From an uncultured Nitrososphaeraceae archaeon (lineage in GTDB: Archaea > Thermoproteota > Nitrososphaeria > Nitrososphaerales > Nitrososphaeraceae), in assembly GCA_963779615.1 (NCBI GenBank), contig CAVZZA010000004.1, forward strand, positions 1-64,000: 64,000 nucleotides of DNA. Reading direction: 5' to 3'. The first letter of the stretch is position 1. Each line of letters begins with the position of its first letter. The notes below the pieces were generated by a model that ran no database searches, had not been told where the DNA came from, and saw only the letters and a list, made by a program, of their open reading frames with translations. The position numbers and the translations under genes were made by a program. Below, in pieces: positions 1 to 64,000 of the stretch.

Positions 1-145
1 TTGAATGTTATTATCAATATCTTGAAATGTCGACAATAGCATTAAATATCTATAATGGATTATTTAGTTTACCGTATTCATCTGACGGTTTTTTACAGCC
101 TGTTTCTATTACGGAGACTTGACAGACCTACTACTTATATGATGT

Positions 146-615
146 TTGTTTCCTTTAATAGGTGCTTTAATGAACTTTCCAATGCCTAATTCTATGACAG
201 CATTGTTCTCTTCCTCCCTAGCCCACATAGTTTTTGTTGCGGTCTTAGCCTTGACTTTTGTGTCAGTAACAAACAAATATCTAGATTTGACCGAATACGG
301 TCAAAGCCAATTTGCAAAAGCATTATCTTTAAAATATCCTGATGTTAGCCTGGCTCCCCCACAGGACCAGCAATACTTGATCCTTGCCTAAAAGGCAGAA
401 GTAGTTTTCGGAGGTTAAAATATCCAACCAGCATGGCCTTTTTAGGCCCCAATGACATATTGGTCACCGAGAAAGATGCAGGCCTAGTGCAAAGAATCCT
501 AGATGGTATCGAAGTGCAACAACCTCAACCTATGTTAAAGTGGCCACATACGCTCATAGAGGCATGTTGGGCATCGCTGTCGCCCCTCCCTCTCTCACCA
601 CAGATAATTTGCTAA
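146..615 (+). pseudogene. N-terminal fragments (membrane anchor and first blade) of the PQQ-dependent sugar dehydrogenase, split by frameshifts
   Basis: Hydrophobic ORF 146-391, then LKAEVVF..LKYPTSMAFLGPNDILVTEK read across changing frames; this is the usual start of thaumarchaeal glucose/sorbosone dehydrogenases. Confidence 0.6.
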
Positions 616-1640
616 ACCACAAAACCGCTACTGACCATTATGACATTATCGCTTATGTTTTCCTATACTACACCCAGGCCAAGACACATACCAGTGATGA
701 TGTTACAGAAGGAAAACAACCGACTGGTAATCTCCTATACAGGTATGAATTGATAAATGGCAAGTTAGTGAATCCGAAAATGTTGTTGGACCTTCCAGCA
801 ATACCTGGAGCTATTGGCAACGGTGGGAAGGTGATTATCGGTCCTGACAATAATGTCTATCTTACCATAGGGAGTGTTGGTGTCAATGGGCATATCACTA
901 AAGCACAAAATATCCAAAATGGGAGTGAGCCCGACGGAACTAGCGGAATACTCCGATTTAATCAAGATGGCCAGCCAATACCCCCAGGCATCCTGGGGAA
1001 CAAGTTTCCGTTGAACATCTACTTTTCCTATGGGATGTGGAACAGTTTTGGCCTTGCTTTTGATCCATTAACGGAAATATTGTGGGATACACAAATTGGT
1101 TTATCCTTTGGTGAAGAAATCAATCTGGTTAAACCCGGATATAACAGCGGCTATAACAAGGTTGATGGCATTTGGTTGCGCGGCTATAACACAGGTCAAA
1201 CTGAAAAGCAAGTTGCACCGCTACATCCAAATAGTTTAGCCGATTTTGGTGGAAAAGGAAAATACAACACTCCACAATTCACTTGGTTTCAGCAAGTGGT
1301 TCCGACTGGAATCACATTTCTTAATTCAAACACGATGGGAAGAAATTACCAAAACGATATGTTTGTTTCCGATGCAAAAAACGGAAATATCTACCACTTT
1401 AAACTAAACACACAAAGAACAGGAGTGCTGCTTCCCCCCGGCCCACTTGCAGATGGGATTGCAAACAGATCTGATTCTCTTAGCCAGATAATATTCGGAA
1501 AAGGCTTTGGTGCGATTACAGATCTTAAAGCAAGTCCTTATGATGGCCAGCTGTATGTGCTAACTTTCGACGAAACACGGGGAACAATATTTAGAATAGT
1601 TCCTATTAACAACCAAACATCTGGGTGCCAACATGTCTGA
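540..1640 (+). CDS. PQQ-dependent sugar dehydrogenase (glucose/sorbosone dehydrogenase family), main body; N-terminus frameshifted
   Basis: Motifs RGMLGIA, GNGGKVIIGPDNNVY, YGMWNSFGLAFDP, EEINLVKPGYNSG, PTGITF, FGAITDLK. Confidence 0.8.
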   Translation: MATYAHRGMLGIAVAPPSLTTDNLLNHKTATDHYDIIAYVFLYYTQAKTHTSDDVTEGKQPTGNLLYRYELINGKLVNPKMLLDLPAIPGAIGNGGKVIIGPDNNVYLTIGSVGVNGHITKAQNIQNGSEPDGTSGILRFNQDGQPIPPGILGNKFPLNIYFSYGMWNSFGLAFDPLTEILWDTQIGLSFGEEINLVKPGYNSGYNKVDGIWLRGYNTGQTEKQVAPLHPNSLADFGGKGKYNTPQFTWFQQVVPTGITFLNSNTMGRNYQNDMFVSDAKNGNIYHFKLNTQRTGVLLPPGPLADGIANRSDSLSQIIFGKGFGAITDLKASPYDGQLYVLTFDETRGTIFRIVPINNQTSGCQHV

Positions 1641-1700
1641 TTTGTTTTTGTACTGGTTTTTTTTCCTTTCAGAAAGCAGTGGAAGGCTCTATACTTTATG

Positions 1701-1973
1701 TTATTCAGCAATTAAGACAAAATTGAGGATGCTGTCCTTGTAGTCTTTGGTTATTTTATAGTCGCCACTGTCGCCAGCAGCGGTAGTGGCATAAAACTGC
1801 ACTGAAATTAGGTTTGGCCCTGTAACCAGTAAGGATGCTAATGCGGATAAATCAACAGACACCGTAAAATGTTCATATATGGGATATTGGTCTTTTTGGG
1901 GCTTGTTTAGGGTAGGACATTTGACACTGCAATCTCCTTTTGTGTTTATCGTCCTGCAAAGAGTAGCATTCAC
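1701..1973 (-). CDS. hypothetical protein, possibly a fragment
   Basis: 90-aa ORF only, no recognised motif. Confidence 0.25.
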   Translation of the reverse strand: MNATLCRTINTKGDCSVKCPTLNKPQKDQYPIYEHFTVSVDLSALASLLVTGPNLISVQFYATTAAGDSGDYKITKDYKDSILNFVLIAE

Positions 1974-2297
1974 TTACACCAAACAAAATAGGGGAAAAGA
2001 AGGCAATGAACCATGGTATTTCCCTCATCGTGTTTCATTACACCGTCACCATAACATCCCAATAACACTCCCACGCACGCGCGGAAGATGATATTTCCTG
2101 CTGCCTACTTGGGTTCTGGATGACCGCGGCTCGCGGCACTCGCCAAGCACAAGCCTCGGTCGCCAAAGAAAATGTGGATGGACCTAATCCCCTTACAAGC
2201 GAGCAGACACCCTGCACTTGCACACCCGGATGAGGATGACCCGCTTTAAGGTTGCCCCGTAACCATTGCGGGCCTCAAAAGCAGAAGATTCCCCTAT

Positions 2298-2440
2298 TCG
2301 GCAATACATACCTTACAAAAATGAGAACCCAACCATTGCCAATGTGTTTATATATAAGTATATGGTGAGTTGTGTACTTTTATACACCAATGCCCGAGTA
2401 ATCACCCATTATATATCTATGGCGAAACTCCATATATAAC
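2298..2440 (-). ncRNA. candidate structured small RNA or regulatory motif, copy C
   Basis: Minus strand reads TATATA..TAGAT..ATGGGTGATT..TTGGTGTA-TAAAAG-TACAC..TTGGCAATGG; aligns with the copies at 3205 and 10533. Confidence 0.5.
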
Positions 2441-3204
2441 GGAATACAGGGAACAGGGCAGGCTTTTGACAAAACCATTCGTTTGGGAATGGTGTTTCCT
2501 GTTGCCACTCACATACCCCCTTTTCGGGCTGATACGGCATTTTGGGCCTGGTATTCGAATACCCACCCAGCATGACAGCAGCACACCATACAGCCGCTGG
2601 TTTGGACCTGTGATATAGTTATGGCTGTAAGACTGGTCTTTCCGCAATGCACAACATCAATGGAGCGGTGGCCGCGTGCTTGTCTTTCTGTTGCAAAAAC
2701 GGGCAAGGCAAGCCCCATTGGAAAGAACGCCTGCCTGCCTTCGATCCAGTTGACTGGCTCATGTGTCACTCCCTGGTAAGTGAGTATTATCCGTAGCCCT
2801 GGTCAATGCATGCAGTCCCAAGGTCCTCAGATTTGCGCCACGCCCCATCGACGAACGGCTCAGTGCCGGTGGTGATTAGATTGCTGTCGTCTGAGGCGAA
2901 AAATGAGGCGGCTTTCGCGATTCCGTTAGGGCTCCATCCACCCCAGCGGCCACATAGCGTTCACGAGTTTTGCCTTTGATTGCTCGCCTAGTTCCTCTTC
3001 CGTGTTGACTATCGGACGGGGCTTCTGGTGTTGACGCGGTTCCTGCACTTAAGCATGACAGGCGGCTTGCCCTCTGCAAGAGGCAGATGGCGATCACGGA
3101 GAGGGAAAAGGCGGTTGCGGAGGGGGATGACGGAGAGGGTTTTGGGACGAGTCACAAGGCCTTGGGACGCTGCCTCAGGCGTCAATGGCGCCGGATTTAT
3201 TTAC

Positions 3205-3330
3205 TTATATATAAGTGAATGCGCGCTAGATATACTTATGGGCAATTCATTATAGTTTGGTGTCCTCAAAGACACTGCAATTGCTTTTGCTTTCGGCAGG
3301 TCAAAGGCTGTGGCGGGTGTTGCATGCCTC
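3205..3330 (+). ncRNA. candidate structured small RNA or regulatory motif, copy A
   Basis: TATATA..TAGAT..ATGGGCAATTCATTA..TTGGTGTC-CTCAAA-GACAC..AGGCTGTGG; same spacing as copies B and C. Confidence 0.5.
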
Positions 3331-3689
3331 CTTCATCATAGCATATCACCAAAGTGCTAATAAGTAAACGGCCCACCGCTTTTGTTTGTGCCTCATCCAG
3401 AAAGCCATATGAACTCCTTCAACAGTCCCTACCATCTTTTAGCTTTTACATCCTTTTAAAACCATTTAATGGATTTAAAGAGGGGTCGAGGGGTAACATG
3501 AACCCATGAACCGCCTAAAATCCACCATTGGCGATTGTAAAAAGTTTTCCAGTAACGCTTCATGATAGACCAGGGCCTAGGCCGCTGCACAACATCACAC
3601 GGGTGACCATACCACTCCATTTTGATCCAAAGACGGTTACAAAAACAGGGCCCAACATCCTTTCCAGGGGCAACATGCTTTGTGTTTGA

Positions 3690-3815
3690 CGCAATTCAGG
3701 GGCGACCGTCCAACTGCTATTAAAGGGAGAGGGGGACGGAGGCGGGCCAAGCCATGTAGTGGCGATACTAGGGATTGGTGGACTGGGGAGTGAGGACTTG
3801 GGCGTGATTCCCTGA
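3690..3815 (+). pseudogene. possible remnant of a zinc-dependent alcohol dehydrogenase (Rossmann segment)
   Basis: RNSGA...PSHVVAILGIGGLG..LGV resembles the MDR-family NAD-binding segment; bounded by stops. Confidence 0.3.
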
Positions 3816-3906
3816 TTCAGTTGTTCAAACAGGAAAGCATTAAATGATAATAGACACAAATGCATACACCTGATTAACAAATGGGCAAAGAAGGATCTAA
3901 CTAACA

Positions 3907-5604
3907 TTATATGTTTAAATCTATTTGATTATATCCGCTAGCACCCTTGGGAAACGGATCTTCTAACTTGGAGGTTTGGACCTGCCCTGTTTTGTCTGTT
4001 GCTCTTACTACAATGTCGAATGCGCCTTTACTCTCAGAAGTAAACTGGCTGGTCCATAGCACCCAGGTATATTGTGACAATGGATCTTTAACTACCGCTG
4101 TTTTCCACGTTTTTCCGCCATCTGTACTGACTTCAACCTTGGATATTCCTCGGTCCCCAGAAAAAGCAATTCCAGCGATTGGAATACTTTTTCCAACTGT
4201 AAAGGAATTATCTGTGACTGTGTGAGGAAATCGGTCCGTAATGGGCTGGCTTCCTGGAACCACGATTGATGAATAGATGTTTTTAATACTGTCATTTGTC
4301 CAGCCCTTTCTCTGCCAGAATCCTTCATATGTTTTATCTACCAATTCTATCTCTGTTATCCATTTCGGATTCATCATTCCATAGAAACCAGGCACTATTG
4401 CTCGAATAGGATATCCATGTTCATTGGTTAGCGGTGACCTATTCATATCATATGCTAAAATAGTTCCATCCATCATGCCATTCTCAAAGGGTATTCCGAC
4501 GTCATAGCCGTCTGAGCATCTAAAAACAACATACTTGACATTTGGTTTTATCCCTGCTTTGGATATCAGATCTCTGAGACGTATGCCTTTCCACAAGGCA
4601 GTGCTGGTCAAATTTCCGCCAATTTTATTGCTCACACAAACCAAAGTAGAGAATTGCTCAACTGGATCCATACTTTTAATTTCTTTATAGTTAATCACTA
4701 GAGGATTGTCCACCTGCCCTTTTATTGAGAGGTTCCAATCTTGAGCATTAACAACAGGGACAATTGCATTAATATCTATTCTATAAAAAAGATAAGCTGG
4801 AGTAATCTCGGCATCCAGTAATGGGGTCAGCCGTGGATCTTCAAAACCAACAGGTCTTGTTTTTGACTGCAATATTTGTTGTGTAGCGTTATTTTGAGCT
4901 TGTTGTGACAGTTCCGATCCTGATTGTTGTTCCGCGCTGTGAAGGATTCTATTGAAACCAAAATAAATTAACGGAAGGGCAATAGCAGATATTATCAAGG
5001 CCCGGATCATGTTCCTCTTATTGTAGTCTATAGATTGATTTTCATTATCTTTAGAGATTGCCCTCTCTTCTCCTTCATTTGGAACAGGTTTGATTGAATT
5101 TGATTTCTCATTTCCTTTTCTTAACAATAATGAAATTATTAATCCAAAACCAATATTGGGCAGTACGAATTTTGCTATCGAGCTATAAGGGATCAAAACA
5201 GGTTGTCCTGGAACTGTACTTAACGTAACAAAGATAACAACGATAAAAATTAGTATTGCATAAGAAATTAAGCTTGATAGGCCGGTTCTAATGATGTATC
5301 TATTCACTTTTAATCTATCAAATAATGCGCCTGAAATTATGCCTATTATTCCATAGAGTAGGATGCTAACCACCGTTGCACCAATAAATGTGGAATATTT
5401 TGCTAATGGTCCAAGAGTAAGTACAGCTTGAGATTCAATTTCCCCAGAAGTAATCGATATCAAGCCTTGAGACGCCAGTTCAGGAATAAACAATCCATTT
5501 ATGGTTAATTTTAAGAAAATCGATAATGCAAAAGCAACAAGTCCAGCTGCAAGTCCATAAACAAAAAACGATAAATAACGATTGCCTTTTATCTTTAGAA
5601 CCAC
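3907..5604 (-). CDS. polytopic membrane molybdopterin-dependent oxidoreductase (sulfite oxidase family)
   Basis: About 5 N-terminal TM segments; Mo-ligand Cys in TLVCVSN; HGYPIRAIVPGFYGMMNPKW; C-terminal dimerisation domain VEVSTDGGKTW, VRATD. Confidence 0.92.
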   Translation of the reverse strand: MVLKIKGNRYLSFFVYGLAAGLVAFALSIFLKLTINGLFIPELASQGLISITSGEIESQAVLTLGPLAKYSTFIGATVVSILLYGIIGIISGALFDRLKVNRYIIRTGLSSLISYAILIFIVVIFVTLSTVPGQPVLIPYSSIAKFVLPNIGFGLIISLLLRKGNEKSNSIKPVPNEGEERAISKDNENQSIDYNKRNMIRALIISAIALPLIYFGFNRILHSAEQQSGSELSQQAQNNATQQILQSKTRPVGFEDPRLTPLLDAEITPAYLFYRIDINAIVPVVNAQDWNLSIKGQVDNPLVINYKEIKSMDPVEQFSTLVCVSNKIGGNLTSTALWKGIRLRDLISKAGIKPNVKYVVFRCSDGYDVGIPFENGMMDGTILAYDMNRSPLTNEHGYPIRAIVPGFYGMMNPKWITEIELVDKTYEGFWQRKGWTNDSIKNIYSSIVVPGSQPITDRFPHTVTDNSFTVGKSIPIAGIAFSGDRGISKVEVSTDGGKTWKTAVVKDPLSQYTWVLWTSQFTSESKGAFDIVVRATDKTGQVQTSKLEDPFPKGASGYNQIDLNI

Positions 5605-6691
5605 TCTATCTTATAAAAAAATAAATGATTTAAGGTTTTTTCCATATTTGACTAAACATTGATACAAAGATGTGCAATGCAATCGCATCAGGCTCTGATC
5701 ATGTCCTGTTGATTTGATTTTTTTATTTTGCTATCCTTCTTGTTGGCCTAATACATATTTTCAATGATCGCTCATAGTAATTTCTGCTCAATTTAATCTA
5801 ACGAAATTAAGTAAAAATTATTCAAGACCACGAATCTATCTAGTAATGATTAACAAAAATCTATTTTAAATGCCAAGCAAACCCTTTTACTACCAAAAAT
5901 TTATTAATGTTGCATTTTACCAGGATCGTTAGGTCTACTCAAAGAGAACATATCTCATATGGTTGAGAGCGAGGTTCTGACCGAACCTGGTATACTAAAG
6001 GATTACACTGAACAAGGGAAGCAAAAAAGGTTAGTTTGCTGCTAAAAGCATCATAGGATAAAAAAAATCAATCATACATATTAAAGAATAAATTACAACT
6101 GCGTAGGAAAAAATAAACTATTGTACGCAAGTATGCAATAACAAATAAACCATTTTACCACATGGATTTGAGTCCCTCTCTCCTCTTGGATAATTGCTTT
6201 AATACCTAGAATTTACTTGTAGATGAAAATTAGACGGAGATATTTTAAATATGAACCCGTGAATTCAAGTAGCGTGTTCAAACCCCAATCCCTGACTAAC
6301 CATTACTCACTATATAGCCAATTTTGTAACCGATTATCTTAATTTCAATGTGATGATCCATTTTCAAAATATAAAAGTCAGTTTACCTGATTACAGTCCA
6401 TAATCAAAAACTTGTCTCCTTGAGTGTTGCCATGGAGTTCGAATCCATTCCCCGGTTGTCTTTGAATCAAAACACTAATTTTTTTAGCACGTTAAAATTT
6501 GTGATAATTGATGATGTTTTAATGGTTATTTTCTTTATAATGAAGCAGCGTTACAAAGTGAATATGCGAAGGATAACAATAGTTAACCAAAACATTAACG
6601 CATAGATTAAGATACACACAGAAACAAAAGATATATTCACATAAAAAGAAAAATAAAATTTTTAATACATGGATAAATCGTAAATACATAT

Positions 6692-6790
6692 ATGGAATTT
6701 TTAGATGACAGTGAATGGAGTGGGGAAGATGAGGATAGTGATTTTGAAGAGGATTTGTTAAAAGATAAGGGGGAAGAAGAAGATTTATAG
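6692..6790 (+). CDS. 32-aa highly acidic micro-protein
   Basis: MEFLDDSEWSGEDEDSDFEEDLLKDKGEEEDL; TATA-like TTTTAATA about 30 bp upstream; below the ORF-track cutoff. Confidence 0.5.
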   Translation: MEFLDDSEWSGEDEDSDFEEDLLKDKGEEEDL

Positions 6791-7335
6791 ATTATGAGAG
6801 CAGCAATGAAAAAAAGATTCAGGTAATTATTTTAAAAACTGGACAAGCAAATATAGAAAAACTGCAGACTTATTTTATCAAATATGTCTTATACAATAAT
6901 GATTGCAATAGATTTTTTCGAAATAAGCCAAAGTCTTCAATTCTGTACATAATATAGCCATAATTGTTATTTTAGTTATTGTTGAAAAAGTAAACTATTG
7001 TAAGATGTAATATACATAGGTTTTATAGTCAACAAATACACCAACATTGCAATTTTCATCCAATGTTATTTAAATTAGGTTATCAATACCTTAGAATATT
7101 TGGAAACTGAATTTGTGGCATTAAAATGTTCTTTAATGAAATTAACCCTATTCAAAGGATTGGGTATGCATTAATTCATTTCTTCACGAAAAAATGCAAT
7201 TAAGACAAATTTAGTCATTTTTAAAAGTGACTCGTTATTATAATCGGCTAGTCTACTTTGCTGAATATTTATTTGATTTGTATTTGCTATTCTGGATAGT
7301 TTTTCCTTTGGTTTGTAGAGACAAATAAACTCTAT

Positions 7336-7770
7336 TTATATTTTTTTAGCATCATTATTTTTGCTGTTATTTATAGTGGTGGTATCCCAAACATGCAAGT
7401 TCCGACTTAAAGATTCCTCAAATTCGGTTTTCTCTTCATTGTTTAAATATATTTTATATGATAAAGCCAAGTTTCTATTACCATTGTCTGTTAGACTGGA
7501 ATCTATTTTTCCTTCTATATACGCAAATTCTTTTTCACAATTAATATCAAGATTTTTTTTATCACCAAAAAAATTATTTTTAATAAATTCTATAGCATCG
7601 TGCCAAGTGAAAGCCTTTATTACGCCTATTGCTTCTCCATCAGAATAACGATTTTTGGTTTCATTATTGTATTTATAAACATCAAAATAATCAATTGATT
7701 TTTTACAGTTATTGCAATAAACGTTCTTGTCTTTTTTAGTGCAATCTTCGCATTGGTGTATTATTGCCAT
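7336..7770 (-). CDS. hypothetical protein with N-terminal CxxC...CxxC zinc ribbon
   Basis: CEDC...CNNC; 144-aa ORF with ATG start. Confidence 0.65.
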   Translation of the reverse strand: MAIIHQCEDCTKKDKNVYCNNCKKSIDYFDVYKYNNETKNRYSDGEAIGVIKAFTWHDAIEFIKNNFFGDKKNLDINCEKEFAYIEGKIDSSLTDNGNRNLALSYKIYLNNEEKTEFEESLSRNLHVWDTTTINNSKNNDAKKI

Positions 7771-8439
7771 TTTTGATAATATGTTGATCTTTTATTAATA
7801 AATAGTGATACAACCATTTCTAAATAATTTTTCTAATAGATTTTATATTGCATTTGCACTTCTTCTTGCTGTCAAATTTTATTAACTCCTCGATATGGAT
7901 TACAATAAAATTAAAATGTACTGTTAAAAATATAATAACAAATTCAGAACATTGCAATCAATTTTTTATATCTTGTTTTAGATGCGTCCTAAAGGAAATA
8001 TGATTTAGGTTTTCCTTCCATATCACTAAATTAACCTTATTTCTTTAATTTGAATTAATGATAACAAATTTAGCCATGTTTTATTTATTATGTATTGTTT
8101 TGATGAATTAAAAAATCTGTCGGAATTTCAATGCCATAAAAGTGATATTATTCGTTAACCTGGAAAATTGGGAAAATCTATTGTTTTTAATTATTCATTT
8201 AGGATTACTAAAAGTCGTATTTGCTTGATGTGAGTCTAAAATTAAACATTATGGGATTAGCTTGCTTATTGATGGAAGAGATGTGTGTTTGTGTTTTTTG
8301 TCGTAATAATACGTTTTATCATGTTGTGCGATAGTTTTAATATATTAAAATCAAGGTGAATTAACAAAAAATACCACCAGATTGTATGTTGACAACCAGT
8401 AGGTTTTCCTAAAATTTTAGCTGATTGTGTTGATAAAGC

Positions 8440-9696
8440 CTATGGTATGGTGGTAATAATTAGATATGAATTTAATGATAATATTATTGCAACAAATATC
8501 ATAGACATAACCGTTGTTGTTTTTCTATTAACAAACTCGCCCATTACTGCCTTGTTTCGTGAAATTAAAACTAGCGGTATGACCGGCAATGGGATTAACA
8601 AACTTAGGATTACTTGACTGTATACTAATATGTGTAGAGGATCAAAACCTAACAATAAAGCAACTGTTGTGGGTATTACATTTACAAATCTGGTTATTAT
8701 TCTTCTTATCCAAACATTAATTTTCATCCCCAGTAATCCTTCCATAATTGATTGACCCGCTAATGTGCCTATAATGGATGAAGAAATTCCGGATGAAAGC
8801 AGTGTGACTAAAAATACTATTCCAGCTCCACTACCAAATAGGGGAACCAGTGTTTTATACGCCTCGGATATGGAAGAAATTGGCGAATCGTGAGAGTAAA
8901 AAGCAGCAGCAGCCATTATCATTATTGCGGCATTAACCATTCCTGCAACAGTTAAAATAAAGATGTTCTCAAAAAGATGTAACTTTCTTATCTGCCTTTT
9001 TTCTTCTATTGTGATTTTCTCATTGCTTACTTTATTTTTTGTAAGCCATGAGTGAACAAAAATGGCGTGAGGCATAACTGTCGCCCCCATAATTCCAACT
9101 GTTATTAAAATAGCGTTACTGTTTTGTAACGAAGGAATAATTGAATGGTATAAGATGGCATAAGGATCTGGTTTCACAATAAATAATTCATATAAATACC
9201 CAAAACTAATTATTGAAACTAGAAGCATAAATAGTTGTTCTAGAAAACGGAATTTTCTTGCAGTAACGGTAAGAATTATAATAACATCTAAAGCTCCAAA
9301 TATCGCTGCTTGAATCATAGGTATGTTAAATAATAAATTTAATGCTATTACAGTGCCGAGATACTCTGCCAAGTCAGTAGCAGCCGTTGCGATTTCAGCA
9401 GAAAGCCAATAGGGTAAAATATATATCCTCTTTTTCAACTTGGTTCTAATAATTTCTGATAACGATTGTCCCGTGGCAATTCCTATTTTTCCTGATAGGT
9501 ATTGGAGAAGCATGGCCATTCCACTTGAAAGCCAAATTACCCACAGTAGATTGTAATTGAAAGTAGCCCCTCCTTGAATATCGGTGCCATAATTACCAGG
9601 ATCCATATACGCAACGCTTACCATTACTGCGGGTCCGGTATAGAGGAGAAACTTACGAAAATATGCCTTTTTAGTTTGGAAATGCCTAGACTTCAA
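8440..9696 (-). CDS. mntH: Nramp-family divalent metal (Mn2+/Fe2+) transporter
   Basis: Signature AYMDPGN and GATVMPHA; multiple TM helices. Confidence 0.95.
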   Translation of the reverse strand: MKSRHFQTKKAYFRKFLLYTGPAVMVSVAYMDPGNYGTDIQGGATFNYNLLWVIWLSSGMAMLLQYLSGKIGIATGQSLSEIIRTKLKKRIYILPYWLSAEIATAATDLAEYLGTVIALNLLFNIPMIQAAIFGALDVIIILTVTARKFRFLEQLFMLLVSIISFGYLYELFIVKPDPYAILYHSIIPSLQNSNAILITVGIMGATVMPHAIFVHSWLTKNKVSNEKITIEEKRQIRKLHLFENIFILTVAGMVNAAIMIMAAAAFYSHDSPISSISEAYKTLVPLFGSGAGIVFLVTLLSSGISSSIIGTLAGQSIMEGLLGMKINVWIRRIITRFVNVIPTTVALLLGFDPLHILVYSQVILSLLIPLPVIPLVLISRNKAVMGEFVNRKTTTVMSMIFVAIILSLNSYLIITTIP

Positions 9697-10241
9697 AAAT
9701 TATTAATCCCGTTTAATTTGCGACCTAATTTATATATTAATCAGCAAGGGTTAATAGTTTTAGTACTAGATGCACCAAAACTAAATCTACCTAAAGATAA
9801 ATGATTACCAAATATAAAAAGTATTTATTAACCCTGCCACCTACCATAATGTTTACTATTGCATAAAAACAATACCTCTTAATAATAATTCTACTGTATG
9901 ATGCATAATTGTAGAGGTAATGGCAAGTTTGGAATTTTAATATTGTTAATTTCTATAAGGTATTAATTTTTCTGTATTTTTAATATTTTAAGATTGAATT
10001 TTCTAATCAAGTGATCAATAACAACATTGTATCTTTTTTTTGACAACTAGTTGATAAATAAACACCTTTCAAGTAATGCAATAGGAAGCAACAGATACAT
10101 CTACTTATTCGTTTACGGTGATCATTTTCTATCTCCATATTTTAGGGGTTAGATAACCATTTTATCCTTGAGGTAAAATTCGAATTTATGTGCCTGATTA
10201 AAATGTGCTACAATTCAGCCCCTTTGTAAGACAATGCGAGT

Positions 10242-10418
10242 ATGGGTGTGCTGCCATGGTGGGTGTGCTGCTGTGGGTGTGCTGATGGTGGGTGTGCTGC
10301 CATGGTGGGTGTGCTGCCATGGTGGGTGTGCTGCCATGGTGGGTGTGCTGCCATGGTGGGTGTGCTGCCATGGTGGGTGTGCTGCCATGGTGGGTGTGCT
10401 GCCATGGTTGGGGTGTGC
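10242..10418. repeat. tandem array of 17-bp unit GGTGGGTGTGCTGCCAT
   Basis: 7 perfect head-to-tail units at 10287-10405 plus degenerate units on both sides; no spacers. Confidence 0.95.
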
Positions 10419-10532
10419 TTACACAAAAAAATCCAAAAATATGTGCCAGCCTCGAGTGGAAGCCTGTATATAGTGGTTATAACATCCCTCAAATGGATGA
10501 TTTGAGAATATCCCGTCTTATTCTCTTATGCT

Positions 10533-10665
10533 GTTATATAACTGAATCCCGCATAGATGAACTTATGGGTAATTCATTAATAATTGGTGTATTAAAGTAC
10601 ACAGGTTCATTCTACTAGCGTACATCACTTTTGGCAATGGAGAAGTTCCGTACTGCTTTTTCTTT
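10533..10665 (+). ncRNA. candidate structured small RNA or regulatory motif, copy B
   Basis: TATATA..TAGAT..ATGGGTAATTCATTA..TTGGTGTA-TTAAAG-TACAC..TTGGCAATGGA-GAAGT-TCCGT-AC-TGCT followed by a T-tract. Confidence 0.5.
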
Positions 10666-10706
10666 ATATGCTAATTGTTTATATGCATATAGATCAAGTT
10701 GTCAGT

Positions 10707-10782
10707 GCCATTGTGAGCAGCCATTGCCATTGTGAGCAGCCATTGCCATTGTGAGCAGCCATTGCCATTGTGAGCAGCCATT
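10707..10782. repeat. tandem array of 19-bp unit GCCATTGTGAGCAGCCATT
   Basis: 4 perfect head-to-tail units. Confidence 0.95.
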
Positions 10783-10895
10783 GACGTTATAAAAAGTCTT
10801 TAAACAAAAAAATCAAAATGGAATGAAATATGTGTACCTATTTTAAATGTCCGTTTTTAAAATAGAGGGTTAATATACTAAACTAATAAAATTGT

Positions 10896-11081
10896 TTATA
10901 TATTATTGTTCACAATTTTATTGACTTGTGTTGTAGAGGACTCTGTAAGGTTTTTCACTATTGGCGAATTTTTAATTTTCTCAAACCCGTTAAAAACGCT
11001 GTATAAGAAATTTGACCAGCCCATCCCTATTATCGCGAGGATAATTATAGCGATTAAAACCAATATAATAAGTGTACTCAC
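10896..11081 (-). CDS. small single-TM membrane protein
   Basis: 61 aa, hydrophobic N-terminus followed by GMGW. Confidence 0.55.
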   Translation of the reverse strand: MSTLIILVLIAIIILAIIGMGWSNFLYSVFNGFEKIKNSPIVKNLTESSTTQVNKIVNNNI

Positions 11082-11685
11082 TAATTATCACCATAAATAT
11101 AGTAAAACTGTTATAAAAACTAATTGTGTATGCAGTCTTACTTAAAAGTGGTATATTCCTTAATTTTTATCACTATCAAATGCTTTCTATAGATATTATT
11201 GGCTTAAAGTATTTATTAATTAGATTGTTAGTGAAACCGATATTTTTTATTTGGTTAGCATCTTTTATAGAACTTGTTTACTTGTAATAATTTTTCGTCA
11301 AACTGTGGTTATTGACCAAATTGTTGAATATTTGCCGGATTCAAGTTTGATTGACATGGTTATTTGCTAAAGCCAAGAAAACTATTACCATACAATAACC
11401 AATTTTAGTTTTTGAGAATCGTTTCACACACCAAACAATCTTGTATATTTAAAAAAAAGAGTATCAAGAAAGGCTCAACCCGACAAATAAATTGTAAGAT
11501 CATCTAATGAAAAAAATACTATTTTAAATTTAATTATCTAATTTAGTAATTTAACACCGTTTTACAAGAAATGGCCATCATATTATTTTATAACGTCATT
11601 GATTGACATACATCAATGAATTTATTTTTTATTAAGGCAAGCCCATTATTGTAAAAACCTTTTAAATTATTTTTGACTATTATGT

Positions 11686-12111
11686 TTGATGTCTCTAATT
11701 ACACCAAAAATTGCCAAACTTTTAAATGAAAAAAATTTTGCGTCTTTTGCAACTACAATGCCTGATGGCTCCCCACAGGTTTCCCCTGTGTGGGTAGATT
11801 ATGACGGTGGTTTAATTTTAATCAATACCGCTAAAGGGCGGGTCAAAGAAAAGAATATTAAAAATAATAGCAAAGTCGCGCTCTCTGTTTTTGACATGAA
11901 TAACCCATATGAGATGGCAACAATTAGGGGGACAATCACGCAGCAAACTACCGAAGGAGCTGATAATCATATCGACAAAATGGCCAAGAAATACCTTAAT
12001 CTTGAAAAATACCCATTACGAAATTCCACTGAAACAAGGCTGATATTAAAAATAAACCCGGAAAAGGTATTTTATGTGTCCATTCCAATAAATGATTTTT
12101 TGCAAGAATGA
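11686..12111 (+). CDS. PPOX-class F420-dependent oxidoreductase (pyridoxamine 5'-phosphate oxidase family)
   Basis: ATTMPDGSPQVSPVW, INTAKGRVKEKN, HIDKMAKKY. Confidence 0.9.
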   Translation: MMSLITPKIAKLLNEKNFASFATTMPDGSPQVSPVWVDYDGGLILINTAKGRVKEKNIKNNSKVALSVFDMNNPYEMATIRGTITQQTTEGADNHIDKMAKKYLNLEKYPLRNSTETRLILKINPEKVFYVSIPINDFLQE

Positions 12112-13687
12112 GATGATTTATTCCTAACACAGTTAAATGTAAATTCCTGCTGTAATAATTGATGAAACTAAACATCCTATTATTCCAGAGATTCCGCCTT
12201 CCATGATAATATTAGGAAGAATTCCTTAGACCCAATTTTTGTTCTGGCAGATCATTCATTAAATTTGGATTTCCCTGGACTTGAAGTAGTGTTGTTCGAA
12301 TTAATTGTTAAATCAACGCTTTTTGATGTAATATTTACTATGGAAATCGCAATGGGATTGCTATTCTTATCATCGGTCTAAACCTTCAATTTTTTTTGGT
12401 AACTCCTGTCCTATTGCGATGATCGAATCTGACTTTTGTATATTCTCTATTAGTCCTTCAGTTAAATTCCATTCCAAGAAATTTATTTGATTCTTTAAAA
12501 ATAAACTACGTAGAGACATGCTAGCAGTATTGGTATTGTTGTATATTCTAGATTTTATTGTTGAAATATGTCTTGATTTTCAAAAACCTTGTCTATATTA
12601 TTTGCTAACTGTTTACTTTCAATTATGATGTTTTTGGAATTTATTGAAAGGCGAATCGGTGGGCAACTGTGTCGCATTTACTAATTTTATATTCTGCAAA
12701 ACATTCTATACCTGCTGGAATTGTGGTACTGTTGGTATTGTCAGAAGTAACGAGATTCAAAGAAAAGGTTTACTGTGATTGTAAACAATTTACAAGAAAA
12801 TAAAATAAAGCGATGGATATTGAGTTTTTTAAATGTAAATGCATCTTTTACCTAAATTTAGGTTTCTTTAAGTTATTTTATGACAATATTGATTTTAATT
12901 ATGTTTTTAATTTGAAAACAATAACTATAAAAGTTATTTTATTTACTGAAAACCTATTTTTTAATTGGTTCCTACTTGTTGAATTGATCCAATATATTCG
13001 TTTGATCTGCTTTTTGTGATTGCTATCAACAATAAATTTGCATGGAATTTTGAATCATATCCTCAAAGGGATCATTACAATCAAAAGAAAAAAAGGTTGA
13101 CAGCAAAAAAAAAACACTCAAAACAATGAATCCGTATAAAAAACGTCGATCGAGGGGTACAATAATGAACAAACATGATGAAAAACAAAACAATAGCAAA
13201 ACACATCCACCATCAACAAATTAGATAAAAAACTGTTTTTAGAATTACTGATACAACATACATACTAAAAATAATGATGCTGTTTATTCTTCTAACATCT
13301 TTAAATGCTAAATCTGAAAAGCCTTTTTGAATCACAGATCTTTAAAGGAAATCCCAAAAAATTCGCTTTATCCTTTTGGTTGAATGGAGACATCTCTTAA
13401 ATAAAAGAAGGGGGAAGGGAAGGCATGTAACAAATTCTTTATCAAACTTCGCATAAACTCAGTTATTAGTTGAATATTGCAATAATATTCTTAATGTTTA
13501 AGAATTTCAGTTATTGCTATCTTTTTAATATCCAAAAAATATTTAACAAATGACAAGGTTTATGTTTTAAAAATTATGCGGTAATGCATAATATTATTAT
13601 TAGTTAACCCTCAAGTTTATTCTATAGCATAAATAATAAACAAATTCAGACAAAGTCTAAAATTATAAAGATAATAATGTAATAAGG

Positions 13688-13972
13688 ATGGCTTACACCA
13701 ATAATGATAATACATTAACCAAGGTATCTTTAGCGGAGTTCATAAAAAATCAAAGGCCCTATAAGGAAGTCAGATATTTTGTAGGCGAGAATATATATAT
13801 TTCAATAAATAAAAAATGCATTTTGTTAAAGAATATGGATTTTTTAACTAACATGAGAATTATTTCTGAGGCAATAATCTCTGTTGATTATAACATTAAT
13901 AGGCTGACCATTTTTCCTCCCGAAACAGATGAATCCATTGAATTTAATTTTAATGGGTATGTTAGGTGGTAG
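13688..13972 (+). CDS. hypothetical protein
   Basis: 94-aa ORF with ATG and upstream TTATAAA box. Confidence 0.5.
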   Translation: MAYTNNDNTLTKVSLAEFIKNQRPYKEVRYFVGENIYISINKKCILLKNMDFLTNMRIISEAIISVDYNINRLTIFPPETDESIEFNFNGYVRW

Positions 13973-14303
13973 TTAAAGACTACAAATGTAAAGAATAGCT
14001 AGTCCACTATTTTTTTAATATCGACAATCCCAAAAAAAGGGTATATTCCTATATTCCCTATTGGCAACTATTTTGAACATTAAGTGTTTCCTCACAATTC
14101 AACGAACTAACTTGGGTGATTCTGTTTTGGTGCATTATTGTTTTACGCTTCTTTTTACTGACAAGACTTTATTCCTAATCCCTGTCATTGGTAAAACTTG
14201 CAGAATAACCTAAGACTTAGAATTTAAAAATGACGATTATGGAAAGCGATTGAAAAAAAGGGGTATAACCCACTGAAATGGCCCAGTAATTCTCTTCTAT
14301 CCG

Positions 14304-14396
14304 TTAGGGATTATCGGGATTAGGCTGGGGTTCTGGGTGTTCAGGAGTTGGTTGAGGTTGAGGATTTGGATTAGGGTCAGGGTTGGGATTGCTCAT
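14304..14396 (-). CDS. 30-aa proline-rich micro-protein
   Basis: MSNPNPDPNPNPQPQPTPEHPEPQPNPDNP; Pro codons vary synonymously; TATA-like CTTAAG about 22 bp upstream. Confidence 0.5.
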   Translation of the reverse strand: MSNPNPDPNPNPQPQPTPEHPEPQPNPDNP

Positions 14397-14961
14397 ATAG
14401 TTGTATCAGTACAGTCTTAAGTCTCATAATTATTGAACTTTTAGATTGACCTGCTTGTAGATTACGGAAATAAAATATGCATCTGGGTATACCCTGTTTA
14501 ATTTCATTGTTTCTTAGCAATCACAAATGCTTGATGTTTTAAGTTTGACTGTTCGCTGTTTAAAATATTGCTAAACGTTACCTAAATTATTACGCAAGTA
14601 ACGGTATGATTTATCCAATTGTTGTTGCATGAATTGTCATTAACCTGGATAAATCTAGATTTCGGGTAAATGCGGAATTTAAAAGATTCCAACTTACAAA
14701 AGACCTAAAATAATAAGGGGATCGACATCATAAAATAAACCACTGTTATTTAGAATTCTTTTTTAATGCAATGCAAAATGTGATTATATCCAGTCAGACT
14801 ATTATTTAGATTAGTTTATGAAAATTAAACCCTATCACGTTTGAACTAGCATTTTTTTTATATGTTTACCACCATTTGAAAAGAGTGCTTGTCCCGAAAT
14901 TGTTATCACTGTTTAGTATATTGTTGATTTGTAGACAAAATGGTTTACGTGCAAAAATTAA

Positions 14962-15159
14962 TCATTCGATGTACTTTTTAATTTTACTTTTGGGATTTCT
15001 CGAATTATTACGTAACTTGTAGCTGCAACAAGGACAAGATATGCCGTTCCATCTAATAAAAATCTCACAAATTTGACATCTTTTTTCATTATCTTCGTAA
15101 CGACAAGTATTGTAGACTTTTTTAGATTTATATCTGATACAAATTCCTCTGCAGGTCAA
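14962..15159 (-). CDS. small Cys-rich zinc-binding protein of thaumarchaeal type
   Basis: CRGIC...KRCQICEIFIRW...CPCC..KLR. Confidence 0.75.
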   Translation of the reverse strand: MTCRGICIRYKSKKVYNTCRYEDNEKRCQICEIFIRWNGISCPCCSYKLRNNSRNPKSKIKKYIE

Positions 15160-15381
15160 TATATAACAACTCCATTTTTCGCTTTTATTTTATTTTTTTT
15201 ATCTTTAATATAATACTTTTCATCTACTTTTAATGCCTTGATTTAGGATACTCAGATTATCCATTTTTTTCTTTTCTACAATTTACAATAACTATACATA
15301 CACCCCTGAGTTATGGACATATTTTCGCTTTATCAAAAGGTAAATTTAATTAAAGGATCTAGTAAATAGACCATAGAAAAA

Positions 15382-16173
15382 TTGAAAATAGGGAATTACG
15401 AAATCCCTGATATACGGTTATCTGAAGCTATTCAGGATGTTAAAAAAATATTTGATAAGGTGAAGAATACCAAAGATCTTACTCATTACTCAGATATTGC
15501 AGTAATGCTCGACTATAAGAGTAAAATAGGTGGGGCATTTTACAGGCGATTAAATAGTTTGACGCTTTTTGGTTTGTTGGAAGGGCGTGCCAAATACCGA
15601 ATAACAGAATTAGGCGAAAATATCTCCTACCCTATTAATGATGTCCAAAAAAATGAATTATCTTCAAAGGCTTTTCTAAATGTACCTTTATGGAATAAAT
15701 TATACAGTAAACATGGAAAACACTTGCCTGATAATGTGTGGTTTGACATAAAAAATATTACCGGTATTTCTGCACCAGAGTCTCAGTCGGTAGAAAAGGA
15801 GGTAAGAAAATGGTATTTGGATGACGTTGTTTATGTGGTAGAAAAGTTGAGTGGGAAGAATGAAGAGCAAGATGGACCTGATATAGATGATGATGCAAAT
15901 TCCGTTAAAGAGGTTGCAAATAACGTCAGTAGGGATGATCCAAAAATGCCTTATCAGGATGGTACACCTATTAATGAAACTGTATTAGAAAAGATACCTT
16001 TTGGTAAAGACATTATAATTTATTTGCCTAGAGGAAATATTTTGAAAGCTTGGGATAAAGCTCAAAGATATATGAAACTTTATCTAGAAGATCATGAGGA
16101 AAATTACAAGACAGATGACTCTTTAGAAAGGCCTATGTATGAAAATGAAGAAGTATTTAAGGATACATCATAG
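15382..16173 (+). CDS. hypothetical protein with predicted tandem winged-helix N-terminal region and acidic tail
   Basis: 263 aa; pattern LSEAI..K.I, GGAFYRRLNSL..FGLLEG, ITELG, AFLNVPLW.KLY. Confidence 0.7.
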   Translation: MKIGNYEIPDIRLSEAIQDVKKIFDKVKNTKDLTHYSDIAVMLDYKSKIGGAFYRRLNSLTLFGLLEGRAKYRITELGENISYPINDVQKNELSSKAFLNVPLWNKLYSKHGKHLPDNVWFDIKNITGISAPESQSVEKEVRKWYLDDVVYVVEKLSGKNEEQDGPDIDDDANSVKEVANNVSRDDPKMPYQDGTPINETVLEKIPFGKDIIIYLPRGNILKAWDKAQRYMKLYLEDHEENYKTDDSLERPMYENEEVFKDTS

Positions 16174-16180
16174 ATTTATG

Positions 16181-16361
16181 GGCTCCATTAACTTGAGACA
16201 ACTTTACCGCATGCAATGCCAATGAAAGAATACTCAAACGAATTGACATCCGGTTTTACAAAAATTCAGGCCAGAAGTGGACCCAAAAATTAGGCCATGG
16301 TCCGCTATAACAAAAGGTTGGCTTTTAAAATGCATTGCAAGAGCCTTTTGTTAACAGCGCC
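16181..16361. mobile_element. IS6-type MITE (non-autonomous, about 180 bp)
   Basis: Ends GGCTCCATTAAC / GTTAACAGCGCC (imperfect IR similar to the IS6 ends at 51255/51922); flanks GATTTATG and AATTTATG (7/8-bp TSD). Confidence 0.65.
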
Positions 16362-16622
16362 AATTTATGCAACAATATTTGTTTGATCCTACATTCATCT
16401 TTGATGATTTGCTTGCAGAAACTCTATATTCAAACAACCTTAAATGAACAAAGGTTTTTGGGCTTGGTGAAATGTAGTTGAATTTTGAAGGTATTGCAAA
16501 GTTTTTCTCTACAATTGCCGTTTTTAGGATGGCAACATAGAAAATAAGGAAAACCCTAACACAAATTGTTATAATTTAGTATAATGAATAACATCTAGGA
16601 ATGGACCAAAGGTTAAACAACA

Positions 16623-16901
16623 ATGAATGAGTTGCAGGTTAAACAACAATTGATTATCAAATTAGAAAATAATGATTATTTTACTGAGTGGGGTAGTAAG
16701 GTTGCAATAGTTTTTAATAAGAGAAATAAAAAATACCGGATAGAAGAAACCGATGGAACGTATTCTTTAGATTATGATTCTGATTACGAGACTGTTAAAG
16801 TTGAAATCAATACCCGTGGTATGCATGAAAAATTAGAAAGACTGGGTCTTCCTGATAGAGAACAAATAGAAAGCTTCTTTAAAAATATTGCCGCTTTTTA
16901 G
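16623..16901 (+). CDS. hypothetical protein
   Basis: 92-aa ORF with ATG and globular composition. Confidence 0.55.
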   Translation: MNELQVKQQLIIKLENNDYFTEWGSKVAIVFNKRNKKYRIEETDGTYSLDYDSDYETVKVEINTRGMHEKLERLGLPDREQIESFFKNIAAF

Positions 16902-17552
16902 GAAAGGACACGCATTTTAATACCACTTTACAGTTTTATTGAATCTATAAAAAAGTAGCATCAAAACGGTAAATGATTCATAATTATTGTTAATAATGTT
17001 ATTTTATTTAAAAGATGGCAAATTCAATTTCGTAGACAGGTAAACTTTTTCGCCATATCATTTTGGAAAATATGCAAATAATTTATCTTCATTGCCTCTC
17101 AATAAGTATGATTAGCCAAACTTTTTAGCCTTCTTTGATATTTAAATTTAGTGTAAAACTTTTTAGTGCGATATATGGCATTTTAATAAACATCTTTAAT
17201 GATTTCTAACTTTGACATAAAACATATTGCTCTATTGGATATGGATTTGCTGGACAAGATAAAAACATTTTATCATATAATCGTGTATTATTCAATTAGT
17301 AATTTTCGAGATTTATTTCATTAGATAAGGAATGAAAAATAAACCTAGGGGGTTACTTTGATAGGTATTATTTACATATTATTTACCGTGCATAGGCGTG
17401 GTTAGCCTCTTTTTGAGTGTTATTCAGTTATAGGAATGTCTTGAAAGATATGCATATTAAAAAGGACTTAAAGTCTCAGTTTGACATTATTGCAGGTAGG
17501 GGATGTCTGACGTGGTTTTCTAATAGTTAGTAATCAAAACAACTATAAACTA

Positions 17553-17981
17553 TTACTTTATAATCATGACAGGACTTTTACTATGATGCAGGACATTGTT
17601 TGATACGCTACCTAATAATGTGGTTTTAAACTTTCCGTGACCTCTACTTCCAATAACTATGGTATCAAAGTCATTCTTTTTAATATAATCAATTATGATG
17701 GATGCAACATTATCACCTTCTAATAATGTTGTTTCATATTCTACATCAAACTCTTTTGCTTGATTTTTTGCCGTATCAAGAATATCTTTTGCCTCTTTTT
17801 CTAACGAAGCCATTACAGAGTCAACAAGTTTTTGTGATTGGACATAAACAAATGGCGGAATTTCTAGTACGTATAAAATAGTCAGTTTTGATTTTAATTT
17901 TGAACTTAAGAATAAGGCATGCTTCAAAGCTCTCATGGAGTTTTCAGATCCATCTATTGGAACAAGAACCTTCGAGTACAA
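17553..17981 (-). CDS. universal stress protein (UspA family)
   Basis: KVLVPIDGSENS and IVIGSRG...LLGSVSNNVLHHSKSPVMII. Confidence 0.95.
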   Translation of the reverse strand: MYSKVLVPIDGSENSMRALKHALFLSSKLKSKLTILYVLEIPPFVYVQSQKLVDSVMASLEKEAKDILDTAKNQAKEFDVEYETTLLEGDNVASIIIDYIKKNDFDTIVIGSRGHGKFKTTLLGSVSNNVLHHSKSPVMIIK

Positions 17982-18443
17982 TGATAAATGACCTAATAAT
18001 CAATGATATAACTCTATTGAGATGTGATAATAATGTCTGTGACCGTTTAAAAAATATGTCTGTTGCATAGCCAAAAACAATCAACATTAGTTGGTAGGGA
18101 ATGCGCTTGACCTTTAGAGTCAATGAATCATTATTTTGTGGTTATCATTCATGAATGTATATCTTATTTCAAGTTATAATTGCCCCTTTGTTTCAAGGTG
18201 CATTGCTCATCTTCACCTACTTTTTTATTTTGAAAAAGGCATGCTTTGAAAAACTCGGAGAAATATTATTATATATGCAGTTGTAACTACAATATTGTAA
18301 TCAACACTTTATTTTAAAAGATGTGGATTAAATTTGTCTAATGAACAGCAAATACCACTATTTAATTGCTTTGCATTGCACTGCAGGTAAATGTATACTA
18401 TGAGCTTATGAGACTGTTACGCGTTATATTATCATAGGAGATA

Positions 18444-18827
18444 ATGGAAACAATGATTAATAATGATGTTGACAATAATAAGAATAAACCAATTAAAAAC
18501 AGTAACTATTTTACATGGCTGTTGGTATACATGAGTATCGCGTTAGCTATCTCTTTTATAATACCATTTCCTATATCACTCGGTGTAGTAATTCTTATAT
18601 TAGTATTGCTTAATGTATTCAGAACAGACCTTGCCTTAAAAAGACAGGGTATGGGTGGGATAAAAGGATTGTACAAGTCGATATCATCCCGTGCTGACCG
18701 ACGTAGTGATCAAGGTTCAAAAGGCTTTGGATATACCCCAATCAAATTCTATTGTATGGACTGTGGGTATGAGCACAGGAACGAGGCATGCCCTGAATGT
18801 GGGTCAAAAACAGTAAAGGTTGGATAA
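18444..18827 (+). CDS. membrane protein with C-terminal zinc ribbon
   Basis: Two TM segments, then YCMDCG...ACPECGSK. Confidence 0.75.
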   Translation: METMINNDVDNNKNKPIKNSNYFTWLLVYMSIALAISFIIPFPISLGVVILILVLLNVFRTDLALKRQGMGGIKGLYKSISSRADRRSDQGSKGFGYTPIKFYCMDCGYEHRNEACPECGSKTVKVG

Positions 18828-19079
18828 CTTGAAGACCATTTTGTTTGCCCATGTGATTTCATGTTTAAAATTAGTTATGATGGGCTAACATGAATTTTGG
18901 ATGGAGAGAAAGTTCAGTTAAAGTTTCTCAACAATATGTCGAAGTTGATATGGTGATAAAGATACCGATTTAGGAAAATTATTCAAGCTAAATCTACTCA
19001 ATATGTCCTGACGATAATGAAGCAAAAAATAAAGACCCCATTGACTATAATATATATAAGTTATTCGGGAATTTTATAC

Positions 19080-19478
19080 ATGCGTATTGATCATATAGCG
19101 ATTGCAGTAAATAATGCTGAAGATGCACTGGAAAACTATAAAAAAATTCTAAATATAGACAAAATAGAAATTGAGGAGGTTCCAAACGAGAAGGTAAAAG
19201 TTGTAATATTGAATTTACAGGATACACGTATCGAGCTTTTAGAGGCATTGAATGATGATAGCCCTATAAGTAAATATCTTAAAGAGCGTGGTGAGGGTAT
19301 TCATCATATCGCTATAACTGCTGATGAAATAGAAGGTGATGTAAATCGTGCAATGGAAAATGGTATGAAATTTCTGGGTGGTTTAAGGACTGGATCATAT
19401 GGCAGAAAAATTACTTTTATCCATCCTAAATCCCTAAACGGGGTTTTGGTGGAATTTTGCCAGGCTCCACCAGGATGA
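19080..19478 (+). CDS. mce: methylmalonyl-CoA epimerase (VOC fold; 3-hydroxypropionate/4-hydroxybutyrate cycle)
   Basis: MRIDHIAIAV, IELLE, GEGIHHIA, FIHPKSLNGVLVE; start moved to ATG 19080. Confidence 0.92.
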   Translation: MRIDHIAIAVNNAEDALENYKKILNIDKIEIEEVPNEKVKVVILNLQDTRIELLEALNDDSPISKYLKERGEGIHHIAITADEIEGDVNRAMENGMKFLGGLRTGSYGRKITFIHPKSLNGVLVEFCQAPPG

Positions 19479-19556
19479 ATTATATAAATTACTTTTATTT
19501 TAAATCGGTCTTAGGTAAATTAATTAATCAACTAACATAACCTAACAAATGATACT

Positions 19557-20054
19557 ATGAAACTTATTGCTGTTTTGGTCTTGGGTGTTATTTTGGATTA
19601 TTATGTTGCATTGACCGATTTTGGTTTTCCTACCGACGCAAATCACGACGATGGTGTGCCCTATTCAAATTTATCTAACACTGTCAAGCAGAATGGATCG
19701 GATAACAATGCTAATCCTGATGAAAACAGTTCGTCTTTTTCATCAAATAACAATGAATTAAAAGGGTTGTTGTTGGTAAAAGTAACAGTAAATAATGAAG
19801 GTATTGGAAATAAAAAACCTTCTGATTTCACAATTAACATTCATGCAAATGATCCTTCCATTGCCTCTTTTCCCGGTAATTCATCAGGAACAGAATTGAA
19901 GGTAGGTATGGGGATGTATAGCGTTTCTGAATCCCCCATTCCCGGATACATTTCTTCATTTTCCGCTGATTGTTTTGGCGGTATAATGTCTGCTGAAACT
20001 GAGAAATGTGTCATTACCAATACCCATGATAAGTCCCTACTTCCTTCAAGGTAG
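19557..20054 (+). CDS. secreted protein with an Ig/prealbumin-like domain
   Basis: Signal-like N-terminus, low-complexity linker, then PSDFTI..SFPG..G.YSVSE..GY..SFS.DC.G..C.ITN. Confidence 0.7.
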   Translation: MKLIAVLVLGVILDYYVALTDFGFPTDANHDDGVPYSNLSNTVKQNGSDNNANPDENSSSFSSNNNELKGLLLVKVTVNNEGIGNKKPSDFTINIHANDPSIASFPGNSSGTELKVGMGMYSVSESPIPGYISSFSADCFGGIMSAETEKCVITNTHDKSLLPSR

Positions 20055-20074
20055 TTAAAAGAAGGTGTTGAGTT

Positions 20075-20332
20075 ATGCTTTCTACAATCCATGTTACCCT
20101 TCTTTATTTTGCGGGAGCTAAAGATGCTACAGGAGTGAGAATGGAATCGGTAGAATTGCTTAAAAATACCTCGATAAAAGAACTTTTATCCCAGTTATCA
20201 GTCACCTATCCAAAAATTAGCGATATGCTCAACATAATCCAAGTTTCTGTAAACTACAGGGTGGTAGATAAGGGTACAATTTTAAATGAGGGTGATGAAG
20301 TGGCAATACTGCCACCCATTTCAGGTGGCTGA
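20075..20332 (+). CDS. moaD: molybdopterin synthase sulfur-carrier subunit (MoaD/SAMP)
   Basis: LYFAGAKD and C-terminal GDEVAILPPISGG. Confidence 0.92.
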   Translation: MLSTIHVTLLYFAGAKDATGVRMESVELLKNTSIKELLSQLSVTYPKISDMLNIIQVSVNYRVVDKGTILNEGDEVAILPPISGG

Positions 20333-20364
20333 ATGTATTATATGCACCGACAACAATAAAAAAC

Positions 20365-20868
20365 ATGGTGAATGAATCCGATGTCACCCGCTATTCTGAA
20401 ACTATGGAAAAAGAATATTACCCAAATAGTGCCACGAATTCGGCTATACCTAGAATAACACCCGGGGAGATTGATATTCCATCTGTTTTAAAATCAATTG
20501 ATGATGGAGGAGTTGGTGCAAAAGTACTTTTTATAGGCTCAGTTCGGAACTTTAGCGATAACGGGGATGTTGTAGGCATGACATATGAGTCTTATATGGG
20601 AATGGCAGAGCAAAAAATCAAAAATATTGAAATTGATGCAAAAAAGACATGGGGTATAAAAAAAATCCGTATAATTCATAGAATTGGCGAATTAACAATA
20701 GGCGATAATAGCGTTGCAATTGCAATTTCAACTCCACATAGTAAAGATGCCTTTGCAGCATGTCAGTTTATCCTAGATAAAATTAAGCATGAGGTGCCCA
20801 TATGGAAAAAAGAAAAAATACTAAATGGCGAAACAAAATGGGTTGAGGGAAAACCCATGGAAGAATAA
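20365..20868 (+). CDS. moaE: molybdopterin synthase catalytic subunit
   Basis: GAKVLFIGSVR, HRIGEL, KHEVPIWKKE. Confidence 0.95.
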   Translation: MVNESDVTRYSETMEKEYYPNSATNSAIPRITPGEIDIPSVLKSIDDGGVGAKVLFIGSVRNFSDNGDVVGMTYESYMGMAEQKIKNIEIDAKKTWGIKKIRIIHRIGELTIGDNSVAIAISTPHSKDAFAACQFILDKIKHEVPIWKKEKILNGETKWVEGKPMEE

Positions 20869-21234
20869 TTCTATTTATGCACATGCACATATCTGGATAT
20901 TCTTTAACAAAATACGACCCTATTCCTCTAAAAAACAAAAACAGAATTAAAAAAAAATAAATTTTTTTATATTTTATTCATCTAAATTTTTATAAAAACT
21001 TCACTGAAACCGGAAGAATTGTCCCGTTAGATGGATTTGCCGATTCACCAAATTGCAGATTGAAAAATCATCATTATATGAATAGTGCCTCAAATACTGT
21101 TTGTATGTTTATTGAAATTTGAAAAAACTATTGTTTATCTATTCTGTATTCTTATGTTTATTTTTATTATTTGCTTAATGCTAATTCAATAAACATATTA
21201 TTATGTATATCCGAAATGTTTACTTTTAGTATCA

Positions 21235-22524
21235 ATGATATCTAATACCGATTCCTACTGTTCTGTAAGTTATGCTTTTACAAAATTATCTAAATATCTA
21301 AAACCTGTTTTAGATACAGCGCTTGTTCCAGTTTTTGATTCTAAAGGCTATGTTTTGAAAGAAGATGTTGTATCAGATGATGACATACCGGCATACTCTA
21401 GTTCGCATATGGATGGATTTGCTTTGAAATCAGAGGAAACAATTTCTGCTTCAGAATCTGAACCTCTTTGCTTTAAAATATCAGGTGGTGAATCTGTTCT
21501 AGGAATAACCTCACAGTATGTTTTAAAAACCGGAGAAGTATTTAGAATTCAAACAGGTGGATACCTGCCATGTCAATCAGATGCAGTTGTCCCGATTGAG
21601 CGCGTAAGGATTGTGGATGATGAATCAGTGGTTATTTCTTCACCAGTTAAAAAAGGGAGCTATGTTTACTTGGCTGGGGCAGACATCAAGAAAAAAGAAA
21701 AGGTACTTTTTAAAGGGAGATTACTGCGCGCGCAGGATATGGCTGTTTTAGCCACTTTGAAGTTTAGCAAGGTACCCGTATACAGAAAACCCGTAGTTGG
21801 AATCATTCCAACCGGAACGGAACTAACAGATGACTTAGAACATGACAATAACAGGAATAAAGGTCAAAAGATTCTTAATACAAACGGCCCCATGATCGCA
21901 TGCCTAACAGATGAAATAGGGGGAGTCCCCCTGAGTTATAAAGCAACGCCTGACAATCCTGATATCCTAAAAAAGAACATTAAGATCGCCATTAAGGATT
22001 CTGACATAGTTATAACGATAGGAGGAACATCGATGGGAACGCAAGATATAGTGGAAACAACAATTAATTCACTTGGTAAACCTGGCGTATTAGTTCATGG
22101 CGTTAAACTTGATCGTGGAAGGGTTTCAGGTTTGGCGGTGATTGATAAAAAACCAATAATATTGCTGCCCGGACCTATCCAGGGAGCATTTAATGCATTT
22201 ATTGTATTTGTTAGGCCATTAGTTAGGGTTTTCTCCGGCCTGCCTGAAAACAGCGATATGGCGATTTTAGCTACAATTACTGAAAATTGGTCTGCTCGAA
22301 AAAAATTCCATGACTTTACGAAAATCGTATATGTTAAAGTATTGGAGAAGAGGGGAGAATTTCTGGCAACTCCCTTGACCGGTGAAACACCGAGTGTATC
22401 TTTGTTGGTAAAAAGCAATGGATATGTTGTGATGGATGAGGAGGTCACGAATATTGATGCGGGTGAAAAAGTAAAAGTTAATTTACTCCCTGGCTTTTCT
22501 TACACCAAAGATGGATGGTTTTGA
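21235..22524 (+). CDS. moeA: molybdopterin molybdotransferase
   Basis: SHMDGFA, RIQTGG, TGTEL, GGTSMG, LPGP. Confidence 0.93.
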   Translation: MISNTDSYCSVSYAFTKLSKYLKPVLDTALVPVFDSKGYVLKEDVVSDDDIPAYSSSHMDGFALKSEETISASESEPLCFKISGGESVLGITSQYVLKTGEVFRIQTGGYLPCQSDAVVPIERVRIVDDESVVISSPVKKGSYVYLAGADIKKKEKVLFKGRLLRAQDMAVLATLKFSKVPVYRKPVVGIIPTGTELTDDLEHDNNRNKGQKILNTNGPMIACLTDEIGGVPLSYKATPDNPDILKKNIKIAIKDSDIVITIGGTSMGTQDIVETTINSLGKPGVLVHGVKLDRGRVSGLAVIDKKPIILLPGPIQGAFNAFIVFVRPLVRVFSGLPENSDMAILATITENWSARKKFHDFTKIVYVKVLEKRGEFLATPLTGETPSVSLLVKSNGYVVMDEEVTNIDAGEKVKVNLLPGFSYTKDGWF

Positions 22525-22710
22525 AAATGAAATTTATAAATGATTAACAGTAACGATATTTAATAATTTTATTATGTGTTTTTGTATGCGTACATATTGA
22601 ATTAGTACAAGATGAATTGTATTATCAAAAAAATTGGGTCATATTTTAATTTATAAGGTGTTGAATTATCTAAAAAAAATAATATGTTGCATTAAATGGA
22701 TTTGTCTTGT

Positions 22711-23625
22711 CTATTGGTCATGTCCATGCCCTGCCATCATTTTATATGCATGCATAATACCTGGGAATAGAGCATTTAGTGACTGAGAAACTGCAGTTTC
22801 GCTTCCTGGGAGATTTATTATTATGGTATTTCCCCTAATTCCTGCAACTCCCCTTGATAGCATTGATAATGGTGTTCGCTGTTGCCCGTAATTTCTGAGG
22901 TTTTCTACAATCCCATCTATCCCCTTTTCTAGAATATTTAAGGTTGCTTCGGGAGTGGTATCACGGGGACCTACGCCAGTTCCTCCAGTTGTTAAAATCA
23001 TGTCGGCATGTAGTTCGTCACAAAACCTCTTCAATTCATGTTCTATTGTTTTTATTTCGTCTGGTATCATCTTGTATTCAATTATGTCAAAGCCATTTTT
23101 TTTCAGTGTATTGATTATTGTTTTGCCTGATGTGTCTTGTTCCTTTTTCCTAGAATCGCTAACTACAATTACAGCAGCGTTGAGTTTTCTGTCATGGTAA
23201 TCAAAAAAATCCTTAATTCCACCTTTTTTTTCTAAAATTTTTATGGATTCTATTGTAATGGAGTCATCTATCGGCTTTAGCATGTCATAAATAGTTAATG
23301 CGGCAATACTTGCTCCGGTAAGCGATTCCATTTCAACTCCAGTTTTCCAAACACTTTTCACATTTACAACTATTTTAATAACGTTACCTTCAACCTTGAA
23401 ATCGACTTTGATGCTGTCTATAGGAATAGGATGGCAATATGGTATCAATTCTGGTGTTCTTTTTACCCCCATTGTTCCGGCTACTTTTGCTGCTTCAAAG
23501 ATATTTCCTTTCGGAGAGTTGCCATCTTTTACGTTGTCTGCTAGGTCTGGATTTATAGATACTAATGCCTGTGCAGTTGCAGTCCTTAATGACCATGGCT
23601 TCTGGCCAACATCTATCATGCCCAT
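22711..23625 (-). CDS. moaCB: bifunctional MoaC / MoaB-MogA molybdenum cofactor biosynthesis protein
   Basis: LIPYCHP, TGVEME, YDMLK (MoaC); VSDSR, TTGGTGVGPRDTTPEA, NLPGS (MogA/MoaB). Confidence 0.93.
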   Translation of the reverse strand: MGMIDVGQKPWSLRTATAQALVSINPDLADNVKDGNSPKGNIFEAAKVAGTMGVKRTPELIPYCHPIPIDSIKVDFKVEGNVIKIVVNVKSVWKTGVEMESLTGASIAALTIYDMLKPIDDSITIESIKILEKKGGIKDFFDYHDRKLNAAVIVVSDSRKKEQDTSGKTIINTLKKNGFDIIEYKMIPDEIKTIEHELKRFCDELHADMILTTGGTGVGPRDTTPEATLNILEKGIDGIVENLRNYGQQRTPLSMLSRGVAGIRGNTIIINLPGSETAVSQSLNALFPGIMHAYKMMAGHGHDQ

Positions 23626-23872
23626 TTAATAAGATAGATAAACCAATCTATTTATAGAAAATGAATTAAGCAATAAAATGCGATTAATTTTTATGGACAT
23701 ATAAAAAAAATTGTATATACGGGTACGCAACAATTATCATAAGGACTTTTAAGAGTAAATATGAAAGAGGTATATTCTACAATAAACGAATATGGAAATG
23801 GAACAATTTTTTCTATTTAAAATAAAAGGCTCATTGGGATCATTATTTATTATATTTTTTTACAAATTGTTT

Positions 23873-24155
23873 ATGATAACTTTTTCGGGTTTTGCTTTTG
23901 CTGGGGATCGTGGGATATTTAAGATGGAGGTCAGCACCGATGGGGGCAAGCCCTGGAAATCCGCTATTGTCAAAAGAACCTTTATCTAAATACACATGGG
24001 ATTTATGGACCGGTGGATTTACCCCTAAAGTGAATGGAGAGTATAAAGTTGTCGTTAGAGCTACCGACAAAACAGGCAAGTTACAGACATCTGATGTTGC
24101 TACTCCGTTCCCAAATGGTGCGGCAGGCTATAATGCGGTAGAGGTAAAAACATAA
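23873..24155 (+). pseudogene. C-terminal remnant of a second sulfite-oxidase-family enzyme
   Basis: GFAFAGDRGIFKMEVSTDGGKPW / (frameshift) EPLSKYTW..VVRATDKTG..PFPNGAAGYN is collinear with the C-terminus of 3907-5604; the Mo-binding domain is absent. Confidence 0.85.
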
Positions 24156-24362
24156 TCGATAATTCCGAATGGTTGGTCATACAATAATGGTAGTTTATTG
24201 GCAGATACACGTAATTTTTAATTACGATAATATGGGGTAACAATTAATGGCAGCTGGAGACAAAACGGTTATCTGCTATTATTTCCCTTCTGGGTTCAAC
24301 AGAAGTTAATCACTTTTACAGGCCGTATTCCTCAGCGTCGCTTAATACTTGATGATTAACCG

Positions 24363-25376
24363 TTACCCCCCAATGGTATGCATAACATTTAGTGTAGGCT
24401 TTAAAGCATTTGACCTTATTTTGCTTATTATCCCTTCGGGTTTCTTCCTTAGGCAGTCTTGGATATACAGGTCTATCTCCTTGTCGGTTTTTCCACTTTC
24501 AAGTAAATCCTTCAGGTCATAACCTTTCTTCTCGAATAAGCATGTGTGAAACTTGCCTTCAGATGTTATCCTTATTCTATCGCAGTATTGGCAAAATGGC
24601 TCTGTCATGGTGGGAATAAATCCAACAATGCCATTGCCGTCATCAAAAGAATAAAGCCTTGCGGGGTCCGAGTTGTCATTATTTAATGGGACCAATTTTT
24701 TAATGTTGGTATTTATGATATCCATCATTTCCTTTTTACTAAAAACAAGATTTGGAGCCCAGATGCCAGTTCCATCCAAAGGCATAAATTCGATATATTT
24801 CACCACATGCCCTGTCTCTCTTGAAAATTGTGCAAAACGCACTATTTCATCATCATTCCAATCCCTTATTACTACTGTGTTTATTTTTACCTGCATGCCT
24901 ATAGAATGGGCTGCATTTATTGAATCCAACACTTTGTCAAGGCCATCGATTCCGGTCATGGCCTTGAATCGCTTTCTATTGAATGTGTCCAGACTAATAT
25001 TTACACTCTGTAATCCCGACTCTTTGAGTCGTTTTATTTTGTCTTTAAGCAAAAGTCCGTTTGTTGTCATGCTAATTGATTTTATTCCATCGATATTTGA
25101 TAGAGATTTCACAAGATCCTCTAATTTAGGACGAATTGTCGGTTCGCCCCCTGTGATTTTTATTTTATCAATACCGTGGCTAGCAAATATGGTGGCAATG
25201 TGAACAATTTGATCAAAACTCAATAGATTGCCTTGTTCAAACCAGGTAGTATTGTTATAGGGCATGCAATACATGCAACGCATATTGCATCTGTCTGTAA
25301 CGGAAATCCTCAACTTTTTTGCAATTCTGCCAAAACTGTCTTCCATATTTTGGTTGAATATGGAGCTTTTATCCAC
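24363..25376 (-). CDS. moaA: GTP 3',8-cyclase (radical SAM)
   Basis: LRISVTDRCNMRCMYCMP, TGGEP, FCQYCDRIR..CLF, C-terminal IGG. Confidence 0.96.
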   Translation of the reverse strand: MDKSSIFNQNMEDSFGRIAKKLRISVTDRCNMRCMYCMPYNNTTWFEQGNLLSFDQIVHIATIFASHGIDKIKITGGEPTIRPKLEDLVKSLSNIDGIKSISMTTNGLLLKDKIKRLKESGLQSVNISLDTFNRKRFKAMTGIDGLDKVLDSINAAHSIGMQVKINTVVIRDWNDDEIVRFAQFSRETGHVVKYIEFMPLDGTGIWAPNLVFSKKEMMDIINTNIKKLVPLNNDNSDPARLYSFDDGNGIVGFIPTMTEPFCQYCDRIRITSEGKFHTCLFEKKGYDLKDLLESGKTDKEIDLYIQDCLRKKPEGIISKIRSNALKPTLNVMHTIGG

Positions 25377-25498
25377 ATAATAATAAATGTAAAGATGTTT
25401 ATTTAGTTGTGTATTATATTAAAATTGATTGCCAAATTTTAATGTCAATTTAGGTTATTTAACAACTACTTGGTAACCTGTATGGGGAAGGCTGTCAG

Positions 25499-26320
25499 AT
25501 GGTAACCAGAGTATTTGATGAAGGAAAGCCATTATCAAAATTATTACATGAACTTAGGGAGAGAATCATCAGAATATCCATTTCTGTGATAGTAACCATC
25601 TCTGTTTGTATGACCATGAGTATAACCATCTATAACTTGGGTAATTATAAAATACCAATACTCTATCCGGATCCACTCCACAACATTTCAATCCAAATAA
25701 TTATGTTCATGAGGGATACTTTATTGCCAAAAAGCGTTACCATTATCCAGGTTGCACCAGGCCAGGCCCTCTCTGCACAAATCTTTGTGGCAATAATCAC
25801 AGGATTAATTATCTCCATGCCAATAATGTTTAGGGAAATAATTGCTTTTGTAGCCCCCGCACTTCATTCCCACGAGAGAAAAATTATCAATAATATTGTG
25901 TTTCCGGCAATATTCCTTTTTGTTGCTGGTTGCTTTTTCTCTTATTATTTGGTGGTGCCTTACACAATCGAGTTTTTATATAGATATGGCCAGGCCATGG
26001 ATGTTTCCTCTTTTTTTGAAATAACTCAATTTATTTCATTCTCAATGCTGCTTTTGATTATTTTCGGTTTTTCTTATCAACTTCCACTGTTAATTTGGGT
26101 TCTTACTAAAACTAAAGTTGTAAAGCCTCGTTTTTGGAGAAACAACATCCGTTATGTTGTCATTATATTGGTTCTCTTTGGGGCGTTTGTAACCCCTGAT
26201 GGGAGTGGCGTAACAATGTGGTTTGTTATAGGGCCAATGCTTCTTCTTTACGTTATTGGAACATTGGCAGCAGAACTGAAGTTGGGGAATAATCTTTCTG
26301 AAAACGCTGAAATCCCATGA
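25499..26320 (+). CDS. tatC: twin-arginine translocase subunit TatC
   Basis: ELRERI, FVAPAL..HE, YQLP, AFVTPDG; 6 TM segments. Confidence 0.93.
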   Translation: MVTRVFDEGKPLSKLLHELRERIIRISISVIVTISVCMTMSITIYNLGNYKIPILYPDPLHNISIQIIMFMRDTLLPKSVTIIQVAPGQALSAQIFVAIITGLIISMPIMFREIIAFVAPALHSHERKIINNIVFPAIFLFVAGCFFSYYLVVPYTIEFLYRYGQAMDVSSFFEITQFISFSMLLLIIFGFSYQLPLLIWVLTKTKVVKPRFWRNNIRYVVIILVLFGAFVTPDGSGVTMWFVIGPMLLLYVIGTLAAELKLGNNLSENAEIP

Positions 26321-26382
26321 TGTTTGTAATTAGTCCTATTGATGTGCCCCTCAAAACACAACCTTAAAAAGCTGAAAAAAAA

Positions 26383-26679
26383 TCAGCTTGTTTTCACGTG
26401 CTTGCTATATATTATTCCATAAATCTTTAATTTCAAATAATCGGAAAATATCTGATCCTGGATATCATAATACACTTTATTTTCGGGGTTTTTTTCCTCT
26501 TTTAAATATTTGACTATCTTCATGTGCAATTCATTGATGAAGTTGTAAATTTCGTTATTGTCAGCTTTGTAACTTTTGGAATAGTCAAAATCAATATTGT
26601 CTTCCATAATATCCTTAACAAAGGCGTCTACAGCTTTTTCTTTCATCAATCCATACTTAAATTTAGTTGCTTCACTCAT
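26383..26679 (-). CDS. hypothetical protein
   Basis: 98-aa ORF with ATG and upstream TATA-like box. Confidence 0.6.
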   Translation of the reverse strand: MSEATKFKYGLMKEKAVDAFVKDIMEDNIDFDYSKSYKADNNEIYNFINELHMKIVKYLKEEKNPENKVYYDIQDQIFSDYLKLKIYGIIYSKHVKTS

Positions 26680-27494
26680 AATTTGTTATTTATAATTTAA
26701 TCTGTTAATAAATTTTGTCAATACCTTATACCATAATTCAGGTTAGGAGACTCCTTAAAGTTGTACCAACACCTATCAACTCAAAATACAATTATTTTTT
26801 TATATTGTTTTAGTTAATGTATATCCTTTTTGTTGGTAATTTGAAATCAGCAAAGGGCTGGCAGTCTGGCATGGCCATACTTCGATACCTGGTGGTATTG
26901 GAAAGGATACAGATTCTGGAATAAAAAATGGAAAATACTTCAAGTTTGGATTCCCTGACAGCACCATGGTGAGGTGAATGTATGGCCAAAAAACTGGCAG
27001 GTTTCACATGCATATATGCTGAAAAAATAACCCCGCAAGAATGCCTGAAATATTAACAAAACTGGCAGGACCCCACCCTAATTTGAATCAGTCCCCAAAT
27101 TGGATTCTAATTGGAAAACATTCGATTCATCAAGTATTAAATCTCATCATGGTGGTTAATCTTTTTACTATCATGTTATCTAGTGAGGAAAATGTTTCTT
27201 AACCGGTATTGAAAACAGAAGTGATTATATTCCATAAAATGGAAAACCATCCTTGTTTCCTTCATTAAGGAAACCTAGGAAACTGCAAGTTCTTAATACG
27301 CTAAGCATATCAAGTGTATATTCATTTCTTTCAGAAATCATGCAGTTAAAACAACGGCTTTTGTCAATTTTCACGTTAAATGAAGGGGGGCCAAAAACAA
27401 TAAAATGGTATTAATCATTTATATCTGTTAAGGTATCAATAAACTAGTGGATAGCAATAACAATATGGTAAACCTTAAAATAAATGATAATGAC

Positions 27495-27935
27495 ATGAAT
27501 AACAATAAAAATATTTATTGACCTAAACTACTTGGAGCAATCAACTCAGCATGGCTGTTCTACAATGGCCAGTTTAGGAAGGATGGTAATACCATTTCAT
27601 CTTCCACCTATTGCTGTTATGATGAATGCTAATGGTTTGCAAGCAAAAACTGCTGATACTCTACATGGTATATTAGTAGACACAACAGTGAAAGAGCAGG
27701 ATCTTGGATGAAAAATTCGACAACCAAACAATAGAAGCAGTCATCCTTCTGACATGATTGAAAGATCAAAATATTTTGATTAGATTGGAAAATCATCCAA
27801 TAATGCATTAGTCAAGGAGGCTAAAAACGCAGAAGTTCAGCCTATTTTCGAATCAAGAAAACATACTACCAAAGCAAAAGAGCGCAATATCATGAAAGAG
27901 AGGTATAAGAAAACATTATCTATGGTAAATACATA
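27495..27935 (+). pseudogene. decayed HD-domain phosphohydrolase (Mesh1/SpoT-hydrolase-like)
   Basis: Fragments across frames: GQFRKDG..PFIFH..AVM..LHGILVDT..EAVILLT..LVKEA; several stops and frameshifts; catalytic HD eroded; boundaries approximate. Confidence 0.55.
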
Positions 27936-28609
27936 ATGGCGCCCAAAACCTGAAATGAACTTTGGCAAAAGTGTAAAAATGCAGCGGATAACTAATACCA
28001 TATATAGATATCACTCATTATTTTTAATGGCGAAATTTAATATAGCAAAATCAAGGAAACACATGCTTTCTGAAGTCTTTGTTTTATCATCAATAGTTGT
28101 TTAAGGTATTGATAAGAAGTTAATTTTAACCTTGCAGGGTTCTGGAAGTCAAAGTTAAGGCAATAGGGAAATAAAATAACACTGTTAAAAAAGGAAAAGC
28201 ACCTTAAAATTATGGAGGAGATTCCTTTCCTTATCAATTTTGTAAAAGTGGATATAGAATGAATTTGATTTATAGGATATTGACCGATTTAATTTTCCAA
28301 GTAAAATATATTAAAAGACATGGATTTTTATTACTAATGTCACAATTTCAATTCCATCATGTTTTTTCAGGCACACCAGCAAGGCTTAAACAAATTTGGT
28401 TAAAGAACCAATCAAAATACATTAAAATTAAAAGTTCTCAACCATTGTCATATAGTAAAAACTGTCAAACCGGCCGTATGCAAAAAAGCAGAACAGGAAA
28501 TATCGGCTCGCTCAACTCCACCTTAAAATCAACGGAACAACTCTGTTAATCTAGAAACTGCATAATATTGTGAACTATCTCATACAAACCCCGGAAACTT
28601 GGTTTAAAT

Positions 28610-28765
28610 TTGAATACCTCCGAAAGTAAAGTCAAGAAGAATAAAAAAAGGCAGTATGTGTGCATTAGATGCGGGTGTGAAATGACCGAAATGACACCAT
28701 GCCATCTAAAATGTTTTAGGTGTGGAGCAGAACATGATTGTTCTGACAAAGGCAGTTTTTGGTAG
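28610..28765 (+). CDS. 51-aa zinc-finger micro-protein
   Basis: CIRCGCEM...CHLKCFRCGAEHDCSDKG; TTG start inferred; not in ORF track. Confidence 0.75.
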   Translation: MNTSESKVKKNKKRQYVCIRCGCEMTEMTPCHLKCFRCGAEHDCSDKGSFW

Positions 28766-29191
28766 GATTGTTTTTTAAGTCCATTAGTATTTATCACCAA
28801 TCTTAATCGCCCTACCACAATATGGATTCCATACCATGTTTATTGACGAAATAACTCTATCCACTACCATAACAACTACCATGGTTTATGATTGTTGCAG
28901 GTGCTAGCCAAAAAGAGTCAAATTGTTACGCAGATACAATTATTTAGTAACTTTACAGCTTTAGTTAGGATGGATAAATTGTTCAATTTTTTTATCCTGA
29001 TGACCCTTTGAAACTCTAATCTCTAATAATGAGCATTAAGCAAACTCCACCAACCTTTTTTCATGTTTCTTTAAGGTTTAGGACTTGAGCCTGCTTTGAG
29101 ACGGTTTTTTAGAATTTCTTGTTAAATCCTTCAATTAGGATAATGATTATACAAATACAATTAATAAAAAGAATAGTTAATCTTATTTTAG

Positions 29192-29521
29192 ATGGAAGTT
29201 CAGGAGAATATTTACAAAATTAAAGGTTTGAATGACAACGGTGTTTCTGTGACCCTAACTTTGATAGAAGATATCGAATTGGAACCCGTTTCTCAACAAC
29301 AGCTTATGCTAGAAGCGATAAATAGAGCCATTCCAGATAAGGAGATGAAAGATCAACTGCAACCAATTATGGAAGCAATGTTGAAAGCACAGCCACAGAC
29401 CGTTATTCAATCTTATCCTCAAACACAGATAACAATAACGATGCCTAAAAGAAAATACGAAAATTATGGAAAACCACAAGTAGGGGAATTTCTCATTGTA
29501 AACATTTTAACCAAAAATTAG
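29192..29521 (+). CDS. hypothetical protein, possibly arcadin-1-like
   Basis: 109 aa: beta-rich N-terminus, Q/M-rich helical middle, C-terminal ITITMPKRKYENYGKPQVGEFLIVNI. Confidence 0.65.
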   Translation: MEVQENIYKIKGLNDNGVSVTLTLIEDIELEPVSQQQLMLEAINRAIPDKEMKDQLQPIMEAMLKAQPQTVIQSYPQTQITITMPKRKYENYGKPQVGEFLIVNILTKN

Positions 29522-29858
29522 TTATGACATTAAATGAATACAAATATTATATATTTGTTGAGCGCTCACATTTTTAATTTACATGTTAATTGCCAATAAA
29601 TTTTTCACTTTCTATGCCGCTTGATATGGAATACTAGTGATTTTGTTGGAATGGAAAGAATATTAAGATGATTTTGTTACATTCGGTATTAATTTGTACG
29701 ATATTAGAAAAAAGTAATATTTTAAAATTCAGTATATGTTTTACTCGGCATCCCATTTATTGTAATAATACGGAGTGAAATACTTCTCAAGTTTAACCAT
29801 TCCTATATGCATTTCAAAAAATAAAATATTAATATTTGTATTGGGATACATAATATAT

Positions 29859-29990
29859 ATGAATAGCGAAGAACGATCAATGCCAGTTTGTTTTACACCT
29901 GAGCAAATTAATGCTTTGGAAGTGTATGCAAAGAAAAAAGGAATGTTGAATTATAATCAGGCAATTGAGGAAATCATTGAATCCCTTTGA
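29859..29990 (+). CDS. small ribbon-helix-helix-like protein
   Basis: MPVCFTPEQINALEVYAKKKGMLNYNQAIEEII; ATG at 29859. Confidence 0.6.
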   Translation: MNSEERSMPVCFTPEQINALEVYAKKKGMLNYNQAIEEIIESL

Positions 29991-30215
29991 GTTCATCTCC
30001 TCTATATTTTTTATGGGGATCTAGTTCTCCTTTGATCATTCACCATACATTCATTATATTTTTTGATGGAACTATAAGAGAAATTATAACCATTTTTTAA
30101 TACCGTGGACATGAAGTTTTAAGCTCTAAAAAGAAATAAACAAAAAGGAATTGAAAAGGCTGGAAATTTATTGTGATTAAAAACTTATTTGGTAATAAGA
30201 CTTAATTTTATTGAT

Positions 30216-30422
30216 ATGGATTTCTTTAATTTTTTAAAAAAGCACAGATGTCAAAATTGTGGAAGACGGTTCAACAAAGTTGAAAACTATATGCACCATC
30301 AATTATTGTATCACTCTAACACAAGCTCCTTTGATTGCTCAAATTGTGGAATTAAATTTACCGATATGGATAAGTTAAAAGATCATATAAGAAAAGATCA
30401 TTCATATAAAAAAAATAGGTGA
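30216..30422 (+). CDS. tandem C2H2 zinc-finger protein
   Basis: CQNCGRRF...HHQLLYH and CSNCGIKF...HIRKDH. Confidence 0.8.
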   Translation: MDFFNFLKKHRCQNCGRRFNKVENYMHHQLLYHSNTSSFDCSNCGIKFTDMDKLKDHIRKDHSYKKNR

Positions 30423-30475
30423 TATCCTGTTCTAGTACATGATAATAATTGTTGTATAGTTCTATAATGTTTGTT

Positions 30476-30775
30476 TTAGTCAATAACCTTAATTTTCTTC
30501 ACCCCTACTTTATCAACCATGTAAAAATCATTAGACACTTGGATGATGTCCCCCAAAGACACTCTATAATGGCTTCTTTTTTTCTTCAATGGCGTGCCGA
30601 ATGGTTGTTCTTCCTCCATGAATTTTATCCATATTCTTCCTGCATTAAGAATATTTTTAAACTCATTTTCCCATACTAAATCATAAATAGTATTTAACGC
30701 TTGGCTACTGATTTTATTGCCCTTTAGTATAATTTCGGGATCAGGTTCTTTACAGAAGTAAACCCTAACTTTCAT
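30476..30775 (-). CDS. hypothetical protein with YodL-like C-terminal pattern
   Basis: RVSLGDIIQV..FYMVDKVGVKKI. Confidence 0.6.
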   Translation of the reverse strand: MKVRVYFCKEPDPEIILKGNKISSQALNTIYDLVWENEFKNILNAGRIWIKFMEEEQPFGTPLKKKRSHYRVSLGDIIQVSNDFYMVDKVGVKKIKVID

Positions 30776-30902
30776 AGATCTTTACCGAATTGCAATAATG
30801 ATGATTTATGGGAATCAACCATTTATTTATAATGACAGTTTACCTCCAAAAGGATATTGTGTATGCTTTACTTTATTTTAAATTGTAACTGCCATAACCA
30901 CC

Positions 30903-31562
30903 CTATTTCCGAAGCAGCTTAAACGCATGTTCCCCAGAACCATTCCTAAAATAATATGTAATCCACAAAAACGCGAGGGGTTCTAGGAGGCGGGATCCAT
31001 CGATACCACCTATATCGATGGTTTCCCACCCAAATTTGCCAAGAATATTATCTGTTACAAACTTTTTTGAAGGGTTGTCATTTCCACAAATGAACATTGT
31101 GGGGGGCCCTCCATTGGGAAAGTCCGGATGTATAAAGTGAGAGTTGCCAACTGTGTTAAATGCCTTTACAACCTTGGCTTTAGGAATAAGGCGCTGAATA
31201 GTTTCCCCAGCAGAATCAGAATGCCCTAGGGCTAGCTTTGGAGGCATTCCCTTTGAAAAGTCCAACGGATTAGTGACATCAATTACAATTTTTCCATAAA
31301 AGTTTTTGGGGTCAGCCATATTTATGGCATTGTAAGTACCATCCCATGAAGTTGCTATAACGATGGTCTCCCCGAACAGGGCAGCTTCTACAAAAGAGCC
31401 TGCAAAAGCTTTTCCTCCATCTTCCTCATGATTACTAATCCATTGGATAACATCATTTTTTTTTGGATTGCGGGTTCCAATTGTGACTGTGTGGCCAAGT
31501 TCGATTAACCCGTCTCCCAGTCTACGGCCCACATCGCCAGAACCAAGAATTCCTATTTTCAT
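30903..31562 (-). CDS. NADPH-dependent F420 reductase-family oxidoreductase
   Basis: KIGILGSGDVG, VIDVTNPL, VVKAFNT, DIGGI..SR.LEP. Confidence 0.9.
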   Translation of the reverse strand: MKIGILGSGDVGRRLGDGLIELGHTVTIGTRNPKKNDVIQWISNHEEDGGKAFAGSFVEAALFGETIVIATSWDGTYNAINMADPKNFYGKIVIDVTNPLDFSKGMPPKLALGHSDSAGETIQRLIPKAKVVKAFNTVGNSHFIHPDFPNGGPPTMFICGNDNPSKKFVTDNILGKFGWETIDIGGIDGSRLLEPLAFLWITYYFRNGSGEHAFKLLRK

Positions 31563-32135
31563 TAATACTTTAGAAGGAAATTAACGTTCCTTATAAGGTT
31601 AAATCACCTTCGAGCTTTTACTTAAAACGTTACTTGATTAATTAAATAAATCATCAGGTAATGGAGATTTAGGTAGGGTATTCTCAAACTTGCGTCTTGG
31701 GATGAGCTTGTATGAATATACTGATCATTTTGGAAGCAACAATCAAGCGAATAAACTACAATCGCCAAATGACAATTAATGCATTATCTGGCTGAACTAT
31801 TTGAAGCATTGTATGATCAATGATCTAAATAAATGATATTGTTCCATTAAATTTTGCAATGAGGATGTTGATACTGCATTAAAAATAATTTATGTGAACG
31901 ACTTGGAAAAAACAATATATTTGTACTTTAGCATTTTAGCTCACTAGCATAAACCCCGAGACATGATTTAAAAACAGGATGATAATGGATTGAATTAACC
32001 GTCCCTGCTTATGTCTGATTCTGGTTGCATGAATATAAAAAGTGCTGCAAGCATTTACTTTACCTATAAACTAAAAAGAATATAAATTATTACGTTCTAT
32101 ACAAAATAAACATGTGGGGAATTACGATTTACCTT

Positions 32136-32255
32136 ATGCGTTTGGCAGATCATTTACAAATACGAAAAGATAAACGAACATGCAGAATTTGTAATTACGT
32201 GGCCAAAAATGAAAACGCTATCAATGAACATATGCAAAAAGAACACCGAGTTTGA
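32136..32255 (+). CDS. 39-aa single C2H2 zinc-finger micro-protein
   Basis: MRLADHLQIRKDKRTCRICNYVAKNENAINEHMQKEHRV; alternative in-frame ATG at 32112. Confidence 0.7.
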   Translation: MRLADHLQIRKDKRTCRICNYVAKNENAINEHMQKEHRV

Positions 32256-32619
32256 TGCCCTTAATTTGTCGGGGGTCAAGGGAATAGCCAAGTTAATTAA
32301 ATTTTGATCCATTTCTACACTAATGCATAACTAATCATTTTGAATTGGTTGGTGTCTCATATTGGTATCTAATAGGTTGGGTGGCTGGTTTTTTTTATTT
32401 CAGCAATTCCAGTTGGACCACTATTCCTTTTTAGCATATTTGAAGCTTTTATCATTGTCACATGCATGTTGTGATCCAAAAACATATCATTTTCCCATCA
32501 CCTTATTGTTTATTTTATAGTATCTTTTACCACTCCTGAAATACTTTACAGTCATTATTTTCACAGTACTGTCATTGCCTCGCTAATTTCGCATATTTGG
32601 ATATCCTTAAGTCTACTGG

Positions 32620-33049
32620 CCGTCATTTGTAACATTGATAATAAACCACCTGGCTATTGCGGCTTTGCAAAGATCTTCCAACTTAGTTTGCCAGATGTGT
32701 CAATTTGTTTATTTTTTTGTTGACCTGTGGAAGGCAAGAGGATGATTTGGAACATCATTTCAATAGGTTTTGATAATCCCTACTTCCCCTTTTTGCCTAT
32801 GCTGTAGTTGGAATTTATTGTGAATGACCAATTACTAAATGGATGGACCTGAATACCCGTACTATAAATCATCTTCTTAATTTTCAATCCCTTTAGCAAA
32901 ATCCATATGCCATAATTCTTTGTATCATAGGTAGGGAGAATTTTACTCCACCAAAAAAAGATTAGGTACAGAATGCCTCCATATGTAAAAAGATGCTTGG
33001 TATAATAAAACCTGAATGAATATTCATGCGACAAATCACCTCTGTTCAA
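32620..33049 (-). pseudogene. possible decayed secreted Ig-like domain protein
   Basis: Fragments FSNWSFTINSNY and ARWFIINVT in different frames with stops; boundaries approximate. Confidence 0.25.
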
Positions 33050-33256
33050 TTTGGCACCTTTAACAAATTACGAATTTCTCTTCATCAATGCTTTATCTTC
33101 AATCCCTTGATTATGGGTTAAAAATGTAATTCAGGTCTCTATTTGCCTACCTTTAATGATGAAAATAAAGCGGGATAACAGGATGACCCCTGCCTGTCTT
33201 CAAAATAATGAAATGTATTGTATTTGTGTTTTTGAAGTAAATTTCTTTTGTATTTA

Positions 33257-33532
33257 TTAAATTGCCTGTAATTTAGAGTTTCTTGATGAAGGAATAAGCA
33301 ACTCTTCTATCTCGCTATTCATTTTCAAGAAAGTCATACCTTTCTCAGTTGTTTTATATATTGGAGATCCCTCTAAATATTCTATTAGATCATTTTCTAT
33401 TAGAACTGAAAGATATTCTCTTAATTGGTTATAGCTTAAAAAAGCCTTGTACATGATTTTTGTCTTAGTTGTCCCACCGTTAGCTGCCTCAAGTATCATT
33501 GCTACTATTTCGGTTCTGCTTCTGTATTTCAT
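33257..33532 (-). CDS. winged helix-turn-helix regulator (archaeal HTH_45 type)
   Basis: MKYRSRTEIVAMILEAA..TKTKIMYKAFLSY.QL.EYL..L...YKTTEKG..FL. Confidence 0.92.
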   Translation of the reverse strand: MKYRSRTEIVAMILEAANGGTTKTKIMYKAFLSYNQLREYLSVLIENDLIEYLEGSPIYKTTEKGMTFLKMNSEIEELLIPSSRNSKLQAI

Positions 33533-33844
33533 TATAAGGTATTAATGCATTTCGAAGTATTTAAGTATCGTTATCGAATCATGCTGTACCATAAAATGTA
33601 AAATGCCCGTCAAGCCTTAATCCATAGCATGAACTAAAGGTTGTATTACATATTTAAAGGGAAGAAGGCAAATGGTTATCGTTGATTTTCCATTTTGATG
33701 TATTGAGATGCAAAGATCACAATCAGTTTATCCAGAATTCCATTATATCTAATTTTCAACTATTAATGTAATTTAGAACATTGCCAGCGTTACAAATTAT
33801 CAAGCAAGTGTATTTTCAAACTATCTATTTTTATAAATTATGTA

Positions 33845-34087
33845 TCAATAATTTAGGTCGTACTTAATAATTTTGTGCCATCTTGGTACAAACCATTTCA
33901 AACAAGTGTAAAGAAAGTAATTAAAGCCTAAAGCCATAACAGAAGCCTGCCATAGCCAAGTAATGTACTGTTCATTGCTTAGCCCAACCAAGAATAACAA
34001 CCAAGGTGTAAGGCAAACAACCGTCACTAAATGAATGAAAGCTGTCTGACCAAGATAGTCAAAGATTTTCTTTTTAATATCATCCAT
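33845..34087 (-). CDS. small two-TM membrane protein
   Basis: 80-aa ORF with two hydrophobic segments. Confidence 0.6.
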   Translation of the reverse strand: MDDIKKKIFDYLGQTAFIHLVTVVCLTPWLLFLVGLSNEQYITWLWQASVMALGFNYFLYTCLKWFVPRWHKIIKYDLNY

Positions 34088-34556
34088 AGTTATATTTCTG
34101 TATAATATTCATTTAATATCTTATTTTAAAATTATTATGTTGTGTTTTACAAATTAATGGATTTTTAGTTAACTTTCATCTCGTGTTTGTTACAGGTATG
34201 ATATAGGATTTGTTAAAACGTGACAATGGTTTTGCCTGGCTACCTTAAGCCGCCTGCCAATTCTTTTGTATCTTGGAAATCTTATGATTGAAATGCACAT
34301 TCGCAACAGAATTTGCCTCACCTTAATCCTCAATCCTTTTTTTTGGTCGGTGGCTTAATAATTAATGTAGTCAGTAAGGGTTGGAAAGTGGTTAGAGTTC
34401 AACTCAAAATATATTTACAGAAACACCCTATAGAAACATGTAATTAAAAACTCTAACTGATACTTTTAATAGCTTTAGGAAACCATATTTTCAAGGGATA
34501 AAAATTCATCATTTGTAAAGTGAAAAATTTAAATAATTAAGTATTATAAGAAAATT

Positions 34557-34945
34557 ATGAAATACATTACTGTATTACTACTATCGGTATTTTTAATACC
34601 CCTAACACAAACTGCTTATTCACAATCTATCATCGATCAGATCGGTGGAGCACTAGGCAATGCAACATCCGGTGCAGGCCAGGCATTAAGCAATGCAACA
34701 TCCGGTGCAGGCCGAGAGCATCAAGCAATGCAACATCCGGTGCAGGCGAAGCATCAAGCAATGCAACATCCGGTGCAGGCGAAGCATCAAGCAATGCAAC
34801 ATCCGGTGCCTCCAGTGCTATGAATAACACCGCAGAGAGCGGCGGCCAGGCAGCAAACAATGCAAGTGGTGCAGCACAGGGTGGATTAAATGAAGTAACA
34901 AAAACTATTGGTGATGTGATAGGAAAAATAATACCAAATAAATAA
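34557..34945 (+). CDS. secreted Ala/Ser/Gly-rich repeat protein with one frameshift inside the repeat
   Basis: Signal peptide, then NATSGAG repeats; repeat 2 is 35 bp rather than 33; the restored frame ends ...IGDVIGKIIPNK at stop 34945. Confidence 0.75.
34659..34810 (+). repeat. 33-bp coding tandem repeat AATGCAACATCCGGTGCAGGCGAAGCATCAAGC
   Basis: Units start at 34659, 34692, 34727, 34760 and 34793 (partial). Confidence 0.95.
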
Positions 34946-34980
34946 CCATACAGCAAATAATCATTTTATTGAGTATAATT

Positions 34981-35002
34981 AAGTAATGCATACGCATTAC
35001 TT
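34981..35002. terminator. perfect hairpin downstream of the repeat-protein gene
   Basis: AAGTAATGC-ATAC-GCATTACTT followed by T/A-rich sequence; function inferred. Confidence 0.35.
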
Positions 35003-35494
35003 TAATTTGAAATTATTCATCCATATCCAGATATTTAATTAATACTTGCTAATTTAGCAATTATCTGAAATAACGGTAGTATGCTGCTTCTTTTTATAAT
35101 GTACTTGTCCTGAATTAATGCAATTTATCCTATTCCGAAAGGGTATGGATGTGCAAAATTTTCTTTCACTTATTCTCAAATCTGGGCGCATTTTTTTTAC
35201 TTGACATTTGCCTGATAACCCAACTCAGTTTCAGCGTCTAATTGTCTCCATCTATTTATCACTGTTTAAGTCAAGTTATGTATCGATCCCTTCTTTGATA
35301 CTCCATATTAATTTTATAGGGGCATGGCATAACATATGCCTTTAAAATGAGATTATGATGAATTATTTTTAAATTTAGAATGCAAAGACTATAAAAATTA
35401 CATTAAACTATACATATACATTAATATAATACAATATGATAAACTCTTCATTAAATTACGGCTATCATTCACCAAAATATTTGGATATAGTAGG

Positions 35495-37183
35495 TTGACC
35501 ATCGATAAGAGCAGACAGCATGCTGAATCAATGGCAAATCCCCTTGCCCAGCCTTCTCCCTGGTGGAGTGAATTGTATCAAAGAATCAAATTGTTTCCTT
35601 GGTGGATTAGGTATAATGTAGGTTTGACAGAGGAATCTGACCTTAAGGATAAGATAATTGACCTTGCATCCGAGATGAATTTGGACAAGAGTTGGACAAA
35701 AAAGATAGTGAGGCACGCTATTTCAGAATTCTCAAAGAAGGGCCTTGGGCTTGATTATTATGGATACCACAACATAGACCATGAACTTGAAGCAACATAT
35801 TTTGCGTTGCTTTCAGCCTACGGCCACATCAGGCAAAACAGTGAAGTTAACGGCCTTTTCAATAACGAAGGTGTAAAATATCTTTTTCTTTCAGCCCTTT
35901 TTCATGATTATGATCCAGCAAAACAGTTCGATAAACCAAACGAAGAATCTGTGGAATGGTTTCTAAGAAGCGATCCGGAAATAAGGAAATTTATTGATTT
36001 GGTGGGACTTGACATTAATGTTATAATTGCTGTCATATACAGAACTGCCTATCCTTTTAAAGGTCCAATAGCTGAAAATGCGACAAAACGAATACATGAG
36101 CTACTGTCACTTAAAAGTCGGGTCACAGGTGATAACACCAACGAGGTTAGTGATGATTCAAAAAGAATAGAACATTATCAGCGACTTGGTTGGTTTTTAT
36201 CTGTATGCGAACGTATGGCTGGATACGCCCTGGGAGACTTTGAGCACGCAAACAAACTAGCTAGAAGTAACGCACATGCATTAGGATGGCATCCATCTGT
36301 GATAAATGAGGAGTCTGTAAAATATTTTGATGCTCTAAAACAGGAGGGCGAGATGTTGCAATTTGTACTGAAGGGAATACCAGACAATCTGAGAAAGAAT
36401 TATTTTGACAACATCGAAGCTTTTGAAAGTCTGTATGAAGAAGAGAAGGAAATAAGGACTTTGACGGCAAGAAAAGAAATTGGCTTTGAATGCAGGGTAG
36501 AAAAAATTGGAAATGGCAATGATGAAGACAGAATATCCGGTCTTGACCCTGAAGTAAGAGGTTGCGTTCTTAATATTTATAACAAGCTGCCAATCCCACT
36601 AAAGCGAGGGGAACGACATTTTTTCAAGTCTCTTTCCAGTCAGGATACAATTCTAATCACCCTTCGAATAAAAAAAGAGACAAAGCCAAATCAGGAAATT
36701 AATGGAAACAATAAGGAACATGAGTCAAAAAGCACTGTTAACCCAGCAGTAAAAGAAGGGGAAGGAAATGGGGAAGAAAACTGCGGTAATGCTCATAAAA
36801 ATGAGGCCATTGTTGGCTACGTGAAGGGAGGACCTTTGGAAAAATATGGACTCAGAAGGGGAACACTTGATGAAAATTTTGGTAAAAAAAATACTGCTTA
36901 CATGGAGTGGATATGTATAAAGCCAGGATACTGGGGGTCCGCTGGTGGCCACCTTCTTCGAATGAACTTTCTGATGGAAGCAAAGGAGAGGGGTTATAGC
37001 TTTCTAACAGGATATGTGCATCGTAATGTAATATCCACAAGAAAAAGCAAAGGGGAGATAATACAAATAGTGCAGAAATACGATCCAGATAAACTAGATT
37101 ACTATAGGATTGATTTGAGTAAAATATCAATCACCGATACCCTAGAAGAAGATTCGGAGTTTGCAACTGCAGTTTACCCCTAA
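35495..37183 (+). CDS. HD-domain phosphohydrolase fused to a C-terminal GNAT-like domain
   Basis: YHNIDHEL...ALFHDYDP; C-terminal IVGYVKG..YMEWICIKPGYWGSAGGHLL..AKERGY. Confidence 0.8.
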   Translation: MTIDKSRQHAESMANPLAQPSPWWSELYQRIKLFPWWIRYNVGLTEESDLKDKIIDLASEMNLDKSWTKKIVRHAISEFSKKGLGLDYYGYHNIDHELEATYFALLSAYGHIRQNSEVNGLFNNEGVKYLFLSALFHDYDPAKQFDKPNEESVEWFLRSDPEIRKFIDLVGLDINVIIAVIYRTAYPFKGPIAENATKRIHELLSLKSRVTGDNTNEVSDDSKRIEHYQRLGWFLSVCERMAGYALGDFEHANKLARSNAHALGWHPSVINEESVKYFDALKQEGEMLQFVLKGIPDNLRKNYFDNIEAFESLYEEEKEIRTLTARKEIGFECRVEKIGNGNDEDRISGLDPEVRGCVLNIYNKLPIPLKRGERHFFKSLSSQDTILITLRIKKETKPNQEINGNNKEHESKSTVNPAVKEGEGNGEENCGNAHKNEAIVGYVKGGPLEKYGLRRGTLDENFGKKNTAYMEWICIKPGYWGSAGGHLLRMNFLMEAKERGYSFLTGYVHRNVISTRKSKGEIIQIVQKYDPDKLDYYRIDLSKISITDTLEEDSEFATAVYP

Positions 37184-37511
37184 ATTCGATATTTCATATC
37201 GATTGACAAAAGATTTTTTCATAAATAATTATTGGTGTCAATAACTATTGTAGTAATATGCAGTATTCTGTATTTCTATGATACTAGCATCCTAAACTTT
37301 CCTGAACCGGGAATTTATTTGGATTTGATTCTAGTTTAATTTTTTTTATATAAAGTAGAATCTATAACAAGGCTTGAAGTAATTGGTTAGTTATAGTAAC
37401 GAGATGGAGGTGGCGATTTGGACGGCTAAACCATATTGTTGTCAAAACATTGGTATGATCTGAAATAAACCAAACGCGATTGCTGGATGAAAAGCCACTT
37501 GAATTGCTTGT

Positions 37512-37673
37512 CTATTCCTTCCAATATATCCTATTGATTGATCCACACATTTCGCACTTTACACTACTTGGTATGGTGTTTCTATCTGGATATTTGGATG
37601 TTTTTCTATGAGTGTCGTTGGGTGGAAAGGCATTGTACGACTCACCGCACTTTTGGCAGGCAAAATGTCCCAT
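37512..37673 (-). CDS. 53-aa zinc-ribbon micro-protein
   Basis: MGHFACQKCGESYNAFPPND...VKCEMCGSINRIYWKE; not in ORF track. Confidence 0.7.
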   Translation of the reverse strand: MGHFACQKCGESYNAFPPNDTHRKTSKYPDRNTIPSSVKCEMCGSINRIYWKE

Positions 37674-38043
37674 TGTTTTAAGTGATTTGATTTAATATGT
37701 AAATGTTTATCTGCTCTTTTTAATTTTGTGTTATTTTAAGGATTGGTGGCCTATTAAGGAAAATCTGTCTTCTGTTGTTTGTGCATTGTTATGCAAAACA
37801 ACTGATATTATTCTAGTGGGCCCTCCCTTCAATTTATGGGTATTCTGGAGTGGATTGTGATTGGCTGTTACATTGCTCATTTGGTTCACTTTTTTTGCAT
37901 AAGCATTTTAATGGGGGGAAATGGGGGAAAACAAATAATTATGCCGCTTTAACCTTAGTCTCACTCGTTTTCAATACTCAGGGTCTCTAAACCTTAGTAG
38001 GCCAAATTCCAATTATTCTTCTAATGACTCTACACCGGAGAAT

Positions 38044-38181
38044 TTATGCTGTGGAATAATCAAAAAACCCGGTACATTGGCATAAGTGGCAGTGGTGATC
38101 GTTGTTTTGTCCTGCAATGAATTTGTGTAACAACTTTAAATGGCCGCATTTTCTGCAGACATGGTAATTGCTAGAATTCAT
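38044..38181 (-). CDS. 45-aa Cys/His-rich micro-protein
   Basis: CRKCGH....H......CHLCQCTGF; not in ORF track. Confidence 0.65.
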   Translation of the reverse strand: MNSSNYHVCRKCGHLKLLHKFIAGQNNDHHCHLCQCTGFFDYSTA

Positions 38182-38517
38182 AACTTCAGTTCTTCTTGTT
38201 TCTTTATTGTCTTGCTAATTAATAAACCGTTTCTTTTAGCTATTTTGCAGGTTTAACATTAAGCATGGGCAAATCATACACAGTTTTACCATCATTACAT
38301 AACACAAGGAAAAATCCCTGGAAACATTAATTATTACTATCCCTAAATGATGTGATAGGGTATTTCTGAAGGTATCATTTACATGTTATACAATTCTTTA
38401 AAAACATCTGGTTCACCGGTATTGAGGTTTGCATTGGATTATCAGTTTGCATTAGTTTGTTTTTACAATGGTGTTTGCATATCATTGTAAATTATGCTTT
38501 AACCAAAGTTGTTGTAT

Positions 38518-38664
38518 TTAATCGATCTTTTGAATCTTTAAAAGTTTTTCACAACTAGGACAACTTAGGCCTAAAAACTTGAACAGTAAATCGCCGTCTT
38601 CAAACTCTTCCGTTTTCAGTAGACCAAGATCAATAACTTCACTACAATAAGGACATTTTGCCAT
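38518..38664 (-). CDS. 48-aa CPxC zinc-ribbon micro-protein
   Basis: MAKCPYC...SCPSCEKLL; start moved to ATG 38664. Confidence 0.7.
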   Translation of the reverse strand: MAKCPYCSEVIDLGLLKTEEFEDGDLLFKFLGLSCPSCEKLLKIQKID

Positions 38665-38720
38665 ATTTATTATGAAATTGAGGTTCATCGTATTTAAAAC
38701 TAATGCTGTTTGTTGGTGAT

Positions 38721-39665
38721 TCAGGTCATTCTTACCTTTTTTCCGATAGCCATACACGGAATTATCATGCTTAATGATACTAATCCCATATAAAGTCCGC
38801 TAGAGCCTGCAATAAAACTTGCGTCAAGGGGTATCAGCAAAACAAGCATGCTTTTGACCAAAAACTGTATATCCACATGCCCATAGTTTTTCTTGCTTGC
38901 TTTTTTAAAAAAAATCATAGTACTTGAAGCCAGAAACAAAGCAGAAAAAGTTAAAAATAAAAACTTGTTAGGCAAAAATAAGGCGCCTAAAAAGGTCAAT
39001 ATAACAAACAAAAACAAATAATTTCTATAAATTTTCTTTAACTCTAGTGACTTGTTAAATTGTTTGTTTTCTACTTCAGTTTCTCTTTTACTCAATAGCG
39101 TTAATGTGAATACATGGATAAAAATTGCAGCGGTTAATATTAACAAGTTGATGAATGCATTGTAAACAAGACTAGTATCGGTACCATAATTTGGGATTTT
39201 TAAAAATTCAAAATTAGGGGATGCCCCATAAACAATATTTAGTGAACGGATGCCCCCCATAAAAAAAGGTCTCAGGAAGCCATTTTTGAATTTGAAATTG
39301 TACAACAGTATCATGACAACAAGAGAGATGGCTATCATTGTAGAGGTAAAGGTCAACAATAACGTCAAAAGTATGCCCGCCCCAAAAAAAAGGATTGACA
39401 GGGAAATTGCTATGGATTCCTTTATTTTTCCTGATGAAAGAGGCCTGTTTGGCCTTTCTATTTTATCTTTGTTTATGTCAAAAAGATCATTGGTAACCAT
39501 TCCCCCAACATAGAGAAAAATGGATGAAAATACAAGGAACGTTATGCTGTGATAACTTACTATGTCAATGTCAAATAGAGAAGCAACAAAGTAGCCTGCA
39601 AGGATATCTGAGGGAACGGTAAATATATTGGAGATGCGGAATAATTGAAGATAATGCTTTAACAA
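38721..39665 (-). CDS. UbiA-family prenyltransferase (EboC-like)
   Basis: LQLFRISNIFTVPSDILAG, NDLFD..D..ERPNRPL.SG, MG..R.LN. Confidence 0.9.
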   Translation of the reverse strand: MLKHYLQLFRISNIFTVPSDILAGYFVASLFDIDIVSYHSITFLVFSSIFLYVGGMVTNDLFDINKDKIERPNRPLSSGKIKESIAISLSILFFGAGILLTLLLTFTSTMIAISLVVMILLYNFKFKNGFLRPFFMGGIRSLNIVYGASPNFEFLKIPNYGTDTSLVYNAFINLLILTAAIFIHVFTLTLLSKRETEVENKQFNKSLELKKIYRNYLFLFVILTFLGALFLPNKFLFLTFSALFLASSTMIFFKKASKKNYGHVDIQFLVKSMLVLLIPLDASFIAGSSGLYMGLVSLSMIIPCMAIGKKVRMT

Positions 39666-39689
39666 TTTATGTTAGTAACCTTAACACGA

Positions 39690-40514
39690 TCATGTTAAAA
39701 TTTCATTCAAATATTCAAGTGACTTTATAGCAGCCTCTGAGGGTTTGTCCTTGTATGGATACAGTTCAACCGTTACAAATCCGTCAAACCCTATATCGCT
39801 GATTGAACCTAGAATTTTTTTAAAGTCTATGGAGCCCAATCCTGGAATGAGGTGGTCGTGTATTCTATTGCTTATGTCTGCCAAATGAAAATGGTGGATA
39901 TAGTCTGCCAATTTAAATATCAATTGGGATGGGTCTTCATCGACACAAACAAAATGGCCGATATCAAAATTTATACCCATATAATTTGAATCAAAATTGC
40001 TTATAAATTGTAAAAACTCATTGGAATTCTCTAGCAGCAGACCAGGTTCTGGTTCAACAAGAATTTTTACTTTTTCTTCTTCCGCGATGGGTAGAACTTC
40101 ATTAATGCCATCTATAAACATCTTCAAGTACCCTTCCCTATTGAGGGATCTGTCAATTGGACCTCCAGGTTCGACTGAAATATTTTTGGCACCTAATTGA
40201 TTGGCCAATTTCAAACAATTAATTGTGTGTTCTATTCGTATTTTTCTATAACTAGAGTTATCCTCAATCCACGAAGGATGGTATGTATCGCCTACCCCAA
40301 AGAGTGTGAAGGCATTGAGGTTTGAAATTTCAATATTGTTCCTCGCTAGGTCATCCTTTATTTCATTTATCCTATAGCTATTCAAAGGCAATGGATACGC
40401 GTGGGGAACATCACACAAAATTTCTATTCCTTTGTAGCCAGTTTTGGATATCTCAACAATTGATTCTGTAAGCGAATAATTTGTGTATGCATTAGAGCTA
40501 AAGGCAAATTTCAT
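39690..40514 (-). CDS. sugar phosphate isomerase/epimerase (xylose-isomerase-like TIM barrel)
   Basis: EPEPG, FDIGH, HFHLAD, HDHLIPGLG.IDF, VELY. Confidence 0.9.
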   Translation of the reverse strand: MKFAFSSNAYTNYSLTESIVEISKTGYKGIEILCDVPHAYPLPLNSYRINEIKDDLARNNIEISNLNAFTLFGVGDTYHPSWIEDNSSYRKIRIEHTINCLKLANQLGAKNISVEPGGPIDRSLNREGYLKMFIDGINEVLPIAEEEKVKILVEPEPGLLLENSNEFLQFISNFDSNYMGINFDIGHFVCVDEDPSQLIFKLADYIHHFHLADISNRIHDHLIPGLGSIDFKKILGSISDIGFDGFVTVELYPYKDKPSEAAIKSLEYLNEILT

Positions 40515-40588
40515 AAAAAATTTTTGTTTTTTTTATTTAAATAGTTATGCAATTTTTTTATTTGATAGGATCATGTCACAGGTAAAAA

Positions 40589-41395
40589 CTATGGTGCCCA
40601 TGTAAATTTTTCAGATTGTTTGTAAAAGTCGTACGCATTGAAAAAGGTCACCCTGTCTATATCTTCTCTTTTGCAATTATTTTTCCTCATTTCCCTTGCG
40701 GTTAGGGGAACGCTGAGTGGATTGGATATTCCCCAATCAGCAGCGCTATTGACCATTATCTTATCACTTCCATGCTTATTCACGATGTCAATAACCCTCT
40801 CAGGCGATAATTTTGTATGGGGGTATACCGATAGACCGGCCCAAGCCCCTAACTCCAGGGTTTTCTGTATCGTTTCTTCGGTATTGTGGTCAATTAAAAT
40901 TTTTCTAAAATCATAGTTATTTTCATTGAAAATTCTTTCCATCCTATCCATTGCGCCAGGTTTGTTAAGGTGAGGTAAATGAATCATTGTCAAAAGGTTG
41001 TTCTTTCTGCACATCTCTAACTGTTTCACAAAAATCTCCTCTTCCAAATCATTAATCAAATTATAACCTATTTCACCTACAGCAACCACTCTCTCTCTAT
41101 TCAAAAATCCCTTCTCCAGCGCATCAAATGCCTCCAATGCTAGAGGCCTCATCATCGATTCTTTGGGATTGACTGATACGCACACAAAATGGTCTATTCC
41201 AAAGCCCTCTGCCCTTGTGGTTTCATACGAGATAATGTGTTCCCAATAATCAATAAAGGTTCCCACGCTTGTCCTGGGAGCTCCCAGCCAAAAAGAAGGC
41301 TGAACTATAACTTCAATTCCCGATACAGACATTTTTTCATAATCATCGGTAGTTCTTGAATACATGTGGATATGAGGATCGAAAAATCTAGTCAT
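40589..41395 (-). CDS. TatD-family metallohydrolase (EboB-like)
   Basis: FDPHIHMYSRTTDDYE.M, FWLG.PRT, GEIG, IDHNTEET, NSAADWG.S.PL. Confidence 0.9.
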   Translation of the reverse strand: MTRFFDPHIHMYSRTTDDYEKMSVSGIEVIVQPSFWLGAPRTSVGTFIDYWEHIISYETTRAEGFGIDHFVCVSVNPKESMMRPLALEAFDALEKGFLNRERVVAVGEIGYNLINDLEEEIFVKQLEMCRKNNLLTMIHLPHLNKPGAMDRMERIFNENNYDFRKILIDHNTEETIQKTLELGAWAGLSVYPHTKLSPERVIDIVNKHGSDKIMVNSAADWGISNPLSVPLTAREMRKNNCKREDIDRVTFFNAYDFYKQSEKFTWAP

Positions 41396-41862
41396 TACAT
41401 GATAAAAATAAATAATATATTTAATGTTTGATGTAAACGGCTCTTGGCTTTAGGAAAGTATGCAGCCTGAGTATGTCCTATTTCCTTTGAACTCTGGAAA
41501 GGAAAAACCCATCTACAGAGAATTTTGGTTAAGGCTTTAAATTTATTTTCTTTGCTGGTCTGTCCCTGTAAAAACCACAAAAGCGTATTTTTTTGCAAAT
41601 AGTTGGAAAAAAGGTAATGATTCCGTTTGGACGCGGGCATAACAATAGCACAGTTCAAAAACCGGAAAAAAAACTAGTATGTAACATTGAAGCGGCCATA
41701 GGCAAAATACCCTACTTTCCTTCCACCGAAGAAATGCGTCCCATTAGGAAAAAAATAGACAATATTAATATAATGTGTTATAACTAAATTGTTAGCTATG
41801 ATTTTGATTATCCATATATATTTGAGGACAACGCATACACAACTAACAATATAGTTATAAAA

Positions 41863-42954
41863 ATGTCTAAATTTATGAATGCAGCAATATTTTATGGGCC
41901 GAATAACATTCAAATTAAAGATATACACTTTAAAAAAAGAACCAGCGATGATTATCTTCTAAAAGTGTTGTCATGTTCTGTTTGCAGTTATGATGTAAGA
42001 ACGTTTAGAAATGGCCATTTTAAAGTTACACCCCCAATAATATTAGGCCATGAAATTTGTGCTGAAATAGTTGATGAGTACCAGGGAAAAAATGTAAGTA
42101 TTAGACCCAAAACCAGAGTATCCATATATCCCATTATACCTTGTTTTGAGTGTTGGTATTGCAATAATAAGAAATACAATATGTGCTTGAATCTGAAAGA
42201 AATAGGCTCTACTATCAATGGGGGTTTTGCAGAATATCTTTTAATTCCTAAACCGGTTTTTGAGATAGGGGGTATCGTGCCTGTATTGGATAATGTTACT
42301 AATGAAGAGGCTTCTTTAATCGAGCCTTTAGCCTGCTGTCTGAACAGCATCAATCAAATAAAAAACCTTGAATTTGACTCAGTAATAATTCTGGGGGATG
42401 GTCCAATTGGTCTAATGCAGTTAATGTTGATAAAGAGATTTTTTAAGGTAAATGTAACCTTAATTGGCAAAATACCACATAGAGTTGAATCAGCAAAAAA
42501 ATTGGGAGCGGATTTGGCAATAATTGTTGATGATGCTGACGGTTTCACTTTAGATGGCTATAAAAAAATAATAAGGAGCGTTAACAGTGAATTTTCACCA
42601 AATGTGATTTTTGTATCTAACAACAGTCCATTGTCTCTGAATTTAGCCGTAAATTTAGTCAACAAAAACGGGAAAATAGTCCTATTTTCCGGAATAAAAA
42701 ATAATGCTGGTGGAAATAACAACGCCATTAGCATAGATCCTAATTTTATCCATTATAATCAAGTATCTATTTTTGGTAGCTTTAGTTCCACACCTAATAA
42801 CATGATTGAAGCCATGAACCTTGTCAATTCAAAGGAGATAGATTTAAAGAGTTTGATAACCCAAACATTTCCCCTTGCTAGTGTAAAAGATGCCTTTCTC
42901 ACATCCGAGTCATACAAAGGGTTTAAATCAATAATCAATGAATTTGATTTATAA
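41863..42954 (+). CDS. zinc-dependent polyol/sugar dehydrogenase (MDR family)
   Basis: C..D, GHE, CFECWYC..C, EPLAC, GDGPIG. Confidence 0.92.
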   Translation: MSKFMNAAIFYGPNNIQIKDIHFKKRTSDDYLLKVLSCSVCSYDVRTFRNGHFKVTPPIILGHEICAEIVDEYQGKNVSIRPKTRVSIYPIIPCFECWYCNNKKYNMCLNLKEIGSTINGGFAEYLLIPKPVFEIGGIVPVLDNVTNEEASLIEPLACCLNSINQIKNLEFDSVIILGDGPIGLMQLMLIKRFFKVNVTLIGKIPHRVESAKKLGADLAIIVDDADGFTLDGYKKIIRSVNSEFSPNVIFVSNNSPLSLNLAVNLVNKNGKIVLFSGIKNNAGGNNNAISIDPNFIHYNQVSIFGSFSSTPNNMIEAMNLVNSKEIDLKSLITQTFPLASVKDAFLTSESYKGFKSIINEFDL

Positions 42955-43446
42955 TTTAGATCCTAAACTGCTAAAAATACAAAAAATATCACGCATGGCA
43001 TTTGTTTTATAGCTTACTAGCGGGATTCACAAATCAGTGTTTTTTCATGCCTGATACCAATTCTAAACCCTTGTTTTACTTTCTTAACCTGTTTCTGAGC
43101 TTATCGCCCATTGTCATGCTTTTTTAATTTCGCAAATGATGGCAATCTGTGTGCTGTTTTGTTTTTGTTGATGCCGTAGCTCATTTTTGGCCTGCTTTTT
43201 GTTGTTTCTTTATCGCAAATGTTATTGAATCTATTGCTGTTGGGCCATTGGGTGATTTGAAAACGATTGGTTATTTGGGAAACCTGTATATGAAAGCAAA
43301 AGCAAAAGCAAAAAAAAGGAACATGATTTTGGTGGGCTAACGGTCGTAAAAAATCTTGGTCTACTTACGCAATTCTGCTTATCCTAGAGATCCTTTAGAC
43401 TATTTTTAAAAATAAAGTTATATTCTCTACACAAAATAACAAGCAA

Positions 43447-43821
43447 GTGGAAAGAATCAAGAAGAAAAAAACCCCTCTTGGTATTATCATTATCACAGTG
43501 CTGACAGTTATCAGTGGATTAATCTTATTTGCAATGTCATTTGCTTCTTTAATTATATTAGCTCCCTTAGATCCATTACGGCTAATGGGTTCAATGTTCT
43601 TGCTCGTCCTTGGTACTGCATCAATTGTTGTCTCCTTTGGACTGTATAAGGGAAAGGGTTGGTCATGGACCTTGCTTTTAATATTGTCGGGATTTGGAGC
43701 AGCAGGTTACCTTCTTAATATAGTAAATGGACAGACTTTTTCAGTTGTGGGACTTGTTATTAATGCAATAATTATATATTATCTATACAAACCTCAAATA
43801 AGGAAGTTTTTCGGGAAATAG
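43447..43821 (+). CDS. small four-TM membrane protein
   Basis: PLGIIIITVL...GLYKGKGWSW...IIIYYLYKP..RKFF. Confidence 0.75.
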   Translation: MERIKKKKTPLGIIIITVLTVISGLILFAMSFASLIILAPLDPLRLMGSMFLLVLGTASIVVSFGLYKGKGWSWTLLLILSGFGAAGYLLNIVNGQTFSVVGLVINAIIIYYLYKPQIRKFFGK

Positions 43822-44440
43822 TATTCCATTGTGTCAAATGGTTTTAATAAAGTTATTTTAAGGCAATTTTGTTGATGCTCAATGCTTCGCCTAATCAGCA
43901 TAAGGATAACTCTGTGATTTCAACCACTATTGAGGGCCTAATGATGATATGCCTGTTGTACTGCTATACTGCATAAAAATAACCTTTTTTACCAAACTGG
44001 ACTAGATAAACCAACCTTGCTCTATTTAATAGATCTCTTAACTTTGCCAACATAAAATCTATAGAATCTGGTGAATGCAAACAATCCCATGGAGTTTGAC
44101 CTATAAAAAACCAAAATTGTGATCCACTGAGGCAAACAGCCGATTAACCAATCCCATAAATGGGAAGTTGTCTGCTTGTTCAGAATTGGTAAAGGAAATG
44201 GTGATAACCAGTGTTTTTTTTATCGTCCTTGAGCATTATGATGAGGCCGACAGTGTTTGCCATAACAAATCAGACAGGATAAACCAAAGGCACTGTGCTA
44301 TTTAACACAGCAATGTTGGTTGGCTTGCGTGAAAGCCGAGCGTATTATCACAGAACTGTTGGCAGGCAGACGAGTCAGCGAAATTAGTATTAACCACTTA
44401 AAAAATATAATCTTAAATAATCATTGGAATAAAGCCTTGT

Positions 44441-45199
44441 ATGGAACAGAATAAAAAAGCATTATGTTCTTTTTCTTTTGCCTTGTTTTTATTTGCAATT
44501 TTTGTTGTTTCTGTACAACCTGTTCAAGGCCAGAACATCATGCTTCCGGACGAAAAGCCTTCTTTATCTGTTGTAGGGGAAGCTGAAAAGGAAATCCCTG
44601 CAGACGAGGCAAAAATATCAATTGCAATTGAAAATGCCGCTAGTGATGCAAATACCGCGCGCAAAACTAATGCAGAAAAAATGGATAAAATAATTTCGGG
44701 CTTAAAGACAAGTGGGCTTACAAACGAAAACATGTCAACCACAAACTTTGAAATAAAGCCAAACTATGATATTGCAAACGATAACTACAACAAAATTATC
44801 TCCTATACAGCGACAAACAAAATGCTGTTAACAACTTCTGCCCATGCAAACATTTCCTTTTATGTAGACCTTGCAGTAAAAAATGGAGCTAACCGTGTAG
44901 AGCAAATCGAATTCACATCGTCTAAAAAAGTTTTAAATGAAAATATTAATGAATTGTTAAAAGAAGCATTCATCAACGGAAAGCAGAAAGCAGAAGCATT
45001 GTCGACCACGGCTGGATTTATAGTAAATGGAGTCAAAAGGATTGAAATTGCCCCGGATAACGGGCTTGTACCTCCAACATTCAAAATTGAACAAAATAGT
45101 TTAGATGCGCAAAAACCTTCAACTCCGATAATACCCCAAAATAACAAAATGACCATCACTTTACCCATAACATTCTTTATTGAAAACCAGGTTAGTTGA
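44441..45199 (+). CDS. SIMPL (DUF541) domain secreted protein
   Basis: Signal peptide; SVVGEAE..PADEA.I, N.E.M..II..L, GANRV, A..KAE.L. Confidence 0.88.
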   Translation: MEQNKKALCSFSFALFLFAIFVVSVQPVQGQNIMLPDEKPSLSVVGEAEKEIPADEAKISIAIENAASDANTARKTNAEKMDKIISGLKTSGLTNENMSTTNFEIKPNYDIANDNYNKIISYTATNKMLLTTSAHANISFYVDLAVKNGANRVEQIEFTSSKKVLNENINELLKEAFINGKQKAEALSTTAGFIVNGVKRIEIAPDNGLVPPTFKIEQNSLDAQKPSTPIIPQNNKMTITLPITFFIENQVS

Positions 45200-45454
45200 C
45201 ATGTGTTGGATTGACGCAAGGAAAAATACCAAAATTAAACCAGTTTTATAAGAAAGCAATCCTAGGATGCTAACAAAGACTTTAATTATGCACATACGGA
45301 AAAAGATTAAACCCGCAATCAGGCAGGGAAGAATTCTACAATCGTTTCACCTATATCTGTACAAATCGTTTTGGGCGGGAAGCACAAACAGGTGAACCTA
45401 ATTGTTGTGTCTATGAAACAGATACTTAATAAAATAACGATTAATCATGGGCAT

Positions 45455-46864
45455 TTATTTTTCAGCTACCTTTTCTATTATTTCAATAAAGCATTTTGTA
45501 GCTTTGTTTAATAAATCTATATTTGCAAATTCGTTAGGCGAATGTATCTTATTGGGTAAAACTGTACTTCCTATGCAGATCGAATCTACAGATAGGAGCT
45601 TCTTAAAGCTGTACATTGGACCCGTTCCAGGGGATGAAATATTTAAAACTACATCACTGTAAATTTTCTTTGCTGCCTCTATGACTAAATCAACATATTC
45701 GCTATCAAGTGCGGTTCTACATGCAGGCTCGCCACTTAAATATGATATTTGCAGTTCATCTTCAGAATAACCCTTTGCCCTGAGATGCGATACCAATTTT
45801 TTGAATTGAGTTTTTGGGTTCATATACGAGACCAACCTAAAATCTATCTTTGCGGATGCGTTTGAAGGAATGATTGTCTTTATGCCACTGTTTATGTATC
45901 CGGAGTATAGGCCTGATATATTACAGGTGGGATCCAGTGCCAGGGACTTTTTTATCGCAAAACCTGAAGCCTCATTGACAAATTTACTCACTCCGTATTC
46001 TTTTTTGAATTCCTCTTCATCAAAGAATTCCTTTGTTAATTGATAGAGTTCTTTGTCTGATAATTGTTTAATTTCGTCATACCATCCGTCAATCAGAATT
46101 TTGCCATGTTCATCATATATTGATGATAGTGCATGAATCAGCTTCCAAGCAGGGTTTTCGATGACCACGGCAAGGCTAGAATGCACATCCCTAGAGGGTC
46201 CTTTGACCTTTAATTCAACATTCAGGATACCTTTTTGACCAAGGGATATAATGGACCTTCCTTTATTGTCAATATATCCACTTTCCCAGATTATCAAATC
46301 ACATTTAAATCTGTCACCATATTTTAACAAATATTTGTTTAGATTGGGACTACCAATTTCTTCCTCACCCTCTATTAAAAATTTGACGTTGCAGGGAACG
46401 TCCCCAGTTTGCTTTAGAATGAATTCTACAGCTTTTAGCCTTGTTATTAATTCACCTTTATCGTCAGACGATCCTCTGCCATAAATCATATTGCCATCAA
46501 TTTTGCCACTAAATGGATTCTCGCTCCATTTTTCAACTGGATCAATAGGTTGGACATCATAGTGGTTGTAGAATAGAATTGTTTTGCCATAGGGATTCGA
46601 TTTTGACTTTACCTCTCCAAAAACCAGTGGGGGGATGTTTAAAACGCCCTCAGTGTTATTGCCATAATCAAACTGATCCAAATACAATCTTTCTGTATCG
46701 ATTCCTGCCTTGTTCATCATGTTTGATAAAAGCTCTGCACATTCTTCTAGCCCATAGTTTATTGCAGAAATGCTGGCTTGTCTGATTAGATCCTGCAGAT
46801 CTGAAATGAGGTCACCCATATTTTCGTCAACTAAAGACGGGGAGACCAGAACTTTTTCAGCCAT
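45455..46864 (-). CDS. M20 metallopeptidase (dipeptidase-like)
   Basis: YNHYDVQP, GRGSSDDKG, EGEEEIGS, HSPNE. Confidence 0.93.
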   Translation of the reverse strand: MAEKVLVSPSLVDENMGDLISDLQDLIRQASISAINYGLEECAELLSNMMNKAGIDTERLYLDQFDYGNNTEGVLNIPPLVFGEVKSKSNPYGKTILFYNHYDVQPIDPVEKWSENPFSGKIDGNMIYGRGSSDDKGELITRLKAVEFILKQTGDVPCNVKFLIEGEEEIGSPNLNKYLLKYGDRFKCDLIIWESGYIDNKGRSIISLGQKGILNVELKVKGPSRDVHSSLAVVIENPAWKLIHALSSIYDEHGKILIDGWYDEIKQLSDKELYQLTKEFFDEEEFKKEYGVSKFVNEASGFAIKKSLALDPTCNISGLYSGYINSGIKTIIPSNASAKIDFRLVSYMNPKTQFKKLVSHLRAKGYSEDELQISYLSGEPACRTALDSEYVDLVIEAAKKIYSDVVLNISSPGTGPMYSFKKLLSVDSICIGSTVLPNKIHSPNEFANIDLLNKATKCFIEIIEKVAEK

Positions 46865-47041
46865 AATTTTCCATTGCCCCTGAATTCTTATCCAACATAA
46901 AAAAATTTAATCCCACATTTAATACTATACTACTGTTTTCTCTCAACTTATCTATTAAGATTTTTTTAAAAAAGTCACATATTTTTCTTTAGTAAACAAA
47001 TAAGGTAAAAATCATTTGTAATATACAAAGTGCAAATTCTA

Positions 47042-48286
47042 CTATAATAATGGGGAATTGTCCTTTGTTTTGTTCCAAACGTGTTGAATAATCTCTGAAA
47101 CAGTTTGGTTGACGTTGCCGTTGTATTTTGATTCCCATAATCTAGAAACATATAACCCAGGTGATGTTTTGTTATTCAACCTTGATTCCAAGATACCTAT
47201 AAACTCAGATCCAAGTCCTAGATCATATAACCCCTTTTTTGCAACATGTAATTGAGATCTGATTGTTTCTGAGATATCGAAATGTGTTTTTGCATTGTAT
47301 CCTGAATGAATTACGGCCATCCGCTCTTCGCGAATGGACGAAAGTGGTCTTAACGCCTTGCCTTCAAGGATTGATCTGTAAAGAAATCCAATAAAGAATT
47401 CTATCATTGCCACCATTTCCTTGGGTGTTGGCTGAACAGCCATTATTCTTGTTTCAACTCTGTAAAATTCAGAATTTAGTCTGATTCTCAGATCGTCATG
47501 TCTGTCTTTTTCCAACTGCAAGTAGTCATTTGATGTTGTTCCTGATCTTGACATAATGTAATCAATATAGTCTTCTAATTTGTCTAAATAACGTGGTATT
47601 GCGGGAAACCCCGAATTTTGTTGTTCAGAATGGTCATATAAATAAATCCTTGGTGCATATAATGAATATAGCTTTCCTGCAAATAATCTGCTGTTGGAGC
47701 CCAATAGAAGGGCTGAAGGAATTAAATTGAGCAAATAATTAAACATATTTGAAGTATAGACCGGGTTTTTTCCTTGAAGGTGCAGATGAAATCCCTGTAT
47801 GGCTGTTGCTATGTCACGGGCTTTGAAGACTTGCCCTTCAAGCTCTATGTCTGGTGTTTTGATTTGCGAATTATAGAGATTTTGATAACGCTCCTTTCTT
47901 GTGACAAATTTTCTTTTGAATATCTCTGGTGATGGGTTGCCCCCTAAAAAAACAGGGATAACATGCCTATTTTTGTAAACCTTGTTTATGGATGAGGAGA
48001 GAAAATCTAAAAATTCTTCAAAGAATGAATTTATAGTTGAAAGATTGTGCATCGATATAGGGTCTGTTATTACTTCAAACTGACATTTCCCATATTCTGA
48101 ATCAACCTTATATTTAGAACATAACTCTTTGATTAAAGGATGAGCATTTACAGGCAAAGCTTTATCGTCTAATAAACAGGCTTCAACCTCCACCCCTACC
48201 CTATAAACTTCATCAATTCGATGATGATCATCCTGAACTCTTTTTTTTAGTCCAATCGATTGGCTAGTTAGCATGTTATCCATCAT
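47042..48286 (-). CDS. glutamate--cysteine ligase family 2 (GCS2)-like carboxylate-amine ligase
   Basis: VGVEVE.CL.D, SEYGKCQFEV.T.P, GFHLHLQ, NS..FAG, R.ETRIM. Confidence 0.8.
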   Translation of the reverse strand: MMDNMLTSQSIGLKKRVQDDHHRIDEVYRVGVEVEACLLDDKALPVNAHPLIKELCSKYKVDSEYGKCQFEVITDPISMHNLSTINSFFEEFLDFLSSSINKVYKNRHVIPVFLGGNPSPEIFKRKFVTRKERYQNLYNSQIKTPDIELEGQVFKARDIATAIQGFHLHLQGKNPVYTSNMFNYLLNLIPSALLLGSNSRLFAGKLYSLYAPRIYLYDHSEQQNSGFPAIPRYLDKLEDYIDYIMSRSGTTSNDYLQLEKDRHDDLRIRLNSEFYRVETRIMAVQPTPKEMVAMIEFFIGFLYRSILEGKALRPLSSIREERMAVIHSGYNAKTHFDISETIRSQLHVAKKGLYDLGLGSEFIGILESRLNNKTSPGLYVSRLWESKYNGNVNQTVSEIIQHVWNKTKDNSPLL

Positions 48287-48449
48287 CGATAATTCCTACA
48301 GTAGATTCATACTATAAATTTGTTTATAAAGATATATTTATCAAAAAACCTGCTAAGATGTTTAGTTAAAACAATCTGAAGATATCTTCTATATAGTTCT
48401 ATATGCTATAACATACCTTTCAATAATAACATTGATTGTCATCGGGCAG

Positions 48450-48947
48450 TCAATAATCATCGTTTATAAACAGCCTTTTTGTTTTCCTGTAGTCTATTGT
48501 TACCTGTTTATGGCATCTATAACATAATGTTCTCAGGTTGTCTTTATTGTGGAAAAACTCAATTATTGTTTTTATCTTATTTTCAAGTGTGTCAAAGCGA
48601 TAACCAAAGTTGTAATAGTTTGACTTGGGGATTAGGTGATCACACTCCAGCCAGTTTTGTATCTTCTTATTGTAACGTTTTCTTTTATGTAATCTTATCC
48701 CACAAATTTGGCAGGTGTAATTATCTCGCTTTAATACGCTGTTTCTAATCCTGCTCCAATAAAAATTTGAATTATACCATTTGGAAAATTCTTTACTGCA
48801 TTTTTTTGAACAGTATTTCCTGAAAGGTTTAGTTACTTTTAAATTACAATTATTGTTCCTACAAATAGATTCTTTTTTCTCATTGTATTTATCAAATTCA
48901 CTTATATACACTATAAACTTTTCAGTCTTGTCTTTTGGAGTAGTCAT
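48450..48947 (-). CDS. HNH endonuclease with N-terminal zinc-binding motif
   Basis: YCSKKC; RNSVLKRDNYTCQICG; ECDHLIP; NLRTLCYRCHK. Confidence 0.9.
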   Translation of the reverse strand: MTTPKDKTEKFIVYISEFDKYNEKKESICRNNNCNLKVTKPFRKYCSKKCSKEFSKWYNSNFYWSRIRNSVLKRDNYTCQICGIRLHKRKRYNKKIQNWLECDHLIPKSNYYNFGYRFDTLENKIKTIIEFFHNKDNLRTLCYRCHKQVTIDYRKTKRLFINDDY

Positions 48948-49174
48948 AACCTATCCAAAATATTCAAAAACAACTAAATAAAAAATTATTTTTTTGCCTC
49001 AACCCTGTGTATCATCTTGACGAATCCTCACTATAAAAACTTAATTACTTGTGTGCCTACTATGCAAACCCAAACGGTAATTAAGGAGTCACCCATTTTC
49101 CTGATGATTAAGCGAAGTCATTTTTTATCAAAATAGTTTGGGATAATTTAGTTTATGTCAAGCGGTTCCATTGG

Positions 49175-49261
49175 AAAATCGAATAACTCGGGAACTTGAT
49201 AGGTTTGCTGTTTTTCAATTTAAATAATTGAATTCTTTGCTTGGCATATTTTAAGTGTTTA
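49175..49261 (-). repeat. left arm of a perfect 87-bp inverted repeat (copy of the ctaA promoter and first codons)
   Basis: Reverse complement is identical to 49649-49735. Confidence 0.95.
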
Positions 49262-49648
49262 CTATTCATGCTCTGCCGAAAGAAATAAGGTTATTTTTTT
49301 AATAGTATTTGTTGTGTATGATCTTTTCATTAAAAACCGCTGAAATTCTTTGGTCATAAATGCTTAAGGTGTTTACACTATGTTGTATAGGCTATGCTGC
49401 TGCTTTTCAGTTACTGATTGTTAATGTTGGTAGAAGGTGCATCCTATTCGTTGCTATACTATTAATTCCATTAAGGTCCAAAAAAGGGGTTTAGGTGTTT
49501 TGTTTCTGTATGCTTTATTGTCCCTGTATTTAGTAAATGTAAAAACTAGGAGCCTTTGTGGTCATGACACAAATTGCTATTTCCCATGCTAGTTTACATT
49601 GATGTTAATTATCTACTTGGACTTTAAGGATCATAAGCAGCAAAATAA

Positions 49649-49735
49649 TAAACACTTAAAATATGCCAAGCAAAGAATTCAATTATTTAAATTGAAAAAC
49701 AGCAAACCTATCAAGTTCCCGAGTTATTCGATTTT
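49649..49735 (+). repeat. right arm of the 87-bp inverted repeat
   Basis: TAAACACTTAAAATATGCC...GAGTTATTCGATTTT, identical to the reverse complement of 49175-49261. Confidence 0.95.
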
Positions 49736-50165
49736 TGTCGTGTTATTTATTCTGTTAGGGTTAATTTTTTCGGTGATGTTGATAGGGGTTTTTATCACAT
49801 CTAGCCATCAGGGATTATCCTGTTTAACATGGCCTTTGTGTCCAAACGGGTTTGACTTTCCACCACCAAAGTATTTTTATGAGCATCTCCATAGATCCTT
49901 GATTTTAGTATTAGCCATAATCCTGTTTTCTTTCACCTTTTTTTCTCTAAAGAAAATCCGGAACAAAAAATTTCTAGCTAAACTAGCAATAGCATCAATA
50001 ATCTTAACTACCCAAATCGCACTGGGATGGCTTGTAATAAATTCAAAGTTACATCCCATTGTTGTCGCAACTCATCTCTCTACCGCCGTGGCATTATTTG
50101 GGATTGTTCTTATTGCCTTACTATCTGTGTATAACGAACTAAGGGGTGAAAAGGTAAAAATTTAA
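49692..50165 (+). CDS. ctaA: short-type heme A synthase (COX15/CtaA family)
   Basis: GLSCLTWPLC, EHLHR, Q..LG, THL; 4 TM; TTG start inferred. Confidence 0.85.
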   Translation: MKNSKPIKFPSYSIFVVLFILLGLIFSVMLIGVFITSSHQGLSCLTWPLCPNGFDFPPPKYFYEHLHRSLILVLAIILFSFTFFSLKKIRNKKFLAKLAIASIILTTQIALGWLVINSKLHPIVVATHLSTAVALFGIVLIALLSVYNELRGEKVKI

Positions 50166-50167
50166 AA

Positions 50168-51214
50168 TCAAATCTTTGTTAGTTTGAACATATTCGACAT
50201 GTTAATTTCCATGCCATATCTGTTTTCTTGCCTTTTCATATGGATATAGATTTTTAATAGATCTACAAAGTTTTTGAATATGCTAAAATTATTGGATATT
50301 TTCATCTTTATAAAATTGTACACAATTGTGTAAATTTTGAATTTTTTTAGGACTTCGTTGTAATACTCGGGTAAATTGTCCATATTTTTGACAAAAATAT
50401 CCGCACAAATTGTGGATGGTATTATACCCTCTCCCAGGAGAGGATAAACCGTTCCAATGGATTCACCAACACCAACAGTCTTTTTTCCGTCAGTAAATGG
50501 TATGCACTTTGAGGGGGGAGTTATTCTAACGGGTCTTCCCACCTTTTTAATTACATTACACTTGTATCTTTTTAAAAATGACTCAAGAAACTCATTTGTG
50601 TGTTTTCGCCTAAAATCCCCTGAACCGATATGGGCATAACCGTTACCTAGGGGGAAATACCAAAAATAACCAGATAGTGAGGGAAATGCTTTAAGATAAA
50701 AATCATCAAAAGGAACGCTATCGTCATATTTTACTTTATATTGTATGCATGGAATCCATAATTCATCCTTTAGTTTTGGTAGGTAATGTCTATGGAACCC
50801 AGTAGAATCAATAATCAAATCAAAATCATTTTCTAGGATGTTTTTTTCCGGAACCTTGTTAAATACAACATCAGTCCCTTTAATCATATCTTGAATAAGC
50901 CTCAATTTATCATAACTTACCATACCTTTTAAATTAATCTGAATGTTGCTATCGCTATCAATACCCTTTCCAATATCAACAGTCATTTTTTTCCCATCAT
51001 GTAAAACGTAATTTTCAAAATTAAGGCCACACCTGTTTGCATAATCTTTCATTTTATTGTCAACTGTTGCCCAGGCGCATACCGCATCATGGTTTTTTTC
51101 TTCCATACGCTCAAATCCCATTACATGAACATCATGAAGATTACTGAGCTGATTCATCAAGTATGCTCCTGCTACGCCTATTCCTACAACGGCAATCTTC
51201 ATAATTATAATCAT
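50168..51214 (-). CDS. FAD-dependent oxidoreductase, geranylgeranyl-reductase-like
   Basis: KIAVVGIGVAG, GYFWYFP, VGESIGTVYPLLGEGI. Confidence 0.85.
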   Translation of the reverse strand: MIIIMKIAVVGIGVAGAYLMNQLSNLHDVHVMGFERMEEKNHDAVCAWATVDNKMKDYANRCGLNFENYVLHDGKKMTVDIGKGIDSDSNIQINLKGMVSYDKLRLIQDMIKGTDVVFNKVPEKNILENDFDLIIDSTGFHRHYLPKLKDELWIPCIQYKVKYDDSVPFDDFYLKAFPSLSGYFWYFPLGNGYAHIGSGDFRRKHTNEFLESFLKRYKCNVIKKVGRPVRITPPSKCIPFTDGKKTVGVGESIGTVYPLLGEGIIPSTICADIFVKNMDNLPEYYNEVLKKFKIYTIVYNFIKMKISNNFSIFKNFVDLLKIYIHMKRQENRYGMEINMSNMFKLTKI

Positions 51215-51254
51215 CTACAACAGTAGGACAAATAAATGATTTCATTGATAATTT

Positions 51255-51922
51255 GCACTGTTAACTTAGGATATTATTTCTTTGTTGTGATGATCAATGA
51301 ACAGATCAAACCTTTTCTTTATGTGCTTTAATTTACACCCGAGTTTCTTACACGAAAAGTAATCGTCAAAACTTTCGTTTCTCTCCTTCACATACTGCAT
51401 CGCCTTTCAAAGAGGATTTTTTCGTATGGGGGATGAATGTGATGCTCCAATTTCAGGAATTTACAGGCTTGCGGATACCAACTACCACCATCTGTTGAAA
51501 AAGGTTTATGGCCATGTTTTTCCACGAAATTCGAACTGGACCGCTCTGCAGCAATCATATTCCGTTCCTTTGATATACTTGTTGCAATCATCTCTTTATC
51601 TTTGGCTCGACAGCAATCCGCAACCAGATGTACTCAGAGCCAGCCCCGATGGCAGTTTCATAAATTATATATTCTGAAATGTTCTTTTTCTTCCTTGACG
51701 CTGTCTTTGGCCTGCATTTTTGTATACATTTCCAGACGGAAGCAATGGCTTATGCTCACCATATGCAAAAAAGACTATGCTTTTGCAGTGTTTCTAGATG
51801 ATAAGCCTAAAAGTACAAGTATAAACCATAACCAATAAACTGTGATGGTGTTCTTTTTTTGGAGTTCAGAAAGGGAATAGGGCATCTTCGAGCCATGGGT
51901 TTTTCCTTGAGTTAACAGGGCC
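51255..51922 (-). mobile_element. decayed IS6-family element with interrupted DDE transposase
   Basis: Transposase fragments RTPS..YGLYLYF.GLSSR, IAVEPK, SKERNM, STDGG.WYPQAC.FLKLEHH, ESFDDYF; imperfect IRs GCACTGTTAACTTAGG / CTTGAGTTAACAGGGCC; ATAATTT duplicated on both flanks. Confidence 0.88.
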
Positions 51923-51969
51923 CATAATTTAAGAATATGCATATAAACGTACTCGGATTTAGTGTGTAA

Positions 51970-52179
51970 ATGAAGAGAAAGAAAAACAGTAAAGTTCCTG
52001 GTCCTATACGAATAGGCATTGCCCTTCTTATTTTCGGTGCGATAGTTGTGGGTCTTGGTACTGTTTTAAATAAAGATGCCTTGTCCTTATATGGGTTTAT
52101 AGTTGTTGTGTGTGGTTTTTTTCTATATTTCGCATCTTCAATATACCTAAAAAAACAAGAAAAAAGCAAAATCAAGTAA
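51970..52179 (+). CDS. small two-TM membrane protein
   Basis: 69 aa with basic ends and two hydrophobic helices. Confidence 0.65.
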   Translation: MKRKKNSKVPGPIRIGIALLIFGAIVVGLGTVLNKDALSLYGFIVVVCGFFLYFASSIYLKKQEKSKIK

Positions 52180-55100
52180 CTATTGTATATAAATTGCAGG
52201 TTTAAATGGTCTTGAATGCTTTGATTTTTTGTGAGGATCTAGAATTCCATCCTGGTCTTCTTTGCATATTAATATATTGTCAGATGAAACATCATACTCG
52301 GTTGATAAGAGTGAAATAGCGTCAAGTAACGGTTTAGCCTCATCAAATTTGCCCATGTTGTGTCTTCTTTCTCTGTCTTTGGGAGTCAAAGAAAGAATGT
52401 CGTCAATTGTTTTTTTTATAAAGTCGGTATTGTTTTTTATGACGCCTCTTAAGTTATCATCATTATGTGAGTCAGCCAATAGCGCTTTCATTACTTCCCC
52501 AAAGTTTTTATTTTTATTTTGAGAATTTAAAAATAGCTTTAAAACCTTATAATATAAATAAATTTTATCCCCCGACGGTAAATATACATATATTTTGTTA
52601 ATCTTGGTGTTTTTTGTTATCTTTACTATTTTGTTTATATCATTTATTATATTTGAAATAAATTGTTCATTTTCGTCATAAACGTTATCGTTTCGTAAAT
52701 TGCTTTCGGGATATGGCCATGGACTGTTAAAAATTGAATCATTGTTACCAAATGTATGCCATAACTCTTCTGAAAGAAAAGGACAAAAAGGAGACAAAAT
52801 TTTGATTCTATTTATCAGGTATTTGTAAATTACAAGAATGTCTTTATTTTTTTTGTACAGTTTTCCGATTTTTGCAAATTTTCTTTTTTTATACCAATCA
52901 AAGTCTTTGTCCATCAAATATAGAGCAGCATTGAGAGCCTCTCTAATCTTTAATCTCTCAAAAGAATTTGTAATTTCAAATGTGTTAAGTTTTATCCTAC
53001 TTAACAACCATTCGTCCTCCATATCCAAGGTCTCAATTTTAGTAACTTTATTTAGGAAGTCGGTATCCAAAAAGCTATTAATTAAGTCTTTGTTGTCATT
53101 ATAGAATAAATTGCAAAAATGATATATTTCGTTTAATTTGGAATGTATTCCCTTAAGTGTTGAAAACGAAAAGTCAACATCCTGCAACAATTCGCCCAAA
53201 ACCAGCATCGCGACCCTTATTGAATCTGCGCCATATAGCTTGATTGCTTTTCTCAACGGTATTATATTTCCCATAGACTTGGACATTTTTTTCCCATCCA
53301 TCAAAACAGAGCCGTTTACGACAATTTGTTTAGGCCAATGTTTTTGAGGAAGCATGATGGAATGATTGAAAATAAAAAAGGAAAGGTGATTTGGAATAAG
53401 GTCTCTGCCCGAATGCCTGGAGTCCAACGGGTAGAAATACTCAAACTCTCTTTTTATCTCAAACGATAGGTTTAAAAAGTTCTTTAAATGGTCCATATCG
53501 AATGTTCCGTTCTCATTTTTTTGAAAATCCTCATTTGGGACTAAACTGCCATCTTCGTTTATTTTTTTAAAGTTTTTATCTCTTTTACTATATAAAACAT
53601 AATCGAAGAATGAGTCATCTATCAGGGTATCATATTTTTCCAAGTCTTTAGTGTTTACATATTTTGAAATAGTGTAGTAGATCATGTAAATTACTGAGTC
53701 AGACAAGCTTTCAATAATCCAATTCTTATCCCAGGGCAGCGGTGTTCCGAGTCCAGACTGCCTTGCGCACGCTCTCTCCCTTAACCAATTGAATACGTTC
53801 TCAAATTCCACTACGATTTCATCTGGTATCACCTCCATTTGCTTTAAGCATTTAAACGCTAATGCTTTCCACCTACTGTTGCCATAATTTATGAACCATT
53901 GATTATTGAGAACCTTTACATAACAAAGAGTACCGCATCTGCAATATACGGGTTTATTTGTTAACTCATAAAAAATTATTGAATTATTTGAGCTTAATAG
54001 TGTTCGTTTGACACTTTCTCTGGCTTTTGCAACAGCCATTCCTGTGTATGGTGTTTTATCATTCATAATTCCCTCATAAAATTCAAAACCGTATAAATCA
54101 GAGGTTGCCTTTTCCAAATTAGGATCAGATTGATCTTTGATAGAATATTTATTCAAGAAAAATAGTGATGGTGCAAAATCAAGGGTTCTACCATTAAAAC
54201 CTGGTTCCTTTGCTTGAGACTTTAGTCTATCAAAATCAAAATTAATTGTTTTTATAGGCTTTATGTTTTCAACAACTGTTTCTTTAAGCATAGGATCGCC
54301 TGATTTCTTAATGTCAAGCAACGCTTGCATGTCAAATGGTGCATGGGCTGGCACTGACATGACTATTCCACTTCCATCGTCCATACTAACAAAAGTTGCT
54401 GGCAGAACAGGTATGAGGGAATTGGTTATAGGGTTCTCAACCTCTCGATCGACTAGTCCCGAACCATTAATTTCACAAATAATTTCTGTTTCATAGTTTT
54501 GAAATTCCAATTTTTTTGCGGCAGTTTTACTTACAATCCACGTCTCATCATGATTTACTACAACCTTGAGATAGGGCTCCTGACTATTAACCCATAAATT
54601 AGTGGCACCAAAAATAGTCTCTGGTCGCAAAGTTGCCACAGGCAAAAATGTCTTTTCATCTGATAATTTAAACTTTATTAATGTGTATTCTGAAAATGAT
54701 GGCTCAATGTCTCCTAAAGTGTCATGTTGGCTTACAGGATTCCTGTCATTAGGACACCAACCGACAGGGTGAGACCCCTGTTCTATTACACCCAGATTTT
54801 GCAGTGTCTTGAACTGCCATGAGATAAACTTTTTGTATAAAGGATCAATTGTAGTAAATTCTCTTCTCCAATCAATAGAATAACCCATTTCAATCATTCC
54901 GGATTTGATTTCATTATGAAAATATTTCGCTATATTCATTGGATCAGCAAAGGAGTCAATTGTGTTCTGGTCAATCGAATATATTTTTTTAAAATTATCA
55001 ATTATTTCCTTGTCTTTAGATTGTACCCTTTTTGACATTCCCAGTATTGGGGTGCCCGTATAATGGAATCCCATCGGAAAAAGAACATTGTACCCTTTCA

Positions 55101-55350
55101 ATTTGTAGTATCGAGCATGGACATCTGCCAAAGTGTAGGTTCTTCCATGTCCAATGTGTTGAGGGGAATTTGGGTATGGATAAGCCACAGTAATGAAAAA
55201 CTTTTCCTTGGAATAATCAAGATCAGAATTATTTATTTTATTTTTAGCCCAATAGCCTATCCATTTTTCTTCAATTAGATTCCAAGTAACTTCACTATTT
55301 TTTTTAAAATTATCATTATGTTCAGAATCAGGAGATAATTTTGTGAGCAT
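52180..55350 (-). CDS. leuS: leucine--tRNA ligase (archaeal type)
   Basis: AYPYPNSPQHIGH, ATLRPET, MSVPAHAP.D, KMSKS. Confidence 0.97.
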   Translation of the reverse strand: MLTKLSPDSEHNDNFKKNSEVTWNLIEEKWIGYWAKNKINNSDLDYSKEKFFITVAYPYPNSPQHIGHGRTYTLADVHARYYKLKGYNVLFPMGFHYTGTPILGMSKRVQSKDKEIIDNFKKIYSIDQNTIDSFADPMNIAKYFHNEIKSGMIEMGYSIDWRREFTTIDPLYKKFISWQFKTLQNLGVIEQGSHPVGWCPNDRNPVSQHDTLGDIEPSFSEYTLIKFKLSDEKTFLPVATLRPETIFGATNLWVNSQEPYLKVVVNHDETWIVSKTAAKKLEFQNYETEIICEINGSGLVDREVENPITNSLIPVLPATFVSMDDGSGIVMSVPAHAPFDMQALLDIKKSGDPMLKETVVENIKPIKTINFDFDRLKSQAKEPGFNGRTLDFAPSLFFLNKYSIKDQSDPNLEKATSDLYGFEFYEGIMNDKTPYTGMAVAKARESVKRTLLSSNNSIIFYELTNKPVYCRCGTLCYVKVLNNQWFINYGNSRWKALAFKCLKQMEVIPDEIVVEFENVFNWLRERACARQSGLGTPLPWDKNWIIESLSDSVIYMIYYTISKYVNTKDLEKYDTLIDDSFFDYVLYSKRDKNFKKINEDGSLVPNEDFQKNENGTFDMDHLKNFLNLSFEIKREFEYFYPLDSRHSGRDLIPNHLSFFIFNHSIMLPQKHWPKQIVVNGSVLMDGKKMSKSMGNIIPLRKAIKLYGADSIRVAMLVLGELLQDVDFSFSTLKGIHSKLNEIYHFCNLFYNDNKDLINSFLDTDFLNKVTKIETLDMEDEWLLSRIKLNTFEITNSFERLKIREALNAALYLMDKDFDWYKKRKFAKIGKLYKKNKDILVIYKYLINRIKILSPFCPFLSEELWHTFGNNDSIFNSPWPYPESNLRNDNVYDENEQFISNIINDINKIVKITKNTKINKIYVYLPSGDKIYLYYKVLKLFLNSQNKNKNFGEVMKALLADSHNDDNLRGVIKNNTDFIKKTIDDILSLTPKDRERRHNMGKFDEAKPLLDAISLLSTEYDVSSDNILICKEDQDGILDPHKKSKHSRPFKPAIYIQ

Positions 55351-55463
55351 TAACTTTAAACAATTGATTATGGGCTATTATTTAGTTTATCCATCATTTT
55401 TTAAATTATGCATAGACATTCAAATAACATTTTTTCAGAAAGGATTGTCCGGTGAGACTCGCA

Positions 55464-56303
55464 TCAATAACTATATTTTATTTGTATGCTTTTATCTTTG
55501 TCTAAAATACCATTTATTTTTGCTAGTTCAAAGAGTTTGGAAATCGACCTTTTTCCCTCTAATTTCATTTCAATTGTAAAATCATTGACATACATTTGAA
55601 TGAACTTTGTGAGTATGCTTTTAGGGGCATTTCTGCCATATTTTGAAGAAAAATCTACAGCCTCATCTAAATGGTTTAAACTATATTTTATTGAACGCTT
55701 TAATAAATTGTCAAATTCAATTATCTGCATGGAACTTAAATGCTGAGAGCTGGCAACATTTATTCCCAGTGGAACCGGCAAACCCCCAGTTTTATCATTC
55801 CACCAATTTCCCAAATCAAATGTTTTGGTTAGATGCAAATCTGAATATGCAATTTGTGATTCATGAATAACCAAACCAAAATCAATTTCCCCGCGAATTA
55901 CAGCATTTGGAATTTCAGAAAAAAGCATCTCCTTACAGTCTAGTTTACCTAAAGCTATAGACATCAAAAGATATGCAGATGTCATTAATCCAGGTATGCC
56001 AATTACTCCTTCCTGTATTTGCCCAATAGAATTTTTTTTTGATACTATTATTGGACCGTAGCCTATTCCAAAACTTCCTCCGGTGTTTAAAATAACATAG
56101 TCTGAAGTATAGGCATAGGCATGTGCAGATATGGCAGTTATTTCTAATTCGTGATTTAAGGTCCTTTTATTTAATTTTTCTATGTCCTCAATCACATGCT
56201 CGATTAGGAAATCCCCAGTTGAAATTAATCCTGTTTCTAAGGCGTAAAACATGAAAGCATCATCCGAATCTGGTGTATGACCCACCTTTATTTTTAAAAC
56301 CAT
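55464..56303 (-). CDS. mqnD: 1,4-dihydroxy-6-naphthoate synthase (futalosine pathway)
   Basis: GHTPDSDDAFMFY, G.GYGP, IHE.Q, DLG.WW..TGGLPVPLG, MYVN. Confidence 0.9.
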   Translation of the reverse strand: MVLKIKVGHTPDSDDAFMFYALETGLISTGDFLIEHVIEDIEKLNKRTLNHELEITAISAHAYAYTSDYVILNTGGSFGIGYGPIIVSKKNSIGQIQEGVIGIPGLMTSAYLLMSIALGKLDCKEMLFSEIPNAVIRGEIDFGLVIHESQIAYSDLHLTKTFDLGNWWNDKTGGLPVPLGINVASSQHLSSMQIIEFDNLLKRSIKYSLNHLDEAVDFSSKYGRNAPKSILTKFIQMYVNDFTIEMKLEGKRSISKLFELAKINGILDKDKSIQIKYSY

Positions 56304-56480
56304 AACGTGAACAATTTTTTAGTATTACTATGTTAATTATAAAAGTTAAAAATTCTTTCGAAAATCTGCTTAACATTACATCAAACGTTATATATAGAGT
56401 TGCAAAATCGGATATATCTGTCATAAACAATACAGCAAGGAACGTTTAATAACCCAAAAAAGTTTTTTTTGAATTGTACC

Positions 56481-58685
56481 ATGCCGAAGTTTAAATCGAC
56501 TCAAGATATCGTTAGAATTATAGGAAATAGAGACCAAGTAAGAAATTTTGGTGTAATTGCTCATGTAGACCATGGGAAAACTACTATGAGTGATAGTCTT
56601 TTAGCAGCATCTGGAATTATCTCTCCAAGTGTTGCAGGACAAGCCCTAGCCCTTGATTCTATGAAACTTGAACAAAACAGACAGATGACAATTAGAGGGG
56701 CAAATGTCACTTTATTTTATGAAAATGAAGATGGTAAAGAATATGTTATAAATATGATTGATACTCCCGGACACATTGATTTTACTGGGAGGGTAACAAG
56801 AGCTCTAAGGGCAATAGACGGCGTGGTTGTTGTTTCTGATTCAGTGGAGGGAATCATGACTCAGACAGAAACCGTAACTCGTCAGGCTTTAGAGGAAAGG
56901 GTCAGGCCTGTTCTATACATTAACAAAATTGACCGATTGGTAAAAGAGTTGAGACTAGATCCTGCAGCAATGCAGAAATGGTTGGCGAACATCATTGCTG
57001 AATTCAACAGACTTGTGGATTTGTACGCAGAACCTGAAATCAAAGACAAATGGAAGGTTAGTATTCAAGGGAATACCGTCGCTTTTGGTTCAGCAAAGGA
57101 TAGGTGGGGATTTAACTTCAATGTGGCGCAGAAAAAGGGAATAAGCTTCAAAGATGTCTATGACGCCTATACATCGACTGACTCTGGTGCCATAAAGAAA
57201 CTAGCTGAAAGGGCACCTTTGCACGATGCGGTACTGGGAATGGTTGTGCAACATCATCCGCCTCCCCACGTTGCCCAAAAATACAGAATACCAAAGATAT
57301 GGCCAGGTGACCTTGATTCTGACATTGGAAAATCTTTGTTAAATTGTGATGAAAAGGGTCCTGCCTTAATGATGGTAACCACAATAAATGTTGATCCGCA
57401 AGCGGGTAGGGTAGCTACCGGTAGACTATTCTCTGGTACTATCAAAGACGGTGATGAGGTATATTTGATAGATTCCAAAAGAACTGGAAAAGTACAGTCT
57501 GTCAATATTTACATGGGTAACACTCGGGAAGTGGTAAATGTTATACCTTGTGGAAACATTCCTGCTTTATTGGGGCTAGACTATGCAGTAGCTGGAGAAA
57601 CAATTTCCACGGTTAAAAACGTCAATCCTTTTGAATCCATTAAGTATGTTTCTGAACCTGTCGTTACAATTGCTGTTGAGCCTAAACACCCCAAAGATCT
57701 CCCTAAACTTGTCGAAGCATTGCGAAGGATAACCGTGGAAGATCCCAACCTGATCATCAAGATAAATGAAGAATCAGGAGAAACATTGATGGCTGGGATG
57801 GGAGTGTTACATCTTGAAATCGCCACCTCGTTGCTCCTAGAGGCGGGCTTAGATATCAAAACCACACAACCATTAATCAACTATAGAGAAACAATAAAAG
57901 GTAGAACAGGGCCACTGATGAGCAAATCGCCAAATAAACACAATAAAATTTTCATGAGGGCAGAACCCTTAAGCGAAGAGGTCATTGAAATGATAAAGAC
58001 AGGAAAGTTGCATGAGGACATGGATAAAAAGGAATTATCAAGGTTATTGAGAGAAAAGGGCTGGAGCACCGATGAGGCAAGAAGTGTAGTGACTGTGGAC
58101 CGCAGTGGCAATATGTTGTCGGATGAAACTAAAGGTGTTCAATTTATCCAAGAGTCTATGGATTCAATAAAGTCCGGATTTGATGATGTCATCCATTCTG
58201 GTCCTATAGCGCAAGAATCTGTGAGAGGATTGAGATTTGTATTACATCACTTTGTGCCCCATGAGGACCCTGCGCATAGAGGTCTTGCACAATTGTTGCC
58301 CGCCACAAGAAGAGCAATGCTCGGTACTATGTTAATGGCCGACCCTGTTCTGTTGGAACCCATATTGGGAATAGAGGTAAAATGCCCCCAGGAACAAATT
58401 GGAACAGTAGCAGGAATTCTGTCAAGCAAGAGGGGTAAATTGTTAAATGTTGACCAAAAAGGAATAATTGCAATTATTTTAGGTGAGGTTCCAGCCTCGG
58501 AAACATTTGATCTGTCCGAATTGATGAGGGGTGGAACCGCCGGAAAGGCTATGTGGAGCACGTATTTTAAAACATGGCAGCCAATACCACAATCAGTTAT
58601 CAAAACTACGGTTGCAGACATTAGGAAAAGAAAGGGATTAAATCCAGAAGCACCATCTGCTGACGAATTCATAGATAAGGAATAG
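56481..58685 (+). CDS. fusA: translation elongation factor aEF-2
   Basis: AHVDHGKTT, DTPGH, NKID, diphthamide motif HEDPAHRG; ATG at 56481. Confidence 0.98.
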   Translation: MPKFKSTQDIVRIIGNRDQVRNFGVIAHVDHGKTTMSDSLLAASGIISPSVAGQALALDSMKLEQNRQMTIRGANVTLFYENEDGKEYVINMIDTPGHIDFTGRVTRALRAIDGVVVVSDSVEGIMTQTETVTRQALEERVRPVLYINKIDRLVKELRLDPAAMQKWLANIIAEFNRLVDLYAEPEIKDKWKVSIQGNTVAFGSAKDRWGFNFNVAQKKGISFKDVYDAYTSTDSGAIKKLAERAPLHDAVLGMVVQHHPPPHVAQKYRIPKIWPGDLDSDIGKSLLNCDEKGPALMMVTTINVDPQAGRVATGRLFSGTIKDGDEVYLIDSKRTGKVQSVNIYMGNTREVVNVIPCGNIPALLGLDYAVAGETISTVKNVNPFESIKYVSEPVVTIAVEPKHPKDLPKLVEALRRITVEDPNLIIKINEESGETLMAGMGVLHLEIATSLLLEAGLDIKTTQPLINYRETIKGRTGPLMSKSPNKHNKIFMRAEPLSEEVIEMIKTGKLHEDMDKKELSRLLREKGWSTDEARSVVTVDRSGNMLSDETKGVQFIQESMDSIKSGFDDVIHSGPIAQESVRGLRFVLHHFVPHEDPAHRGLAQLLPATRRAMLGTMLMADPVLLEPILGIEVKCPQEQIGTVAGILSSKRGKLLNVDQKGIIAIILGEVPASETFDLSELMRGGTAGKAMWSTYFKTWQPIPQSVIKTTVADIRKRKGLNPEAPSADEFIDKE

Positions 58686-58696
58686 TTTTTCCCTTT

Positions 58697-59650
58697 TTAT
58701 TTTTTAACGCTGCACGATTCTACATATCTTTTCTTCAATACTTTAGCCATAATTACAATAGAAAGGGTCAATAGTGGTATACTGATAATAACAAATATTA
58801 TTTGGTATACGCTTAAATAAGAAAAAGTGATTATGGAGCTGAATCCTGCCAAAGAATAAAAGAAACTTCCTGCGCATGTAGGACAGCCAACAAATAAACC
58901 TGAAGACATTCCCAAAAAACTAAAAAAACTCCTTTTAGATAGTTTCAGCGATTTGATTTGCTTTAGTAAAAAAATATTAAAAGTTACGTTCATTCCGACT
59001 AGAACGGAAATTACAATACCCAGAAGAAAATTAATAGGAATTATCAGAAATGAGAAATTACTATTGACGGAAAGTATTATCATTGGGACATAACCTAGAG
59101 AATTGCAGCAAATTATCAAATTATATTTAGGGTAGTGGTGAACTACTGAATTCACTCCATCATTCTTATCGTTAGCATTGTGTTGGTGATTATGTAAAGT
59201 GGAGCTTGTATTATGTGGTTGTTGACTTTGTGTATTGAAAACAGAAAAAACTGTGCCATCATTGTTAAAAAAAATGAAGATGTTGGAAAGAAACCCGAAA
59301 AAAAGAAAATAAATTGTAGTTGTGACAATAAAAAGTGTTTTATAATTTTTTTTTTTAAAAGATGATTGAACGTAATAAATCAGTTTTGAAGGGTTTGATT
59401 CTTGGTATTTTTTTGAAAAAAAGGCCTTTTTTATCCCAATTATAATAAAAGAGACACAAACAAAAAAAGCCGACAAAACCATTACAGCAAATACATAAAG
59501 GGAGTGATTAATGAAAACCTCATTTTCTGGTGATGTGTTCCTGGAATAAACATACAGGATCAATAGTGAGGATAATCCACTTAATACTGAAAGTAAAATT
59601 CCTTTTCGGTAATTCAACGCACCTTTTTTATCTTTATCAGTCATCATCAA
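58697..59650 (-). CDS. multi-pass membrane protein with His-rich loop and CC / CPTC motifs
   Basis: About 6 TM segments; HNHQH, ICCN, GCPTCAG. Confidence 0.75.
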   Translation of the reverse strand: MMMTDKDKKGALNYRKGILLSVLSGLSSLLILYVYSRNTSPENEVFINHSLYVFAVMVLSAFFVCVSFIIIGIKKAFFSKKYQESNPSKLIYYVQSSFKKKNYKTLFIVTTTIYFLFFGFLSNIFIFFNNDGTVFSVFNTQSQQPHNTSSTLHNHQHNANDKNDGVNSVVHHYPKYNLIICCNSLGYVPMIILSVNSNFSFLIIPINFLLGIVISVLVGMNVTFNIFLLKQIKSLKLSKRSFFSFLGMSSGLFVGCPTCAGSFFYSLAGFSSIITFSYLSVYQIIFVIISIPLLTLSIVIMAKVLKKRYVESCSVKK

Positions 59651-59760
59651 AATAATTGAACTATAAAATAAGAGTTTTTAATAAATTTTTTTTTAATATG
59701 TGTCAATATTTGTAGTGATAATCAGAAGAAAAATGAGCATATGCTTTGATTTTGCATATT

Positions 59761-60855
59761 TCAATCAACAATGTTAAAAAATGTGTCTCTTTGTACAGGA
59801 TTTCTACCTATTTCTTTTACTAAAAATTTTAGTTCTGCTGAGGAAGTTTGATTGGATTTTCCAGCCGCCTTAAAAATCTCTTCAGAAAATGCAGTTCCAA
59901 CCAAATCATTTCCACCATAACAAAGTGCAACCTGAGCTAATTTCTTTCCCAAAGCCACCCAATAAACGGATATGTTTTTTAAACTTTTATAGAATAGTAG
60001 CCTTGACAATGCAATTATCCTTAGGTCATATGTAGATGGGCTCTCTGCTGTCAAAGTGTGTTGTTTTTCTAACTCCGTGTTTTCCAAACTAAATTTTAAG
60101 GGAATAAAAGTGGTAAAGCCATTGGTTTTTTTATTCAGCTCCCTTAGTTTTATTATGTGGTCTACTATGTCTTCAGGTTTTTCTATATGCCCAAACAGCA
60201 TTGTGCAATTACCTCTCAAGCCAATTGTGTGGGCTTGATAAGCGGTATCAAGCCATTCATCTCCAGAGCATTTGCCAAGAACTATTTTATCCCTGGTATG
60301 TTTGTTAAAAATTTCTGCACCCCCACCTGGAAGCGCATCAAGACCGGCAAGTTTTAATCTTTCAAGGACTTCTTTTACCGAATTTTTTGTAACTTTGGAA
60401 ATAAAGAATATTTCAGCAGGCGTCAAGGCTTTGATGATGGTTTTAGGAAACCTTTGCTTTATTGATTTGAACATGTTTTCATAGTAATCAAGGCCAAGTT
60501 TTGCATTAAAACCACCAACAATGTGTAGTTCGGTAGCACCTAAATCGTTAACTGCTATTTCAGCTCTTTTAACAATTTGCTCAGGAGACAGGGTATATGC
60601 GTCATCATCTTTTTCTTTTCTGTAAAATGCGCATAATTGGCAACTGGCTGCACAGATATTCGTATAGTTTAAGTAATATGATGAAACAAAACTTACGTTA
60701 TTTCCAGTCAAGTCTTTTCTTAACTTGTCTGCGGCGGCTCCCAATAGAAATAAATTTTCTTCATTTATCAATTCTAATCCATCACTAAAATCCAGTTCTT
60801 CACCAGCAAGAACTTTTTCAAGAGATGCGGTAGGTTTGATAGTAGTTTTAGACAA
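59761..60855 (-). CDS. mqnE: aminofutalosine synthase (CofH/MqnE radical SAM)
   Basis: NYTNICAASCQLCAF, ELHIVGG, LPGGGAEIF, TMLFGHIE. Confidence 0.8.
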   Translation of the reverse strand: MSKTTIKPTASLEKVLAGEELDFSDGLELINEENLFLLGAAADKLRKDLTGNNVSFVSSYYLNYTNICAASCQLCAFYRKEKDDDAYTLSPEQIVKRAEIAVNDLGATELHIVGGFNAKLGLDYYENMFKSIKQRFPKTIIKALTPAEIFFISKVTKNSVKEVLERLKLAGLDALPGGGAEIFNKHTRDKIVLGKCSGDEWLDTAYQAHTIGLRGNCTMLFGHIEKPEDIVDHIIKLRELNKKTNGFTTFIPLKFSLENTELEKQHTLTAESPSTYDLRIIALSRLLFYKSLKNISVYWVALGKKLAQVALCYGGNDLVGTAFSEEIFKAAGKSNQTSSAELKFLVKEIGRNPVQRDTFFNIVD

Positions 60856-60980
60856 TTTATTATTATTATTGTTTAAAAAATATAAGTGCTTTTAAATCCG
60901 ATCTGGATCTATGGTTGTTGGGCCAAAAATACTAGATCAAAAAAAGATTAAATTATAGCAAGGTTAAGTGTAATTGTTTC

Positions 60981-62109
60981 TTGCAAAACATCCAACTTGT
61001 AGATAGCTATTTAAAAAATTCTGATCTCGATAATACAATAAATAATGTATTTAAAAATAATGACATAAAAATAAATGATTTAATTGAACTTTTAGAAACA
61101 AAAGACATACAGCATCTGGGGTTAGTAGGTAACTATCTTAGAAATAGTCTATATGGAAACACGGTTACCTTCATTAATAATTTAATTCTTAACTATACCA
61201 ATGTATGTATCACATACTGCAAATTTTGTGCCTTTTATAGGCCACCAAATCATGAAGAGTCATATACAGTGTCTTTGGAAGAAATATTAAATAGAATCGT
61301 TTTTGCAAAATCAAATTATAACATAAAACAAGTGTTATTTCAGGGGGGACATAACCCAAAGCTAAATATTGAGTACTTTGAAGATGTTTTCAAAGCAATA
61401 AAAGAAAAGTGTCCTGATGTGGCCATTCATGGGTTATCAGCATCAGAAATAGATATGATTTCAAAGGTAAACAGATCAAGTTACAATGGAAGTTTTGCAG
61501 AGATTAAAAAAAGCAGGATTAGACAGTCTTCCAGGTGCCGGAGCAGAAATCCTGGATGATGAGGTTAAAAAAGTTATCAGTCCATTAAAAATATCCAGTG
61601 ATACTTGGTTAAGAATAATGGAAGAGGCTCATAGCTTGAATATTAAGTCTTCTGCTACAATGATGTATGGAACCGTTGAAACCATTGAACACAGAGCGCG
61701 TCATCTAATAAAAATACTAAATTTGCAAAGAAAAACAAGGGGCTTTATGGCCTTTATCCCTTGGAGCTTTGAACCCAATAGAACAGAGATACAGGATAAA
61801 GGATTAGTTTCACATGCTCTAGGTGGTTTTGAATTATTGAAAATGATATCTGTATCAAGGATAATTTTTAATGGGTTGATAGACCATTTGCAATCCTCAT
61901 GGCTTACCAATGGTGTTGGAATGGCGCAACTAGCAATATTTCACGGCTCGGATGATTTTGGTGGAACATTGATTGGGGAAGAGGTGGTTAGTGCTACAGG
62001 TGCTCGTTCGACGGAATTATTGTCTGGAAATATCATAAATTCGATTAAAGCAATGAACTTTATTCCGGCTGAAAGAAACAATAATTATGAAATAGTAAAA
62101 TACTACTAG
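60981..62109 (+). CDS. mqnC: cyclic dehypoxanthinyl futalosine synthase (radical SAM), one frameshift near 61480
   Basis: NYTNVCITYCKFCAF, FQGGHNP / LPGAGAEIL, AFIPWSF, LQSSW; two overlapping ORFs join if one T is removed from AGTTACA. Confidence 0.85.
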
Positions 62110-62220
62110 TGTTTATGAATGTGATGCTTTTAGCAGATTTGTTGACAACTGCCTAAAAACAGAGTTATTGAACAACACTATAAATAGATTTATAAACGTA
62201 TTTGCCTAAAACTCATAACT

Positions 62221-63619
62221 GTGCCAGTAGGTATAGACGACCTGGCTATCTATATTCCGAAGCTTTATATCGATTACAAAGACTTTGCTGAAGCAAGAGG
62301 CATCGATCCCCAAAAACTAGAATACGGAATTGGAATAAAAAAGATGGCCTTGGTAGATGCTAATCAGGATCCAGCATGCATGGCTGCAAATGCATGTATA
62401 AGAGTGATGAAAAAAAATGATTTAAGTCCACAAGACATTGGCAGGATTTATGTAGCAACAGAGTCATCTTTAGACGAATCAAAAGCTATGAACTCGTTTG
62501 TAATTGGAATGCTAGAACAAGTCTATGGCGAAGATTCATTAGAGCATGCAGGTGGGATAGAGTGCAAGTTTGCATGTGTTAGTGGCTCTTACGCCCTTTA
62601 TGACAATGCAAATTGGATAAGAGCGGGTGAAAATGGAGATAAATCTGCAATAGTTATTGTTAGTGATATTGCAAAATATGACATTGGTTCTGCAGGTGAA
62701 TATACTCAGGGGGCTGGTGCTGTAGCTTTACTGATAAAAGATAATCCAAGATTGTTAGCATTTGATGACAAAGTGACATCAACAATAATAAAAAATGAAT
62801 ATGATTTCTATAGGCCGTTTGGAAAAGAAACACCACTTGTCAATGGAATGTACCTCTAACCTACTATACCTCATTCAGGTAAGAAAAGCGCTTGAAGCAT
62901 ATAAAGAAAAGGCATTAAAATCAGGATTTATAAACCTAAAAAAAGATGAGTCCATTATAGACTATATCGATTACATAAACGTACACTTACCATATAAAAA
63001 AATGGGTGAAAAAGCATTAGCTTACTTATTAAGGCATGAATGGAGAAATTTGTCAAAATGGAAAGATATGATCTCCCAAATAAAACAAAATGAGCCTGTG
63101 CCTAAAGACCCGAGGGGAACTATCGAATCAATATTGGCCGATACAGAATTTATGAAAGCAGATGAGAAGTTTAGAAAAGCCTTCATAAAAACAAATGATT
63201 TCAAGGAAACCTATGATAAAAAAATGTCATCCTCCTTAGAGGCATCAACCATAATAGGGAATCTTTACACAGCTTCGATGTATATGGGTTTTAGGAGTTT
63301 GGTAGAATTTGAATACATTAAAGGGATGGATCTTTATGGCAAACGAGTAGGGTTCGGATCATATGGGAGCGGATGCAGCGCAATGGTCTTCTCTGGAGTA
63401 TTTCAGGAAAATTATAAAGAAATAGCAAGCAGGATGGATTTGGATAAAGAAATAGGTCCGAGAACAAAAATATCAATAAGCGATTATGAAAAACTGCATA
63501 ACAATACCAAAAAATATAGTGAAGCATTTTCTAACGCAGAAAATGAATTCATTCTGGTAAGAATAGGTGGAAATACGGCAGACAGGGCTGGGTTCAGAGA
63601 ATATAGCTTTGCATCATAA
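62221..63619 (+). CDS. hydroxymethylglutaryl-CoA synthase, one frameshift near 62850
   Basis: ATES..D.SK, catalytic KFAC, EYTQGAGA, DFYRP / HLPY, GNLYTAS, SYGSG; ORFs join if one C is removed from TACCTCT. Confidence 0.9.
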
Positions 63620-63689
63620 CCGTATTGTAGAAATCGAATCCTTCAATTTTAACTAATACGGATAATACTTTATTTTTATCTTGTCTCTT

Positions 63690-64000
63690 TCATTCCACAA
63701 TTTTAAATTTTATTTTTTGCGTCTTGAATAATTCTATTAGTAAATTTGATTGGTCTCTATTTTCAAACTCTAAACTTAGATAAACACCTGCGGTTCCAGC
63801 GGGTATGTTTGCACTGAGCCTATCATGCACTACTTCTACTATATTCACATGCGCTTTTGAAATTTCATCCACAATTTTTTTAAGGGCCCCTGGTTTGTCT
63901 GGAAGTTCAATAAAAATTTTTAATAGCCTTCCTGTTTGTATCAATCCCTTTGCAACCACCTGCCCTAAAAGATACATATCGACATTACCGCCAGATATAA
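63690..64000 (-). CDS. ilvA: threonine ammonia-lyase, 3' end with ACT domain (runs off the window)
   Basis: ISGGNVD followed by ELPDKPGAL..NIVEVVHDR. Confidence 0.85.
   Translation of the reverse strand, partial: ISGGNVDMYLLGQVVAKGLIQTGRLLKIFIELPDKPGALKKIVDEISKAHVNIVEVVHDRLSANIPAGTAGVYLSLEFENRDQSNLLIELFKTQKIKFKIVE

Follow-up and report, generated by a model that had tools for sequence, protein, structure and literature searches.

The Correia repeat-enclosed elements of Neisseria are small transposon-like repeats that carry promoter elements together with a palindrome and land in front of genes; in these bacterial elements, the ends give rise to parts of sigma-70 promoters, and there is a site for IHF. 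In haloarchaea, insertion sequences are linked to small RNAs that overlap the transposase gene. The typical archaeal promoter combines a BRE and a TATA box, located about 26 nt upstream of the start, with an AT-rich proximal element near -10. The soil ammonia-oxidising archaea of the genus Candidatus Nitrosocosmicus have large, repeat-rich genomes; to our knowledge, almost nothing has been described on the non-coding elements of these archaea, and we know of no genetic tools for this group.

Here we analyse a motif that is present in three copies (A, B and C) within a 64-kb window, that is, the whole stretch of archaeal DNA under study. The original prediction described it as an independently transcribed, promoter-headed non-coding unit of about 130 bp that would give rise to a structured RNA of about 100 nt with a covarying hairpin. 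What appeared to be a new small RNA turned into something more concrete and more ordinary, namely, a repeat family that is nearly confined to one genus and possesses a sharply conserved promoter-like core.

Three motif copies embedded in larger repeats

All three copies were found where they had been predicted (Table 1) and share a strict layout. The pattern ATGGGNNATT-N9-TTGGTGT occurs three times in the window, compared with 0.01 occurrences expected from shuffled sequences, and the TTGGTGTNNNNAANNACAC pattern retrieves the same three sites plus one site with a single mismatch at position 11686. In each copy, ATGGG lies 29-32 nt past the start of the TATATA run, and the distance from the A of the ATG to the first base of TTGGTGT is 19 nt. 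The predicted hairpins, GTGTC-CTCAAA-GACAC in copy A and GTGTA-N6-TACAC in copies B and C, are present as well, and the ATG frames are closed by a stop after 5, 17 and 9 codons. No run of five or more T residues was detected downstream of copy A. The second stem that had been assigned to each copy did not hold up: these stems differ among A, B and C and have no structure in common.

Table 1 Coordinates of the motif copies, their parts and the surrounding features in the window.
Feature	Coordinates	Strand	Details
90-aa ORF, 5' fragment of a large secreted-protein gene family	1701..1973	-	abuts the left end of the C/A repeat
GC-rich non-coding repeat with copies C and A	2012..3790	.	divergent heads ~780 bp apart
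Copy C	2303..2452	-	core model match 2362-2434, 73.2 bits
Copy C, T5 run	~2318-2322	-	
Copy C, second TATA-like box	~2348-2362	-	
Copy C, palindrome	2372-2387	-	GTGTA-TAAAAG-TACAC
Copy C, ATG	2407-2409	-	
Copy C, ATAGATATA element	2412-2420	-	
Copy C, TATA-like box	2430-2439	-	
Copy A	3196..3345	+	core model match 3212-3285, 74 bits
Copy A, TATA-like box	3205-3214	+	
Copy A, TAGATATA element	3227-3234	+	
Copy A, ATG	3238-3240	+	
Copy A, palindrome	3260-3275	+	GTGTC-CTCAAA-GACAC
Repeat unit with copy B	10015..10783	.	770 bp; twin on another contig (C3:381075-382144)
Copy B	10521..10673	+	core model match 10539-10612, 75.5 bits
Copy B, TATA-like box	10534-10541	+	
Copy B, TAGATGAA element	10554-10561	+	
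Copy B, ATG	10565-10567	+	
Copy B, palindrome	10587-10602	+	GTGTA-TTAAAG-TACAC
Copy B, T5 run	~10656-10660	+	

The family is multicopy, as predicted, but A, B and C are only 3 of its 17 copies in this genome. Nor do the copies stand alone: each belongs to a larger repeat, with homology that extends far beyond 130 bp. The repeat that harbors C and A (about 49% GC vs 36% for the genome) is present in about 10 copies of about 75% identity; the full element is 1.8-2.2 kb long, four of the copies are full-length, and the rest share only the part from 2012 to about 2950/3050. The divergent pairing of C and A is found at 4 loci of the genome, and within 1900-3900 no convincing inverted or direct repeats other than the motif were detected. 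In the second repeat unit, copy B is flanked by two tandem arrays, one of 17 bp x 10.6 at 10243-10419 and the other of 19 bp x 4.1 at 10706-10783. Copy C is followed, after about 430 nt and on its own strand, by the fragment of a secreted-protein gene, which was missed in the original prediction. Searches of viral contigs with the motif pattern and of plasmids with the 2012-3790 sequence (blastn) yielded no match.

A repeat family almost confined to one genus

The proposed search for further copies in relatives was productive: a model of the 74-nt core detects the motif in all 34 genomes of the genus, with more than 200 copies genus-wide. Outside the genus, this model matches 2 of the 129 genomes of the family, one of them in a genus represented by a single genome (a strong match) and the other in a genus represented by seven (a weak match). 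A strict pattern found no match in 204 genomes from 17 other genera. A search of all species genomes gave 29 matches, all in records labelled Nitrosocosmicus or Nitrososphaeraceae with the exception of one MAG labelled Nitrosopumilus. The motif is a repeat family almost confined to a single genus, Candidatus Nitrosocosmicus. Our literature searches retrieved no description of a repeat of this kind and none of small RNAs from the genus.

Among paralogues, identity is the highest in the core (0.94-0.97 vs 0.4-0.8 in the flanks in G012; 0.85-0.93 in G067), with a peak that begins at the ATAGATATA box and ends some 20 nt beyond the hairpin. The spacing of the TATA-like box is kept across the species of the genus. 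In the C/A element of this genome, the core is conserved no better than its surroundings.

Association with IS5-like elements

In some congeners, the core is mobile, being part of a MITE or of an IS5-linked module rather than an independent unit. Three genomes (G072, G002 and G013) carry, at the aIF2-beta locus, a 409-bp ORF-less element with the core in its interior, and the same site is empty in 8 close relatives. This element is bounded by terminal inverted repeats (AGATCTCTTGYGTAAT) and a target duplication of 3-5 bp (TATTA), and one insertion is inverted relative to the other two. Inverted repeats of the same type also bound a 1.04-kb element of the genome analysed here (about 28 blastn matches), which encodes HTH_Tnp_4 (1.7e-11) and DDE_Tnp_4 (3e-23) domains. 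In all 6 copies of G067 and in G073, the module is flanked on one side by an outer left repeat and on the other by the left repeat of an IS5-like element, and it is co-oriented with transposase remnants. A AGATCTCTTGYGTAAT-type repeat is present about 150 nt upstream of the core at 9 of the 48 congener loci examined.

Near the copies of this genome, no AGATCTCTTGYGTAAT-type repeat was found with up to 4 mismatches (0 of 17), so that their link to the MITE rests on the homology of the core and about 150 nt upstream. The 17 copies lack a conserved ORF, as expected of MITEs, yet they reside in units of 0.8-2.2 kb, which are not MITE-sized. Filled and empty sites were observed for the 409-bp element only, and no orthologous empty site was found for copies A, B and C. 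The core is missing from the compact, autonomous IS5-like element of this genome and is therefore not needed for the transposase of that element. The main text of a report on Ca. Nitrosocosmicus oleophilus MY3 gives 43 copies of IS5 elements and does not contain the word 'MITE' (PMC6563490).

The motif also serves as an insertion target. Elements of the IS6 type (DDE_Tnp_IS240, 1.6e-9) are inserted into it with 8-bp duplications, in two species at an identical 8-bp stretch in the ATAGATAT box. We considered the possibility that the motif is the end of an IS6-type element and rejected it because the motif is the target of these insertions and not an inverted repeat. The recurrence of such insertions in a single 8-bp box suggests a target preference that is worth testing.

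Transcription and neighboring genes

Contigs of one soil RNA library cover positions 2162-3154 at a depth of 5-6, and in both C and A, RNA contigs extend over the TATA box and the predicted start (a loose end at 2389 and a contig at 3087-3252); these are assembled contigs from relatives, with 90-99% identity, that show neither ends nor strand. This coverage fits read-through or other promoters equally as well as a promoter in the core. The AT-rich intergenic region 5803-8450 is uncovered in both RNA libraries, with DNA run X1 covering all and X2 part of it. Copy B with its flanks (10437-10767) is covered by the DNA runs and has no RNA-library cover, although contigs cannot show absence.

The genes downstream of the module at 17 loci in three complete genomes show mixed orientations and no clear bias; being not consistently co-oriented with these genes, the module does not qualify as a simple gene promoter. 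The essential aIF2-beta gene is preceded by one core copy, and another is located about 100 nt upstream of a CRISPR array (G022). A general CRISPR-leader element was rejected given that 6 other loci with the same repeat type contained no convincing match (best E 0.18).

Folded RNA, DNA site or decayed gene

The copies could be small-RNA genes, each a unit of its own that would produce an RNA of 50-110 nt starting at TTA(T/A)GG, with the hairpin near the 5' end and a stop at a T run; the MITE would be a mere spreader, and a trans-acting role of the RNA is conceivable, for instance, against the mRNA of the IS5-like transposase. We consider such a family unlikely. It would explain the promoter-like head at conserved spacing, the CTTTTCTT that follows right after the hairpin in the genus consensus, the span of the paralogue identity peak and the RNA contigs over C and A. 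Furthermore, 6 of 10 copies of type C, both copies of type B and 4 of 5 relatives have a run of at least five T residues 81-95 nt past the predicted start. However, none of the five type A copies has such a run, and the RNA contigs extend across the supposed promoter. Rfam yields no match at the gathering threshold in the 64-kb window, in agreement with the original prediction that no known RNA family is involved; with E up to 5, positions 2000-11200 give six weak snoRNA-like chance matches, none on the motif copies.

The folding analyses also speak against this possibility. The predicted structured RNA has folding energies like those of shuffled sequences (z-scores of -0.08, -0.07 and -0.65 for the three copies), an extended conserved fold is not supported, and only one of the five hairpin pairs covaries. 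RNAalifold predicts no pairs for 22 copies and the 5-bp hairpin alone for 24 modules from many species (SCI 0.19); in a sliding window over 2012-2911, the SCI ranges from 0.03 to 0.56, and the palindrome region is the only one to stand out, equally on both strands. In favour of the RNA, the hairpin is paired in 97.4% of the cells in 63 distinct copies, and one pair has changed on both sides (CG in 44, AU in 17); on the other hand, this alignment had been fitted to the model, and the other four pairs show no double-sided change across the 63 copies. The AU form is limited to subtypes B and C of this genome and their nearest relatives, so the switch from CG to AU may be a single event. Among the single changes, A.C, which would be a wobble pair on the opposite strand only, is about as frequent (5 cells at pair 3) as G.U (6 cells), and accordingly, no strand is favoured.

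The same data bear on an improbable alternative, a DNA-level site with no promoter role, where a recombinase or a chromatin or replication factor, from the host or the element, would bind the palindrome and the AT-rich boxes, the likeness to TATA being incidental in an AT-rich genome. The stem is near-fixed in sequence and not merely complementary (GC in 58, UA in 62, GC in 55 and UA in 62 of the 63 copies), which together with the lack of strand bias among the single changes fits a bound DNA site, and the IS6-type insertions in one box in two species suggest exposed or distorted DNA. Such a site would not account for the double change from CG to AU, which preserves complementarity, for the genus-wide spacing of the TATA-like box or for the RNA contigs that cover the region, and the autonomous IS5-like element of this genome does without the core.

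Finally, descent from the 5' ends of a protein-coding family, with the ATG as the start of a former leaderless gene, can be practically dismissed: the ATG is kept at the predicted start in 14 of the 17 copies of this genome, but is AAG in 8 of 8 aligned copies from other genomes and in most of a second set of 28, and the frames stop within the few codons noted above. As originally predicted, no peptide is conserved: the copies of the C/A repeat show no codon periodicity (p 0.22-0.99) and have no ORF in common, and only 33 of their 199 indels are multiples of 3. In one relative (L008), a truncated ORF for a luciferase-like oxidoreductase begins about 75 nt after the hairpin, but tblastn with this ORF detected nothing in the repeat and placed the gene elsewhere in the genome, so that the left arm of the repeat is not a decayed gene of this kind.

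Discussion

The explanation that we favour, with a probability of roughly 55%, is that the three copies are diverged members of a genus-bound repeat family with a promoter-like core, which is spread by IS5-like elements in congeners and resides here within larger repeats. From the sequence, we infer promoter activity, a start site and a role for the palindrome. The 74-nt core is a promoter-like module in which a TATA-like box is followed, about 11 nt on, by the AT-rich ATAGATATA element, with the predicted start at TTA(T/A)GG and the fixed palindrome GTGT(C/A)-N6-(G/T)ACAC 20-35 nt later. In related species, an IS5-like transposase moves this module, either as the interior of the 409-bp MITE or as a cassette directly before the transposase gene. 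In this genome, the module has presumably lost the transposon ends, and it is built into larger non-coding repeats, namely, the C/A element of 1.8-2.2 kb and the B unit with its tandem arrays. The core would fire transcription into whatever sits downstream, and the palindrome might serve as an operator to which a host protein binds, or else form a short hairpin close to the 5' end of the RNA. The alternative given in the original prediction, a promoter combined with a palindromic protein site, is thus still plausible.

A bolder version of this scenario, which we regard as doubtful, is that selection maintains a mobile promoter with an operator or a 5' hairpin that, being spread by IS5-like elements, would drive the transposase and rewire its neighbors, as at aIF2-beta and in one CRISPR leader, with all copies possibly under one host regulator, as a regulon built by transposons in an ammonia-oxidising archaeon. 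If the core is an active promoter, this would be a case of transposons spreading regulatory DNA in archaea, and the core would be a useful candidate for a native promoter in this group.

With respect to known systems, the core resembles an archaeal promoter in its TTATAWAW box, the ATAGATATA element about 11 nt on and TTA(T/A)GG at the expected distance, but differs in the lack of a clear purine-rich BRE. As in IS5-like (DDE_Tnp_4) MITEs, the 409-bp element of the congeners shares its inverted repeats with the 1.04-kb element and shows a short target duplication and empty sites; in contrast, copies A, B and C have no such inverted repeats and lie in larger repeats, and the autonomous element does not contain the conserved interior. 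Similarly to the small RNAs associated with haloarchaeal insertion sequences, this is a non-coding, possibly transcribed unit tied to a transposable element; however, the haloarchaeal RNAs overlap the transposase gene, whereas the core is located 300-400 nt upstream of it or in gene-less elements. Compared with the Correia elements, the family described here is archaeal, its TATA-type boxes are internal, and its promoter is predicted from sequence.

The motif and the larger repeats that contain it

Read from the sequence, the three motif copies of the window (C, A and B) are real and located where the original prediction placed them, and its claims on spacing hold: the distance is 29-32 nt from the start of the TATATA run to ATGGG and 19 nt from the A of ATG to the start of TTGGTGT. 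The window has three matches to the pattern ATGGGNNATT-N9-TTGGTGT, versus 0.01 expected from dinucleotide shuffles. The hairpin reads GTGTC-CTCAAA-GACAC in copy A and GTGTA-N6-TACAC in copies B and C. The claim that the motif belongs to no known RNA family also held: comparison with Rfam yielded no family matches for the 64-kb window at gathering thresholds, and no family matching the motif within 2000-11200 at E up to 5.

With an HMM of the three window copies, 17 copies were detected in the window's genome (3.17 Mb, 5 contigs); they fall into three subtypes, C (n=10), A (n=5) and B (n=2). Divergent C and A copies, ~780 bp apart, form pairs at four loci. In the window, blastn places both members of the pair within one repeat (2012-3790; the C/A element), which is present in ~10 copies in the genome, with ~75% identity; four copies are full-length, and the remainder have in common only the region from 2012 to ~2950/3050. 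The GC content of this repeat is ~49%, compared to 36% for the genome. The repeat does not code for protein, given that no ORF common to its copies was found, substitutions show no codon phase (p 0.22-0.99), and only 33 of the 199 indels are multiples of three. Some partial C/A copies are immediately followed, on the opposite strand, by GC-rich dehydrogenase genes or gene fragments. Copy B belongs to a separate 770-bp repeat (10015-10783) that has one twin elsewhere in the genome, and is flanked by two tandem arrays. The twin locus, on contig C3 (~380759-381913), contains many more tandem units than the window, and locus L011 of a relative also carries a 23-bp array downstream of its motif copy.

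Secreted repeat proteins of NHL- or YVTN-like type, a large family with a conserved N-terminus in common, are represented in the window only by a 90-aa fragment; the segment 1723-1997 recurs at at least 10 places, several of these near C/A elements. The molybdopterin oxidoreductase gene region (3876-5734) has a 98.5% identical second copy (C1:494682-492824), which looks like a recent duplication. The stretch 5600-8400 is very AT-rich (GC 23-33%), poor in genes and nearly devoid of ORFs. Six sub-threshold C/D-box snoRNA-like Rfam matches in 5625-10427, five of them within 5625-8712, are probably due to chance.

Location of the motif copies and associated features (G000, the window's genome; other G numbers, genomes of relatives; L, loci; C followed by a number, contigs)
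Feature	Location	Remark
C/A pair	window 2450 (C, minus strand); 3198 (A, plus strand)
17-bp tandem array x 10.6	window 10243-10419	flanks copy B
19-bp tandem array x 4.1	window 10706-10783	flanks copy B
Short-chain dehydrogenase (GC-rich, split or frameshifted) and zinc alcohol dehydrogenase genes	G000 C4:278.7-279.4 kb, C5:831.7-832.3 kb, C1:136.8-137.9 kb	after partial C/A copies
Secreted repeat protein family	window 1701-1997; G000 C4:264-278 kb, C3:283 kb, others
1.04-kb IS5-like element	G000 C3:439055-440040, C3:575166-576207, C2:17621-18665, ~25 more
IS6-type insertions	L036 (G024) 1541-2231; L096 and L097 (G012) ~850-1515
CRISPR-adjacent motif copy	G022:C11, ~8748-9377	L064 / L102

Distribution and conservation of the core

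The strict pattern was found in 6 of the 33 other genomes of the genus Candidatus Nitrosocosmicus and in none of 204 genomes that represent 17 further genera of the family; reversed-pattern controls gave 0. A covariance model (R1) of the 74-nt core, derived from the core alignment A3, detected the core in every one of 34 members of the genus (1-24 matches per genome), three of these genomes having weak matches alone, near E 1e-3. In a family-wide control draw, the core was detected in 21 of 21 genomes of the genus and in 2 of 129 outside it, the latter being the sole genome of its genus, which had five matches (2.4e-7 at best), and a genome with one weak match (0.002). A scan of bacteria and archaea with one genome per species produced 29 matches, whose record titles name Candidatus Nitrosocosmicus or uncultured Nitrososphaeraceae, except for one MAG labelled Nitrosopumilus. 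A search of viral contigs and plasmids for the motif or the repeat found none.

The genus consensus is TATAGATATA-TTAAGGGAAATTAATTAAA-N-AATGTGTC-TCAAGT-GACACAGGTTAA, with a TATA-like box, TTATAWAW, that precedes ATAGATATA by ~11 nt, as it does in the window's genome. Within a genome, paralogous modules (the core with its flanks) are most alike in the core: identity in G012 is 0.94-0.97 between the ATAGATATA box and a point ~20 nt beyond the hairpin, versus 0.4-0.8 in the flanks, and in G067, core identity is 0.85-0.93. The C/A element of the window's genome shows no such peak, its core being preserved no better than the sequence around it.

Mobility in related genomes

Mobility is clearest at an orthologous site that precedes the single-copy aIF2-beta gene by ~45 nt. 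In three genomes (G072, G002 and G013), this site contains a 409-bp ORF-less element, a MITE, with inverted repeats AGATCTCTTGYGTAAT and the core ~150 nt from its left end; the site is empty in eight close relatives. TATTA is duplicated at the element, the duplication being 3-5 bp depending on the choice of end positions. In G013 (L121, G013:C69:1-300), the element is reversed relative to the other two genomes, through either independent insertion at the same site or inversion.

In the window's genome, a compact IS5-like element of 1.04 kb (~28 blastn matches) is bounded by the same inverted repeats (AGATCTCTTGCATAATTAG); it encodes HTH_Tnp_4 (1.7e-11) and DDE_Tnp_4 (3e-23) domains in two frames and is often frameshifted. 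This autonomous element lacks the core. The finding fits the IS5 expansion reported in a cultured species of the genus (PMC6563490). One copy adjoins the left end of a C/A element. In G067 (6/6 copies) and G073, the module is preceded by an outer left repeat, followed by the left repeat of such an IS5-like element, and co-oriented with transposase remnants; the right repeat closes the whole unit. In G012, G015, G024 and others, the core resides in 500-bp repeats in which no inverted repeats were detected. The left inverted repeat is present at the expected distance in 9 of 48 loci surveyed, two of which coincide; in the window's genome, no copy (0 of 17) has it nearby. Judging from this absence, the window copies are relatives of the MITE interior and not MITEs themselves. 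The homology with that interior spans the core and ~150 nt upstream of copy C, and includes, as read from the sequences, a GTCCAAAC(C)AGC block beside the expected left-repeat position.

The motif itself is a site of insertion: in G024 and G012, IS6-type elements (DDE_Tnp_IS240) repeatedly occupy the same 8-bp box, with 8-bp duplications ATAGATAT (G024) and TATAGATC (two copies, G012), which suggests target preference or a copied composite. In G022, a 7-repeat CRISPR array (repeat GTTTCAATCCTTGTTCTAATGGAC...) has a motif copy upstream, ~100 nt from its first repeat; no convincing motif was present at six other loci that share the repeat type.

RNA gene, DNA site or gene remnant

A true family of small-RNA genes appears unlikely. 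T runs 81-95 nt downstream, present in 6 of 10 C and both B copies, speak for such genes, but none of the five A copies has one. The ~100-nt structured RNA originally proposed did not withstand folding analysis: the putative RNAs of the three copies fold no better than shuffles (z -0.08, -0.07, -0.65), their best folds are unlike each other, and RNAalifold predicts no pairs for 22 copies (17 from the window's genome and 5 from relatives). For 24 whole modules from many species, the sole predicted structure is one hairpin (SCI 0.19). In sliding windows along the C/A element, the structure conservation index is 0.03-0.56, and the palindrome region alone stands out, equally on either strand. The evidence is against an extended conserved fold.

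Two soil metatranscriptome runs contained small shares of the window, with RNA and DNA contigs placed at 90% likeness or more. Contigs from one RNA library (X20) cover 2162-3154 at a depth of 5-6 and 3155-3485 at 1.8; the genes beside the C/A element have a depth of 1-3. The AT-rich intergenic region 5803-8450 has no cover in either RNA run and is covered throughout by the DNA run X1 and at its start alone by the DNA run X2. These unstranded assembled contigs, from related organisms, suggest that the C/A element or its close relatives are transcribed. RNA contigs cross the TATA box and predicted start of both C and A (a contig from the second RNA library, X19, runs 179 nt beyond 2389; X20 record 25 spans 3087-3252) and also cover the centre between the two heads, and thus do not demonstrate a discrete ~100-nt RNA.

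A site recognized by a protein on DNA only is somewhat less probable still. Across 63 distinct copies, the hairpin, predicted to covary, is paired in 97.4% of cells, in an alignment fitted to the model and so favouring structure. Four of the five pairs show no two-sided change; at the fifth, 44 copies have C-G and 17 have A-U, a form confined to the B and C subtypes of this genome and their nearest relatives, so the switch may be a single event. Single changes in the stem (G.U in 6 cells; A.C, a wobble on the other strand only, in 5 cells at pair 3) favour neither strand. The hairpin is well kept, mainly as sequence; the predicted covariation thus reduces to one compensated change in a conserved palindrome, a result that fits DNA recognition as well as RNA pairing.

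Decayed gene starts are highly improbable: the ATG frames of the three copies stop after 5, 17 and 9 codons, and the genus consensus usually has AAG in place of ATG, which is therefore not a start codon.

A putative promoter module associated with mobile elements

We favour, with a probability of about 0.55, interpretation of the motif as a promoter module associated with mobile elements, both the promoter activity and the role of the palindrome being predicted. The promoter would consist of the TATA-like box and an AT-rich proximal element (ATAGATATA). Transcription is predicted to start at TTA(T/A)GG, and the palindrome, located 20-35 nt beyond this start, would be an operator or a hairpin near the transcript 5' end. 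Next to the IS5-like element, the module would form a transposase promoter cassette, and in MITE form, it would spread promoter activity to further sites; in the window's genome, it has become fixed inside larger non-coding repeats. This repeat family was not found in the literature searched, and the word MITE is absent from the main text of PMC6563490, the supplements of which may list IS5 copies. As a kind, MITEs and IS-linked repeats are already known as carriers of regulatory sequence.
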